From: Candidatus Nanohaloarchaea archaeon
GTDB lineage: Archaea > Nanohalarchaeota > Nanosalinia > Nanosalinales > Nanosalinaceae
Assembly: GCA_041640035.1 (NCBI GenBank)
Contig: JBEQBC010000004.1
Location: 1-49,480, forward strand
Direction: 5' to 3'
DNA: 49,480 nt
Positions 1 through 49,480 of this stretch are shown piece by piece (position 1 is the first letter of the stretch; the number at the start of each line of letters is the position of its first letter). Below the pieces are notes generated by a model. It searched no databases. It worked only from the letters and a program-made list of their open reading frames with translations, and was not told the DNA's origin. A program made the position numbers and the translations under genes.

Positions 1-809
1 TGTATGTCTCTAACCTTCTCGAACTCATCACCTAGCTCTCTATGTTTGCGGTACTCTTCCAGGAACACTTCTCGCTGCTCTTCGCTCATGTTTCCGTGTT
101 CGAACAGTATCATGATATCGTGGCCTGGGTAGCCGGCTGTTCCGTACTCCCAGTCAACTATGAAAACCTTGTCTTCAGAGGTTCTCAGGTTGAAACCAAG
201 ATCGGAGTGGATAAAGGCCTGCGTCACCTCTACTTCAGGTACTTCCTCAACAAGCTGTTTCTGCTTCTCGAAATAGTCTTCCAGCTCTTCAATAGGTTCA
301 TCAGCGATCTCAAGGTACTCTTCATACGGTTTTCGTGACCAGATCTCAAGCTCATCCCTGTAGATATCTTTTAGATTCCTAGTCTTATTCTCGTCTTCAT
401 CAAACCGGTCGTTGTAGCTTTCTATATCTATACGGTGTGTTTCGGCCATCAGCTCTGCAAGATTTCTGATCTGTTCCTGGTTCATCTCGCCAGCTCTCTC
501 CAAGTCCTTCTCTCCAACGAATGTCTCTATTATAACGGCTCCGAACTCTGTATCCTCGCTGAAAAACCTGGAACGAGGAACACTATCCATACCGTGTTTT
601 TCAAGAAGGTTAAGAGAATGATGCTCGTTTTCCAGCCTATTCCTCCGTGAAACCTCTCTGGAAATTCTTAATACAAGTTTTTCAGTTTCTGTCTGGATTA
701 TGAAGTTGTGGTTGGATTCTCCCTGCTTAATGTCCTGTATACTGAACTCTTCGAGACCAATAACTTCTTTATTTTCTTCCAGCCAGTTCTCAACTTTCTT
801 GCTATCCAT
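1..809 (-). CDS. Aminoglycoside phosphotransferase/choline kinase-like protein (3' end truncated by window edge)
   Basis: Not in the ORF track. Manual translation from ATG at 809 gives MDSKKVENWLEE...GESNHNFII...KLVLRIS...FIHSDLGFN...VFIVDWEYG, i.e. HxD..N and DWE motifs of the APH/ChoK fold; the frame is open to base 1. Confidence 0.8.
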   Translation of the reverse strand, partial: MDSKKVENWLEENKEVIGLEEFSIQDIKQGESNHNFIIQTETEKLVLRISREVSRRNRLENEHHSLNLLEKHGMDSVPRSRFFSEDTEFGAVIIETFVGEKDLERAGEMNQEQIRNLAELMAETHRIDIESYNDRFDEDENKTRNLKDIYRDELEIWSRKPYEEYLEIADEPIEELEDYFEKQKQLVEEVPEVEVTQAFIHSDLGFNLRTSEDKVFIVDWEYGTAGYPGHDIMILFEHGNMSEEQREVFLEEYRKHRELGDEFEKVRDI

Positions 810-831
810 TACAGATCAGAAATTCAGTTCT

Positions 832-2046
832 TCAACTTCTTAACCGTTTCTCCACCTGGACCTGGAAATCCATCAGGTGATCCATGATAACCGCAAAACC
901 TTGATGCGGGTGATCGAAGTACGAGAAGTAGTTATGTACGCTTCCATCGTCCATGGTTTTCGTCGCGATATGATGCAGGTGATCCGAGGTCAGGAACTTC
1001 CTCCATATATCCAGTACCTCGTCGTCATCTAGCTCCTTGACTTTCGGCTCCAGTTCCTGCAGTTTCTGGAAAATCTTCTTCTGAACAGGATTTCCGAGCC
1101 AGGCACTTGCGTCCATTTCTTCATCCGCCCAGGAAACTGTGTTGTATTCGAAGGCATCAAATTCGCCGACCGGCTCCTTCTGTGCGGCTTCCCGCACCTT
1201 CAGGAACTCCATGTTGTCGTGTTCAAGTATCTGTGCTGGCAGGTCTTCTAGGAACCATAGGATTCCGGTGCCTTCCCAGTGGTGTTCGCCGAAGGTCTCG
1301 TAATCCATGAATAAATTGATTACATCTCCGTCTTCTTCGGAAAGCCAGGCTGCGTATTTCTCAGCTGTCAGCGGGTATTCATCCCACCATTCGGCTGAGA
1401 AACGGTACCCTACATCGTCTGTCAGCTTCCGGTTACGCAGCATAATGCTGTTACCGTCTTCTGTCACGAAGTCTGGCTGTGTATAGTTATGGTTGGGTGA
1501 GCGCCATCCAAGTACGCGGGGCACTCCTTCAGTAAATATTCCGTCAAAACCTTCCTCAGCAGCGACTTTACCTATACCGTTGTGGTAGATAAGCTCGGTA
1601 TTGGTCATAACCTTCGTCTCAACGCCAAAGATATCTTTTATCATGTCTCTGTGCTTCTGCAGCTGATTCCTGAACTCTTCCTTATCGTGGAAAAGCCCTG
1701 CAAGGCTGTGATAGTGTGCCTGTCCTATAAAGTCAATAGTATTATCTGGGAACTGCTTTAGCATATCAATGAGCTCTGGATGATATCTCTGCGCCTGTTC
1801 CAGCCAGCTAGTTGAAATCGAGAAGTTAACTTTGAACGGCCGATCTTCATCCTGATACTTCTTAGCGTTCCTGAGCAATCGCTCGGTTGCAGGGAAGTAA
1901 CAGTTCTCAGCCACATCTTTGAAGAAGTGCTCGTTCATCTCATCGTCAAAATACCGGTCGTACAGATCATCGGCATCCTTGTTCACTCCGTCGATCCGCA
2001 GCCGGTGAGGCTGGTGTACCTCGAAGCTCAGGGTTATAGGCGCCAT
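832..2046 (-). CDS. Glycoside hydrolase family 57 (alpha-amylase-like)
   Basis: FEVHQP, YHSLA, NTELIY, FMDYETFGEH and SWAD motifs. Start reassigned to ATG 2046 (MAPITLSFEVHQP), with a TATA box about 23 nt upstream. Confidence 0.93.
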   Translation of the reverse strand: MAPITLSFEVHQPHRLRIDGVNKDADDLYDRYFDDEMNEHFFKDVAENCYFPATERLLRNAKKYQDEDRPFKVNFSISTSWLEQAQRYHPELIDMLKQFPDNTIDFIGQAHYHSLAGLFHDKEEFRNQLQKHRDMIKDIFGVETKVMTNTELIYHNGIGKVAAEEGFDGIFTEGVPRVLGWRSPNHNYTQPDFVTEDGNSIMLRNRKLTDDVGYRFSAEWWDEYPLTAEKYAAWLSEEDGDVINLFMDYETFGEHHWEGTGILWFLEDLPAQILEHDNMEFLKVREAAQKEPVGEFDAFEYNTVSWADEEMDASAWLGNPVQKKIFQKLQELEPKVKELDDDEVLDIWRKFLTSDHLHHIATKTMDDGSVHNYFSYFDHPHQGFAVIMDHLMDFQVQVEKRLRS

Positions 2047-2068
2047 ACACACTGTTTTCAAAGCCTGA

Positions 2069-2075
2069 TTTATAA
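2069..2075 (-). promoter_or_regulatory. TATA box for probably leaderless GH57 transcript
   Basis: TTATAAA on the minus strand about 23 nt upstream of ATG 2046. Confidence 0.55.
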
Positions 2076-2153
2076 CACGGCATGTTGCCACGAACAAGGG
2101 AAAAAGAACGGTTGTTGACAAGATTAAAAGTCTCTCGGTCACCAACTAAAACT

Positions 2154-2384
2154 ATGGAAACCAAAATCACCGAGAAAGAAAACGGCTACCTAATCGAAGT
2201 CCATACTGATCAGGAAGTAGCACTGGCCGTTTACTCGGATGAAGGAGAGAGAATTTATCTTCCAGGAGAAGGAGGAAGCGACTCCACATATTATGCTGAA
2301 GATCCGACTTTTCTGTCAAGTACAGATGAGGGTTACGCCGTTCTTCAGTCAGAAAGACCGCAAAGCGTAGAAGTAATCAATTAA
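2154..2384 (+). CDS. Small acidic hypothetical protein (haloarchaeal type, often near glycogen genes)
   Basis: METKITEKENGY...GERIYLP; ATG at 2154, acidic composition, fills the gap between GH57 and GT4. Confidence 0.7.
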   Translation: METKITEKENGYLIEVHTDQEVALAVYSDEGERIYLPGEGGSDSTYYAEDPTFLSSTDEGYAVLQSERPQSVEVIN

Positions 2385-3426
2385 AAATTCTATAAATCTC
2401 TGATATTTCCTCAGCCATCTCTTCCCAGGTTCTGGTATCGTAATCAGGTACTTCTTCCTGTTCAAGAGCTTTTTTGATTCCCTCAGCGATGGAACTTGAT
2501 TCAGGTTCTATCCTAATTATGGAATCGGTTGAAACCAGTTCATTAACTCCGTTCTCCGTAGCAAGAACTTTTGTACCGGATTCAAGAGCTTCAGTGATCG
2601 TTAGACCGAATGGTTCGCTTATTGAAGGAGATACAAATGCTTCTGCTGCCATGTAATAATCTCCCAGTTCCCCAGATGGGATGAAGCCAGGGAATATTAC
2701 CTGTTTCTCTATACCCAGTATCTCCGAGAATTTTTCCAAAGATTCACGCATGTGGCCGTCGCCCCCGATAACTAGAGTGGCTTCTCCACCTTGCTCCAGG
2801 AATTTCTGGAATCCGTACAGAAGATGTTCGATGCCTTTCTGCTCTGCGTGTCTGCCTACAAAGAATATCATGTCGCCAGAGATTCTGAGGTCTTCTTTCA
2901 CATCCTTGCCTTTCGAGCTTGGTGATGAGAAGCCATTATGTACAACTTCTGCTTCTCTACCGAAACTCTGTTCGATATCGTCTCTCAGGTTCTCGCTTAC
3001 GGAAACCAGTTTGTCAGGTTCTTCAATTGCTATCTTCTCCAGTTTCTCGATTTCCTCAGATTTTCCACGGGTTCTAGATGAGTGAAGAGAATGCATAGTG
3101 GAGATCCATGTGGTGTCCGAGTACTTGGAGGCTTTGAAACCTGACTCTGCGCCGAACCAATCGTGAGTATGTATTATATCGTAGTTCTCAGCTATCTTAG
3201 CTATTTCTGAGCTCATCTTCCGGGCTTTCCATATCATATCTCCGTCCCCGGTTTCTACCGGAAGAATGTTCTCTCTATCAGGTGCGTTCTCTTGGGGAAG
3301 CGCTAACTTTACCGTGAGGTCGTCCTTTTTCTTTAGTTCCTGGAACAGGTGGTAGACATGTATGTCCAAGCCGCCTTCTATCTCTGGAGGGTAGTTCCAT
3401 CCGGTTAACAGGATTTTCTGGGTCAC
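2377..3426 (-). CDS. Glycosyltransferase family 4 (glycogen synthase-like)
   Basis: GWNYPPEIEGGL, IIHTHDW, FVGR..QKG, PSISEPFGLTITEAL; GTG start; next to GH57. Confidence 0.92.
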   Translation of the reverse strand: MTQKILLTGWNYPPEIEGGLDIHVYHLFQELKKKDDLTVKLALPQENAPDRENILPVETGDGDMIWKARKMSSEIAKIAENYDIIHTHDWFGAESGFKASKYSDTTWISTMHSLHSSRTRGKSEEIEKLEKIAIEEPDKLVSVSENLRDDIEQSFGREAEVVHNGFSSPSSKGKDVKEDLRISGDMIFFVGRHAEQKGIEHLLYGFQKFLEQGGEATLVIGGDGHMRESLEKFSEILGIEKQVIFPGFIPSGELGDYYMAAEAFVSPSISEPFGLTITEALESGTKVLATENGVNELVSTDSIIRIEPESSSIAEGIKKALEQEEVPDYDTRTWEEMAEEISEIYRIFN

Positions 3427-3466
3427 GGTAAAAAGAAAAAGGGAGGGGGAGAGTGATAAATTCTTT

Positions 3467-3772
3467 CTACTTGGATTCTCTGTAGATCAGGTAGAATGAT
3501 GCCGAGACTATCAGTACTCCTGTAGTCGCCAGTGATGCAGCCATGAATGTCGGGAATTCGGTTCCGCCGGAGAGGGAGAATACAAGCTCTCTGGCTGTAT
3601 GCGCCTCTACGACCGCCCATCCAACGGCGAATACTAGGAATGCATTACCGTAGGTGGAGCCCTGGAAGTCTCTCCAGTTCAGCAGGGTTACTGCGACTGT
3701 TGCGATTCCTAGGATTAGGGATAGCGCCATCATTCCTGCGGTTACTCCGGATAGTCCTATTGGGAAGGTCAT
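3467..3772 (-). CDS. Small 3-TM membrane protein
   Basis: Three hydrophobic segments; SD GGAGGTGA and ATGA overlap with the upstream gene. Confidence 0.8.
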   Translation of the reverse strand: MTFPIGLSGVTAGMMALSLILGIATVAVTLLNWRDFQGSTYGNAFLVFAVGWAVVEAHTARELVFSLSGGTEFPTFMAASLATTGVLIVSASFYLIYRESK

Positions 3773-4083
3773 TCAATTTCACCTCCTGCTACATGTCGGA
3801 TAGACAGCATGCCTATCAGAGCGGTGGTTGTGAAGCATAGATGTACGAATAGGTGTACCACGCTCCACGCGCTGTCACGGTAACTGAAAAGGGTGAATCC
3901 GGCATCCTGTACGCTGGTCAGTACTCCGTATACCGCCAGGAAGACTGTTGCTAGGGTCAGAATCTTGAAGCGGGAACCGATTTTCCCTCCCATGCTTTCG
4001 GAGGCCTTATAGCTTAGAACTCCCGCTGCGATGGCGGCGATCGGCATCAGAAATCTTAAACCAAGGATCAATGTGTCTGCCAT
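3769..4083 (-). CDS. Small 3-TM membrane protein (probable paralog of 3467..3772)
   Basis: Three hydrophobic segments; the TM1-loop MGGKIGSRF resembles FQGSTYGNAF of its neighbour. Confidence 0.8.
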   Translation of the reverse strand: MADTLILGLRFLMPIAAIAAGVLSYKASESMGGKIGSRFKILTLATVFLAVYGVLTSVQDAGFTLFSYRDSAWSVVHLFVHLCFTTTALIGMLSIRHVAGGEIE

Positions 4084-4190
4084 ATTCGTTCAAAAGTCTT
4101 TATGAGGGTTAAATCATTTGGTAAAGAATTCAAAATTCTTGTTTTCTGTATCCCAGCCTATATTAATCTCTATTTCAATTTACAACACTT

Positions 4191-4520
4191 ATGAGCGATT
4201 CCCTGAATCTGCTTGAAGCCATAGTTAAAAGTCAGAAAGAGTTTGTCGGAGAGGAACAAGCTCTTTCCGCCGCCAGAGAGTCGACACTGCAGATCGGTGC
4301 TGAAGGAGAGATACAGGATTTCTATGGCGAGGAAACAGTCGCTGTGGAGATACTTCTTCAAAGATTCTACGAGCGCACGGGAGAACCAGGTCTACGCTAC
4401 ACCAGAAGATATCTACATAAACAGGACATGAAACTGCCTGAGGATGTTGAAAAGCCTGAAAGCGGACCAGGAATAATCCAGAAGATGGTAAAATCCATCA
4501 AAAACATAGCACCGGTTTGA
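4191..4520 (+). CDS. Small soluble helical protein, paralog of 27561..27878
   Basis: Manual alignment with 27561..27878 (VG, A..A, L, VE.LL..F....G, RR). Confidence 0.8.
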   Translation: MSDSLNLLEAIVKSQKEFVGEEQALSAARESTLQIGAEGEIQDFYGEETVAVEILLQRFYERTGEPGLRYTRRYLHKQDMKLPEDVEKPESGPGIIQKMVKSIKNIAPV

Positions 4521-4566
4521 AAAATTTACCAAACAGCTTTTCTACTTCTCTGCTTCACTCAATAAT

Positions 4567-4944
4567 ATGATCTGCATCACCACTTTCATAATATCATCTT
4601 TCCTCGGAATATTCTTCGCCAAATACCGTCGACTAGCCAAAGAATCCTTTAAATGCATTTTCCAGAAGGCAAAAACCGGTGAATGTGAAGCAGATCTAGA
4701 TACCAGACTGAAATCCACTATAATATCAAAAGCTATGGAGAAAGACAAAAGACTCGCCCGATTCCTCAACAACTACATCGAATACATCTCATGGGCACTG
4801 CTCGTCGTCTTCATCATCTCCACCATGTACGCAGCATTCGGTATATACAGCTACCTGAAGTTCGGTAACTGCGCAGGCCCTGGCGCCACCACCGGCTGCA
4901 GCCTGGAAACAGCCTCAAACCTAATCAAAAACGCAACAGCGTGA
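4567..4944 (+). CDS. Cys-containing membrane hypothetical protein
   Basis: Two hydrophobic segments, five Cys; GTGA overlap with sufS. Confidence 0.75.
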   Translation: MICITTFIISSFLGIFFAKYRRLAKESFKCIFQKAKTGECEADLDTRLKSTIISKAMEKDKRLARFLNNYIEYISWALLVVFIISTMYAAFGIYSYLKFGNCAGPGATTGCSLETASNLIKNATA

Positions 4945-6083
4945 TAAAGATGAACAGGAAAGACTTTCCACCCCTTAAGGACGAATTAGTCTATCTTGAC
5001 AGCGCATGCATGAGCCTGAGACCTGAAAAAGTAATAGAGGCCGTAGAAAAGTATTACAGAGAATATCCGGCATGCCCCGGCCGATCACACCACAGCATGT
5101 CCGAAAAAGCCACTGAAAAACTGGAAGAAGCCAGGAGGAAAGTTGCAGAGCTGATTGGCGCAGAAAAAACCAATCTAGTGTTGAATTCAGGTACGACTGA
5201 GGGCATAAATACTGTTGCAGAATCTTTCAGAGGAGGCACTGTTTTTGTATCTGATAGGGAGCATAACTCGGGCCTGGTTCCGTACCAGCGCCGCGGATAC
5301 GATATAAATGTACTCGACACGGAGAACGGACTTGACTTTGAAAAGCTGAATTCGGAGATATCGGAGGGCGACCTTCTTTCCCTAGTCCATGTATCAAATC
5401 TGGATGGCAAAAAACTAGATATAGAGAAAGCAGCACGGATAGCAAGAGAAAAAGGTGCTTATGTCTTGATAGACGGTGCTCAAAGTGTCCCGCACCAACC
5501 TTTAGATGTCTCAAAACTTCCGATAGATTTCCTGGCATTCTCTGGCCACAAAATGCTTGGTCCATCAGGAACAGGCGCTCTGTATGTCTCCGACAGAGGC
5601 AAAAAGATAATTCAGCCGTTGAAAACCGGTGGAGGAGCGGTCAAGTCAACCAGTTACAGTAGTCAGGATTTCAGAGACTTCCCTCACTGCATGGAGGCAG
5701 GATTACCCAATGTAGCAGGTATAATCGGGATGGGAGAAGCCGCAGAGTACCTTTCAAACACAGGTATGCAGAAAATCCATCAACACGAGAAAGAGCTAAC
5801 GGATAAACTTGAGCAGGGACTGGAAAATATACAAGGTGTAAGATACAGTTCCAAGGGTTCAGGAGTAGTATCTTTCTGGATCGAAGATATGGAGTCACAC
5901 CAGGTAGCTCTTATGCTGGATGAAAAAGATATTGCGGTTAGATCCGGTATGCACTGCGTACACTCCTGGTTCGAAAAAACCGGTGAGAGAACAGGTATCA
6001 GAGCATCCATGCACCTGTACAACACTGAAGAAGATATAGAAAAACTGGTTGAAGAAGTCGAGAAGATTGCCTATCTCGCCTGA
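4941..6083 (+). CDS. sufS: Cysteine desulfurase (SufS/CsdA type, class V aminotransferase)
   Basis: VYLDSA, EHNS, DGAQSVPH, FSGHKMLGPSG (PLP Lys), RSGMHC (catalytic Cys), RAS.HLYN. Confidence 0.92.
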   Translation: MIKMNRKDFPPLKDELVYLDSACMSLRPEKVIEAVEKYYREYPACPGRSHHSMSEKATEKLEEARRKVAELIGAEKTNLVLNSGTTEGINTVAESFRGGTVFVSDREHNSGLVPYQRRGYDINVLDTENGLDFEKLNSEISEGDLLSLVHVSNLDGKKLDIEKAARIAREKGAYVLIDGAQSVPHQPLDVSKLPIDFLAFSGHKMLGPSGTGALYVSDRGKKIIQPLKTGGGAVKSTSYSSQDFRDFPHCMEAGLPNVAGIIGMGEAAEYLSNTGMQKIHQHEKELTDKLEQGLENIQGVRYSSKGSGVVSFWIEDMESHQVALMLDEKDIAVRSGMHCVHSWFEKTGERTGIRASMHLYNTEEDIEKLVEEVEKIAYLA

Positions 6084-6116
6084 TTTCTTATATCTCCCGT
6101 TACCTGTTTAACCTGT

Positions 6117-6902
6117 ATGGAGAGAGCTATTCTGTTCCGGTTTCACAAGGAGGCTGAGATATGTGAGGAAAGGATCAAGCTACTGAAGGAGTTGAATCCC
6201 AATACAGAGATATACGGCTTGGGAGAGGAAGTCGAAGGTGTAGAGAAGCTGGAGGATGCCGGTATGAACCATCTTCATGTAATAGATGAAAACGGTTCTG
6301 AGTGGAAATGGATGAACGGAGATTTAGCTGTGATAGACTGGTTCCGGGAAAAAGGAAAACATGAAGACTTTGACATGCTTCACATCGTCGAATGGGATCT
6401 ACTTTTGACAGCGCCTCTGAACGAGATATATGAGGATATACCTGAAGATGCGCTAGGTCTTTCAGGACTCAAGCCGATATCAGAAGCTGAAGAATATGGA
6501 TGGCCATGGGTCACAGGAGAGTACAGAGATGAATGGCTGAAACTCAAAGAATGGGTTAAAGACGAGACAGGATACTCAGGGAAGTCCTACGGATGTATTT
6601 TCCCCGGCGCATGTCTGCCAAGAAACTTTCTAGAAGAATACGCTCAACTTGATACACCCGCTTATTCCAACGATGAAGCAAGAGTACCGTTAATCGCAAA
6701 AGCACTGGGATACAATATCGAAAGAACAGGCCTTTACCCGGAATGGGGAAACAGCAGTATTAAAAAATACTTTAACGCCAAAAGCGACCTCATAAATCCT
6801 GAAGATATCAAAAAACAACTTGAAAAACCGAATGGTAAGAAAGCTTTCCATCCAGTTAGAAAAAAGATAGGAAAAGAGAAGATAATAGATTGGAAGAACT
6901 GA
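6117..6902 (+). CDS. Hypothetical protein, possibly glycosyltransferase-like
   Basis: 261-aa acidic ORF; VEWDLLL (DxD-like position) and C-terminal FHPV resemble GT-A-like proteins. Function is a guess. Confidence 0.6.
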   Translation: MERAILFRFHKEAEICEERIKLLKELNPNTEIYGLGEEVEGVEKLEDAGMNHLHVIDENGSEWKWMNGDLAVIDWFREKGKHEDFDMLHIVEWDLLLTAPLNEIYEDIPEDALGLSGLKPISEAEEYGWPWVTGEYRDEWLKLKEWVKDETGYSGKSYGCIFPGACLPRNFLEEYAQLDTPAYSNDEARVPLIAKALGYNIERTGLYPEWGNSSIKKYFNAKSDLINPEDIKKQLEKPNGKKAFHPVRKKIGKEKIIDWKN

Positions 6903-6903
6903 A

Positions 6904-7929
6904 TTACTCGATATTCATTGCGTCGTTGGTCTTCTCAATACTGGTTTCCTTATCTTCCATCTCGAACATGGCACGGATGGCGTCAACATTGTCGGGTACG
7001 ACGATGCTTTCCTGGTGAACCATGTGGATCCACCTTAGTTTGCCGTCTTCAGCGTTGACTGTTTCTTTCCAGACCCCTGCTTCTGGCATGTCGCTTCTAG
7101 GCCTCTCCATATCTCTCATCATCTCGTGAACCTTGCCTGTAGAGTCATAGCCTTTCTCAGCTTCTATCAGGTTGACTCTTGGCTGGTCCTCGAAGGCTTC
7201 GATAGCTTCCTGTTCAGAGATATCCTGCTCCAAGTCTACTGTTACCATGTGTACATGTCCGTAGGTTACCGGTACTTTGACGGCTAGCGTGGTGATATCT
7301 AGGTCTGGCATTACTGCCTGTACATCCGGTCCGTGGTGGCTTGGTACTTCTGTAACCGGTATTGTGGAGTTGATCGGTCCGCGACTGTCCTGTGGGATGT
7401 CGCCTCCCCTTCTTACCAGGTTGGCGGTCGCCTCTTCTACTCCGAATCTCTCGTCAACTATACTCATAGTTCTCGACAGTGAGGTGGTGTTGCAGCTTAC
7501 TACTTTGACGAACTCTTCTCCTCTTGCTGTTTCGTAGTTTGCGTCGGCGTTGAACTTCACTTCTGCGATATCGTCAGGTGCTCCTCCCTGGAAAACTGCC
7601 TTGACATCGTTCGGTTGGTATAGGTTCTCCTTGTTCTTCTCATCGATTCCTGGAGGCGTACAGTCGACTACCAGGTCTACTGTGTCCAGCTGCTCTTCAA
7701 GCAAGCCTTCTACATAGAATCCTTGTTCCTCAAGGTTTTCTTTTCCGTCTGCGTTTGATGCGTACAGATCTGTGCCGTGAAGAGGTCCTTCCTCGCTCAG
7801 TACTGTTCTCAGTCCTCCTGTCTGACTTACATCTGCGACTCCGTACAGTTCCATGTCATCTTGTTTTTTCACTGCTTCTGCGACTCTTTTTCCGATCGTG
7901 CCGACTCCGGCAACAATAATTTTTACCAT
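6904..7929 (-). CDS. gap: Glyceraldehyde-3-phosphate dehydrogenase, archaeal type II
   Basis: GVGTIGKRVA, DCTP.G, VVSCNTT, PSHHGPDV, HQESIVVPDNVDAIRAM. Confidence 0.97.
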   Translation of the reverse strand: MVKIIVAGVGTIGKRVAEAVKKQDDMELYGVADVSQTGGLRTVLSEEGPLHGTDLYASNADGKENLEEQGFYVEGLLEEQLDTVDLVVDCTPPGIDEKNKENLYQPNDVKAVFQGGAPDDIAEVKFNADANYETARGEEFVKVVSCNTTSLSRTMSIVDERFGVEEATANLVRRGGDIPQDSRGPINSTIPVTEVPSHHGPDVQAVMPDLDITTLAVKVPVTYGHVHMVTVDLEQDISEQEAIEAFEDQPRVNLIEAEKGYDSTGKVHEMMRDMERPRSDMPEAGVWKETVNAEDGKLRWIHMVHQESIVVPDNVDAIRAMFEMEDKETSIEKTNDAMNIE

Positions 7930-8021
7930 GTTATCACACAGAAAAATTGACTTGACCTGAATAAAAAACTTCTATTACAGAATCCCAAAACCCAAAATAA
8001 CTGGAAACCAAATTTTACAGT

Positions 8022-8789
8022 ATGGAAGAACTTTTCCAAAAACTGGACAGAAAAGCAGAAAGTCACAAAGGAGAAAACGGCAAAGTACTGGTCATCGGCG
8101 GAAGCAGCAAATACACTGGAGCACCTGCTCTAGCAGCAGAAGCCGCACTGAGAACAGGAGCGGACCTGGTCAAAATACTGACATCTGAAGAAGCCAAATC
8201 TGTTGTACAGGGCTTCTCAGAGAATCTGATCGCTGAAAGCTACGGCCAGAAGTTCGATGAAGAATCGCTGGAAAAAGCCAGAGAACTTGAAGAATGGGCA
8301 GATATCACAGTAATAGGTCCAGGGTTATCTGACTTAGATAAAGAAGCGCTTCAGCAGTACGCTGAGAACTCTGGAAAACTTGTGGTTGATGCTGAGGCTA
8401 TAGAGCCTCTACTAGGTACTTCTGATAATATGTTTACACCTCATTCTGGTGAGGCAGAGGTCATGGGAGAAAAATCTGGTTCTATCAAAATGTACTCTTT
8501 CGAAACCGGTAATACTGTTCTGATGAAAGGGCGGAAGGACAGAGTTTTCTCAGGAAAAGAGATTACCGAAAATGAGACCGGCTGTCCAGGTATGACTGTT
8601 GGCGGAACCGGAGATGTACTTGCAGGAATATTAGCAGCTCTGAAATCTCAAGGGCTGGAAGATGATGAAGCAGCTGTTCTGGCAGCATATGTGAATGGTA
8701 AGGCGGGTGAGAAGGCTTATGAGGAATATGGTAATGGTTTAACTGCAACAGATGTTGTAGAAATGATTCCGGAAGTTATTTGGGGTTAG
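8022..8789 (+). CDS. nnrD: ADP-dependent NAD(P)H-hydrate dehydratase (stand-alone)
   Basis: SHKGENGKVLVIGGS..YTGAP, IGPGL, TPHSGE, GGTGDVLAG. Confidence 0.93.
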   Translation: MEELFQKLDRKAESHKGENGKVLVIGGSSKYTGAPALAAEAALRTGADLVKILTSEEAKSVVQGFSENLIAESYGQKFDEESLEKARELEEWADITVIGPGLSDLDKEALQQYAENSGKLVVDAEAIEPLLGTSDNMFTPHSGEAEVMGEKSGSIKMYSFETGNTVLMKGRKDRVFSGKEITENETGCPGMTVGGTGDVLAGILAALKSQGLEDDEAAVLAAYVNGKAGEKAYEEYGNGLTATDVVEMIPEVIWG

Positions 8790-8793
8790 CGTA

Positions 8794-9345
8794 TTATTTT
8801 TTCCATGTATCGTGGTAGGCGTTTTCCTTTTTCCATCCTGGTTCAAATTCGTACTGTATACCGGACTCCTTGACTTTATCGACCATTTCGCCGAACTCTT
8901 CTTCACAGCATTCCGGAACCAGATAACTCCATTCCTGTCCTGAACGTACTCTTCTTCTTACCTGAGTGCCTGAGTAGATATCCTTCTGATACAGATCCTG
9001 TTCGACAAGTTCTAGTTCTTCGTCCTCTCTGACCAGTTTTTTGACTAAGTCGTTTCTTGAAATGATTACTTCGGCGTCGGTCTTTTCCTTTAGTTTCTGT
9101 ATCCATCGCTGATTACCCTCCTCACTCTCTCCTTCATCAGCTATCCCTAGAATCTCAATATCTGGAAAACATTGACCAATCAATTCTTTCCGTTCCTGAA
9201 AGCTTAACGGGTTATCCTCGGTTTCCTCTTTTTCAGAGCTTCCGATAGCTATCTTGAAATTGTACTGTTCTCTGTACTCTTCTACGACTTTCTTGTGACC
9301 TCTGTGAAAGGGTTGGAAACGGCCTACGAAGGCTGCTGTCTTCAG
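8794..9345 (-). CDS. nadM: Nicotinamide-nucleotide adenylyltransferase (CTG start)
   Basis: The frame extends upstream of the tracked ORF: KTAAFVGRFQPFHRGH...IAIGSS...DNPLSFQER; C-terminal SGTQVR. The only usable start is CTG at 9345, with SD AGGTGAT. Confidence 0.9.
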   Translation of the reverse strand: MKTAAFVGRFQPFHRGHKKVVEEYREQYNFKIAIGSSEKEETEDNPLSFQERKELIGQCFPDIEILGIADEGESEEGNQRWIQKLKEKTDAEVIISRNDLVKKLVREDEELELVEQDLYQKDIYSGTQVRRRVRSGQEWSYLVPECCEEEFGEMVDKVKESGIQYEFEPGWKKENAYHDTWKK

Positions 9346-9902
9346 TTCTGATCACCTATACTATCTCCGGCCTTGATGACATCTTTCTTGGTAAGTTCGG
9401 CGAATTCTTCCAGTTCGTGCTTTTCGACGAGAGCTTTTCCTATCAGGTAGTTGAGCTGCCAGGAGAACTCGGTTCTGACCTCGAAGACTTCTTCTGAAAG
9501 CACTTCCTTCTTGTCGTCCCATTCGGCTTCTGCGGATTTGGTTTCCTCGGGTTCACGGCTGTAACCGGCTTCCTCCAGGAACATCAGTCCGAGGGATGAG
9601 GCAAGTACTTCCTCCCAGAAGAACGATGGTTCGTGTTTCTCGTAGAACCATGATTTGGCGTAGTAGTTCTGGACTACTTTACGCAGTTCTTCCTGCCATT
9701 CATCGACGCTGGGGTTGAAGTATATCTGGAGGTTGAATGCTTCTGCCAGTCCTCTGGCACCTCTTTCGCCGGGATATGAGCCTATGTTTACTTCGAAATC
9801 TTCCTCTCTTTCTAGTATGTATTTGCAGTTATCCAGAGTGTTTTCTACTGTTTCACGAGCTTCACGGAACTCATGCTCCTCTGGTTTTACATCATAATTC
9901 AT
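9342..9902 (-). CDS. Degenerate paralog of the DUF2268-like Zn protease (no HExxH)
   Basis: Aligns by eye end to end with the upstream gene (YLIGK.L.E.H.L..F..L.K.DVIKAG); HEYAH is replaced by NYYAK. Confidence 0.8.
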   Translation of the reverse strand: MNYDVKPEEHEFREARETVENTLDNCKYILEREEDFEVNIGSYPGERGARGLAEAFNLQIYFNPSVDEWQEELRKVVQNYYAKSWFYEKHEPSFFWEEVLASSLGLMFLEEAGYSREPEETKSAEAEWDDKKEVLSEEVFEVRTEFSWQLNYLIGKALVEKHELEEFAELTKKDVIKAGDSIGDQN

Positions 9903-9913
9903 GGATATATCCT

Positions 9914-10567
9914 CTATGTGAACAACTGGTTACCAGCTTTTATGACATCACTCTTCTCCAGTCCGGGGAAATCCTTGAGCCCATGCTCTTCCAGAAGTTT
10001 CTTACCAATCAGGTAGCTCATCGAATATCCAAGCCAGTTAGGATAACCTTCATCACTTCTGTCAATATAGAGGGAGTAAGGCCATGGAATATTTTCGAAC
10101 TTTCTCTCAAGCTCCTCATCACGGATTTCCGGCCAGTACTCGGCGATCTCTTCCTTGCTGTGTTCCTCACGGTGATCGGGTGTGTGGTCGAATATTTTCT
10201 CTGCAAAGTTCTGTGTCAGTGCCTCATCTATCACATACTGCCATACCACATCATTCCGGCCCTCTGAATCGTATCTTTTCTCATAATGCCAGGTGTGCGC
10301 ATACTCATGGACTGCTGTGGATTTGATCGCGTCCTTCCATTTCTCAGCCTGAGTGTTGAACATTATCTCGAAGAAATGTGCTGAGTGAGCTCTACCGGAT
10401 GTCCCGTCCATCCTCTCTATGACGAACTGTTGCTCTGTCCAGCTAAGTGAGACGGTGTATTCGTCTTCTCTCGGCAGTTCTTTTTCTGCTTTTTCAAGTG
10501 CTTCCGATACCAGTTCTCTGGCGGCTTCCAGTTCTTTCTGATCTGGCTTGATATCGGATTTGATTAT
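9914..10567 (-). CDS. Predicted Zn-dependent metalloprotease (DUF2268-like)
   Basis: HEYAH, downstream DEAL..NFA, PNWLGYSMSYLIG. Start uncertain: ATA 10567 or ATC 10564 versus ATG 10600. Confidence 0.8.
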   Translation of the reverse strand: MIKSDIKPDQKELEAARELVSEALEKAEKELPREDEYTVSLSWTEQQFVIERMDGTSGRAHSAHFFEIMFNTQAEKWKDAIKSTAVHEYAHTWHYEKRYDSEGRNDVVWQYVIDEALTQNFAEKIFDHTPDHREEHSKEEIAEYWPEIRDEELERKFENIPWPYSLYIDRSDEGYPNWLGYSMSYLIGKKLLEEHGLKDFPGLEKSDVIKAGNQLFT

Positions 10568-11130
10568 TCTTCCACCTTTTCCTTCCATTTGATGCTGCAT
10601 CCGACGCTCGAAGGCTGCTCTGTCGGTGGCTCTTTCCTTTTCAGCATTTTCTGAACTGCTTCCTTCATGTACCGTTCGTCCGGTTCTCCTTCTGCGCCTT
10701 CCTTGTCGTTCAGTTTTCCATGGTAGAATAGTTTATGTCTGTAGTCCAGCAGGAACGGGTCTGGAGTACATTTAGCGCCATAACTCTTCGATACTTCCTG
10801 TTCCCGGTCTGCCAGGTAGTAGAAGTTGGATTTATCCAGTTCTTTACCCTCAATAAAGTCACTCATCTTCTCGAATGTATCCATAGGATGTGTCTCTACA
10901 TTCGCGTTTACACCTACGATAGCCAGTGATGGGAACTCTTCCGCCAGTTCCTTGATTTCCTCTGCCTGTGCCTGGACATAAGGGCAGTGGTTGCACATGA
11001 AAACTACAAGTACGCCGTCAAAGTTCTCCAAGTCGCTTAAAGCCACTTTCTCTCCATTATAGTTTTCCAGTTCAAATTCCGGTGCGTCATCACCGATCTC
11101 CAGTTCGCTACTTGATTCTGTCCTACTCAT
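10564..11130 (-). CDS. Thioredoxin-fold redoxin (AhpC/TSA family)
   Basis: IGDDAPEFEL, CNHCPYV, YGAKCTPD, GCSIKWK. Confidence 0.92.
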   Translation of the reverse strand: MSRTESSSELEIGDDAPEFELENYNGEKVALSDLENFDGVLVVFMCNHCPYVQAQAEEIKELAEEFPSLAIVGVNANVETHPMDTFEKMSDFIEGKELDKSNFYYLADREQEVSKSYGAKCTPDPFLLDYRHKLFYHGKLNDKEGAEGEPDERYMKEAVQKMLKRKEPPTEQPSSVGCSIKWKEKVEE

Positions 11131-11190
11131 AATATAATAATGCGTTGCGGGATGAATGCTTTTGATATTTCACATTTCCCCAGGGTTACC

Positions 11191-11670
11191 TTAAACCAGG
11201 ATCAAGGCCACTGAACCGCCTATAACCGCGCCAGCCACGATATCCGACAGATAATGCTGACCAAGATAAACGCGTGAGAAAGCTACCAATGCTGCTATGG
11301 GAATCGGTAGAAGACCTAGGTTTCCGAATCCTGTCAGAACGCCTGCTGTCGCGAAAGCGTTCGTAGCGTGTCCTGAAGGGAAGGACAGGTCCTGCATGAT
11401 GTAAACATCTTCATCCCTGTCGTCAGGTCTTTCACGGCTAACCAGAATCTTGATGATCTCAGTTATCGTAAGAGATACTGCCACGACTATGAATAACTGT
11501 TTCAGGATCGCTGTGTGCCCTGTGTAGAAAAGGGTGAAAGCCAGCAGAAAGCTGAAATGCAGTGATCCCAGAGCGGTGTAGGCGTGGAAAAAGCTGTGTA
11601 GAAGGTTGTATTCGAAGTCATGCATTTTTTCAGAGATATTTCTGTCGATTTCAGTTAGTCTGTCAAGCAT
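11191..11670 (-). CDS. PAP2-family membrane phosphatase
   Basis: K....R.RP, SFPSGH, SRVYLGQHYLSD. Confidence 0.93.
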   Translation of the reverse strand: MLDRLTEIDRNISEKMHDFEYNLLHSFFHAYTALGSLHFSFLLAFTLFYTGHTAILKQLFIVVAVSLTITEIIKILVSRERPDDRDEDVYIMQDLSFPSGHATNAFATAGVLTGFGNLGLLPIPIAALVAFSRVYLGQHYLSDIVAGAVIGGSVALILV

Positions 11671-11673
11671 AGA

Positions 11674-12381
11674 CTATTCTTCCTCGTCTTTCCTGTTTTC
11701 AAGCCATTCTATCAAGGTTTTACGGTTCTTGCCGTCTTTCTCCGCTTCGATAATGTCTTCAACCTTCAGGTCTCTCGCCTTAACATCGTCCTTGATCTCG
11801 GCGATTGTCTGGTCAAGAAGAGTGTCAAGATCAACTTTTTCACCTGTGTCAAGCCGGGCTCCGCAGCTTGAACAGTAGTCGCTGTCTGATGAAACTTTAT
11901 CTCCGCAGTTCGGGCATTCGACTTTATCATTTACTACCTCTACTTCCTGAGGCTCGTTCTTCTCCCGGTTCTTAACCTTTGAGATCTCGGATTTCATCTC
12001 ACCAGGTTTCTTGACTCCTCCGAACCGGATATTCTCTCCCGAAGCGGTTTTCACATGGACATCTCCGATCTTGAGAAGCCTCTGGTTCAAGCTTTGATCT
12101 ATTGAGACATCTGATATCAGGTCGGTTGTGGCTTCCTGGCTGTCTCTTTTCAGGAAACGGAACTCTCTGATAACCCGGTCGGTGGTGACAAAGTACCGGT
12201 TTCCTCTTCTATGCAGTTCTGATACCGCTAGAATTGCTAGTCCTGATGCGATTATGGACAGGTTGAGTGTGGCAAATGTGATGAATAAGCCTATCAGGTA
12301 GATTGGAAAGTAGCTCCACATGCTGGGATGCGCTGACTTCACAAGTTCCTCGTCTTCCTGAAGGTTTTGCTCCGGTTCCAT
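11674..12381 (-). CDS. Membrane-anchored bPH-domain protein with zinc ribbon and C-terminal small helical domain
   Basis: Two TMs, Y.VT.DRVI...IGDV.V.TAS (bPH_2-like), CPNCG...CSSCG, C-terminal EAEKDGKNRKTLIEWL. Confidence 0.8.
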   Translation of the reverse strand: MEPEQNLQEDEELVKSAHPSMWSYFPIYLIGLFITFATLNLSIIASGLAILAVSELHRRGNRYFVTTDRVIREFRFLKRDSQEATTDLISDVSIDQSLNQRLLKIGDVHVKTASGENIRFGGVKKPGEMKSEISKVKNREKNEPQEVEVVNDKVECPNCGDKVSSDSDYCSSCGARLDTGEKVDLDTLLDQTIAEIKDDVKARDLKVEDIIEAEKDGKNRKTLIEWLENRKDEEE

Positions 12382-12433
12382 ATACTTTTACGCGGATATT
12401 CCATGTTTATAATTTTCTTCACGGATACAGGCC

Positions 12434-12446
12434 GGAAAGTTAAAAA
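12434..12446 (+). promoter_or_regulatory. BRE/TATA promoter of fba-fbp
   Basis: GGAAAG-TTAAAAA ending about 24 nt upstream of ATG 12471. Confidence 0.5.
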
Positions 12447-12470
12447 CAGTCAAAAGTAATACTTCGTAAT

Positions 12471-13286
12471 ATGAAAAAGGATATCCTGAAGAACTCCGCA
12501 CTTACACGAGACGGAAACTCACTAATCGTAGCATACGACCACGGACTAGAACACGGACCTGTAGACTTCGAACCACAGCCAGAAAGCGCCGACCCCAGAC
12601 ATGTATTCGAAGTCGGAAGACACGACGCAGTAACAGCCGTAGCAGTCCAGAAAGGAGTAGCAGAAACATACTACCCAGAATACGAGGAAGAAGTAAACCT
12701 ACTAGTCAAACTAAACGGAACATCCAACCTATGGGATCCACAAGACCACTTCTCACCACTCAACTGCTCAGTACAGTACGCAGTCGAAGAACTAGGAGCT
12801 GATGCAGTAGGATACACCATGTACGCAGGAAGCGACTACGAAGCCGACATGGCAGAAGAATTCAGAAGATTACAGGAAGAAGCACACCGATACGGCGTAC
12901 CAGTAGTCATGTGGGCCTACCCAAGAGGACACGGAATCGAAGGAAACGCAGACTACGGCGGCGACACCGACCCAGAAGTAATAAGCTACGCAGCACGAAT
13001 CGGCCTAGAACTCGGAGCAGACATGGTCAAATGCAAGTACCCCGGAACACAGAACGGCTGGGAAGAAGTAACCTATGTCTCAGGAGAAATGAAAACCGTG
13101 ATGAGCGGAGGAAGCAAAACAAGCGACAGAGACTTCCTCAACGATGTACATGATATAATCCAGGCAGGAGGAAACGGACTAGCAGTAGGAAGAAATATCT
13201 TCCAGAGAGAAAACCCGGAAGAACTGCTCAACAAACTTGAACAAGTAATATTCGAAGGAAAAGATGTAGAAGAAGCACTTCAGTGA
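12471..13286 (+). CDS. fba: Class I fructose-bisphosphate aldolase (DhnA family)
   Basis: AYDHGLEHGP, VKLNG, WAYPRG, ELGADMVK, SGG, GLAVGRNIFQ. Confidence 0.95.
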   Translation: MKKDILKNSALTRDGNSLIVAYDHGLEHGPVDFEPQPESADPRHVFEVGRHDAVTAVAVQKGVAETYYPEYEEEVNLLVKLNGTSNLWDPQDHFSPLNCSVQYAVEELGADAVGYTMYAGSDYEADMAEEFRRLQEEAHRYGVPVVMWAYPRGHGIEGNADYGGDTDPEVISYAARIGLELGADMVKCKYPGTQNGWEEVTYVSGEMKTVMSGGSKTSDRDFLNDVHDIIQAGGNGLAVGRNIFQRENPEELLNKLEQVIFEGKDVEEALQ

Positions 13287-13293
13287 TCCAGCA

Positions 13294-14148
13294 GTGGACA
13301 AAGAACAGGTAGTAGACCAAGTAATACAGCAAGTAGCAGAGGCCGCACCACATATCTCATCCGGCCTCACACACCGCAGAGAATATGTAGGCGAAGAAAA
13401 CCCGTCCGATGAACGGATGATGGAAGCCGATGTATGGGCCAACGAACTTTTGAAAGAGGAACTGACCTCGATCGAGGGAGTAGGAGAATACGCTTCAGAA
13501 GAGGAGCATGAGATAACTGACTGTGGTGAGGGTCTTTCTGTAGCTATAGATCCTCTTGATGGCTCATCAAACATTCCAACCAACAACTTGATAGGGACTA
13601 TAGTCGGCATCTACGATGAAGAACTTCCATGCAAAGGCAAAAACCTGATATCAGCATTCTATATTCTGTACGGACCTCTCACAACTTTGACTGTAGCGAG
13701 AAACGGTCAGGTAGATGAATATGTGGTAGAAGAGAAGAAAGGCGACCAGGTCGAGCTCTACAAAGCCTCAGAGGATATAGAGATATCAAGGAAGAAGATC
13801 TACGGTTTTGGAGGTAACAAGGACTGGTTCGACAACTTCAGAGAACTGGAGAACAGTCTCTCAAAGGAATATAAACTCCGCTACGGAGGCTCACTAGTCG
13901 GAGACTTCAACCAGACACTTCACCACGGCGGGGTATTCGGATATCCAGCCAAAGAAGGCTACAAAAACGGAAAGTACCGTATCCTCTTCGAGGGAAACCC
14001 TATATCCTACATTGTCGAAACGGCTGAAGGAGCTTCAAGCAATGGAGAATCATCAATCCTCGATGTAGCAGTTGATGAGATCCATCAGCGCACACCGTTC
14101 TTCGTTGGTCATCCTGAACTAGTTGAAGAAGTGGAGAGAAGTATATAG
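13294..14148 (+). CDS. fbp: Class I fructose-1,6-bisphosphatase
   Basis: ASEE, IDPLDGSSNI, LRYGGSLVGD, GKYRILFEGNP, HQRTP; GTG start. Confidence 0.95.
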   Translation: MDKEQVVDQVIQQVAEAAPHISSGLTHRREYVGEENPSDERMMEADVWANELLKEELTSIEGVGEYASEEEHEITDCGEGLSVAIDPLDGSSNIPTNNLIGTIVGIYDEELPCKGKNLISAFYILYGPLTTLTVARNGQVDEYVVEEKKGDQVELYKASEDIEISRKKIYGFGGNKDWFDNFRELENSLSKEYKLRYGGSLVGDFNQTLHHGGVFGYPAKEGYKNGKYRILFEGNPISYIVETAEGASSNGESSILDVAVDEIHQRTPFFVGHPELVEEVERSI

Positions 14149-14291
14149 AAACTCAAATATCTTTGTAGTTCTTTAATTCTATTTAACAGTTTCTTAATAG
14201 ATTTTGAGATTTTTCTTTACATCTTGGAATTTCTTCTGTAAGCCCAAAGCCGTCAATAGCCAGAAAATTTTTAAAAAAGTTTCCAGCAATA

Positions 14292-14837
14292 TTGACTGTG
14301 GCTTCAACAACTCCGCCTTCGGATGACAACACTGAACAGTCTCTAGAACCAGATCAGGGATTTGAAAAAGTTAGAAACGCACTTGATGAATCTCAAGACG
14401 GTAAAATAGGTTTCTGGCAGGTTCAAGATGCATATGATACTATAATAGCTATCTATCCGGATGAAAAACATGCTGGAGTGCCTGAAGCAGAAGTAGAATC
14501 TTCGGACGAACTTCTGCCGTCTAGAGAGGCCTACGAAGATTCTGATAACGACTCTGTTTCGGCGATAAATGAGTATGCTGAAGGTGAGGCTCTGGTTGTA
14601 GCCTTTGATTTAGATGTAGAAGATACCTATGGACTAGGTGTGCCGACTCACAAGGAAATGGAGGAAGAAGGTCTCTCTGGAGAGGGTAACTGGTGGGATA
14701 ATCCTGAGGAGCTAGAAGCAGATGTACTTCTTGACAGGAACTCGTTTTACGGATCAGTTGATGTTCATACAAGGCCAGAGGTATTTGACCTTAGATATGA
14801 CGGTGGGTCAGCTCAGGCTTACCTGCTTGAGAACTAG
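14292..14837 (+). CDS. Acidic hypothetical protein
   Basis: 181-aa ORF with halophile-like composition; no recognisable motif; start (TTG/GTG) uncertain. Confidence 0.65.
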   Translation: MTVASTTPPSDDNTEQSLEPDQGFEKVRNALDESQDGKIGFWQVQDAYDTIIAIYPDEKHAGVPEAEVESSDELLPSREAYEDSDNDSVSAINEYAEGEALVVAFDLDVEDTYGLGVPTHKEMEEEGLSGEGNWWDNPEELEADVLLDRNSFYGSVDVHTRPEVFDLRYDGGSAQAYLLEN

Positions 14838-17116
14838 AAGTAATCCATGATGTTCTCGCGGTCAAAGATGTTTTCCTGACCGACCTGTTTCTTCAATTTC
14901 CGACCAGTTTTCTCACCAATCAGTTTCTTCAGTTTCTCGAAATCAGTATCGCGGATATCATCGGCATCCCTGATTCCATAATCGTACAGTTTTCGGGCTC
15001 TGACCCTACCGATCTGATCGTATTGGACGAGTGAAAGAAGTTCTTCACGGATACCATGCTTGAGCCGTACCCTTAACTTCTCGATATCTTCCGTTTCCAG
15101 GTCTTGCATTCTTGCGAGTTCTTTGGAGGCGTACAGCAGCCAGTCGGCGTTACTGACTTTCGATCTGATCCCTCCCGGTGCCGTGTTAAATCGATCCACG
15201 ATCTCCTGCTCATCGCTCTCATCTACCCAGGCATTCAACATCATAGCGGTCTTCATGACTTCGAGGAACATCTCGTACTCAACATCCCATTCGTTCGGAA
15301 CTTTCTCTAAAATGTACTCTTCCGCGTCATCCAATGCTTTCGCGTAATCCTGCTCCTCTTTCTGGTTCACATTCAGCCTTGGCTGCAGCTCGCTGGTATG
15401 GCACAGCATGAAAAGGTATGAGATTGGCTTCGTATCTTTCTCCTCAGCTTTCTCCAGTGATTCCAGTATAAGGTTCGCGGAATCCGGATCTATATACAGT
15501 TCAGAGACTCTCCTGCCTAGAGGTGTGGCCTCGAACTTCTCCTCTTTCAGGAATTCGTATTCTCGGAGCTGGCCGACCACCTTGTTGATCTTCTCCTCTA
15601 CAGAGCCTATATCGCTGTACTGATGTGCGTAGAATGTCTTGCTGTAGAAGTCATGCAGTTCTTTTTCTGTGTTGCAGAAGTTGGATGCGATCAAAGCCAG
15701 TGTATGCATGCGGAGAACAGGTTCGACAGCTAGCTTCGACTGGATTCGCTCCGGTTCACCTGCTATATACCGGTCGACTATCTCTGTAGTCATACCTGGG
15801 TTTTTCGCTATTGATATTGCTTCTCCTTTATCATCGTATTTTGGTCTCCCGGCCCGTCCGGTCATCTGCTCATACTCCAGAACCGGGATGAACTCCATAC
15901 CGTTCCCAGTGTACCTCTTCAGATCTCGGATAATCACTCTGAAAGCCGGCAGGTTGACTCCGGCAGCTAGCGTCGGCGTTGCGCAGACCGACTTGATGTA
16001 CCCTTCCCGGAATGCCTCTTCAACTACCTGTCTCTGACGGTTGACCAGTCCGGCGTGGTGGAAGGCTGAGCCTTTCCGTACATTTTCCGCCAGTCTCTTA
16101 CATTGATTGGTTGGAGATCCGAGTACATTTTCAATTATCTCTGCGTACTCGTCCAGCTTGCTTTTCTCCTCGCGGGTAAGCTCCTCCTCAGTGACTTTGC
16201 CTACGCGGTCCGAGCTCTTCTCGGCACCTTTTCTGGAGGAACAGAAAACGATCCCCTGCTTATCCTTGTCCAGGGTATCTTTCAGGATGTTCTGGGTTTT
16301 ACTGGAGTACTCATCTGTTATCTCTTCGGTTCTGACAGGCGAATAGGATTTCTCCTCTTCCTCGCCTATCTCTGATCCTCGCTGGAAAGCTGAATTGATA
16401 TCGTCAGCTTCATCCTTCTCCACAGAGATCTTTCCGTCCTTTTCTTCTTTATCTGAGTCTTCTTCGAAGAATTCTAGTTCTCTTCCCTCGTAGACGGCTT
16501 CCTCCAGCTCTACCGGCCGATAATCGCTTTCCACTAGTTCTGCGTTCAGCCATTCTGCCATCTCGTTGGAGTTGCTTATTGTGGCGCTGAGCCCCAGCAT
16601 CTGGAATTCTAGTAGTTCTCTTAGTCTTGTTATGGTGACTTCAAGTGTTGGTCCTCTGCTCTGTGAGGTCAGTAGATGTATCTCGTCGATCACTACCAGT
16701 CCGATATCATGTATCCAGGAGGGGTTGTGTCGCAGCATTGAGTCCAGTTTTTCAGAAGTGGTTACGACTATATCTGCTGTATCAAGGTACTCTCCTTCAT
16801 CATCCATGTCGCCTACTGAGATCTTGACTTCTTGATCGCTGTATCTCTCTTTGAAGTCCTCATATTTCTCTGAAGCTAAGGCTTTCAGAGGTACGATGTA
16901 TACTGCGGTTTTATCTTGCTTGATAACCTGCTCTACCATCGCAAGCTCGGCGATAAAGGTCTTACCTGAGGCTGTTGGCGCAGCTACTATCATGTCCTGG
17001 TTTTCGAGAAGCCCTGCTTCTACAGCTTTTTCCTGTGGTGGATTAAGCTCGGTTATCCCTGTTTCAAGGTAGTCTTCCTTGATATGAGAAGGTAGTTCCA
17101 GTTTTTGTACTTTCAC
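14834..17116 (-). CDS. hel308: Ski2-like DNA helicase Hel308/Hjm
   Basis: LNPPQ, APTASGKT, DEIH, LSAT, FHHAGL, TPTLAAGVNLPA, QMTGRAGRP, C-terminal HhH IGRVRARKLY. Confidence 0.95.
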   Translation of the reverse strand: MKVQKLELPSHIKEDYLETGITELNPPQEKAVEAGLLENQDMIVAAPTASGKTFIAELAMVEQVIKQDKTAVYIVPLKALASEKYEDFKERYSDQEVKISVGDMDDEGEYLDTADIVVTTSEKLDSMLRHNPSWIHDIGLVVIDEIHLLTSQSRGPTLEVTITRLRELLEFQMLGLSATISNSNEMAEWLNAELVESDYRPVELEEAVYEGRELEFFEEDSDKEEKDGKISVEKDEADDINSAFQRGSEIGEEEEKSYSPVRTEEITDEYSSKTQNILKDTLDKDKQGIVFCSSRKGAEKSSDRVGKVTEEELTREEKSKLDEYAEIIENVLGSPTNQCKRLAENVRKGSAFHHAGLVNRQRQVVEEAFREGYIKSVCATPTLAAGVNLPAFRVIIRDLKRYTGNGMEFIPVLEYEQMTGRAGRPKYDDKGEAISIAKNPGMTTEIVDRYIAGEPERIQSKLAVEPVLRMHTLALIASNFCNTEKELHDFYSKTFYAHQYSDIGSVEEKINKVVGQLREYEFLKEEKFEATPLGRRVSELYIDPDSANLILESLEKAEEKDTKPISYLFMLCHTSELQPRLNVNQKEEQDYAKALDDAEEYILEKVPNEWDVEYEMFLEVMKTAMMLNAWVDESDEQEIVDRFNTAPGGIRSKVSNADWLLYASKELARMQDLETEDIEKLRVRLKHGIREELLSLVQYDQIGRVRARKLYDYGIRDADDIRDTDFEKLKKLIGEKTGRKLKKQVGQENIFDRENIMDYF

Positions 17117-17158
17117 ATTCTAATGTTCGCAGTGAATTCTTATGAGAAAACCGGTTGT

Positions 17159-17710
17159 TTATTCTGTTAGGTCGACTGTGTTTTCCACTGAACTGTTTAC
17201 GGCTTCTGTGAGTTTTTCGTCCATCTCTTCTTCTACACCTATCAGCACCGATTTTAGAGGCCAGCCGCTCATCTTGTTGCTTAGTTTCTGAAGGAATTCT
17301 ATTATCAGGTCTTCATCGTTGTAGATTGAAAGTGTGGAGATGGTGTCGAAGATTATCATCGCGTCTCTGTCTTCTGGCTTGGCTTCTACTGCATCGTCCA
17401 GCTGCATGTTCACCTGGTTGATATCTTCAGGATCGAAGAAAACGGTGTTTTTGACATTTTCAGGTGCCTCTCCCGAAACCTTTGTTGCCATATCGAAGAA
17501 CAGTACTTTTTCAGTATCTATGTCTCGTTCCTCTAACATGCTCTTGACTTTCTTGCTTGTCTTTATGCTTCCGATATATACTACCAGGTTTCCGTCATTT
17601 GTTACTTTCTCTATTGTTTCGTTTACGAAGTTTCTCAGGTCCGGCGAGTTTATTGATACATAAACCGGTTCCTGATTCTCCAGATCTGCCACTTCTTCAG
17701 GGTAATCCAT
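17159..17710 (-). CDS. Inactivated KaiC/RecA-fold domain protein
   Basis: VVYI, LFFD, IIFDTISTLSIYN...EFL match the RecA/KaiC core, but there is no Walker A. Confidence 0.72.
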   Translation of the reverse strand: MDYPEEVADLENQEPVYVSINSPDLRNFVNETIEKVTNDGNLVVYIGSIKTSKKVKSMLEERDIDTEKVLFFDMATKVSGEAPENVKNTVFFDPEDINQVNMQLDDAVEAKPEDRDAMIIFDTISTLSIYNDEDLIIEFLQKLSNKMSGWPLKSVLIGVEEEMDEKLTEAVNSSVENTVDLTE

Positions 17711-17822
17711 AAATCGACTCTGGAAATAACTGCTTTTTTCCTGTTATTAAATTTTCCGGAATCAAGCTGTTTGAAACCGGTTTAAGAAAACTTTAAGTTT
17801 GAAACAGAGACAGTTAGTTTAC

Positions 17823-18809
17823 ATGAGTGCGATGGAATGCAGTGAATGTGGGCATGAATTCCCCTCGAAGAAGGCACTGAAAGCACATGTATCAGCAAAA
17901 CACCCTGATATGAATCCGAACAAGGTCGGAGAACAGCAGGAGGAAAGCGAGAGCGGTGCTGAAGAGGAAGGAAATCCGTGGTCTGAGTTCAATGATGACT
18001 CTGAATCGGACACTGATGAAGACGGGGAAGAGTTTACTGCAGGGCAGAAAGACGAGTACATCAGAACCGGTGTTAGCGGTCTCGACCATCTTTTCGGAGA
18101 CGGAATCAGGAAAGAGAATGTAGTACTTGTCGCAGGAAATCCTGGTTCGGGTAAGTCAATATTCAATCTTCAAATGGCCAATCATGCCGCGAGAAACGGT
18201 GAAAAAGTTCTTTTCATGAGCTTTGAGGAATCACCTGACGCTCTTATCAGCCATATGGAAGATTTCGGTTGGGATGGACAGAAACATGTTGATGAAGGAA
18301 ATATCGTAATCGAAACATATGATCCCTTCGATGTATCTCGTACCGTCGAAGCATTATTCAAGAAACAGAGTGGAGAGCTTGAAATCGATACTAAGCCTTT
18401 GATGTTCGGAGATCTCGATGAAGATGTAAATTCATTCGATCGTGTTGTAGTTGACTCCTTATCCGCCATCTCAGCAGGTTTCTCAGAAAAATCGAAGAAC
18501 TACCGTCTTTATGTAAGAGAACTGTTCAACTTATTCGCTGAAGTCGGTGTTACCGCGTTTGTGATCGCTGAGTCCCAGACTATCCCTGATCAGATCACGG
18601 AATCAGGTCATGCAGAGTTCTTGGCTGACGGAGTACTTTTAATGTACAAACAGCAGAGCAGCCGTGGAATGCAGATCTACAAGATGCGTGGAACCAACTT
18701 CGAGGAGAAGATCGCACCTATGACAATAGAAGGTGGCGTAGGACTCAATGTAAGACATAAGGATTCGTTCTTCGGAAGCGGAAACGACGATTCAGGCGGA
18801 ATGTTCTAA
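17823..18809 (+). CDS. KaiC/RAD55-like single-domain ATPase with N-terminal C2H2 zinc finger
   Basis: CSECGHEFPSKKALKAHVSAKH; acidic linker; TGVSGLD, GNPGSGKS, SFEE, VVVDSLS, LADG, KMRGT. Start at ATG 17823 with TTTAAG about 25 nt upstream. Confidence 0.92.
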   Translation: MSAMECSECGHEFPSKKALKAHVSAKHPDMNPNKVGEQQEESESGAEEEGNPWSEFNDDSESDTDEDGEEFTAGQKDEYIRTGVSGLDHLFGDGIRKENVVLVAGNPGSGKSIFNLQMANHAARNGEKVLFMSFEESPDALISHMEDFGWDGQKHVDEGNIVIETYDPFDVSRTVEALFKKQSGELEIDTKPLMFGDLDEDVNSFDRVVVDSLSAISAGFSEKSKNYRLYVRELFNLFAEVGVTAFVIAESQTIPDQITESGHAEFLADGVLLMYKQQSSRGMQIYKMRGTNFEEKIAPMTIEGGVGLNVRHKDSFFGSGNDDSGGMF

Positions 18810-20119
18810 TTATCGTGAACTTCTCCCTTGTGAATATGCATACCGCGTTCCGTATCGAAAACATCTCCACATACAGGACACGCTACACCTTCATCTTCTG
18901 AACTTTCTTCTTCCGACTCATCCTCATCTTTGTGCTGCTGTGTCTCATGGATGTGAAGTCCTCTCTCAGTACCGAAGCTTTCACCGCACTCGTCACAGCT
19001 CCACTCGTCTTCATTCTCATCCTCCTCTTGTTCTGAAGGATCGAATACCTCAACTTCCTCATGTGTCTCCGATTCATTGCTTTCCTCATTATCTTCTTGA
19101 CTGGTTTCGTCTTCTTTCTCTTCACTCTCCTGATCCTTCTGAACTTCCTTATCTTTCTGCTCCTCTACAGGTTCTTCGCTCCTTTTTTCTTCCTGCTTCT
19201 TCTCTGGCTCTTCTTCTTCCTTGGGTTCTTCTTCTATCTGTGTATCTATTTCTTCTTCCTCATCTACCGTTGTGTCAAAGAGCAGTGAGCGGCGTTGCTG
19301 TATCTTCCTGTTGATTAACTCTATGTCTTCGACAACATCTCTTCTCATCTCCTCAAACCTGTCAAGTTTCGTTTCGAACTGGATTGAAGAACCCTCTTTA
19401 CGCATGTAATACTCCTTCTGTATATCTGTGATCAGTTCTTCTAGAACATGCTCCTTAATCCGTTTCCTCTTCTTCCTCTTCAGCAACCTGTAAGTATTGA
19501 ATTCTTTGAAAATTAATGTAGCGACTAGAAGACCTAGGAGGGTGCTTGAAATAACTTTCAAGGTATTTGATCTTACATAATTAACTGCAGCATCTATTCT
19601 AGCGGTTAATGCCTCTTGCTGGGCTGCTGCAAAGCTCTGTATCTGTGTTCTTGCAGACTGTGCTTCTGATATTGAGCTGTAACCTTCTTCTACATGTGCG
19701 TCTGCTTCCTCAAATCTCTGGCTCTCAAAGTCAACCTCTGCGGCCTCAAGCTCCTGCTTGGCTGAAGTAAGGTTTACACTGGTATCTTCTAGTTCCTGTA
19801 TACGCATGCTTAATGCCTCAATACGGTCTGAAGCCCTAATAGCTCTCTGCTGTATCGTCGATATCTGTTCTGTAAGCTCGATGGCTCTCGAGTAATCTGC
19901 TGTACCTCCTTCTTCAGCAAAGTTTTTCTGAGCTAGGTACGAGTTGTTCGCTGTTTCCAGCAAGTTTTCAACTCTTTCAGTAGGAATACCTTCTTCCTGC
20001 ATTAGGTCAACCTCTTGCTGTGCGTCCTGGATTGCAGAACTGGTTTCGTTCGCGGATTGAGCTGAAGCAGCTCCTGTGAATACTACTATCAGTGCTATGA
20101 AAGCTGTTATTTTTCTCAT
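18806..20119 (-). CDS. Single-pass membrane protein with helical ectodomain, coiled coil, acidic linker and two C2H2 zinc fingers
   Basis: Signal-like N-terminus, TM VISSTLLGLLVATLIF followed by a basic stretch, CDECGESFGTERGLHIHETQQH and CPVCGDVFDTERGMHIHKGEVH; SD GGAGGT and ATGA overlap with the giant gene. Confidence 0.88.
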   Translation of the reverse strand: MRKITAFIALIVVFTGAASAQSANETSSAIQDAQQEVDLMQEEGIPTERVENLLETANNSYLAQKNFAEEGGTADYSRAIELTEQISTIQQRAIRASDRIEALSMRIQELEDTSVNLTSAKQELEAAEVDFESQRFEEADAHVEEGYSSISEAQSARTQIQSFAAAQQEALTARIDAAVNYVRSNTLKVISSTLLGLLVATLIFKEFNTYRLLKRKKRKRIKEHVLEELITDIQKEYYMRKEGSSIQFETKLDRFEEMRRDVVEDIELINRKIQQRRSLLFDTTVDEEEEIDTQIEEEPKEEEEPEKKQEEKRSEEPVEEQKDKEVQKDQESEEKEDETSQEDNEESNESETHEEVEVFDPSEQEEDENEDEWSCDECGESFGTERGLHIHETQQHKDEDESEEESSEDEGVACPVCGDVFDTERGMHIHKGEVHDN

Positions 20120-23100
20120 TCTGTTTTACCTCCGCTTGAAACTAATGGTATTTTCTCCATGATTCTTCCTGCAAGGCTCTGTGATCTTACCTGTGCCTTA
20201 GCATCAATCTCTGCTATTTCTCCCTCGATCTCTGAGAGTCTCTCAGTAAGTTCCTGTACTTTCTCCTGGTAGATCTCGTCGTCGCTGATGTTTCCTTCAA
20301 GGTAGTCTCTCTGTGTTTCTTCAATCAGGTTTCTGAGCTGGTCTCTTTCCTGGGCAAGGCTGTCGCGCCGCTTGAAGTTCGTGATATTTGCCTTCTCTGT
20401 TTCCAGCTCTACTCTTTCCTCGATTATCTGCACTATTTGCTCGTTGTAATCGTCTACGCTGTCTTCATATTCGGAGAGCGAGATATCTTTCTCTTCGAAT
20501 GCTTTCTTCTGTTTCTGGATCTTAAGATCTTCTATACTTTTCTCCTCAGATTCAAGATCTCTCAGTCTCTTTCTGATCTTGTAAAGTCTGTATCTCAGCT
20601 TCGCAGCGAAGGCGACGATCGAGAATATTATTATCGCAGCAAGTATCTTTTTCCAGTTAGATCTTATCTCGTAAACCCAGTTAACTTCTCCTGCAGTTTG
20701 AAGCTGGTATGTGCTCTCTGCTTCTTCAAGTCGGTCGGCTGCGGTGGTGTAAGCTCCTCTGTCAAGTGCTGCTTCTGCCAAGCTTGCAATCTGCCGGGTT
20801 CGACCGACTGAAAGTCCTGATGCCTCTGCTGATTTTATCTGTTTTTCAAGTTCTCTGAGCCCATCTCTTGTATCCTGCGCTGTCTGGTAGCTGCTCTGCA
20901 ATTCCTCGTAGTTCTCTCTAACGGAAGCATAGTCTCCTGACTCAAGGTTATTTTCTGCTTCGCTGACCAGGCTTTGAAGATCTGCTGTTGAGAGATTTTC
21001 GTTTCTCATATCTTGGATAAGCTGTTCGGACTGGTTGAGAAGTTCTGAGGCGTTATCTTTTGGAATAGCTCTTACTCCTAGAGAGATATCTTTGTTGAGT
21101 GTGAATCCGAAGTAGTCTGCGTAAGGTCCTTCTCCGTCGATTCCTTTCCCTGTTATGTTGAAATTAAGGTCGTAGTCCCCGGTTTGGAAGTACTCAGGTG
21201 CCGTTATCTGAACTGTGATGTTCTTGGACTCGTTGATGTTCACTCTTCCAAGATCGGGGTTAGCTAACCTGAGGTACTGGCTTTGAATTCCTTCAACATT
21301 TGCCGTGATGTTTGTCAGGTTGAAACTGGTTGGGTTCTGGAAACGGACTGTAAAGTTCTGATCCTGTCCTCTGACAATCTCAAAACTCTCTGAAGTATTG
21401 AATATCTGGTCTGAACGCTGCTCAACTTGCTCACTTGAAGTCGGACCTGAACCACCTCCTCCTGCAAATCCGCCTCCTCCGTCTTCCTCTATTACTCTGG
21501 TGTTGTTCTCTGCTTTCTCGACTACCTCGACTTCGAAGGTTTCGTTGAACGATCTTTCCTTCTCTACAGCCTCAACGAAGACGGTCTTTGTACCTGTTGA
21601 AGCATTTGCAGGTATGTCTACGACTGTGCGGTTTGTCTTTGAGGATCCTGCAGATATATTGCCGATACTGTAACTGTTTCTGGAGACTGTCCATTCCTCT
21701 GGGAAGCTGTATTCTACCTCTGTAAGGTTAGAGTATTTGGTTCCGATGTTCTCTATCTTGGTTGAGAAAACTACATCTTCATCTTCCTGTGTTACCGCTC
21801 CTGGGAAGCTTACTCCTTCACTTATCTGCAGGAATGGTCCGTCCTGAATGAATCTGGCTAGGCCGCTGATCTCATCATACCCTGGCTCTGGAACAGGATC
21901 TCCCGAATTGGTTTTTGAGGAAGTCAAGTTCAGATTAAATGTACTCGTCAGACCATTCGAAAGATCGTTGTCGTTGAGACTTGCTGTAGCCTTAATACCT
22001 TCCTTTTCGCCAGGTGCAACTGTTACGCTGGAAGTGTTGAAGTCTATATTAAGATTGTCTGAACCTTTGTCTGCTACGCTGATACTGTAGTCAATGTCTG
22101 TATCTCCGTTGTTTTCTATCACTATATCTCTGAACTCTATACTGTTGCTTTCTAATGTACTCCGTTTACTGCTTCCGATGCTCAGAGGAGTTACGAACCA
22201 GTTGCTGTCTACTGCTACTAGCTGTGTGCGGTTGACGGTCTTCTGATTTCCTGCCGAGTCTTCAGCCAGTACTCTGAACTCGTATGTTGCTTCTTCGGTT
22301 GGTGTAAAGCTCCCCTGGTATTTTCCTAGATCTTTAGTCATGTCTTTCGCGTTCCAGGTGTTCGATGTGTTCTTACGGTACTGGAGGTCTACATTCGTGA
22401 CTCCGACATTATCTACTGCTGAAGCGTTCACATCTATAGGATTATCGGGATCGAAGTTTGCCTGACTGTTCGGATCTACACTGAAACCGGAAATAACAGG
22501 TGGTTCGATATCCTCAACACTGACTGAATCACTGTACTTTTCGAGGTTTCCAAGATGATCGAAAGCATAGACTGTGTAATCAAGAGTTCCGGCACTGATA
22601 TTCTCTGCTTTGATAGTTTTGTTAGCCCAGTCCCCGTTCTCCAGATTTACTGTCTTGTTGGTATCCGTCTGACTATCGTATATAACCACTTTATCCATGT
22701 AGAAGTTGTCGCTCCACTTGGAGTAGATAGTCACATTATCATTCTGTTCAAGAGTTGTTTCTGTGCTATTGCTTATGTTCAAACCATTACTGCTTTTTGA
22801 TGGACTCGTGATGTCAACTAGGAAGCTTTCAGTCTCTGAGATATTATCGCTTACTGTATTAGAGGTGTAAAGATCTCTAGCAGTTATATTCCATGTGTAT
22901 TCTCCATCTGAAAGTGTTTTCGATATGCTTTTCGAAGCTATACTATCATCGTTCACCACTCTACCATCTTGATCGTAGATATCAAGATCGTACTCTAATG
23001 TGTCTCCGTCGGCGTCGCTTGCGTTCCAGAAGAGGCTTACAGCGTCCTGAGTCAGGTTTTTGTCTATAGGTCTGTAGAGATCAATATTAGGAACTTCGTT

Positions 23101-26100
23101 CGGAACAGTATTGGAGACTGAAGTTGTAGCTGTCTCACTGTTATCGTCACTGAAATCTACACCTATATTTATATCTTCAAGAGGCTCCATCCAGTAATCA
23201 TCAGGATCAAAGGTCTGAGTACATTTAACCTCGCTTGCGTTACCATAGCCTGTATTCGGAGCTGGAGTTTCTTGAGCTGAATTGGAGTTGCTGTCGGAGA
23301 CAGTGAATGTGCAGGAAATGATATCTGAGTCGCTGTTTATATCTGCGGCAACTGCAGAGACTGTGAATTTATGGTCTGAATTGTTCTCAACGGTTGCCTG
23401 TTCGCTGATGTACGGAGCAGAGTTCTGAATAGTCTCGGTTGTATCGACAAGCTTGTAGCTGCTGGTTTTTCCGTATATATCTTCTGCCTGTACGCTCACT
23501 TCCCATTCCTCGCCTTCTGATGTGGAATCGGGTTCGACGGTTCTACTGGTTATTATGCTGCTCTCTCCTACTACTTTCCATTCATAGTTTGCCGAGATGT
23601 TGTCTCCCTCTGGGTCAGAGAGATCGTAGGTCACATTCAGTCTTTCATCGGTTTCAGGACTCGTAGGTGTAATCTGGATATTGCTTACTGAAGGCGCTTT
23701 GTTTGGTATGCTGTGAGATTCAGTGGGTGTTGAGATTGTGGAGCTGCCATCACTGATTTCCATGTAGATATTAAGGCTTTCACCGACTTCAAATCCTTCT
23801 ATACTATTATCTATACCGTTATATGTGATATTTACTTTCTTCGAGTCTATTTGTTGGATATCTGCACTGTATTCTTTGCTTGTTTCTCCGTCAGAAATAT
23901 GCAAAGTGGCTGTTGTTATGTCGTCCCAACCGTCATCGTCTCTAGCCACTGTCCAGAGATCAAAACTATGGCTGGTTTCTGAATCGCTGAACTGTAATCC
24001 TTTGACTATCTCTGGAGTTGCTTCACTCGTAGTAAAAGAACCTGTTAGACTATTCGTTTCAAAACCGTCTCCTGCAATTACAGTCCAGTTATAGGAAGTG
24101 TCTTCCACAACATCGAAATCGCTCGAGTTCCAGTAATCTCCGGAAGTGGAAGAAGATATATTTTCTTCGTTGATTTTCTTTGTACCGCTGCTTTCGTCCC
24201 AAACTGTGAATTCTGCCCATTCGACTGTGTTCGTGGAGTCTGTTATATCTGCGAAAATATCTGTACTGCTTGTACCTGTTAATTCATTAGGTGGCTCTGA
24301 TGATCCTGCATTGTTTATGGATGGTTCTTGGTTCATCGTGAAGCTTTTAGCCGTGGTTCTAGGGCTGCATCCGTATGGATCACATGCTTTGAGCTCTAGG
24401 TTGTATGTTTCTCCGTCAAGTAGTTCTACATTCTGTCCGAGGTTCATGCTGCTTCCTTCAGACTTGTTGAGAGTATTATCTAGGTTAGACGGATCTGATG
24501 AGGTTCCTACATAGGCCTGTATCTCGATATCGTCACCCTCGTCATCAGAGGGATTGTTCCAGTTTATCGAGAACTGATGATCTACCACATTGTTGCTATC
24601 GCCTACATCTAGAGTGACTCCCGAAGGAGCGCTTGGTACGCGGTTAGGTATAGTCTCTGATTGGATCGTGCTGTTAACCTTTGCTCTGTATTCGTCTGTG
24701 ATCTCTACTTTGGTGTTTATCTCTTCGTTGACCTTGAAGCCAGATATCTGGGAACCTATATCGTTGAATGTACATTCTGCGGTTCCTGTATCTACGGGTG
24801 TTATGGTTCTGGTGATGGAGTTGCCGTCTCCATCGCTTATGTAGGCTGTACAATGTCCGTTTGTCAGGTCTTCTATGCTGTCTCCGGGGTTGAAATCTGC
24901 TGTAACACTGAAATCATGGCTGTCGCTAGAGGGATTTGAGTCTATTTGGGCGAAGGTTGGAGGGTTGTTTGGTATTTCGAATGTTGTACTTGTACTTTCT
25001 ACTTCTGTACCTGTTATATCTGTGAAACGGGAGAAAACTGTTATGGATTCTCCAACCTCGAAGCCGCCGATACTGTCGTCGATTTCATCTGAACAACTTA
25101 CTTGGTTGTCTGTAGCTCCATAGTTTATGCTAGGATTTAGTGTTTCAGTATTTCCATCTGTATCTTCGGCCACGATACTACATGTTTCGAAGTCTCCTTC
25201 TCCATCTTGATCGCTGGCTTCGCTTGTGAAGGTGACGCTGTGTGAGTTCGATGAGATCTCTTCGTCCACACTATCTATAACCGGTTCGTTGTTCGGGAGG
25301 GTGTTGGTTTTGTTGTCTGTGTTTACAGTTATTCCGTTCTCTCCTTCGAACTTGATTCTGAAGTCTACTACATCTGAAGGTGTAAGAACTCCCTGTTTTT
25401 CGTAGCCTACTCCTTCAAGGCCCGTGTCTATAGTTGAGTTACATGAGGCTTGATCTGAGTCTCCGAAAGTGGTCGTAGGAGTTACATCAGTTGCTTTACT
25501 CCAGCCTAATCCCTTGGGCCTGTAATATACTTCACAGTTTGAGACTTTGTCGTCGCCACCGCTGTGAGTTGCAAAGGCAGAAATATCGAAGGAGTGTCCC
25601 GTTGAACTATTCTCTGCGCTTAGTTCTCCATCTATCTCCATGCCCGGCTGGTAGTTTAGGTTAGCAGAGTTAATCCGCCATGGTGTCTGTAGATCTGTGC
25701 TCGAGGAATTGAATTCGATTTTTGCACGGGCTGAAGCGTCCAGCTTTACATTGTAATTATTGTTTCCTTCTGTCAGGTCGATTACCTGTCTGTCTACTAT
25801 GTTGTCTGAGCTGTCTAGAGCTTTTAGAGTGGCATCAAGATCCATATCTGTTGGAATGCTTGTGGTATCTACATCCAGGCTGTTCCATGACTGTATCTGG
25901 CTGCTTCCGCTGTTTATTATCTCAGAACTGTAGCGTGCAGAATCGTGATAAGTGGTTTTAGTCAGGTTCCAGTCATCGAAGCGGGCCTCAACAAGTTCTC
26001 CTGAACTATGTGAGGTTGAGATTATTCCTACATCCTGTATACTTTGTATCCCTGAAGGTGATGCGGAGTTTACTGTCGTCCATGTGTCCCCTCCGTCTGT

Positions 26101-26757
26101 GGAACATAATCCTGTTAACTGATTTCCATCTTTGACCATTCTTACCTTGACAGGTTCAGTGTAGCTTGTACAGGCTTCTTGGTTAGAGTCAAGGTATCCA
26201 TCTCCATTAGAGTCGTACTGGAAGCTGACGCCGTTTCCTGGTGTTGCAGTGATGACTGCATAGCCGGTGGCTGAGGCTGATGCTGTCATGTCGTTTTTCA
26301 CAGCGATACCGGATTTTGCCCAGTCGTTCACATTGTCTTGCTGATATGTTACGGTGAGTGTGGTCGTCCAGTCCCCTGATATATCTTCTCTATATACTGC
26401 ACCATATTCATCATCATCTGTCCATATGTCTGCACCGCCAGCGAATATCTCTAACTGTTCATTAGTTTCGTCAAAACTAGTTCCACTATCTTGGTCTTGG
26501 TCTGTGGTCAGCCATTTGGGATTTAGGGAGTTGTCGTTGAAGTTGTCGATTATCTTTTCTTTCTGTAGGAATAGGTTTCCGTTCTGTACTGTGGTGTTTT
26601 CTGTGGTTCCTTTGTTCCATTCTGTGTCTGTGCTTAACTGGTAATCGGATGCTGCTCCTGCAAAGCTTGTTAGAACTGTTATTGAGATTATTAAGGCTAT
26701 TTTGGCAATCTTTGTTCCTTTTGCTTCTGGCTGTTCTGTTTCTGTTACTGTCATCAC
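20116..26757 (-). CDS. Giant (2213 aa) cell-surface protein: ConA/DUF1349-like lectin domain, Ig/FN3/CARDB-like repeats, TM anchor, cytoplasmic coiled coil
   Basis: Signal peptide; GGADIW...GDW...WAKSGI lectin-like block; S/T/D/N-rich beta repeats; many NxS/T sequons; Gly linker; TM ILAAIIIFSIVAFAA. Confidence 0.88.
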   Translation of the reverse strand: MMTVTETEQPEAKGTKIAKIALIISITVLTSFAGAASDYQLSTDTEWNKGTTENTTVQNGNLFLQKEKIIDNFNDNSLNPKWLTTDQDQDSGTSFDETNEQLEIFAGGADIWTDDDEYGAVYREDISGDWTTTLTVTYQQDNVNDWAKSGIAVKNDMTASASATGYAVITATPGNGVSFQYDSNGDGYLDSNQEACTSYTEPVKVRMVKDGNQLTGLCSTDGGDTWTTVNSASPSGIQSIQDVGIISTSHSSGELVEARFDDWNLTKTTYHDSARYSSEIINSGSSQIQSWNSLDVDTTSIPTDMDLDATLKALDSSDNIVDRQVIDLTEGNNNYNVKLDASARAKIEFNSSSTDLQTPWRINSANLNYQPGMEIDGELSAENSSTGHSFDISAFATHSGGDDKVSNCEVYYRPKGLGWSKATDVTPTTTFGDSDQASCNSTIDTGLEGVGYEKQGVLTPSDVVDFRIKFEGENGITVNTDNKTNTLPNNEPVIDSVDEEISSNSHSVTFTSEASDQDGEGDFETCSIVAEDTDGNTETLNPSINYGATDNQVSCSDEIDDSIGGFEVGESITVFSRFTDITGTEVESTSTTFEIPNNPPTFAQIDSNPSSDSHDFSVTADFNPGDSIEDLTNGHCTAYISDGDGNSITRTITPVDTGTAECTFNDIGSQISGFKVNEEINTKVEITDEYRAKVNSTIQSETIPNRVPSAPSGVTLDVGDSNNVVDHQFSINWNNPSDDEGDDIEIQAYVGTSSDPSNLDNTLNKSEGSSMNLGQNVELLDGETYNLELKACDPYGCSPRTTAKSFTMNQEPSINNAGSSEPPNELTGTSSTDIFADITDSTNTVEWAEFTVWDESSGTKKINEENISSSTSGDYWNSSDFDVVEDTSYNWTVIAGDGFETNSLTGSFTTSEATPEIVKGLQFSDSETSHSFDLWTVARDDDGWDDITTATLHISDGETSKEYSADIQQIDSKKVNITYNGIDNSIEGFEVGESLNIYMEISDGSSTISTPTESHSIPNKAPSVSNIQITPTSPETDERLNVTYDLSDPEGDNISANYEWKVVGESSIITSRTVEPDSTSEGEEWEVSVQAEDIYGKTSSYKLVDTTETIQNSAPYISEQATVENNSDHKFTVSAVAADINSDSDIISCTFTVSDSNSNSAQETPAPNTGYGNASEVKCTQTFDPDDYWMEPLEDINIGVDFSDDNSETATTSVSNTVPNEVPNIDLYRPIDKNLTQDAVSLFWNASDADGDTLEYDLDIYDQDGRVVNDDSIASKSISKTLSDGEYTWNITARDLYTSNTVSDNISETESFLVDITSPSKSSNGLNISNSTETTLEQNDNVTIYSKWSDNFYMDKVVIYDSQTDTNKTVNLENGDWANKTIKAENISAGTLDYTVYAFDHLGNLEKYSDSVSVEDIEPPVISGFSVDPNSQANFDPDNPIDVNASAVDNVGVTNVDLQYRKNTSNTWNAKDMTKDLGKYQGSFTPTEEATYEFRVLAEDSAGNQKTVNRTQLVAVDSNWFVTPLSIGSSKRSTLESNSIEFRDIVIENNGDTDIDYSISVADKGSDNLNIDFNTSSVTVAPGEKEGIKATASLNDNDLSNGLTSTFNLNLTSSKTNSGDPVPEPGYDEISGLARFIQDGPFLQISEGVSFPGAVTQEDEDVVFSTKIENIGTKYSNLTEVEYSFPEEWTVSRNSYSIGNISAGSSKTNRTVVDIPANASTGTKTVFVEAVEKERSFNETFEVEVVEKAENNTRVIEEDGGGGFAGGGGSGPTSSEQVEQRSDQIFNTSESFEIVRGQDQNFTVRFQNPTSFNLTNITANVEGIQSQYLRLANPDLGRVNINESKNITVQITAPEYFQTGDYDLNFNITGKGIDGEGPYADYFGFTLNKDISLGVRAIPKDNASELLNQSEQLIQDMRNENLSTADLQSLVSEAENNLESGDYASVRENYEELQSSYQTAQDTRDGLRELEKQIKSAEASGLSVGRTRQIASLAEAALDRGAYTTAADRLEEAESTYQLQTAGEVNWVYEIRSNWKKILAAIIIFSIVAFAAKLRYRLYKIRKRLRDLESEEKSIEDLKIQKQKKAFEEKDISLSEYEDSVDDYNEQIVQIIEERVELETEKANITNFKRRDSLAQERDQLRNLIEETQRDYLEGNISDDEIYQEKVQELTERLSEIEGEIAEIDAKAQVRSQSLAGRIMEKIPLVSSGGKTE

Positions 26758-26872
26758 GCAGGTATACCGTGGAATTTGTTTTCTTCCATATTAAATGTTC
26801 CAGCAGTTGAATTTGTCGCGGTTCGAATTCCTTACTACATCTAATTTAAACCTGTACAACCAATTTTACTGT

Positions 26873-27559
26873 ATGTTTCCTGTAACAGTTTACAGCCACT
26901 GGATATGGTCAGCTCTTATTTTCATGGCTTTCCTGGCTGTTTACAGAAAATACCGGCAGAATCAAAATGAAATGCTCAAAAACTTCGCCATGTTCTTCCT
27001 AATCTGGTCTCTGCCGTTCTTCGGGCTTATGGCAACGATGTTCGCTGCCGGAATCTACTTCAACATGGAAATACTACTAAGCCTGGGTTATGTTGTACCT
27101 CATATATTTGCATTTATCTCTGTGGGCTATCTGTGGAAAGTTCAGAGCAGTATAAACTTCCCGAAGTACGAGAAGCTGTTCTGGGGATTCGTAGCCTACG
27201 GCGTAGGTATAGGCTTGTTCGGAATAATGAACTCGCCTGAAGTCACGGTGATGAATGGTGATCTCCAGTACAGTGCAACAGTTTTCAACCAGTTGATACC
27301 GGCGGGTATGACGATTTCAGGTCTGTTGATTTCCGGAAGCAGCTTTTACTCTGCTTACCTGACGAAAGGCGATACGAGGAAGAAGCTCAGCTTAATCGGA
27401 GTAGGAACGGTACTCTGCTTGATTGTTGCATCTATGCTACATAACTTCGGTTATGCGGTAGCAGGAGAGGTAACAAACATGGTTTGGATAGGGATTTTCC
27501 TGGCTGTAGCTTACTGGCAAAATCTTCAGAACAGGATTCAATCTTTCAGAGGTAATTAA
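26873..27559 (+). CDS. Stand-alone 7TM membrane protein (HisKA_7TM-like sensor topology)
   Basis: Seven hydrophobic segments counted by eye and no cytoplasmic output domain. Start at ATG 26873 with TTTAAA about 22 nt upstream. Confidence 0.8.
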   Translation: MFPVTVYSHWIWSALIFMAFLAVYRKYRQNQNEMLKNFAMFFLIWSLPFFGLMATMFAAGIYFNMEILLSLGYVVPHIFAFISVGYLWKVQSSINFPKYEKLFWGFVAYGVGIGLFGIMNSPEVTVMNGDLQYSATVFNQLIPAGMTISGLLISGSSFYSAYLTKGDTRKKLSLIGVGTVLCLIVASMLHNFGYAVAGEVTNMVWIGIFLAVAYWQNLQNRIQSFRGN

Positions 27560-27560
27560 A

Positions 27561-27878
27561 TTGGACTACAAAGAACTTGTGCAGGTGATGATCGAACAGT
27601 ACCACGATATGGTGGGTGATGTAGCTTACACCCAGGCAAAGAGAGTGGAAAACCTTGAAATGGATGAAGACAATCAGGTAACCTCCAATCTGAACGAAAG
27701 CGATGTAGAGGAACTGTTAGATGTCTTCAGTGATGTGATAGGCCAGGGAGCGGTCGGAGTAGGTAGAAGAGCAGTAAAGGAGGCCTATGAACAGGATGAA
27801 TCAGTAAGCGATCTTGATATACCGGAAAAAATCAGGCCTAAGGAACTGAAGGCGGAATCCTTCGCATCAGCTCTTTAA
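27561..27878 (+). CDS. Small soluble helical protein coupled to the 7TM gene
   Basis: TTG start 1 nt after the 7TM stop, SD AGAGGT; paralog of 4191..4520. Confidence 0.82.
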   Translation: MDYKELVQVMIEQYHDMVGDVAYTQAKRVENLEMDEDNQVTSNLNESDVEELLDVFSDVIGQGAVGVGRRAVKEAYEQDESVSDLDIPEKIRPKELKAESFASAL

Positions 27879-28672
27879 TCCTCTTTCCAATCCAGTTTTT
27901 CTCTTAGTTCCTCCAGCGACTCTGAATTCTTGACAGCTCTCCCGAACTCCCGTATCTCCTCAATATCTATAGATTCCGGGAAGTAACCTTTCTGATCCTC
28001 ATAACCGTCCAGTAAACCTGCCTGCTTCAGACCTTTCAACACGACCCCGGCTGTTTCCTTCGGTACATCTTCAAGCCTCTCACCTATCTCATCAGAGTTG
28101 AAGAAACCGCTTCTCTTCTCACTCATCTCCTTCAAACCATCGTATACTTCATCGATGTAACGATGCATCTTCCCGTACATAGCCGGGTCAAAATCCATTA
28201 TATCACGGCTTACCTCAGGTCTGTTCTCCTCAATCGATCGGCTCATCTCACTGATTTTCCTCGCGGTACTGGCGCCCGAGCTCTTCATATGGGACATGAA
28301 TAGTTTCCGCAGCTTCTCGTAATCGTGGTCAGGGTGATTTTCCAGGACCTGTTCCGCGGCCTCTCTGATATCTACTTCTTCATCTTCAGGTTCCTGCGGC
28401 TGAACATCAAGTTCGTTCTCTACTCTTTCCCATGCAACTCCGTCCAGAAGAACTGCTTCCCAGGTCTTAGGATTATTACCGGTGTAAATCACATGCCGGG
28501 TTTCATCACTCTCCGTCATGTACTTCAAAGTCTTTCCAACCAGTTGAGGGCTGTAATCGTCCAACCTGTCGGCGATATCCTGGCTGGTGAAGCTCGAGGT
28601 TTCCTCAGACGCATATTCTTCTATCTCGGGTAGGACATCCTTGAGGTATCTTTCTTCCCAGGTCTTACTCAT
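27875..28672 (-). CDS. Hypothetical protein with two winged-HTH-like repeats
   Basis: FTSQDIADRLDDYSPQLVGKTLK and FNSDEIGERLEDVPKETAGVVLK. Confidence 0.7.
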   Translation of the reverse strand: MSKTWEERYLKDVLPEIEEYASEETSSFTSQDIADRLDDYSPQLVGKTLKYMTESDETRHVIYTGNNPKTWEAVLLDGVAWERVENELDVQPQEPEDEEVDIREAAEQVLENHPDHDYEKLRKLFMSHMKSSGASTARKISEMSRSIEENRPEVSRDIMDFDPAMYGKMHRYIDEVYDGLKEMSEKRSGFFNSDEIGERLEDVPKETAGVVLKGLKQAGLLDGYEDQKGYFPESIDIEEIREFGRAVKNSESLEELREKLDWKED

Positions 28673-28680
28673 GGATTTAT

Positions 28681-30363
28681 CTAGGTGTGGAATCCGGTTT
28701 CGCTGGTTTGGATCCGCATCAAATCCTGAAGAGGTGCTTCTTCGTAAACCTCACGGATATCTTCTCCTTCAGGATACTCTTTCAGTCCGAGAAGCCACGG
28801 GAACTGTTTCGCGGCTTCTTCTCCCAGGTTCAGTGCGTCTTCACGGTATGAGAAGTTTCCTTCAGGAGTGGAACGCAGGTTTACAAAGTACTGCAGCTGA
28901 TCGAATCCCATGCTCATCGTAATCGTGGTCATGGTCGCCATCGGAAGGATATACTGCGCCTGAAGCGGAAAATCCTCTCTTATCTCTTTTTCAGCTTTGT
29001 GTGCGATTTCCATGGTTTCATCGAATAGTTCTTGTGCCTCTTCCGGAAGATCATCGATCAGGTCCGGACGGTAGTATCCCATGTCTAGGCTGTAGATGTT
29101 TTCCCCTCTATCGTTTTTCTGATGTCTTCTGAGATCTCTTAGTGCGCCGATATCTGTCTTGATCTCGAATGTGATTTTCTCTATATCGAGTTCCTCGTTT
29201 CTGCCGACCCATTCATCGTATTCTCCACGGTTTTCAACTTTTCTCTCAAGCATATCGATTTTTTCCTCATAGCTTTTTTCCTGTGCTTCCTCAAAGGCCT
29301 GTGAGAAACCTAAACGGTTATTCTCCTTGATGATATGTGCTACGACTTTGTCTAGAGTATTTTTGGGTTTAGAAATGATTTCGACGCCTTTTTCAAGTTT
29401 CTTTGTTTCTTTGCTGGTTTCCATATCTCCCTGGTACAAATGGAGTTTGTCGCTGCGGTAGCTGCTTTCTTCAGTATACTTCAGAAGTGAGGGTGCTATG
29501 TCTCCTCCAGCATCTTCAATTTTATCCGCTGAGTTCTGTATCTCTGCTAGTGGGTGTCCTTTCCATGAGCTGATATCGAACTCGGTGCTTCTGGCGTCTA
29601 CCGCCCACGCGATATTGGTCTGGATGGCCTGTGGTAGTAGGAACCGTGCGATATCCAGGGCTTTTCCATCTATCTCTCTGTCGTACTTTCTTTCCAGGAA
29701 GCTGTCTGATTTCTCCTGTGTTTCCTCATCCTGGTCTTCAAGCCATTCATCGAACGGTATCTCTTCTCTGTAGTATTCTTTCGCGATTTCGGTGAACCTT
29801 TCATAGTTCTCCGTCATCTCCTCGATAGTATCAGTGTATGTGTCTGAGTGCTCGCTCTCCATTACATCGGGATCCTTGTAGTAGTTCTCCTTGTCGAACT
29901 CGACATACCTTGTGGATTGTTCGATGAAGAAGGCGAGCTGGTCCTCTGCCAGTTTCCTTGCGAATAGCTGGCTTACATCGTTGGCGACGAAAGGTATCCA
30001 GACTGTGTTGGCGATTGATTTGTGGCCGTATGTTCCGTAGTATTTCTCGAAGAAGCTTCTGGATTTCTCCAGCCCGGCCTCCAAAGCGTTCTGCGGGTGT
30101 TCGAAACCTTTCTCTGAATCTTCTTCTGTGGTGGCTGCTAGTTTTTCGAGGCGTTCTTCTCCGCCTTCCATCTTGTGGCCGCGGACTTCTCCTTTGATTG
30201 CGTCAAGTAGGTGTTCTCTGACATCTTTTGGGCTTCTTGAAAAGAATGAGCCGAATGCGCCGAATATTTCCGGGCTTACATTCTTGACTGCGTAGATGTC
30301 TTCTTCTGTATGGGTTACAAAGTTTGAAAGCGCTTTTTCCTCTTTTTCCGAGAACTCTGCTAT
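28681..30363 (-). CDS. thyX: FAD-dependent thymidylate synthase, long tandem-domain type (ATA start)
   Basis: YGH.SIA, EQSTRYV, DIARFLLP, RDLRRH, QY.LPMA, LRS.PEG..SYR. A conserved-looking N-terminus (FVTH..DIYAV.N..PE..GA....SRS) lies 64 codons upstream of the tracked ATG. Confidence 0.88.
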   Translation of the reverse strand: MAEFSEKEEKALSNFVTHTEEDIYAVKNVSPEIFGAFGSFFSRSPKDVREHLLDAIKGEVRGHKMEGGEERLEKLAATTEEDSEKGFEHPQNALEAGLEKSRSFFEKYYGTYGHKSIANTVWIPFVANDVSQLFARKLAEDQLAFFIEQSTRYVEFDKENYYKDPDVMESEHSDTYTDTIEEMTENYERFTEIAKEYYREEIPFDEWLEDQDEETQEKSDSFLERKYDREIDGKALDIARFLLPQAIQTNIAWAVDARSTEFDISSWKGHPLAEIQNSADKIEDAGGDIAPSLLKYTEESSYRSDKLHLYQGDMETSKETKKLEKGVEIISKPKNTLDKVVAHIIKENNRLGFSQAFEEAQEKSYEEKIDMLERKVENRGEYDEWVGRNEELDIEKITFEIKTDIGALRDLRRHQKNDRGENIYSLDMGYYRPDLIDDLPEEAQELFDETMEIAHKAEKEIREDFPLQAQYILPMATMTTITMSMGFDQLQYFVNLRSTPEGNFSYREDALNLGEEAAKQFPWLLGLKEYPEGEDIREVYEEAPLQDLMRIQTSETGFHT

Positions 30364-30531
30364 TTTCCTTCCCCTCCTTAACCAATTGGTTCCAGCTCAG
30401 TTATTTTATATTTTGAGAACCGAAAACCGCTAACCTTTGAATCCGTTCTCAGATCCAAAAAATGTACTCTGCCAGATGTATCTTTTCCGGCTTTCAACAG
30501 ATGTAAAAAACACTGAACGGGATATCAACAT

Positions 30532-31263
30532 GTGAACCGTCCAAAAATCTTCCAGTCACGCGAGAAAGAGAAGAAATTCTTCAAATGGACGCTAGCGTTC
30601 GTGGCGTTTTCGATAATAGCTTATTTCCTAACTCAACCGTACCACCAGCTGCTGTACGATGTTGAAGCACTGAGAAACTTCATCGAAGGCTTTGGAGTCT
30701 TCGGACCTCTCGTACTAATCGCACTGCAGATAGCACAGGTAATAATCGCGCCTATACCCGGTCCGGTCGTAGGAGCTGCCGCAGGATACGCATTCGGAGT
30801 TTTCTGGGGAACAGTCTGGGGATTCATAGGACTGACTATTGGAAGTACCCTGGCTATCGTCCTGGCGAAGCTCTACGGAAGACCTTTCGTGGAAGATGTA
30901 ATAGCAGATGAAACACTGGACAAATTCGATTACCTTGCAGATGAGCACGGATTCCTGCCATTCTTCCTTCTATTCCTGCTACCAGGATTCCCGGACGACG
31001 CGATCTGCTTCATAGCAGGACTGACAGATATAGATGCCAAAAAACTGATACTGATGGCAAGCTTCGGAAGAATACCAGGACTTGTATCACTTACAGTGTT
31101 CGGTAACAGTCTGGCGGTCGGAAACATGACTGTGATGATTATTACAGGGCTGGCAGTAATCGCTGTCAGCACAGCGGCTTGGTACCTCAGAGAACATGTG
31201 GTTCAGCCGGGAGAAAAAATAAGAAGCCCTGTAAAGGCGATAAGAGAAAAACTGGGAATCTAG
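30532..31263 (+). CDS. TVP38/TMEM64 (DedA/VTT) family membrane protein
   Basis: QVIIAPIPG, AG..FG..WG, LLPGFPDD.IC..AG, GR.PG. Confidence 0.9.
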   Translation: MNRPKIFQSREKEKKFFKWTLAFVAFSIIAYFLTQPYHQLLYDVEALRNFIEGFGVFGPLVLIALQIAQVIIAPIPGPVVGAAAGYAFGVFWGTVWGFIGLTIGSTLAIVLAKLYGRPFVEDVIADETLDKFDYLADEHGFLPFFLLFLLPGFPDDAICFIAGLTDIDAKKLILMASFGRIPGLVSLTVFGNSLAVGNMTVMIITGLAVIAVSTAAWYLREHVVQPGEKIRSPVKAIREKLGI

Positions 31264-32525
31264 TACTCTACTTCTGAGCCCTCATACAGAGGATACTCCT
31301 CAAGCAACTCACTTACACGCTTTCTCACTTCTCCTCGGACAGACTCGTCTTCAGGATTCTTCAGAACCTCTCCGATCATCTCCCCGATTTCACGAAGCTC
31401 CTTCTCTTCCATACCTCTAGTTGTCAGAGCAGGTGTTCCGATCCGTACTCCGGAAGTAACCATCGGAGGTTCCGGATCATAAGGCACAGCGTTCTTGTTT
31501 GCAACTATATTTGCATCCTCTAACGCCTTTTCACCTTCCTTACCTGTCACTTCTTCATCTCGGAGATCAACCAGAACCAGATGGTTGTCTGTACCGCCTG
31601 AAACCAGCTTCAGGTCGTGCTCCCGTAATCCTTCCGCCAGAGCCTTCGTGTTCTTCTTGATCTGTTTGGCGTAGTCTTTGAACTCTGGTTTCATGGCTTC
31701 CTTGAAACATACAGCTTTTCCAGCTATCTGGTGCATCAATGGTCCTCCTTGGCTGTATGGGAAGACTGCTGAATCGATTTCATCTGCGTATTCTTCCTTG
31801 CATAGGATCATGCCTCCGCGTGCTCCTCGGATTGATTTGTGTGTGGTGGTTGTGACGATGTCACAGTGTGGGAACGGCTGCATGTGTTCATCAGCGGCTA
31901 CAAGCCCTGAAATATGTGCTATATCTGCCATAAGCAGTGCGTCGACCTCGTCCGCGACTTCTCTGAACATCTCGAAGTCGACTTCTCTTGGATAGGCTGA
32001 GTACCCGCATACGATAAGATCGGGGTCATGTTCTTTCGCAGCCTCTAGAACATCTTCTTTCTCGAATCTTCCCGTTTCTTCGTTGATCGGATATGTTCCG
32101 AAGTCGAACATGTCCCCTGACATATTTACACTGTGACCGTGTGAGAGATGTCCTCCGTGAGAAAGTACCGGTCCCAGGATCTTTCCGTCCTTTCCGACCA
32201 GTTTTCCGTATACTGCCAGGTTTGCTGTTGAACCGCTGTGTGGCTGTACATTTGCGTGGTCTGCTCCGAAGATTTCACATGCTCTTTTTCGGGCCAGGTT
32301 TTCGACTTTGTCGTGGTATTCACATCCTGCGTAGTATCTGTTTCCGGGGTAGCCTTCTGCGTACTTGTTGGTCAAGACGCTTCCCTGTGCCTGAAGTATC
32401 TGTTTAGGTACAAAGTTTTCCGAGGCAATCATCTCCAAGGACTCGCTTTCCTGCCGTTTTATCTCGTTCTTAAGGGCTTTGTGAACTTCGGGATCTGCTT
32501 CAGAAAGATCTTCGTGTTCCATCAA
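31260..32525 (-). CDS. glyA: Serine hydroxymethyltransferase
   Basis: IASENF, NKYAEGYPG.RYY.GC, GGHLSHG, TTTTHK, SGGTDNH, SGVRIGTPA.TTRG. Confidence 0.97.
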   Translation of the reverse strand: MMEHEDLSEADPEVHKALKNEIKRQESESLEMIASENFVPKQILQAQGSVLTNKYAEGYPGNRYYAGCEYHDKVENLARKRACEIFGADHANVQPHSGSTANLAVYGKLVGKDGKILGPVLSHGGHLSHGHSVNMSGDMFDFGTYPINEETGRFEKEDVLEAAKEHDPDLIVCGYSAYPREVDFEMFREVADEVDALLMADIAHISGLVAADEHMQPFPHCDIVTTTTHKSIRGARGGMILCKEEYADEIDSAVFPYSQGGPLMHQIAGKAVCFKEAMKPEFKDYAKQIKKNTKALAEGLREHDLKLVSGGTDNHLVLVDLRDEEVTGKEGEKALEDANIVANKNAVPYDPEPPMVTSGVRIGTPALTTRGMEEKELREIGEMIGEVLKNPEDESVRGEVRKRVSELLEEYPLYEGSEVEY

Positions 32526-32546
32526 CTAATTATTGTGGACGAATTT

Positions 32547-33164
32547 CTATGATTCTTTCGGTTTGGTACAGATGAAACTGACGAAATCACTTCCCCGACT
32601 GCTTTCGTTAACTTGTTTTCTCTCGATAAAGAAGCCTGCGGATTCGAACATTTTCCGGGCTTCATCCATCTCTACAGGGTATTCTTTGACCCTCGAACTC
32701 CATTTCTCGTTCAGTTTTGCTTCCTCAGTTCCTATCTTCATACTGACGAAAAGATCTCCTCCCGGGTTTAGTACTCTGTAGAACTCGTTAAGCGTCTTTT
32801 TCATTTCAGCGGGTGGAACGAAGAAGATTGAAGCTGATGCCCAGACGCTGTCGAACTTTTCATCACTGAAACCGAGATTTCGGAAGTCCATGACTTGGAA
32901 GTCTGGTTCAAAACGGTTTCTCGCGATCTTGATTAGTTCTTTAGAGATATCTATGCCTGTAGGCGTCAAACCTTTTTTGTAAAAGTACTCTGTGTCTCTA
33001 CCATGGCCGCAACCGGCGTCGAGAAGTTTCTCGCCTGATTTCTCCGCGAATTCTTCTCTCAGTTCTATGAAGCCTTCTGCCAGGTTTTCATCGGTGTAGT
33101 GGTCAGCCTGTGATTCAGCATTTTTGTTATAGAACTTTTTCGCTGAATGATCCACGGGCATCAC
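32547..33164 (-). CDS. Class I SAM-dependent methyltransferase
   Basis: LLDAGCGHGRD, GIDIS, FDSVW, RVLNPGG. Confidence 0.9.
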   Translation of the reverse strand: MMPVDHSAKKFYNKNAESQADHYTDENLAEGFIELREEFAEKSGEKLLDAGCGHGRDTEYFYKKGLTPTGIDISKELIKIARNRFEPDFQVMDFRNLGFSDEKFDSVWASASIFFVPPAEMKKTLNEFYRVLNPGGDLFVSMKIGTEEAKLNEKWSSRVKEYPVEMDEARKMFESAGFFIERKQVNESSRGSDFVSFICTKPKES

Positions 33165-33814
33165 TCTTCTGCTAGCATCTGTACTACTAGCTGAAGTATC
33201 TGGACGAATACTCCCATGAATGCTGTGTAGATGCCGATTCCGTTGAGGAATGGCTTTCCGGGCCGTGTCCTTACCATGTAGATTTCATGTACAAGGTAGA
33301 CTACGAAGCCGATTAGAGCCAGGAAGAATGCTACTACTGTAAGCATCGGGCTGAAGCTTCCTATAAGTGAGATTCCGAGTACGCCTAGGAATAGGTAGTT
33401 TGCGTATCGTCCCCAGGATGAGAAGTCGTGTCCTGTTCCGTAGACTAATAGTCCGGCTAGAAGTGCGATTATGATTGAGATTGCTCCTGTTATTGCTATT
33501 GCTGTTACCTGTGCTACCGGTGATACCAATAGGCTTATTATTCCGGCTCCGAATACTCCGTAGCCTAGCTGTATAAGTCCTGTTCCGGCTGCTGCGACTC
33601 CGAAGTTTTCCTGTCTGATTCCTCTTTTCGCTATGTATACTCCTCCGGATAGCAGGATTCCGTATACTATTACTCCCAGGAAGAAGAACCTTCCGAACAG
33701 CATTTCATTTACGGCTCTCAATGGTGTCGTTGCGAACATCATCATTACTATTATGTTCAGTGCTACGAGTCCGGTTCCTACTCCAAGACTCTTCAGTTCT
33801 CCTTTCTGGAACAT
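33161..33814 (-). CDS. Multi-pass membrane protein, Bax inhibitor-1-like
   Basis: About 7 TMs, DFSSWG..., C-terminal GIYTAFMGVFVQILQL pattern. Confidence 0.65.
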   Translation of the reverse strand: MFQKGELKSLGVGTGLVALNIIVMMMFATTPLRAVNEMLFGRFFFLGVIVYGILLSGGVYIAKRGIRQENFGVAAAGTGLIQLGYGVFGAGIISLLVSPVAQVTAIAITGAISIIIALLAGLLVYGTGHDFSSWGRYANYLFLGVLGISLIGSFSPMLTVVAFFLALIGFVVYLVHEIYMVRTRPGKPFLNGIGIYTAFMGVFVQILQLVVQMLAEE

Positions 33815-33888
33815 AACAACTCAATTATAGTGGAAGGTTAAAAGGTCGGTGATAGGTTTCAAAACCTTTCAATGATTCATTCAATTCT

Positions 33889-34554
33889 GTGAAGGAACAC
33901 GGTTACCCTGGAACTCTTATCGCGGTTGAAGGTGCTGATGGAGCAGGAACTACCACACAGTCCGAAAAACTAGCTGAGAAGCTTGATGCGGAATGGACTG
34001 CTGAACCTACTTCAGGGCCTGTAGGTAAGAAGATACAGGAGATGATCCGCTCCGATGATTATTCTGCCGAAGCTATTGCTTTGAACTTTGCGGCGGATAG
34101 GATGCTTCACCTTGAACAGAAAGTCATACCGCTTCTGAAACAGGGTAAGACGGTGGTCACGGATCGTTATTACCATTCTTCTATGACTTATCAACCGGCT
34201 TTAGGAGCTGATTTTGAATGGGTTCGGAAACTGAACAAGGACGCTTTAAAACCTGATTTGACTATTATCGTGGATGTTGAGCCGGAGGAGGCGCTTTCAA
34301 GGATTGAGGGTAGAGAGTTCGGTAAGATTAACTCTGATATTGAGGAGGATGATTCTCAGACTTCGCTCAGATCTGCTTCTGAAGGTACTGATGTTATTTT
34401 TGAGAACTTGAGTTTTGAGCAAGAGGTTATAAAGCGTTACAGGGATCTTGAAAGCCGGCTGGATGAAGATATCGTGATCGTAGATGGCTCTGAATCTATT
34501 GACCAGGTTTTTGATCAGATATGTTCTGCTGTAGCTGATAGAAATCTTTTTTAA
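33889..34554 (+). CDS. tmk: Thymidylate kinase
   Basis: IAVEGADGAGTTTQ, EPT, FAADR, V.TDRY..SS..YQ, PDLTI. Confidence 0.93.
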   Translation: MKEHGYPGTLIAVEGADGAGTTTQSEKLAEKLDAEWTAEPTSGPVGKKIQEMIRSDDYSAEAIALNFAADRMLHLEQKVIPLLKQGKTVVTDRYYHSSMTYQPALGADFEWVRKLNKDALKPDLTIIVDVEPEEALSRIEGREFGKINSDIEEDDSQTSLRSASEGTDVIFENLSFEQEVIKRYRDLESRLDEDIVIVDGSESIDQVFDQICSAVADRNLF

Positions 34555-34591
34555 CCAGTTTGGTGTATCAGGTTTAATACAAAGGTGTCTT

Positions 34592-35149
34592 ATGACCGAT
34601 AAAGAACTCGAGGAAACGAACTCAGGTGTTAAGAAAAAAGGAGACTGGGAAGAGATCTCAGAGTTCGCCCGTGAAGTTGAGAAGGCAGTAGAGGACACTG
34701 ACCTTGAGGACGACGAAGTAGAGGAGTACAACGACTGGCGTCCCAGAGAGGATGAAGATGAAAAAGATATCCGTGATAGAACAGCAGAGAAAGCAACAAT
34801 CAAGGTTCCGCGGGAAAATGTTTCTGTAATAAATGAAGCCGAAGAAGCAGGCAAGAAGATCGCAGAGGCTGGTGGGAAGGCCAAAAAACTTGAATCGCCT
34901 AAAGACGATATATCGGATGGCTTCAAACAGTTCTGGACAGGTATGATCTACAAATCCGCCGAATTAATGCAGAATTTCGAGAAAGCTATCTACCGAAGAT
35001 TTATGCTCCGTTTCAATCCTTACTACTACGATACTGCCAACCTGTCCGTAGATATGCGCAGCGACAGAAAAGGCGACTACCAGATGGATGTCAGCGTATC
35101 CGAAGACGAAGCTAGAGAGAACCTGAAAGAGAGGTTTAAAGACGAATAA
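34592..35149 (+). CDS. Haloarchaeal conserved protein (DUF5828-like)
   Basis: SGVKKKGDWEEI, DWRP, TAEKA, FE..IY...M....PYYYD pattern recalled from the haloarchaeal family. Confidence 0.7.
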   Translation: MTDKELEETNSGVKKKGDWEEISEFAREVEKAVEDTDLEDDEVEEYNDWRPREDEDEKDIRDRTAEKATIKVPRENVSVINEAEEAGKKIAEAGGKAKKLESPKDDISDGFKQFWTGMIYKSAELMQNFEKAIYRRFMLRFNPYYYDTANLSVDMRSDRKGDYQMDVSVSEDEARENLKERFKDE

Positions 35150-36093
35150 TGCTGGATATAATATTTGCACTGGCTATTATCGGCTCCATGTTCATGGGGA
35201 TATCCATAGGAGCCTCCAGCGTAGCACCAGCATTCGGACCAGTTAACTCGTCAGGAACAGCGACAATACTCCGTTCAGCACTTCTAGCCGGTTTCTTCGC
35301 ATTCCTCGGATCTGTTCTACAGGGAGCAAATGTAACAGGAACCATAGGAAAAGGTATCTTGGGAGCAGAACTGGCAGTCTACCAGGCAGTGATAGTACTT
35401 TTCATAGGGAGTGCACTCGTAATTACAAGCGTATTAACCGATTATCCTATGCCTACCGCCTTTACACTGGTCGGCGCAGTAATCGGAGTAGGTCTTGGTT
35501 TCAATTACGGTATATCCACGGGAGTGATGGGTAAGATAATGGCTTACTGGCTTCTCATACCGTTCGCAGCCGCAGGCCTGGGATACATCATAGCCCGGCT
35601 TCTGCAGAAATATGTTCCGAAGGAGGGCTCGGAAAAGAAGCTGAAGTACCTGATGCTGGTATCAGGATCTTACATGGCGTATACCGCGGGAGCAGGATCA
35701 GTAGGACTAGCTGTCGGCCCTCTTACCTCGCTTGATATTTCTCTAGCCGCACTACTTCTCCTTGGAGGATTTGCGATACTTATCGGAAGCTGGATGTACT
35801 CTCCACGGATAATCAAGGCAGTATCAGTCGACTACGCTAACATGGGTCCACGGAGATCGATTGCAGCACTTCTTTCCTCAGCACTTCTCGCACAGATCGG
35901 GATTTTCTACGGTGTACCTATCTCATTCAATGAGGCTATCATTGCATCTGTTATAGGGTCTGGGATGGTGGAAGGACGCTCAAATTATGACAGCGAGAAG
36001 GTTTCAAGAACTGTCGCAGCATGGACGGGAGCCTTCATTCTTGCTATTGCACTGGGATATGGTATATCTATGGCGGTTTCTTTCCTGGTGTAG
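35149..36093 (+). CDS. Inorganic phosphate transporter (PiT) family
   Basis: IGA...AFGP..., G.NV..TIG.GI, P.PT...LVGA..G, GVPIS...I....IG.G. Confidence 0.88.
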   Translation: MLDIIFALAIIGSMFMGISIGASSVAPAFGPVNSSGTATILRSALLAGFFAFLGSVLQGANVTGTIGKGILGAELAVYQAVIVLFIGSALVITSVLTDYPMPTAFTLVGAVIGVGLGFNYGISTGVMGKIMAYWLLIPFAAAGLGYIIARLLQKYVPKEGSEKKLKYLMLVSGSYMAYTAGAGSVGLAVGPLTSLDISLAALLLLGGFAILIGSWMYSPRIIKAVSVDYANMGPRRSIAALLSSALLAQIGIFYGVPISFNEAIIASVIGSGMVEGRSNYDSEKVSRTVAAWTGAFILAIALGYGISMAVSFLV

Positions 36094-36135
36094 AAATGAG
36101 TCAAATATTTGGGATTAACCCTGCAAATGGTTCTT

Positions 36136-36774
36136 ATGCTGTCCGAAGAAGAGGTTGAAACGCTGAAAGAACGGCTTAAAGAAGAATTCTCAGATTACGA
36201 GGAGAAAGCAGGTGGCAAAAACTTCCGATACCATCATCTCACCTCGGTACATCAGTACGCTAAGAACATAGCTGAAACAGTGGACGAGGATATCGATATG
36301 CGTGTTCTTGAAACCGCAGCACTCTTCCATGATATCGGAAGGAAAGAAGATATAGAAGACGGCTACATGGACCCATTCGAGGGACATGAAGGCCACGACG
36401 AAAGAGGAGCCGAAATAGTTGCAGAGTACATTAATGATATACTAGATGAAGAACAAGTTGAACAGGTAGAGAAGATAATTGGCAACCATCACTCCGAGCC
36501 GGAGACAGTAGAGGGCAAGATTCTGCAGGACGCTGACCATCTTTACAGTTACGGAGTCCATGATCTGTGGAGAATGGTTCAGTATGGAGCACAGACCGGA
36601 AGAGAGATTGATGGCTTACCGGAATACTTCTGGGAAGAACTAGTTCCTCAGAGAGCTGAAGAACTGGAAACCTTCAACTTCGATAAAACAAGAGAAGTAG
36701 CCGAGAAACGATTGATCAAGTATCAGGAAGCAGTCCGGCAGTTCCAAGACGAGATAGAAGGGAGGGATTTCTGA
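36136..36774 (+). CDS. HD-domain phosphohydrolase
   Basis: H...V, AALFHDIG, H..RGA, NHH, LQDAD; start probably ATG 36136. Confidence 0.88.
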   Translation: MLSEEEVETLKERLKEEFSDYEEKAGGKNFRYHHLTSVHQYAKNIAETVDEDIDMRVLETAALFHDIGRKEDIEDGYMDPFEGHEGHDERGAEIVAEYINDILDEEQVEQVEKIIGNHHSEPETVEGKILQDADHLYSYGVHDLWRMVQYGAQTGREIDGLPEYFWEELVPQRAEELETFNFDKTREVAEKRLIKYQEAVRQFQDEIEGRDF

Positions 36775-36781
36775 ATTGATT

Positions 36782-36854
36782 TGGCAGGGCCGGGATTTGA
36801 ACCCGGGTCCGTACAGCCCCACTGTACGATTATAGTCCGCTAAACCACCCCGCC
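36782..36854 (-). tRNA. tRNA-Pro (GGG)
   Basis: Acceptor GGCGGGG/CCCTGCC plus A73; anticodon stem GTACA/TGTAC with loop GT-GGG-GC; T arm CCGGG-TTCAAAT-CCCGG; CCA not encoded. Confidence 0.9.
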
Positions 36855-36865
36855 TGCTGAGTACA

Positions 36866-37282
36866 TTAGAACGGTGTTGCTCCTTCTCTATAGGATGCGT
36901 ATACATCGCTGAGGATGTGGCTGCTTAGCATGATGAGTGTTAGTGCGGCTAGTTCTGGTCCTGCGAAGTATGCTAGTCCTGTTCCGAGTACGAGGATGAC
37001 GAAGTGTGATGTGTATCTCTGTGCTTCTCCCAGTGCTCCGTCCATGATCTCTGCGTTCTCTTCCATAGCTGTTTTAGGAGCTCTGAGTGCGTCTTTGAGG
37101 TGGTCCCAGTGTCCGTGGTTGTATCTTGCCCACAGGAAGTGATCTAGATCTATCAGCACTCCTATCGACAGTCCGTATACCGCAAGTACAGCGAAGCTTA
37201 GCAGGTTTTGTGTTCCGAATAATGCTGCTACCGCTGCGGGTGATAGGATTGCTGAGATCTTGAAGTGGTTGATGGATTCCAT
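36866..37282 (-). CDS. Membrane protein, metal-dependent hydrolase-like
   Basis: N-terminal H, IDLDH, SH and SHI.SD motifs within TMs. Confidence 0.7.
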   Translation of the reverse strand: MESINHFKISAILSPAAVAALFGTQNLLSFAVLAVYGLSIGVLIDLDHFLWARYNHGHWDHLKDALRAPKTAMEENAEIMDGALGEAQRYTSHFVILVLGTGLAYFAGPELAALTLIMLSSHILSDVYASYREGATPF

Positions 37283-37298
37283 AGTATTTACTTGGGTT

Positions 37299-39197
37299 TC
37301 AACGGTTTTTAATCTCTGATTTTCCGGGGGGCAGACTTCTGATTATGTAGTCCAGGTCGAGGTCGTAGTCCTCGAACTCCCGGTTTATCTCCTTCGCTAT
37401 CTCGGATTTCTTGGTGTGTCCGGGCTGCAGGGTGATGACTTCGTCGCAGTGCTGTTTTACTGCTTCTTCCGGTCCGGCCATTGGAACCCATGTATCTTCG
37501 ATCTTGTATGGTCCTACTGCGCATTCGACTTTGGTGTTGTGGAGATAGTCGCGGTCTCCTCGGATGACGAAGGCGCCTTTCGTAAGGTACTCTCCGCTTT
37601 CCGGTTCCTTCGTAACCTGCTCAGGCTCCACATAGTATACATCTCCGGCGGTGATCCCGGCCTTCCAGTTCTTGGTGAAGGTTAGTGCAGCCTTTGCGGC
37701 CTGTTCGATGGATGACTCTGGTGCATCCTGTCCGTCTTTGATAACTACGCTTGGTGCGCCGTCGAAATCTGCATGAAGATACAGGTCGTTTGGATCCATA
37801 TGCTTCTTTACAGCCATCTCGTTGGTCTGTGCGTCACGGCCGACGATCACGAGGTAGTCGTCGCTTGTGTAGAACCAGCGGTATTTCTCGAACCATTCCT
37901 TGCTCCGTTTCTGGGTCTTGTCTTCCATCACTTCTTCGACCTGTATATCTTCCTCACCAAGCTCCTCAAGCTTCTCCTCGGTCTTCTTGAGTGCTTTCTC
38001 CGCTGACTCGATTTTGCTCTCTGATTCCTTGGCTTTATCGTAGAATTCTGAGGCTGTTGCTTCCAGGTCCTGGTTCAGGTAGATCTTCAGGTTTTTATCG
38101 CCTACATCGACTGATATGAAGTTGTTCTGTTCGTTCAGAGAATTGATCTTCTCTGCTTCCTCGTTATCCGCGTCCTGAATAGTTTCCCTTGTCTTATCCC
38201 AGCCGTGTTCTTCGATTGCGTCCTCGATAGTATTCTTGATACGGTTAAGCAGCTGGTAGTTCTCGTATACTGCTTCTGCATCTTCTCGTTTCTGCTCTGC
38301 TGATTTCTTCAGGCCTTCGATTTTCCGTTCCTGCTGGTTTTTCTGTGCTTCCAGTCCCTGTTTTTTCTCCTGGAATGCTTCCCGTTTCTTCTTCTCTTTT
38401 TTCTTTCTCTCTTTTCTGTAAAAGTACTCGTCCAGTGCTTCCGAGAACTGTTCGAACTCTTCTGACTTTCTGTCGCTGTATGTTTCCAGGTGGAAGGGTG
38501 CAGCTCTCTGTGGGAAGTCGTGTTCGTCCTTGTAAAGTACAGGGCTGCGCTCGTCTTCAATCAAGGTCTTTATCTCTGTATTCAGTCTTTCCTTTTCTTC
38601 TTCGGTTAGTTCTGGGGTGTTCTTTTCTTTTTCTACGCCTGTCCGGCTGATTATTTCCTCTGCGTATGTTCCTCCGAGGCTGAGGTTGGATGCCAGTTTT
38701 CTGACTACATCGCCGTCTTCCAGGTTTGCTACATAGTCTTCCATCTCTCTGGGGTCCTGTGTGGGTTCAGGGTATTCGTACTTTTCTCCGATCTTGATCT
38801 CCCGGTCCTGCCAGATCTCTTCTCGCAGTGCGCCGATGATCTTGTCTTCCTTGGTTAGTACATAGTTTCCGCGGCCGTATATCTCGCATATGAGTTTGGT
38901 GTCGCCTGTTTCGATTTCGAGTATCCGGTCGAATCCTACCTGTCTGATGTTGGTTATCTTGCCTAGGTGTTTTCTGAGTTCCATGCAGAAGCCTGGAGGC
39001 CTTGTTGGGTTGTCTCGTTTGTATTTGGTTAGAAATGTGTAGTTTGGACCGATTATCAATCGTTTCTTTCCGTCTCCTGGTATGTATATCTCTAGTGTCA
39101 GTTCTTTTTCTCTTTGGTAGGCTTTCTGGACATGTCCGTCCTCAAGCTGTTTCAGGTCTTCCATCTGTATGGACAGGTCCAGGCTTGTAAGTTCCAT
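37299..39197 (-). CDS. rqcH: Ribosome quality-control NFACT/Rqc2 homolog
   Basis: P.GF.M.LRKHL, Q.GFDRI, WFEKYRWF.TSD..LV..GRDA..NE, HAD..GAP, PESGEYL.KGAF.IRG.R. Confidence 0.93.
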   Translation of the reverse strand: MELTSLDLSIQMEDLKQLEDGHVQKAYQREKELTLEIYIPGDGKKRLIIGPNYTFLTKYKRDNPTRPPGFCMELRKHLGKITNIRQVGFDRILEIETGDTKLICEIYGRGNYVLTKEDKIIGALREEIWQDREIKIGEKYEYPEPTQDPREMEDYVANLEDGDVVRKLASNLSLGGTYAEEIISRTGVEKEKNTPELTEEEKERLNTEIKTLIEDERSPVLYKDEHDFPQRAAPFHLETYSDRKSEEFEQFSEALDEYFYRKERKKKEKKKREAFQEKKQGLEAQKNQQERKIEGLKKSAEQKREDAEAVYENYQLLNRIKNTIEDAIEEHGWDKTRETIQDADNEEAEKINSLNEQNNFISVDVGDKNLKIYLNQDLEATASEFYDKAKESESKIESAEKALKKTEEKLEELGEEDIQVEEVMEDKTQKRSKEWFEKYRWFYTSDDYLVIVGRDAQTNEMAVKKHMDPNDLYLHADFDGAPSVVIKDGQDAPESSIEQAAKAALTFTKNWKAGITAGDVYYVEPEQVTKEPESGEYLTKGAFVIRGDRDYLHNTKVECAVGPYKIEDTWVPMAGPEEAVKQHCDEVITLQPGHTKKSEIAKEINREFEDYDLDLDYIIRSLPPGKSEIKNR

Positions 39198-39235
39198 AAG
39201 AAGTTTTCAGTCGGTGAGTTACAAAAAACCCTGTT

Positions 39236-39769
39236 TCAGAACATGTCTACGCCCTGCTGGTTTCCTTCTCTGCCAGCTTCCTCGTTCTCATACTGCTGCT
39301 TGAACTGCTGAGTACTTTCAAGACCAAAGTAATCTAGGAAATGCTCTGTCGTGTCAAGTATGGCGGTTCGGCCGTCTTTCTCCTTGCTGATGAAACCTCT
39401 CTCAACAAGCTCTTTCACATGCTGGTAGGCCCGATTACCTCTTATATCCACGATATCTGTCTGCTCTACAGGCGCGTTGTACGCGATCAGGCTGAGTGTA
39501 CGGACCTCGGCCTTGGTGAGATCCTGGTGTGGTGCCAGGTGTTCTACCTTGTCGATGTGCTCATTTTTGACCTTCATCTCGTAGCCCTGCGGTGTCTCAA
39601 TCATCTCAAGGCCACGGTTCTCTTCATCCAGTTCCTCTCTGAATTCCTCTATAAGCATGTCTACATATCCCATGCTTCCGAGGCTGAGGATATCTGCGAT
39701 TTCTTCCTTGTCTATAGGTTCTTCTGCCAGGTATAGTGCTGATTCGAGTAATGCTTTCTTTTCTTCCAT
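39236..39769 (-). CDS. scpB: SMC kite subunit ScpB
   Basis: LESALY, RTLSLIAYNAPV.Q..I..IRG, TT..FLDYFGL. Confidence 0.95.
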   Translation of the reverse strand: MEEKKALLESALYLAEEPIDKEEIADILSLGSMGYVDMLIEEFREELDEENRGLEMIETPQGYEMKVKNEHIDKVEHLAPHQDLTKAEVRTLSLIAYNAPVEQTDIVDIRGNRAYQHVKELVERGFISKEKDGRTAILDTTEHFLDYFGLESTQQFKQQYENEEAGREGNQQGVDMF

Positions 39770-39771
39770 CT

Positions 39772-40482
39772 CTATGCGTCCACCTCTTCGTCAGGTTTGA
39801 CCTCTAGGTCTCCGAGGAACTCCTCCTGTATAAGCTCTACTTTCTGATCGTTTTCCAGGTGTAGTATGTGTTTGAACTTTTCGATCTTCTCTTCATTATC
39901 ATTTTGCTCAATCAGGTTGTTGAAGTCAATTTTACGCCGTGTCTTGCTGCTGACCAGTCCTTTGATGCTTGTTAGCAGATTGTTCAGCTTGGATTCAAGG
40001 TCGTCTTCATCCATCTCAAACTGTTCATCTATCTGTTCTCTTCTCTCAACTCTCTGCTCACGCTGCTCCTTTACCTCCATGGCGTCTCGGAGTGAGTCTT
40101 TTAGTTCCTCTAAATGTACTCTGCGTTTTGGTTTCTGCTTTACAGGGATCTGAAGTTCTGGAGGGTCTTCGAGCTGTACTGTTGATTCTTCCTCCTCGAC
40201 CTCTTCTTCCAGTTCCTCTTCAAGCTCTTCAACAGGTTCTTCCTCCTGCTGTTCCTCTTCAAGTAGAAGTATTGATGTTTTCATGTTTAGAAGTGCAGAG
40301 CAGATTCTGATTGCCTTTGCTGGAACTCTTAAATCATATTTCTCCATTTCCTGGATGTATTCTCTGTATCTGTCTGCGAGAACGGTTATATCTATCTCTT
40401 CGGCAGGCATGTCCTGTGTAAGAAATTCCAGGGTTTCCTCCCAGTCCAGGTGGCTTATCTCGTTTGGTTCGAAGTCTTCCAT
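39772..40482 (-). CDS. scpA: Kleisin ScpA
   Basis: IDI..LADRY, ALL.MK, R.V.LEEL..SL, F..ILHL....V.L.QEE.LGD; between smc and scpB. Confidence 0.92.
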   Translation of the reverse strand: MEDFEPNEISHLDWEETLEFLTQDMPAEEIDITVLADRYREYIQEMEKYDLRVPAKAIRICSALLNMKTSILLLEEEQQEEEPVEELEEELEEEVEEEESTVQLEDPPELQIPVKQKPKRRVHLEELKDSLRDAMEVKEQREQRVERREQIDEQFEMDEDDLESKLNNLLTSIKGLVSSKTRRKIDFNNLIEQNDNEEKIEKFKHILHLENDQKVELIQEEFLGDLEVKPDEEVDA

Positions 40483-40591
40483 TTTTTGTTTTTTCTCTTA
40501 GTCTGCTCCCCTCGCAAACTGAGTTATTCAGAGTTCCCCAAGCCCTGACTTTACATTAGAATGGTTTCTGCAGTTTTTTATTTACACGGTG

Positions 40592-43147
40592 CTATGCATC
40601 TAGTTCGATGCTTCTCATCTTTGAAACACCGTCACGCATCGAAACACCGTAGGCTCTCTCAGCATGTCTTACCGTGATATCGTTATGGCTTATGACGATA
40701 AACTGGTTCTCATCTGCGTAGTTCTTAAGCAGTTCTGAAAGCTTCTTGGAGTTAGATTTATCTAGTGCGGCATCTATCTCGTCCATGATGTAGAAAGGAC
40801 TTTCCTCGTACTCCAGGATAGCGAACACGAACGCGATCGCTGTCATGGTTTTCTCTCCACCTGAAAGCGCCGTGATTATATGCGGTTCCTTGTTCGGTGG
40901 AGCTGCGCGGATCTTCAGTCCTTTTTCGATGTTGTCGTCTTCAAGTATGAGTTTTCCTTCTCCACCTTCGAACAGTTCCTCAAATATCCTGCTGAAGCTG
41001 TCCTGTATCTCTGTCAGGGTATCCATGAAACGATCCCTTTTCTGTTTCTCGACTTCGTCGATGAAGTCCTCTATCTCCAGCTTCTCCTGTCTTATCTCCG
41101 AAACAGTATCCTTGAACTCTTCGTACTCCTCTTTCTTCTCCTTGTACTCTTCGATGGCCCGCATGTTGACGGGTTGCAGGTTGTTCATCTTCCGCATAAC
41201 CTTCTTTTTCTTCTTTTTCAGGTCTTCCGGACTGGAATCCAGACCGATCAGTTCGTCCTCATCGTAGTCGAATTCCTCTAGGTCTTCCTTCACATTTTCA
41301 AGTTCTGCCTTGAAACGGGCTTTCTTGCTTCCTACATCGTCTATCTTGGTCTTCAGTTTCTGTATGCGGCTGTACTTATCCTGTCTTTCGTCACGGAGCT
41401 CGCTGAGTTCGTCTCTCAGTTCTCTTTTCTCTTCAAGGAAGTCGTCGCTTGATCCTCCGTCTTCCTCCTCTTTTCTTTCCTTCATCTTCTTCAGTTCGGC
41501 GATATCCTTCTGAAGACCTTTTATGTCGTCTTCTATCTCCTCGATCTCTTTCTTCTTCTCTTCCGGGTTCAGGTTCTTGGAGAGGGATTTGCTGCTTCTC
41601 TTCTTTTTCTTGGCTCCTCCGGTCATAGCTCCTCCACGGCTCATGATATCTCCGTCAAGGGTCACTACCCGTACGCCGTCGATACTTTTCACTGAGTCAA
41701 GATCTTCTGCTATTAGTGTGTCGCTGAATACATTGTCGATTGCTTTCTGGTATTTGTCGTTGTATTCGATGAGGTTGGATGCGTAGTCGATTACGCCTTT
41801 CTTTTTCTTTGCGATCTTTGATTTGGCGCTTTTGCTTTTCTTGTCAAGTTTGTCGAGTGGGAGTGTGCGGACTCTTCCGATATTATTTCTTTTGAGGTAG
41901 TTGATGATGTCTACAGCTGTGTTTTTGTTTCCGACTACTACGCTGCTCAGTCTGCTTCCTCCTGCTGTCTGGATAGCTGTTGAGAACCGGTCTTCTGTTG
42001 ATATAAGTCCTTCTACTGTTCCGTAGATATCATCACTGTCCATGTTGAGTGCTGCTTTCGTGGCTTTGGATGCGTTGCTGCCTTTGTTCTGCATCTTCTT
42101 CAGGCTTTCAAGTGTGTCTTCCAGGTCGCCTTTCTTTTCTCTCTTGTTCTCTAGCTGTCCCTTCTTCTTTTCAATTCTGTTTTCCAGGTGCTGTATGTCG
42201 TTATCTCCACCTTCGGACTGCTTTTCGTCTATCTCATCGATCCGATCTTCTTTTTCATCGATTTTCTCATCGATCTCGTCCATCTCTTCTTCCAGTTCTT
42301 CGATTTCTTCTTTCTGTTCGGATACATCTGTGTTTATGTTTGCGAGTCTGTTGCTGAGTGCTCTTTTTCTGACTTCGAGTACTGATGCTTCAAGTTTTTC
42401 TTTCCGTTGCTCGAGTTCTCTGTACTGTATGGCTAGTTCTTTTTCCTCTTCTAGTTTGTCTACGAGCTGTTTTTTCTCTTCAAGTACCATTTCTTTCTGC
42501 TGGAGTTTGTCTTCTACTTCTTCCAGTTCTTCAAGTGCTTCATCTCTTTTCTCGTCGAACTCCTGTACTCCTGATAGTTCATCGATGACCTGTCTTCTTT
42601 CTACAGCTGACTGCTCAACGATTTCTGTGACTTTTCCCTGCCGTACGAAGTGATATCCTTCAGGGTCGATACCGGCTTTCTCAGCGAGCTGGTCGATTAA
42701 TTCTCTCTTGCAGTTTGTTCCCTGGAACTTGTACATGGATGATCCTGCACGGGTGATCTTTCTACCGACAGTGACTTCCTCGGCTTCATCTACATCGTCT
42801 TCCAGGAACTCGTCGAATATGCCTGATGAATTGTCTAGGTGTACTGTTACATGTGCGAAGTCTGCTTCGCTGCGTGAGTCTCCTCCGTTGAAGATCAGTT
42901 GCTCCATTTTCTCGGCTCTGAGCTTGGAGCTTCTGCGTCCGAACACGAAGCTCATGGCGTCTAGAATATTTGATTTACCTGATCCGTTCTCTCCTACGAT
43001 CGCTGTAAGTCCTTCATAGAATGGTACGGCTGTTTTCCTCTGGAAAGACTTGAATCCTTTGCAGGAGACCTTGTTGATCTTGGTCTTCCCCTTCGCTTCT
43101 CTACTGTATTCGTCATCACTCTTCTCTACCATTTCCTGCTCAACCAT
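40592..43147 (-). CDS. smc: Chromosome segregation protein SMC (short, 851 aa)
   Basis: GFKSF, GENGSGKSN, hinge (IYGTV..LI...GRV..LPL...VVTLDGD....GAMTGG), LSGGEK, MDEIDAALD, ISH. Confidence 0.95.
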   Translation of the reverse strand: MVEQEMVEKSDDEYSREAKGKTKINKVSCKGFKSFQRKTAVPFYEGLTAIVGENGSGKSNILDAMSFVFGRRSSKLRAEKMEQLIFNGGDSRSEADFAHVTVHLDNSSGIFDEFLEDDVDEAEEVTVGRKITRAGSSMYKFQGTNCKRELIDQLAEKAGIDPEGYHFVRQGKVTEIVEQSAVERRQVIDELSGVQEFDEKRDEALEELEEVEDKLQQKEMVLEEKKQLVDKLEEEKELAIQYRELEQRKEKLEASVLEVRKRALSNRLANINTDVSEQKEEIEELEEEMDEIDEKIDEKEDRIDEIDEKQSEGGDNDIQHLENRIEKKKGQLENKREKKGDLEDTLESLKKMQNKGSNASKATKAALNMDSDDIYGTVEGLISTEDRFSTAIQTAGGSRLSSVVVGNKNTAVDIINYLKRNNIGRVRTLPLDKLDKKSKSAKSKIAKKKKGVIDYASNLIEYNDKYQKAIDNVFSDTLIAEDLDSVKSIDGVRVVTLDGDIMSRGGAMTGGAKKKKRSSKSLSKNLNPEEKKKEIEEIEDDIKGLQKDIAELKKMKERKEEEDGGSSDDFLEEKRELRDELSELRDERQDKYSRIQKLKTKIDDVGSKKARFKAELENVKEDLEEFDYDEDELIGLDSSPEDLKKKKKKVMRKMNNLQPVNMRAIEEYKEKKEEYEEFKDTVSEIRQEKLEIEDFIDEVEKQKRDRFMDTLTEIQDSFSRIFEELFEGGEGKLILEDDNIEKGLKIRAAPPNKEPHIITALSGGEKTMTAIAFVFAILEYEESPFYIMDEIDAALDKSNSKKLSELLKNYADENQFIVISHNDITVRHAERAYGVSMRDGVSKMRSIELDA

Positions 43148-43264
43148 ACAAATACGGTATAGTTCTGTAGGTTAAAAAACGGCAGGGGAATGACTGTTGA
43201 GTATCGGTAAGAGAAATAGATGTAGGGAAATAAAGAGGATAAGAAAGAAGATGTTTCTGAAAAT

Positions 43265-44575
43265 CTATGGTTCCAGTCGGTCTGGTGTCCGTGGGAACAG
43301 GATTCCTTCCTTGACATTGTCAAGTTCTGCTACCTGTTTGACCAGTCGGTCAAGTCCCAGTCCGTATCCTCCGTGTGGAGGCATTCCGAACTTGAAGCTT
43401 TCCAGGTAGAAGCTGATGTCTTCTGGATCGATTCCTTCCTCTTCGACCTTTCTCATCAGGCGGTCGAAGTCGTGTTCTCTCTGTCCTCCGGAAGCAAGTT
43501 CAAGTCCCTTGTAGATCATGTCGAAACGACGACTCTGGTATTCGTCTTCTTCACGGGCTTCTCCGTAGTAGAACTTCTCCTGAGGGTAACCTATTACGAA
43601 GAAAGCAGGGTGTCCCTGTTCCTCGAAGTACTCTCCGAGAAGCTTCTCGCCTTTGGTGTCAAGGTCGTCCTCCTCGTCTGGTTCGTAGTCGAACTCTTCC
43701 TTCAGGATTTCGCGAGCTCTCTCGAACTTGATTCTTGGGAAGTCTTCTTCAGGTACTTCTAGATCGATACCCAGTACTTCCAGGTCGTCTGCTGCTCTCT
43801 TCTCAACTTCTTGAAGTGTGTACCTTAGTGAGTCTTCAAGTACATCCATTACATCGTGCTGGTCTTCGATGAATGCTAGTTCTACATCGAACATGGAGAT
43901 TTCGGAGATGTGGCGGCTTGTTGCGAACTCTTCGGCTCTGAATGCTGTTCCTGTTTCGTATACTTTGTCGAAGCCTGCTGCCATCAGCATCTGTTTGTAG
44001 AGCTGTGGTGATTGGCTTAGGAAGGCTTCTTCTTCGTAGTAGATTACTGGGAAGAGTTCTGCTCCTCCTTCTGCACCCATCTTTGCGATTGTAGGTGTCT
44101 GGATATTGATGTATCCTTCTTTATCGAACCATTCTTCCATGGATTCGATTAGGTGGCTTCTAAGTGAGAAAACTGCGTGTACTTCCGGCTTTCTGAGATC
44201 GATGAACCGGTTGTCAAGCCGTGTAGATAGATCTGAGTCGATATCTTTGGATACATCCATTGGAAGCGGGCTTTCAGCCTCGCCGAGGATTTCAAGGCTT
44301 TCAGGTTTGATCTCTCTGTCGCCTGGAGCCTGATCGCTCTCTTCTACTTTTCCTGTGATATGTACTAGGTCTTCTTTTCCGATTTCCTGTGCTTTTTCGA
44401 ACAGTTCTTCGTTATCATCTTCTTTGAAGGTTGCCTGGATCTGTCCTTCTCGGTCTCGTACAATTACGAATGTTAGACCTCCCAGATCTCTGATTTCATG
44501 TGCCCAGCCAGCTACGCTGACTGTTTCGCCGTCGTCTTCCGGCGTTACTTTGTGTGTGTATGTTCTGTCGATCAT
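43265..44575 (-). CDS. aspS: Aspartyl-tRNA synthetase, archaeal, likely non-discriminating
   Basis: GWAHEIRDLGG, LSQSPQLYKQ, FRAE, SGGQREH, GMPPHGG.GLG.DR; His and Pro (QAPG) at the positions typical of ND enzymes. Confidence 0.96.
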   Translation of the reverse strand: MIDRTYTHKVTPEDDGETVSVAGWAHEIRDLGGLTFVIVRDREGQIQATFKEDDNEELFEKAQEIGKEDLVHITGKVEESDQAPGDREIKPESLEILGEAESPLPMDVSKDIDSDLSTRLDNRFIDLRKPEVHAVFSLRSHLIESMEEWFDKEGYINIQTPTIAKMGAEGGAELFPVIYYEEEAFLSQSPQLYKQMLMAAGFDKVYETGTAFRAEEFATSRHISEISMFDVELAFIEDQHDVMDVLEDSLRYTLQEVEKRAADDLEVLGIDLEVPEEDFPRIKFERAREILKEEFDYEPDEEDDLDTKGEKLLGEYFEEQGHPAFFVIGYPQEKFYYGEAREEDEYQSRRFDMIYKGLELASGGQREHDFDRLMRKVEEEGIDPEDISFYLESFKFGMPPHGGYGLGLDRLVKQVAELDNVKEGILFPRTPDRLEP

Positions 44576-44684
44576 TTTTGGATTACACTTTGTTTACAAA
44601 ACAGGACTGTTCGACGCATTTTTTTATGCGCTTCCCGTCTTTTTGGAAACGCTTAATACATTTCAGTCAGAAACTCTTGCCTGT

Positions 44685-45200
44685 ATGACTTTAAACCGGG
44701 AGCAACTGAAACAGCTTATCGAGGAAGAAAATCTGATACAGGACTACATCCACCTGGACACACAGCTAACGCCACAAGGATTCGACCTGACTGTTCAGGA
44801 GATTCACCGTTTTGAGGGCTCCGGTAAACTTGATTTCTCGAACAGTGAACGGGAGATACCGGATTCAACTCCGATCGAGCCTGAGAAGAAAAACGAGGAT
44901 GACGATTATGCGTGGTGGAATCTTGAACCAGGTACATACAAGGTCGTGATGAACGAGACCGTTGATATACCGAACGACCTGGTTGGTTACGCTTTCCCTC
45001 GTTCTTCTCTGCTTCGTATGGGTATAACTATCGAGAACGCGGTATGGGACTCAGGTTTCACCGGTACCGGAAGCTTCAAACTCTCCGTAGATAACGAAGA
45101 CGGTGTGGAGATCAAGGAGAACGCACGGCTTAACCAGATAGTGTTCGAGGAGATGCAGGAAACAGAGGAAGGCTACAGAGGGAAATACCACGAAGGCTGA
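44685..45200 (+). CDS. dut: Archaeal-type trimeric dUTPase (dCTP deaminase/dUTPase family)
   Basis: GFDLTV, PRSSLLRMG, VWDSGFTG, Q, YRGKY; true start ATG 44685. Confidence 0.85.
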   Translation: MTLNREQLKQLIEEENLIQDYIHLDTQLTPQGFDLTVQEIHRFEGSGKLDFSNSEREIPDSTPIEPEKKNEDDDYAWWNLEPGTYKVVMNETVDIPNDLVGYAFPRSSLLRMGITIENAVWDSGFTGTGSFKLSVDNEDGVEIKENARLNQIVFEEMQETEEGYRGKYHEG

Positions 45201-45213
45201 ATTCTCTGTAAAC

Positions 45214-45292
45214 TAGGTGATGATGAGGAAACCCTTTATCTGACGGGAGATAATCCCGAATGATGAATTCTTTGAACACCTCTGAACCACTA
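45214..45292 (+). ncRNA. Box C/D small RNA
   Basis: C box ATGATGA 45220-26, 13-nt guide, D' CTGA 45240-43, hairpin CGGGA/TCCCG, C' ATGATGA 45260-66, 15-nt guide, D CTGA 45282-85, terminal GGT/ACC; intergenic. Confidence 0.88.
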
Positions 45293-45360
45293 ATTTTACC
45301 TCATTACCTCAGGGTTATCGGTACTATTTAATTCGGCGATTATCAAATATTCTGTATAAG

Positions 45361-46038
45361 ATGTCTGTAATAACTATAGACTCCCTGAATAAGTCCTACG
45401 GCGACAACCAGGTTCTCAAAGATCTCAGCTTTGAAGTCGATGAGAACACCATAACCGGTTTGATAGGGCCGAACGGAGCAGGAAAATCCACTACTGTCGA
45501 GATACTTACCGGCCAGCTTGAAAGAGATACTGGAGAAGTCAAAGTACTTGGAATGGATCCATGGAAGGACCCGGTCGAACTCAGGAAAAAACTGGGCGTA
45601 CTTCCGGAAAGAGAAGACCCGCCAAGCTTCCTAACCGGCAACGAGTACCTTCAGTACATAGCAGATATCAGAGACGCAGAAATAGATAAACAGAAATGGA
45701 TTGAAAGATTCAAACTGGAAGGAAAGATGGATAAACCAACCAAGGAAATCTCCAAGGGAGAGAGACAGAAACTTATGATCATACAGGCATTCTTCCACGA
45801 ACCAGAACTAGTATTCATCGACGAACCACTGATCAACCTCGATCCGTTCGTACAGGAAGAAGCAAAGGATCTTTTCAAGGAGTACGCGGAGAACACTGGC
45901 AGTATATTCCTTTGCACACATCTACTTGGACTAGCTGAAGAGCTATGTGACGATGTACTGTTCCTGGACGAAGGTGCGATACAGGAAAATGTTCACGAAG
46001 TTGAAAACTTGAAGAACAGACTATTCGACGAGCAATGA
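45361..46038 (+). CDS. ABC transporter ATP-binding protein (exporter type)
   Basis: GPNGAGKST, ISKGERQK, FIDEP, CTH. Confidence 0.93.
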   Translation: MSVITIDSLNKSYGDNQVLKDLSFEVDENTITGLIGPNGAGKSTTVEILTGQLERDTGEVKVLGMDPWKDPVELRKKLGVLPEREDPPSFLTGNEYLQYIADIRDAEIDKQKWIERFKLEGKMDKPTKEISKGERQKLMIIQAFFHEPELVFIDEPLINLDPFVQEEAKDLFKEYAENTGSIFLCTHLLGLAEELCDDVLFLDEGAIQENVHEVENLKNRLFDEQ

Positions 46039-47171
46039 TACTCAAACGAATGCTGAAAGAGCAGTACCGCATGCACGCGGACATGTACAAAGGCAGCTAC
46101 TTCAAACTCTTCCCACTAACAGTATTCCTTGTAACGGTTGCCACGCTTTACCCGTTCAGAATCTACTCCAACATTCCACAGGCCGATATCACAATCGGCT
46201 TGGCTGGTTTCGGAGCCGTACTCGGGATAGCCGCAGGATTAGTAGGCTTCAGCTCAAGAGAAGAGGCCCGCAACCTGATAGGAGACAGAAGCCTCCTCAT
46301 ATACACCTCAAGAACACTACCTGTCTCCAAGAAGAAACTGCTTGGACTATTCGTACTAAACGATGCAATATACTATAGCATAATGTTTGTGATTCCGCTT
46401 TTCGCAGGTTTCAGCGCAGCATACATGACTTTCGCGCCACTGGTCCTGCTCCAGGTATTCGGAGCGTTCCTTGCAGGAGCGTTTGTATCTCTGATTCTTG
46501 CGAGGACAGGTATAGAAATTCCATCGCTTTTCAAGACAACTTATACCAGTGAGAGAGGAGCTCTCACATCTAAGACAGTTCAGGATGTTTCAAGATCTGC
46601 TGGAGGAGTCTTCAAGATATTTGCTACACTTCTGCTGTTGACAGGTGCTTACTGGATGGCGGTTATCCATCTTCCTTTCGAGACGGTTTTCATGCAGAAC
46701 CCGCTCGTCACTTACAGCGTACTGCTGGGTATGAGCACTATCTCAGTTTACAACTGGGTTAACAGGTTCGATGATATATCTGACTATCTTCACCTACCTG
46801 TTGACAGGGAGATGGTTCTTCACGCGAAGCACCGTGCATTTGTCTTCCTGGCGTTCCCACTAACGACTTTGTTCCTTGTTGTATCCAGTATATACTACTC
46901 CGGAGCTCTCGGACTGGCTCTGCTTACACTTTACTCATCGATCTTCATCTCGTTGAGCCTGATCTCCTTCCTGACAGGTCTGAATCCGAACTCGGAGCTG
47001 TATGACTCCAAGGTGTTCATCGAGTATGTGATCCTGAACTCGTTGCTTCTGCTTCCTGTGGCAGTTGCAAGCATCCTGCTTGAATTTATAGGAGTGTATG
47101 TTTTCGTTGGTTTGACCGGTGTTTCGGTAGGTCTTTCAGGGGTTCTTCTTTGGAGGTCCCTGAAGGCTTGA
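46035..47171 (+). CDS. Multi-pass membrane protein, probable ABC permease
   Basis: About 10 TMs, two LPV motifs, ATGA overlap with the ATPase. Confidence 0.8.
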   Translation: MILKRMLKEQYRMHADMYKGSYFKLFPLTVFLVTVATLYPFRIYSNIPQADITIGLAGFGAVLGIAAGLVGFSSREEARNLIGDRSLLIYTSRTLPVSKKKLLGLFVLNDAIYYSIMFVIPLFAGFSAAYMTFAPLVLLQVFGAFLAGAFVSLILARTGIEIPSLFKTTYTSERGALTSKTVQDVSRSAGGVFKIFATLLLLTGAYWMAVIHLPFETVFMQNPLVTYSVLLGMSTISVYNWVNRFDDISDYLHLPVDREMVLHAKHRAFVFLAFPLTTLFLVVSSIYYSGALGLALLTLYSSIFISLSLISFLTGLNPNSELYDSKVFIEYVILNSLLLLPVAVASILLEFIGVYVFVGLTGVSVGLSGVLLWRSLKA

Positions 47172-47209
47172 AGTTATTTTTAATAACAGGCCTTTCGAAG
47201 TAATGAGTT

Positions 47210-47560
47210 ATGAGTCCAGATCAGGAGCAGCTTTATGTCAAACTTGATAACAAGCAACATCTGCAGGAAGACTTGGAGGATATCGATCAACTGGTATCCA
47301 ATATACATGAAGCTGTGGATATCCTGAACCGTATCAATTCTATCAAACATGAATCTATACAGAAAGTGAACCAGAACCTTGACCGTTTGAACGCCAAGAT
47401 GACTGATCTGAACCAGAAACTACCAGAGGTCCAGGATGGCGAGGTCAGCAAGCCACCGAAGGCAGAGATGCACAGCGATGTGGACCTAGATGACTCTGTA
47501 AACCAGTTGAATGATGAACTGAAGAATCTGCAGAGCGAGCTATCTCAACTGGACAACTAA
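47210..47560 (+). CDS. Coiled-coil hypothetical protein
   Basis: Heptad-rich 116-aa ORF with TATA-like TTTTTAATA about 25 nt upstream. Confidence 0.75.
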   Translation: MSPDQEQLYVKLDNKQHLQEDLEDIDQLVSNIHEAVDILNRINSIKHESIQKVNQNLDRLNAKMTDLNQKLPEVQDGEVSKPPKAEMHSDVDLDDSVNQLNDELKNLQSELSQLDN

Positions 47561-47757
47561 CTGTCAAAAAACGCTTTTCTTATCTCCTTACCCCGGACAG
47601 GAGAATCTTTATCTTCAGCTATATCTATCGCCTTCTCAAGTACTTCAGTACCTTCCTCTTCAAGGATGTTACCTAGGATATCTAGTGCTTCATCGGTTAT
47701 AACTACCTCTTCAGGATTATCGGCTTCTCTCTCAACTGAACTTATCGAAAAACTCAT
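47557..47757 (-). CDS. Divergent acidic archaeal histone-fold protein
   Basis: ITDEALDILGNILEEEGTEVLEKAIDIA...VRGKEIRKA aligns with HMf VSDDA...LAKILEE.G..IA.EA...A...I.AEDIELA. Confidence 0.75.
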   Translation of the reverse strand: MSFSISSVEREADNPEEVVITDEALDILGNILEEEGTEVLEKAIDIAEDKDSPVRGKEIRKAFFDS

Positions 47758-47806
47758 AACAAGAATTCATGTCCTCAAACATGTTAAATTGCACGGTTCT
47801 CTCCGG

Positions 47807-48412
47807 TTATCCTATCTCAATGCTAGGTCGTTCCACATGATAATCTTCCGGTTCCATGTCTAGACCTGATTCCTTGATCAACCGGTTGATGATATACTCG
47901 TTAAGATCAGTTATATCCCAGTTGACAGCCTGCTGATTTACAGGTACCACTCCCTGTGTTTCAAGATCTTCCGGTATTCCTGCCGGATCTATCACCCTTA
48001 GTTCGCTGTCTTCCTTCAGGATGAAGTTGCTTGCTCGGATATCTCCGTGAGGAACACTGGATTCCCTGATCTCTCTACCTAGGTTACTTGCCTGTTTCAG
48101 CATGTAATCTACATCATATTCATCTAAATCGTCTTTCATTACGGTCTCCAGGTTTCTGCCTTCCACATACTCCATGAAGTACCCTTCCGGATCGTCTACA
48201 ATTTTAACAGGTTCAACAACTAATCCTGGTGCGGTATCGTACAGTCGCTGCATAGAACTGTATTCGTCACTGATATCGGTGCTGTATCCTCCGGGTAGTT
48301 CGATTCCTTGCCTTGAATCAGCCGGCTTGAAGTACAGCGTATCGTGAGTTATATCAGAATCTGATAGAAAACGGTTTGCGTCCTCAAAACTTATTTTGCC
48401 TTTATCAAGCAT
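47807..48412 (-). CDS. Small protein-kinase-like protein (RIO/Bud32/Kdo-like fold)
   Basis: YFK, YFMEYVEG, PHGDIRASNF, VIDP. Confidence 0.8.
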   Translation of the reverse strand: MLDKGKISFEDANRFLSDSDITHDTLYFKPADSRQGIELPGGYSTDISDEYSSMQRLYDTAPGLVVEPVKIVDDPEGYFMEYVEGRNLETVMKDDLDEYDVDYMLKQASNLGREIRESSVPHGDIRASNFILKEDSELRVIDPAGIPEDLETQGVVPVNQQAVNWDITDLNEYIINRLIKESGLDMEPEDYHVERPSIEIG

Positions 48413-48440
48413 CTTTGTTTCATCTATAGAGTTAGGGTAT

Positions 48441-48515
48441 CGGACCCGGGGGGATTTGAACCCTCGACCTACCGGTTAGAAGCCGGTTGCTCTGTCCAGG
48501 CTGAGCTACGGGCCC
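48441..48515 (-). tRNA. tRNA-Arg (TCT)
   Basis: GGGCCCG/CGGGTCC acceptor, GCTC/GAGC D stem, ACCGG-CT-TCT-AA-CCGGT, TTCAAAT T loop; no intron, no CCA. Confidence 0.95.
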
Positions 48516-48538
48516 ACAATTATAATTTAAAATGTACT

Positions 48539-48715
48539 TTACAGGAAGATTCCTGCTAGTAGTGGTCTTGCGTGACCTATCATGACCAGTAGTCCTGTGC
48601 CTGCGCCCAGTCCTACGATTACCTTGGGGTCAAGATCGATGCCGGAATCGGCATCTGTGTACATCATCAGTCCTCCCTGTGAGGAGGGTAGCATGCCACC
48701 TTCTTCTTTCGCCAT
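48539..48715 (-). CDS. secG: Preprotein translocase Sec61beta/SecG
   Basis: MLPSSQGGLMMY.D...I.LDPK.IV followed by one TM; ATG at 48715. Confidence 0.88.
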   Translation of the reverse strand: MAKEEGGMLPSSQGGLMMYTDADSGIDLDPKVIVGLGAGTGLLVMIGHARPLLAGIFL

Positions 48716-48830
48716 ATCTAACACTTAACTGTAGCTTTTTTGAAACCCATAGTTAAATTCGGAGAAACCCTGTTTGAACCTGGAAAAAAGGGGTTACAGT
48801 CACATCCTCCCTTGCTCCCTGTTTTCAAAG

Positions 48831-49229
48831 CGGTTGGTAGTAAGCCCGATTCTGTTTCTACGACCTCATTTAACTCTGCCGCAGTTATCTGACTTTTCTG
48901 CGTGCGTTGCACAGCTTGGTGACTGCTTGCTCCGGAGTGCAAGGACAAGTCGCGTTTCAACCTTCGAAAAGGGATTGTTAACGGCTCACAATTTTTTGTT
49001 CATCTGCCTCATCCTATGTATCGAAGGTATCGTTTCTGATACCTGTCAAAAACTGTCTTCCAGCTACACAGCGTATTATGCTTGCTTATGCCAGGAAGAC
49101 ATTTTCCCGTTCTTTCAAACGACAGACTGTTCGTCTGCTGCACACACTCATTGAACCGTTAATGGTTCAACAGATCCCGGAGTCGGGACTTTCCTCACCG
49201 CATAACCGGCGAGAAAGGTCACACCAACA
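48831..49229 (-). ncRNA. rnpB: RNase P RNA
   Basis: GAGGAAAGTCC (49196-49186) and AACAGAATCGGGCTTA (48856-48841) form P4; P1 GTTGGTG/TACCAAC; P2 GACCT/AGGTC; about 400 nt. Confidence 0.92.
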
Positions 49230-49352
49230 CAACCCTGAAACAATCAAGGTTTGTAAGGGAGGATGTGTATCTCTAACAACACTAGAAATCGGTGACAAAG
49301 CTTTTAAAACAGAGTCATAGAGAGAAATTTGCTGTATAAGTCATGTTTGAGT

Positions 49353-49480
49353 ATGTCTAGAGGAGAAAGAAGTGAAGGTTTAATTAGATTCACAGAGACT
49401 TTGTTCCGGAACAGTCGACGAAAATACCAAATACAAGATGTTAAAACTCAAGCTGGTACCGTCCACATTACTGGAACCCA
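49353..49480 (+). CDS. Possible CDS start, truncated by window edge
   Basis: ATG 49353, frame open to the end: MSRGERSEGLIRFTETLFRNSRRKYQIQDVKTQAGTVHITGT. Confidence 0.4.
   Translation, partial: MSRGERSEGLIRFTETLFRNSRRKYQIQDVKTQAGTVHITGT

Follow-up and report, generated by a model that had tools for sequence, protein, structure and literature searches.

Genes A to D of the DNA analysed here, a stretch of 49,480 nucleotides from the halophilic symbiont Candidatus Nanohaloarchaea archaeon (the window), are best read as one copy of a conserved DPANN gene module that has no name, with the adjoining genes E and F as an unrelated neighbour pair, and a rough probability of 0.55 is given to this reading as a whole. 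That A–D form one functional module is held with high confidence, and the module probably connects the cell surface with the cell interior. It is made up of a giant surface protein (D), a short copy of the membrane anchor of D (C), a dedicated KaiC-type ATPase (B) and a dead relative (A), each encoded by a single-copy gene in this genome; the flanks and the remainder of the window carry housekeeping genes, among them those for a Hel308-type helicase, ThyX, SHMT, FBPase and SMC/ScpAB. All six open reading frames (A–F) named in an earlier, sequence-only reading of this DNA were recovered at the same positions in the ORF listing and translations; the interpretation given in that reading is borne out in part. 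No published description of the module was found in the literature, where Makarova, Galperin and Koonin 2017 may mention the neighbourhood.

The module is delimited by gene linkage, for which the counts come from related genomes, that is, from non-independent samples, with many short contigs. Orthologues of B (E ≤ 3e-45) were detected in 8 of 41 relatives, and C adjoins B in all 8 genomes of the phylum that have a B orthologue; the grouping of B, C and D persists in four families of the phylum, in varying order and with varying flanks. The arrangement A<>B><C<D occurs in G001, G002, G008 and G024; in G026 it is B><D<C, flanked by LemA and FEN1, and in G039 and G025 it is C><B, with no D on the 12.3-kb contig of G039 that carries C and B. 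In four relatives from the phylum, A-like proteins join the cluster; G040 has an A-like gene at the position of B (A><C<D). In G037, all that a single deletion has spared is a remnant of B with its finger, plus a remnant of C.

The same association was found in a second DPANN class, where C is present in 27 and a B-type KaiC in 34 of 301 genomes, the two occurring together in 24, C only in 3 and B only in 10; the B-type label was assigned by profile score and is therefore partly circular, and the tree described below makes no use of it. Among the 27 genomes with C, no more than 5 kb separates B from C or D in 18, in varied orders and often in an operon-like setting, D directly adjoins C on the same strand in at least 19, and an A-like gene falls within the fetched stretch in 8. 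Linkage of this kind would also be expected if B merely regulated transcription of the D–C operon locally. The tree unites the 22 cluster-linked B rows (support 98/91) and sets them apart from the 29 rows of other KaiC paralogues, and B scores 459 bits vs 136 for the best paralogue in the same genome. As judged from these sequence comparisons, B is a member of a single orthologous group that travels with C and D and consists of single-domain KaiC ATPases whose catalytic motifs are intact. Conserved co-localisation in other nanohaloarchaeal and DPANN genomes, which had been expected of all six genes, was found for A–D.

Gene B (17823..18809, plus strand) encodes a protein of 328 aa with a putative C2H2 finger, an acidic linker and a single KaiC-type ATPase domain. 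The ORF is open from a TTG at 17799; since its homologues are 311–334 aa long, translation probably begins at the ATG of position 17823. The match to KaiC (PF06745) reaches 146.6 bits (cut-off 26.6; E 9.8e-43) over residues 88–320 and profile positions 1–228 of 231, and the residues of Walker A, the Glu–Glu pair and the Asp of Walker B (G105, G108, K111, E135, E136, D211) are invariant in a 20-row alignment, in agreement with the initial description of B as an intact KaiC-like ATPase. Two more specific assignments were rejected: B is not a circadian double-domain KaiC, having one domain only and scoring 109 bits (cut-off 408) and 61.8 bits (cut-off 546) with NCBIfam PRK09302 and TIGR02655, respectively, nor is it ArlH, for which it scores 38 bits against an NCBIfam cut-off of 215, with no archaellum genes within the window.

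The N-terminal region of B bears on a different role, that of a local transcription regulator of the D–C operon. The finger of B would then bind the promoter, with timing or sensing left to its KaiC domain, in the manner of GvpD and with no contact to the membrane protein tails. The putative C2H2 finger (17838..17903, plus strand) consists of one copy of C-x2-C-x12-H-x4-H, sub-threshold in Pfam (19.9 bits vs a cut-off of 27), and is kept in the B of G001, G008, G024, G026 and G039; other relatives have N-terminal extensions that are Lys-rich or, by eye and with no confirmation from Pfam, helix-turn-helix-like. Such a regulator would be in keeping with the common tendency of regulators of nearby genes to remain beside their targets, and the KaiC-family protein GvpD has a role in regulating gas-vesicle expression, according to the available part of PMC4858521. 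Nevertheless, the N-terminal extension is the least conserved part of B in the 20-row alignment, in which the ATPase core is invariant, and local regulation would leave unexplained the strongly conserved 157-aa tail of D, the juxtamembrane helix that C shares with it, and the A-like gene in the place of B in G040; B as a purely local regulator is regarded as unlikely.

Gene A (17159..17710, minus strand; 183 aa) is divergent from B, and the sequence between them (17711..17822) is a common divergent intergenic region of 112 bp if B starts at 17823. In Pfam, A remains below threshold for both DUF7090 (23.7 bits, cut-off 27) and KaiC PF06745 (21.0 bits, cut-off 26.6), and its profile relation to the B family is weak (hhalign probability 3%, E 0.014). 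The AlphaFold2 model (pLDDT 88.4) has as its best match the RecA-superfamily/KaiC-like ATPase PH0284 (Foldseek E 1e-6, TMq 0.77), followed by FlaH and KaiC, so that the claim of a RecA/KaiC fold devoid of Walker A stands on structure. Walker A is absent from the alignment of the A family, and GxxxxGK[ST] is absent from A and from every A-like ORF of the loci scanned. A accordingly combines, in its predicted structure, a RecA fold with the loss of the P-loop, and is a putative pseudo-ATPase.

The FlaH match leads to another reading, in which B and A serve in the assembly or maintenance of D and C, helping to insert, fold, oligomerise or turn over the two proteins, an ArlH-like structural role rather than a signalling one. 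According to the sections of PMC5019145 available, the KaiC-like FlaH/ArlH has both structural and regulatory functions in the motor, where it binds FlaI and the FlaX ring. The tight, often operonic linkage of the cluster fits such a function as well. Against it are the low ArlH score of B (38 bits vs the cut-off of 215) and the absence of any ArlI/ArlJ-type partner within the window. Furthermore, no KaiC-type ATPase is known to act as an insertase or unfoldase, and this role appears improbable.

Genes C (18806..20119, minus strand) and D (20116..26757, minus strand) encode the membrane part of the module; C usually follows D immediately, and here the start of C overlaps the stop of D by 4 nt and the stop of C overlaps that of B. 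D, with 2213 aa the largest ORF of the assembly, has an N-terminal signal/anchor at residues 17–35, an ectodomain with ConA-like (GH43_C2, 22.8 bits vs a cut-off of 22.7) and Ig/CARDB-like domains, a helical stalk, a membrane helix at 2038–2056 and, on the cytoplasmic side, a coiled-coil tail of about 157 aa; Pfam also finds NPCBM_assoc in D (E 2.2e-9). The large head varies by lineage, being ConA-like and Ig/CARDB-like here and carrying FG-GAP repeats in some relatives, whereas the tail is the best-conserved part, with 72% identity to G001 vs 44% over residues 595–2213. D is a Sec-exported type-I membrane protein with conserved stalk, membrane helix and cytoplasmic coiled coil, for which we infer a putative adhesive role from its domain types. 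C is a type-I membrane protein of 437 aa with a signal peptide, a membrane helix at 186–204 and an acidic tail, and can be described as a headless paralogue of the anchor of D: its anchor module (helical ectodomain, membrane helix and juxtamembrane helix; residues 24–257, 19349..20050, minus strand) is homologous to that of D (residues about 1901–2106, 20440..21057, minus strand) over 203 columns of the profile–profile alignment (hhalign 98%, E 1.6e-13; BLASTP E 1e-4), spanning the stalk, the membrane helix and the juxtamembrane helix. The related C-terminal modules noticed in the two proteins at the outset were in this way corroborated, and they belong to an anchor family of 1648 cluster representatives at E ≤ 0.001.

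The description of C as a zinc-finger membrane protein fits its sequence in this genome and does not extend to the family. Two putative C2H2 fingers are found in its cytoplasmic tail (residues 375–396 and 414–435; 18815..18997, minus strand), where the motif occurs twice and zf-C2H2_4 scores 27.7 bits vs a cut-off of 27; G001 has them as well, and the C orthologues of G008, G024 and G026 lack them, their position being taken by a different repeat in genus g7, with no tail at all in G026. The predicted zinc fingers of C are thus limited to this genus; this genome has 8 ORFs with C2H2 fingers.

The membrane topology of C and D is also relevant to the idea that the module is a transport device, analogous to the SPEARE giants, in which a ring of B would drive protein or nucleic acid through a pore of D/C helices at the site of host contact. 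Weak matches of B to the DnaB_C and RadA/Sms models could be taken in that sense, as could the combination of giant ectodomain, membrane helix, cytoplasmic P-loop ATPase and coiled coil in SPEARE (available parts of PMC6642349 and PMC10266531). D and C, however, have one membrane helix each and no sign of a pore, B is a typical single-domain KaiC by its PF06745 score and not of the VirB4 or FtsK type, and the cluster contains no secretion components, all of which makes transport very unlikely.

The two remaining genes form a true pair. The E ORF comprises 254 aa, and all 22 homologues start at its Met27, from which E is taken to be a protein of 228 aa (26873..27559, plus strand); its model (pLDDT 92.6) has seven membrane helices, and the VIA Z-scores of 16.2 with designed GPCR-like folds and 15.0 with ADGRL3 have to be seen against the values of about 13–14 that helical bundles obtain by arrangement alone. 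The best Foldseek E is 1.4e-3, and no Pfam family matched E. F (27561..27878, plus strand), an acidic protein of 105 aa and the putative cytoplasmic partner of E, begins one base past the E stop, and the two are fused in one relative. The pairing of a seven-helix protein with a coupled partner was thus retained from the sequence-only reading, and their membership in the unit was not. E and F adjoin D divergently in G000 and G001, as would be anticipated if all six genes were one signalling locus. E was, however, detected in 8 of 41 relatives and was not recovered from G008, an assembly of one contig and 98% completeness that carries A–D; two other genes separate E–F from D in G024, and the E genes of G005, G037, G035, G015 and G026 are located elsewhere and have neither C nor D nor B as a neighbour, the one in G005 lying among housekeeping genes in a genome lacking orthologues of C and B. 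Because E–F occur without A–D and are missing from a genome that has them, they are considered a separate module, and a six-gene locus is scarcely credible. The locus in the window is in this way trimmed, and the E–F pair stands as a two-gene unit of its own, likewise uncharacterised.

For the A–D module itself, a mechanism of docking and switching is proposed tentatively, at slightly less than even odds. The homologous stalks and membrane helices of D and C would bring the two proteins together in a surface complex for host contact, and the conserved cytoplasmic tails of both would serve as the docking site for a ring of B, of which A may be a non-catalytic partner or adaptor; we infer the physical coupling of B and A to the C/D tails. 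The ATP or phosphorylation state of B would either report contact inward or set the state of the adhesin outward, and the inward signal could run through the N-terminal zinc finger of B as a possible DNA-binding output. A bolder version, doubtful in our estimation, is a kinase-free, one-step pathway from surface to genome, in which a D/C heteromer at the host contact would work in both directions, as an adhesion receptor of the integrin type, with conserved tails that load or release a B ring capped by A whose ATP/phospho state would be read directly on DNA by the B finger; if true, DPANN symbionts would sense and control host attachment using three or four proteins. The ways in which DPANN archaea recognise their hosts, hold on to them and exploit them are still an open question, and classical signalling genes are almost absent from the genomes of these archaea. 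Although their genomes are extremely reduced, at least two lineages of DPANN have kept the module, and a variable-headed giant, a headless anchor copy and a dedicated KaiC-type ATPase constitute a small, concrete set of proteins, testable in existing nanohaloarchaeal co-cultures.

Archaeal KaiC-like ATPases have reportedly been proposed as signal-transduction hubs (by Makarova, Galperin and Koonin, mBio, in 2017). In line with this idea, B is a single-domain archaeal KaiC with intact motifs, paired with an inactivated RecA-fold homologue and encoded together with membrane proteins, and the module would supply the proposed KaiC hub with a defined membrane input. The hub paper is cited in the available text of PMC6393860. 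KaiC ATPases are also tied to type IV pili loci in the accessible portion of PMC4858521; in contrast to the loci described there, the present one encodes a giant type-I surface protein and a headless anchor paralogue. SPEARE, the giant membrane-anchored surface proteins of Nanohaloarchaeota (Hamm et al. 2019, PMC6642349; reinterpreted in PMC10266531), resemble D, as far as the available parts of these papers describe them, in the giant Sec-exported ectodomain with adhesion-type domains, the C-terminal membrane helix, the cytoplasmic coiled coil and the associated P-loop ATPase, and both they and the A–D module are proposed host-contact devices of the same phylum. The ATPase of SPEARE, initially considered type III restriction-like and later VirB4/TraG-like in the same sources, is fused into the cytoplasmic part, the conserved region, whereas the cytoplasmic part of D is only the coiled coil, with no Pfam match to either ATPase type, and in the A–D module the ATPase is a separate KaiC-type gene and a headless paralogue is present. 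ArlH (FlaH) is comparable as a single-domain KaiC-like protein working at the membrane with a coiled-coil scaffold, FlaX, and is weakly matched by both the A model and the B sequence; B differs from it in its low score, its own tree group and the absence of ArlI/ArlJ or archaellin genes within the window. Integrins are pairs of type-I membrane proteins, each crossing the membrane by a single helix, with a large head and a stalk outside the cell and short tails in the cytoplasm. D and C would share this layout, with tails that could signal both ways, and some relatives of D have FG-GAP repeats; the likeness is offered as a functional analogy, with no claim of homology, and the cytoplasmic partner of D/C would be a KaiC ATPase instead of talin or kindlin.

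All six open reading frames, A to F, described by the sequence-only reading at 17159-27878 are present in the ORF calls and translations of the window, which is an entire contig of a 0.98-Mb genome in 24 contigs; outside these genes, the 49-kb contig carries housekeeping genes. The giant surface protein D has 2213 aa, with a signal peptide, a membrane helix at residues 2038-2056, and a cytoplasmic tail of about 157 aa; Pfam detects in D an NPCBM_assoc/CARDB-like domain and, marginally (22.8 bits against a cut-off of 22.7), a ConA-like domain, and no tandem DNA repeats were found in D. Its stop codon overlaps the start of C by 4 nt, and C itself is a small membrane protein with a signal peptide, a single membrane helix at residues 186-204, an acidic tail, and two C2H2 fingers. 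The related C-terminal modules previously claimed for C and D are detectable by BLASTP around the membrane helix (E 1e-4) and are firmly supported by a profile-profile comparison, in which C orthologues of five genomes (six sequences, the second one of this genus coming from G002) and the D tails of five genomes match with 98% probability and an E value of 1.6e-13 over 203 columns. The common span runs from the helical part of the ectodomain next to the membrane, through the membrane helix, to the first helix on the cytoplasmic side; these alignments demonstrate the homology of C and the anchor of D, and C is a headless copy of that anchor. The tail is the best-conserved region of D, with 72% identity to its counterpart in G001, a genome of the same genus, versus 44% over residues 595-2213. 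Searching the PDB by sequence, with D or the C profile as query, returned coiled-coil or Ig noise only.

The C2H2 fingers of C are restricted to this genus, and the C-x2-C-x12-H-x3-5-H motif is common in the window's genome (8 ORFs), which points to a local elaboration rather than a part of the module core; given this frequency, the zinc fingers were also ruled out as a specific link between B and C. The finger ORFs are located on contigs C1, C2, C11, C12, and C21, often with the finger at the protein end beside acidic linkers, and eukaryote-style C2H2 fingers seem to be a frequently reused module in this lineage.

Pfam clearly identifies B as a KaiC ATPase with one such domain (PF06745, E 9.8e-43). 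Its catalytic site is intact: Walker A, the Glu-Glu pair, and Walker B do not vary across 20 aligned relatives. Its N-terminus bears a C-x2-C-x12-H-x4-H finger, and the start is probably the ATG at 17823, because homologues measure 311-334 aa. In halophiles, the finger and an acidic linker occupy the place of a Lys-rich N-terminal extension; in non-halophilic relatives (L142, L143, L144, L147, L148), B has long extensions of this kind, opening in a short 'GFF..IF'-like motif that is also found on one C tail. This motif was dropped as a common signature of B and C, with 2 of 42 B-family hits, none of 73 C-family representatives, and none in the control region carrying it, and a helix-turn-helix reading of some B N-termini received no confirmation from Pfam. 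Divergent from B, gene A encodes 183 aa, has lost its P-loop, and matches DUF7090 and KaiC in Pfam below threshold in both cases. The closest fold to its AlphaFold2 model (pLDDT 88.4, 14-row alignment) is the RecA-superfamily ATPase PH0284 (Foldseek E 1e-6, TMq 0.77), and further structural matches include FlaH, the KaiC-like PH0186, and KaiC itself. At the profile-profile level, the match between the A and B families is weak (probability 3%, E 0.014), so that the label 'dead KaiC' proposed for A holds as regards fold and P-loop loss, and rests on fold rather than on sequence. In genus g7, two small membrane ORFs of 101-110 aa separate A from B (L032 2612-3247; L033 3579-4232), where the window has only 112 bp.

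Full-length B orthologues (E<=3e-45) occur in 8 genomes among the 41 relatives searched, and A-B-C-D are syntenic in G001 and G002, of the same genus, and in G008 and G024, of genus g7, where D reaches 4057 aa. Both genera share the housekeeping flanks, a Hel308-type helicase on one side and SHMT and a VTT-domain protein on the other, so that synteny in these two genera, taken by itself, says little about functional linkage; more can be learned from the other families of the phylum. There, B, D, and C are found in a changed order between putative LemA-like and FEN1-like genes in G026 (labels by inspection of ORFs), C is convergent with B in G039 and G025, and in G040 the position of B is taken by an A-like P-loop-less gene, which converges on C and D (D here at least 1545 aa long). 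In G037, which shares the genus and the flanks of G026, the unit is reduced to a finger stub of B (87 aa) and a stub of C (210 aa; L086 9371-10149), and a single deletion seems to have removed D along with the KaiC domain and the end of C. With a trimmed profile, C is found in 11 of 70 genomes of the phylum, including each of the 8 that carry a B orthologue. Beside the module, G026 and G037 carry a 904-911-aa protein and an ORF of 167-188 aa (L034 12808-13374; L086 13070-13573), the latter with an N-terminus that, by inspection, resembles a putative archaeal class III (pilin-type) signal peptide.

Outside the phylum, the C profile was run with HMMER in full against 1.84 billion representatives; 1648 proteins match at E<=0.001, 405 of them at E<=1e-30, and the match is either a stand-alone protein of about 270-330 aa or the C-terminus of a protein of 1200-3500 aa. 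The few named members are 'hypothetical protein' entries of Nanohaloarchaeota and Woesearchaeota MAGs, and the Protein Atlas clusters nearest to C have no other name than 'hypothetical protein' and come from Nanobdellota and Aenigmatarchaeota; none of the nine family members scanned has a Pfam domain over the anchor, and one carries FG-GAP repeats in its head. In a second DPANN class, entered from one Woesearchaeota record and searched in 301 genomes, C is present in 27 and a B-type KaiC (E<=1e-60; the label is assigned by profile score and is partly circular) in 34; 24 genomes carry both, 3 have C without a B-type KaiC, and 10 the reverse. The sequence around all matches to C and the D tail was fetched, to about 8 kb at most in either direction, and the ORFs of the resulting 29 stretches were scanned with the module profiles. 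Of the 27 C-bearing genomes, 18 have a B-type gene no more than 5 kb from C or D (split into two pieces in one of them), two more have it farther along the contig, at 6.4 and 11 kb, five have it on another, short contig, and in two it was not found. B is placed downstream of C, convergent with C (as in the window), upstream of D, or between D and C, and this varied gene order argues for retention of the module through rearrangements. At least 19 of the 27 have D directly beside C, and 8 have A-like P-loop-less genes within the fetched stretch. The neighbourhood survey thus upholds, for A-D, the co-localization posited by the sequence-only reading: B is linked to, and co-occurs with, C and D in other families of the phylum and in this second class.

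In a maximum-likelihood tree of 51 KaiC domains, rooted only at the midpoint, the 22 cluster-linked proteins form one group (98/91) apart from 29 paralogues; the set derives from 57 domain hits, with 6 identical copies removed and ORFs under 180 aa and hits under 150 profile columns excluded, and the labels of its rows were likewise assigned by profile score, which is partly circular. Within the window's genome, B scores 459 bits and the KaiC that comes second 136. In the tree, B from G025 and from G039 (families f2 and f3; L008, L007) groups with the B proteins of the other DPANN class and not with the finger-bearing B of family f1 and G026, which suggests two B subtypes or a transfer between DPANN lineages.

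The seven-helix membrane protein E and its small partner F (26873-27878) were taken as part of the same locus, an assignment that does not survive the survey. The true length of E is 228 aa, as 22 of 22 homologues begin at Met27, and its model (pLDDT 92.6) contains seven membrane helices; the similarity to GPCR-type seven-helix bundles (VIA Z 16.2 and 15.0) is near the values that helical bundles reach by arrangement alone, and the best Foldseek E value is 1.4e-3. F, an acidic protein of 105 aa, starts one base after the stop of E; no Pfam family covers E or F, and a Protein Atlas search with F gave no match at >=0.9. The E profile matches 8 of the 41 relatives. The E-then-F order recurs in G001, G024, and G005; G037 has an F-like gene in divergent orientation to E, and in G035 two E-like genes flank F, beside an ORF that by inspection is putatively Roadblock/LC7-like (L059 7147-9236). 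In the 342-aa metagenomic relative P0044, E and F are fused; the adjacency in relatives and the fusion indicate that E-F is a real two-gene unit. It is absent from G008, which carries A-D, is separated from D by two genes in G024, and lies among unrelated genes outside these genomes; E-F is a unit separate from A-D. On the minus strand, a 265-aa acidic protein with no Pfam family (27875-28672) converges on F with a 4-nt overlap, and its homologue adjoins thymidylate and folate genes in G008 and G024 (47-48% identity).

For the A-D module, D and C may co-assemble via their homologous stalks, and B would dock on the conserved cytoplasmic tails, accompanied by A in a non-catalytic role, and couple surface to interior, in either direction, through its nucleotide or phosphorylation state. 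The main competing explanation makes B no more than a local regulator that binds DNA and controls the operon. A complex prediction with B residues 78-328, A, and C residues 205-290 (score 0.01, mark 0.32) counts neither way, and the promoter and terminator scan, which used sigma-70 models, is uninformative for an archaeon. In the boldest reading, recruitment of B by the tails and DNA-binding regulation by B could operate at once.

A literature search, with supplements (including arCOG neighbourhood tables that may list the trio) outside its scope, found no description of the giant, small-anchor, and KaiC trio. The two nearest published ideas are the 'hub' role reportedly proposed for KaiC in archaea and the SPEARE giants. 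Passages of PMC4858521 connect KaiC ATPases with type IV pili loci, and in passages of PMC6642349 and PMC10266531 the SPEARE giants are described with a cytoplasmic ATPase fused to the giant protein. D is without such a fused domain and is therefore not a SPEARE by the defining feature; the likeness lies in the combination of a giant ectodomain with a cytoplasmic P-loop ATPase, a parallel logic.
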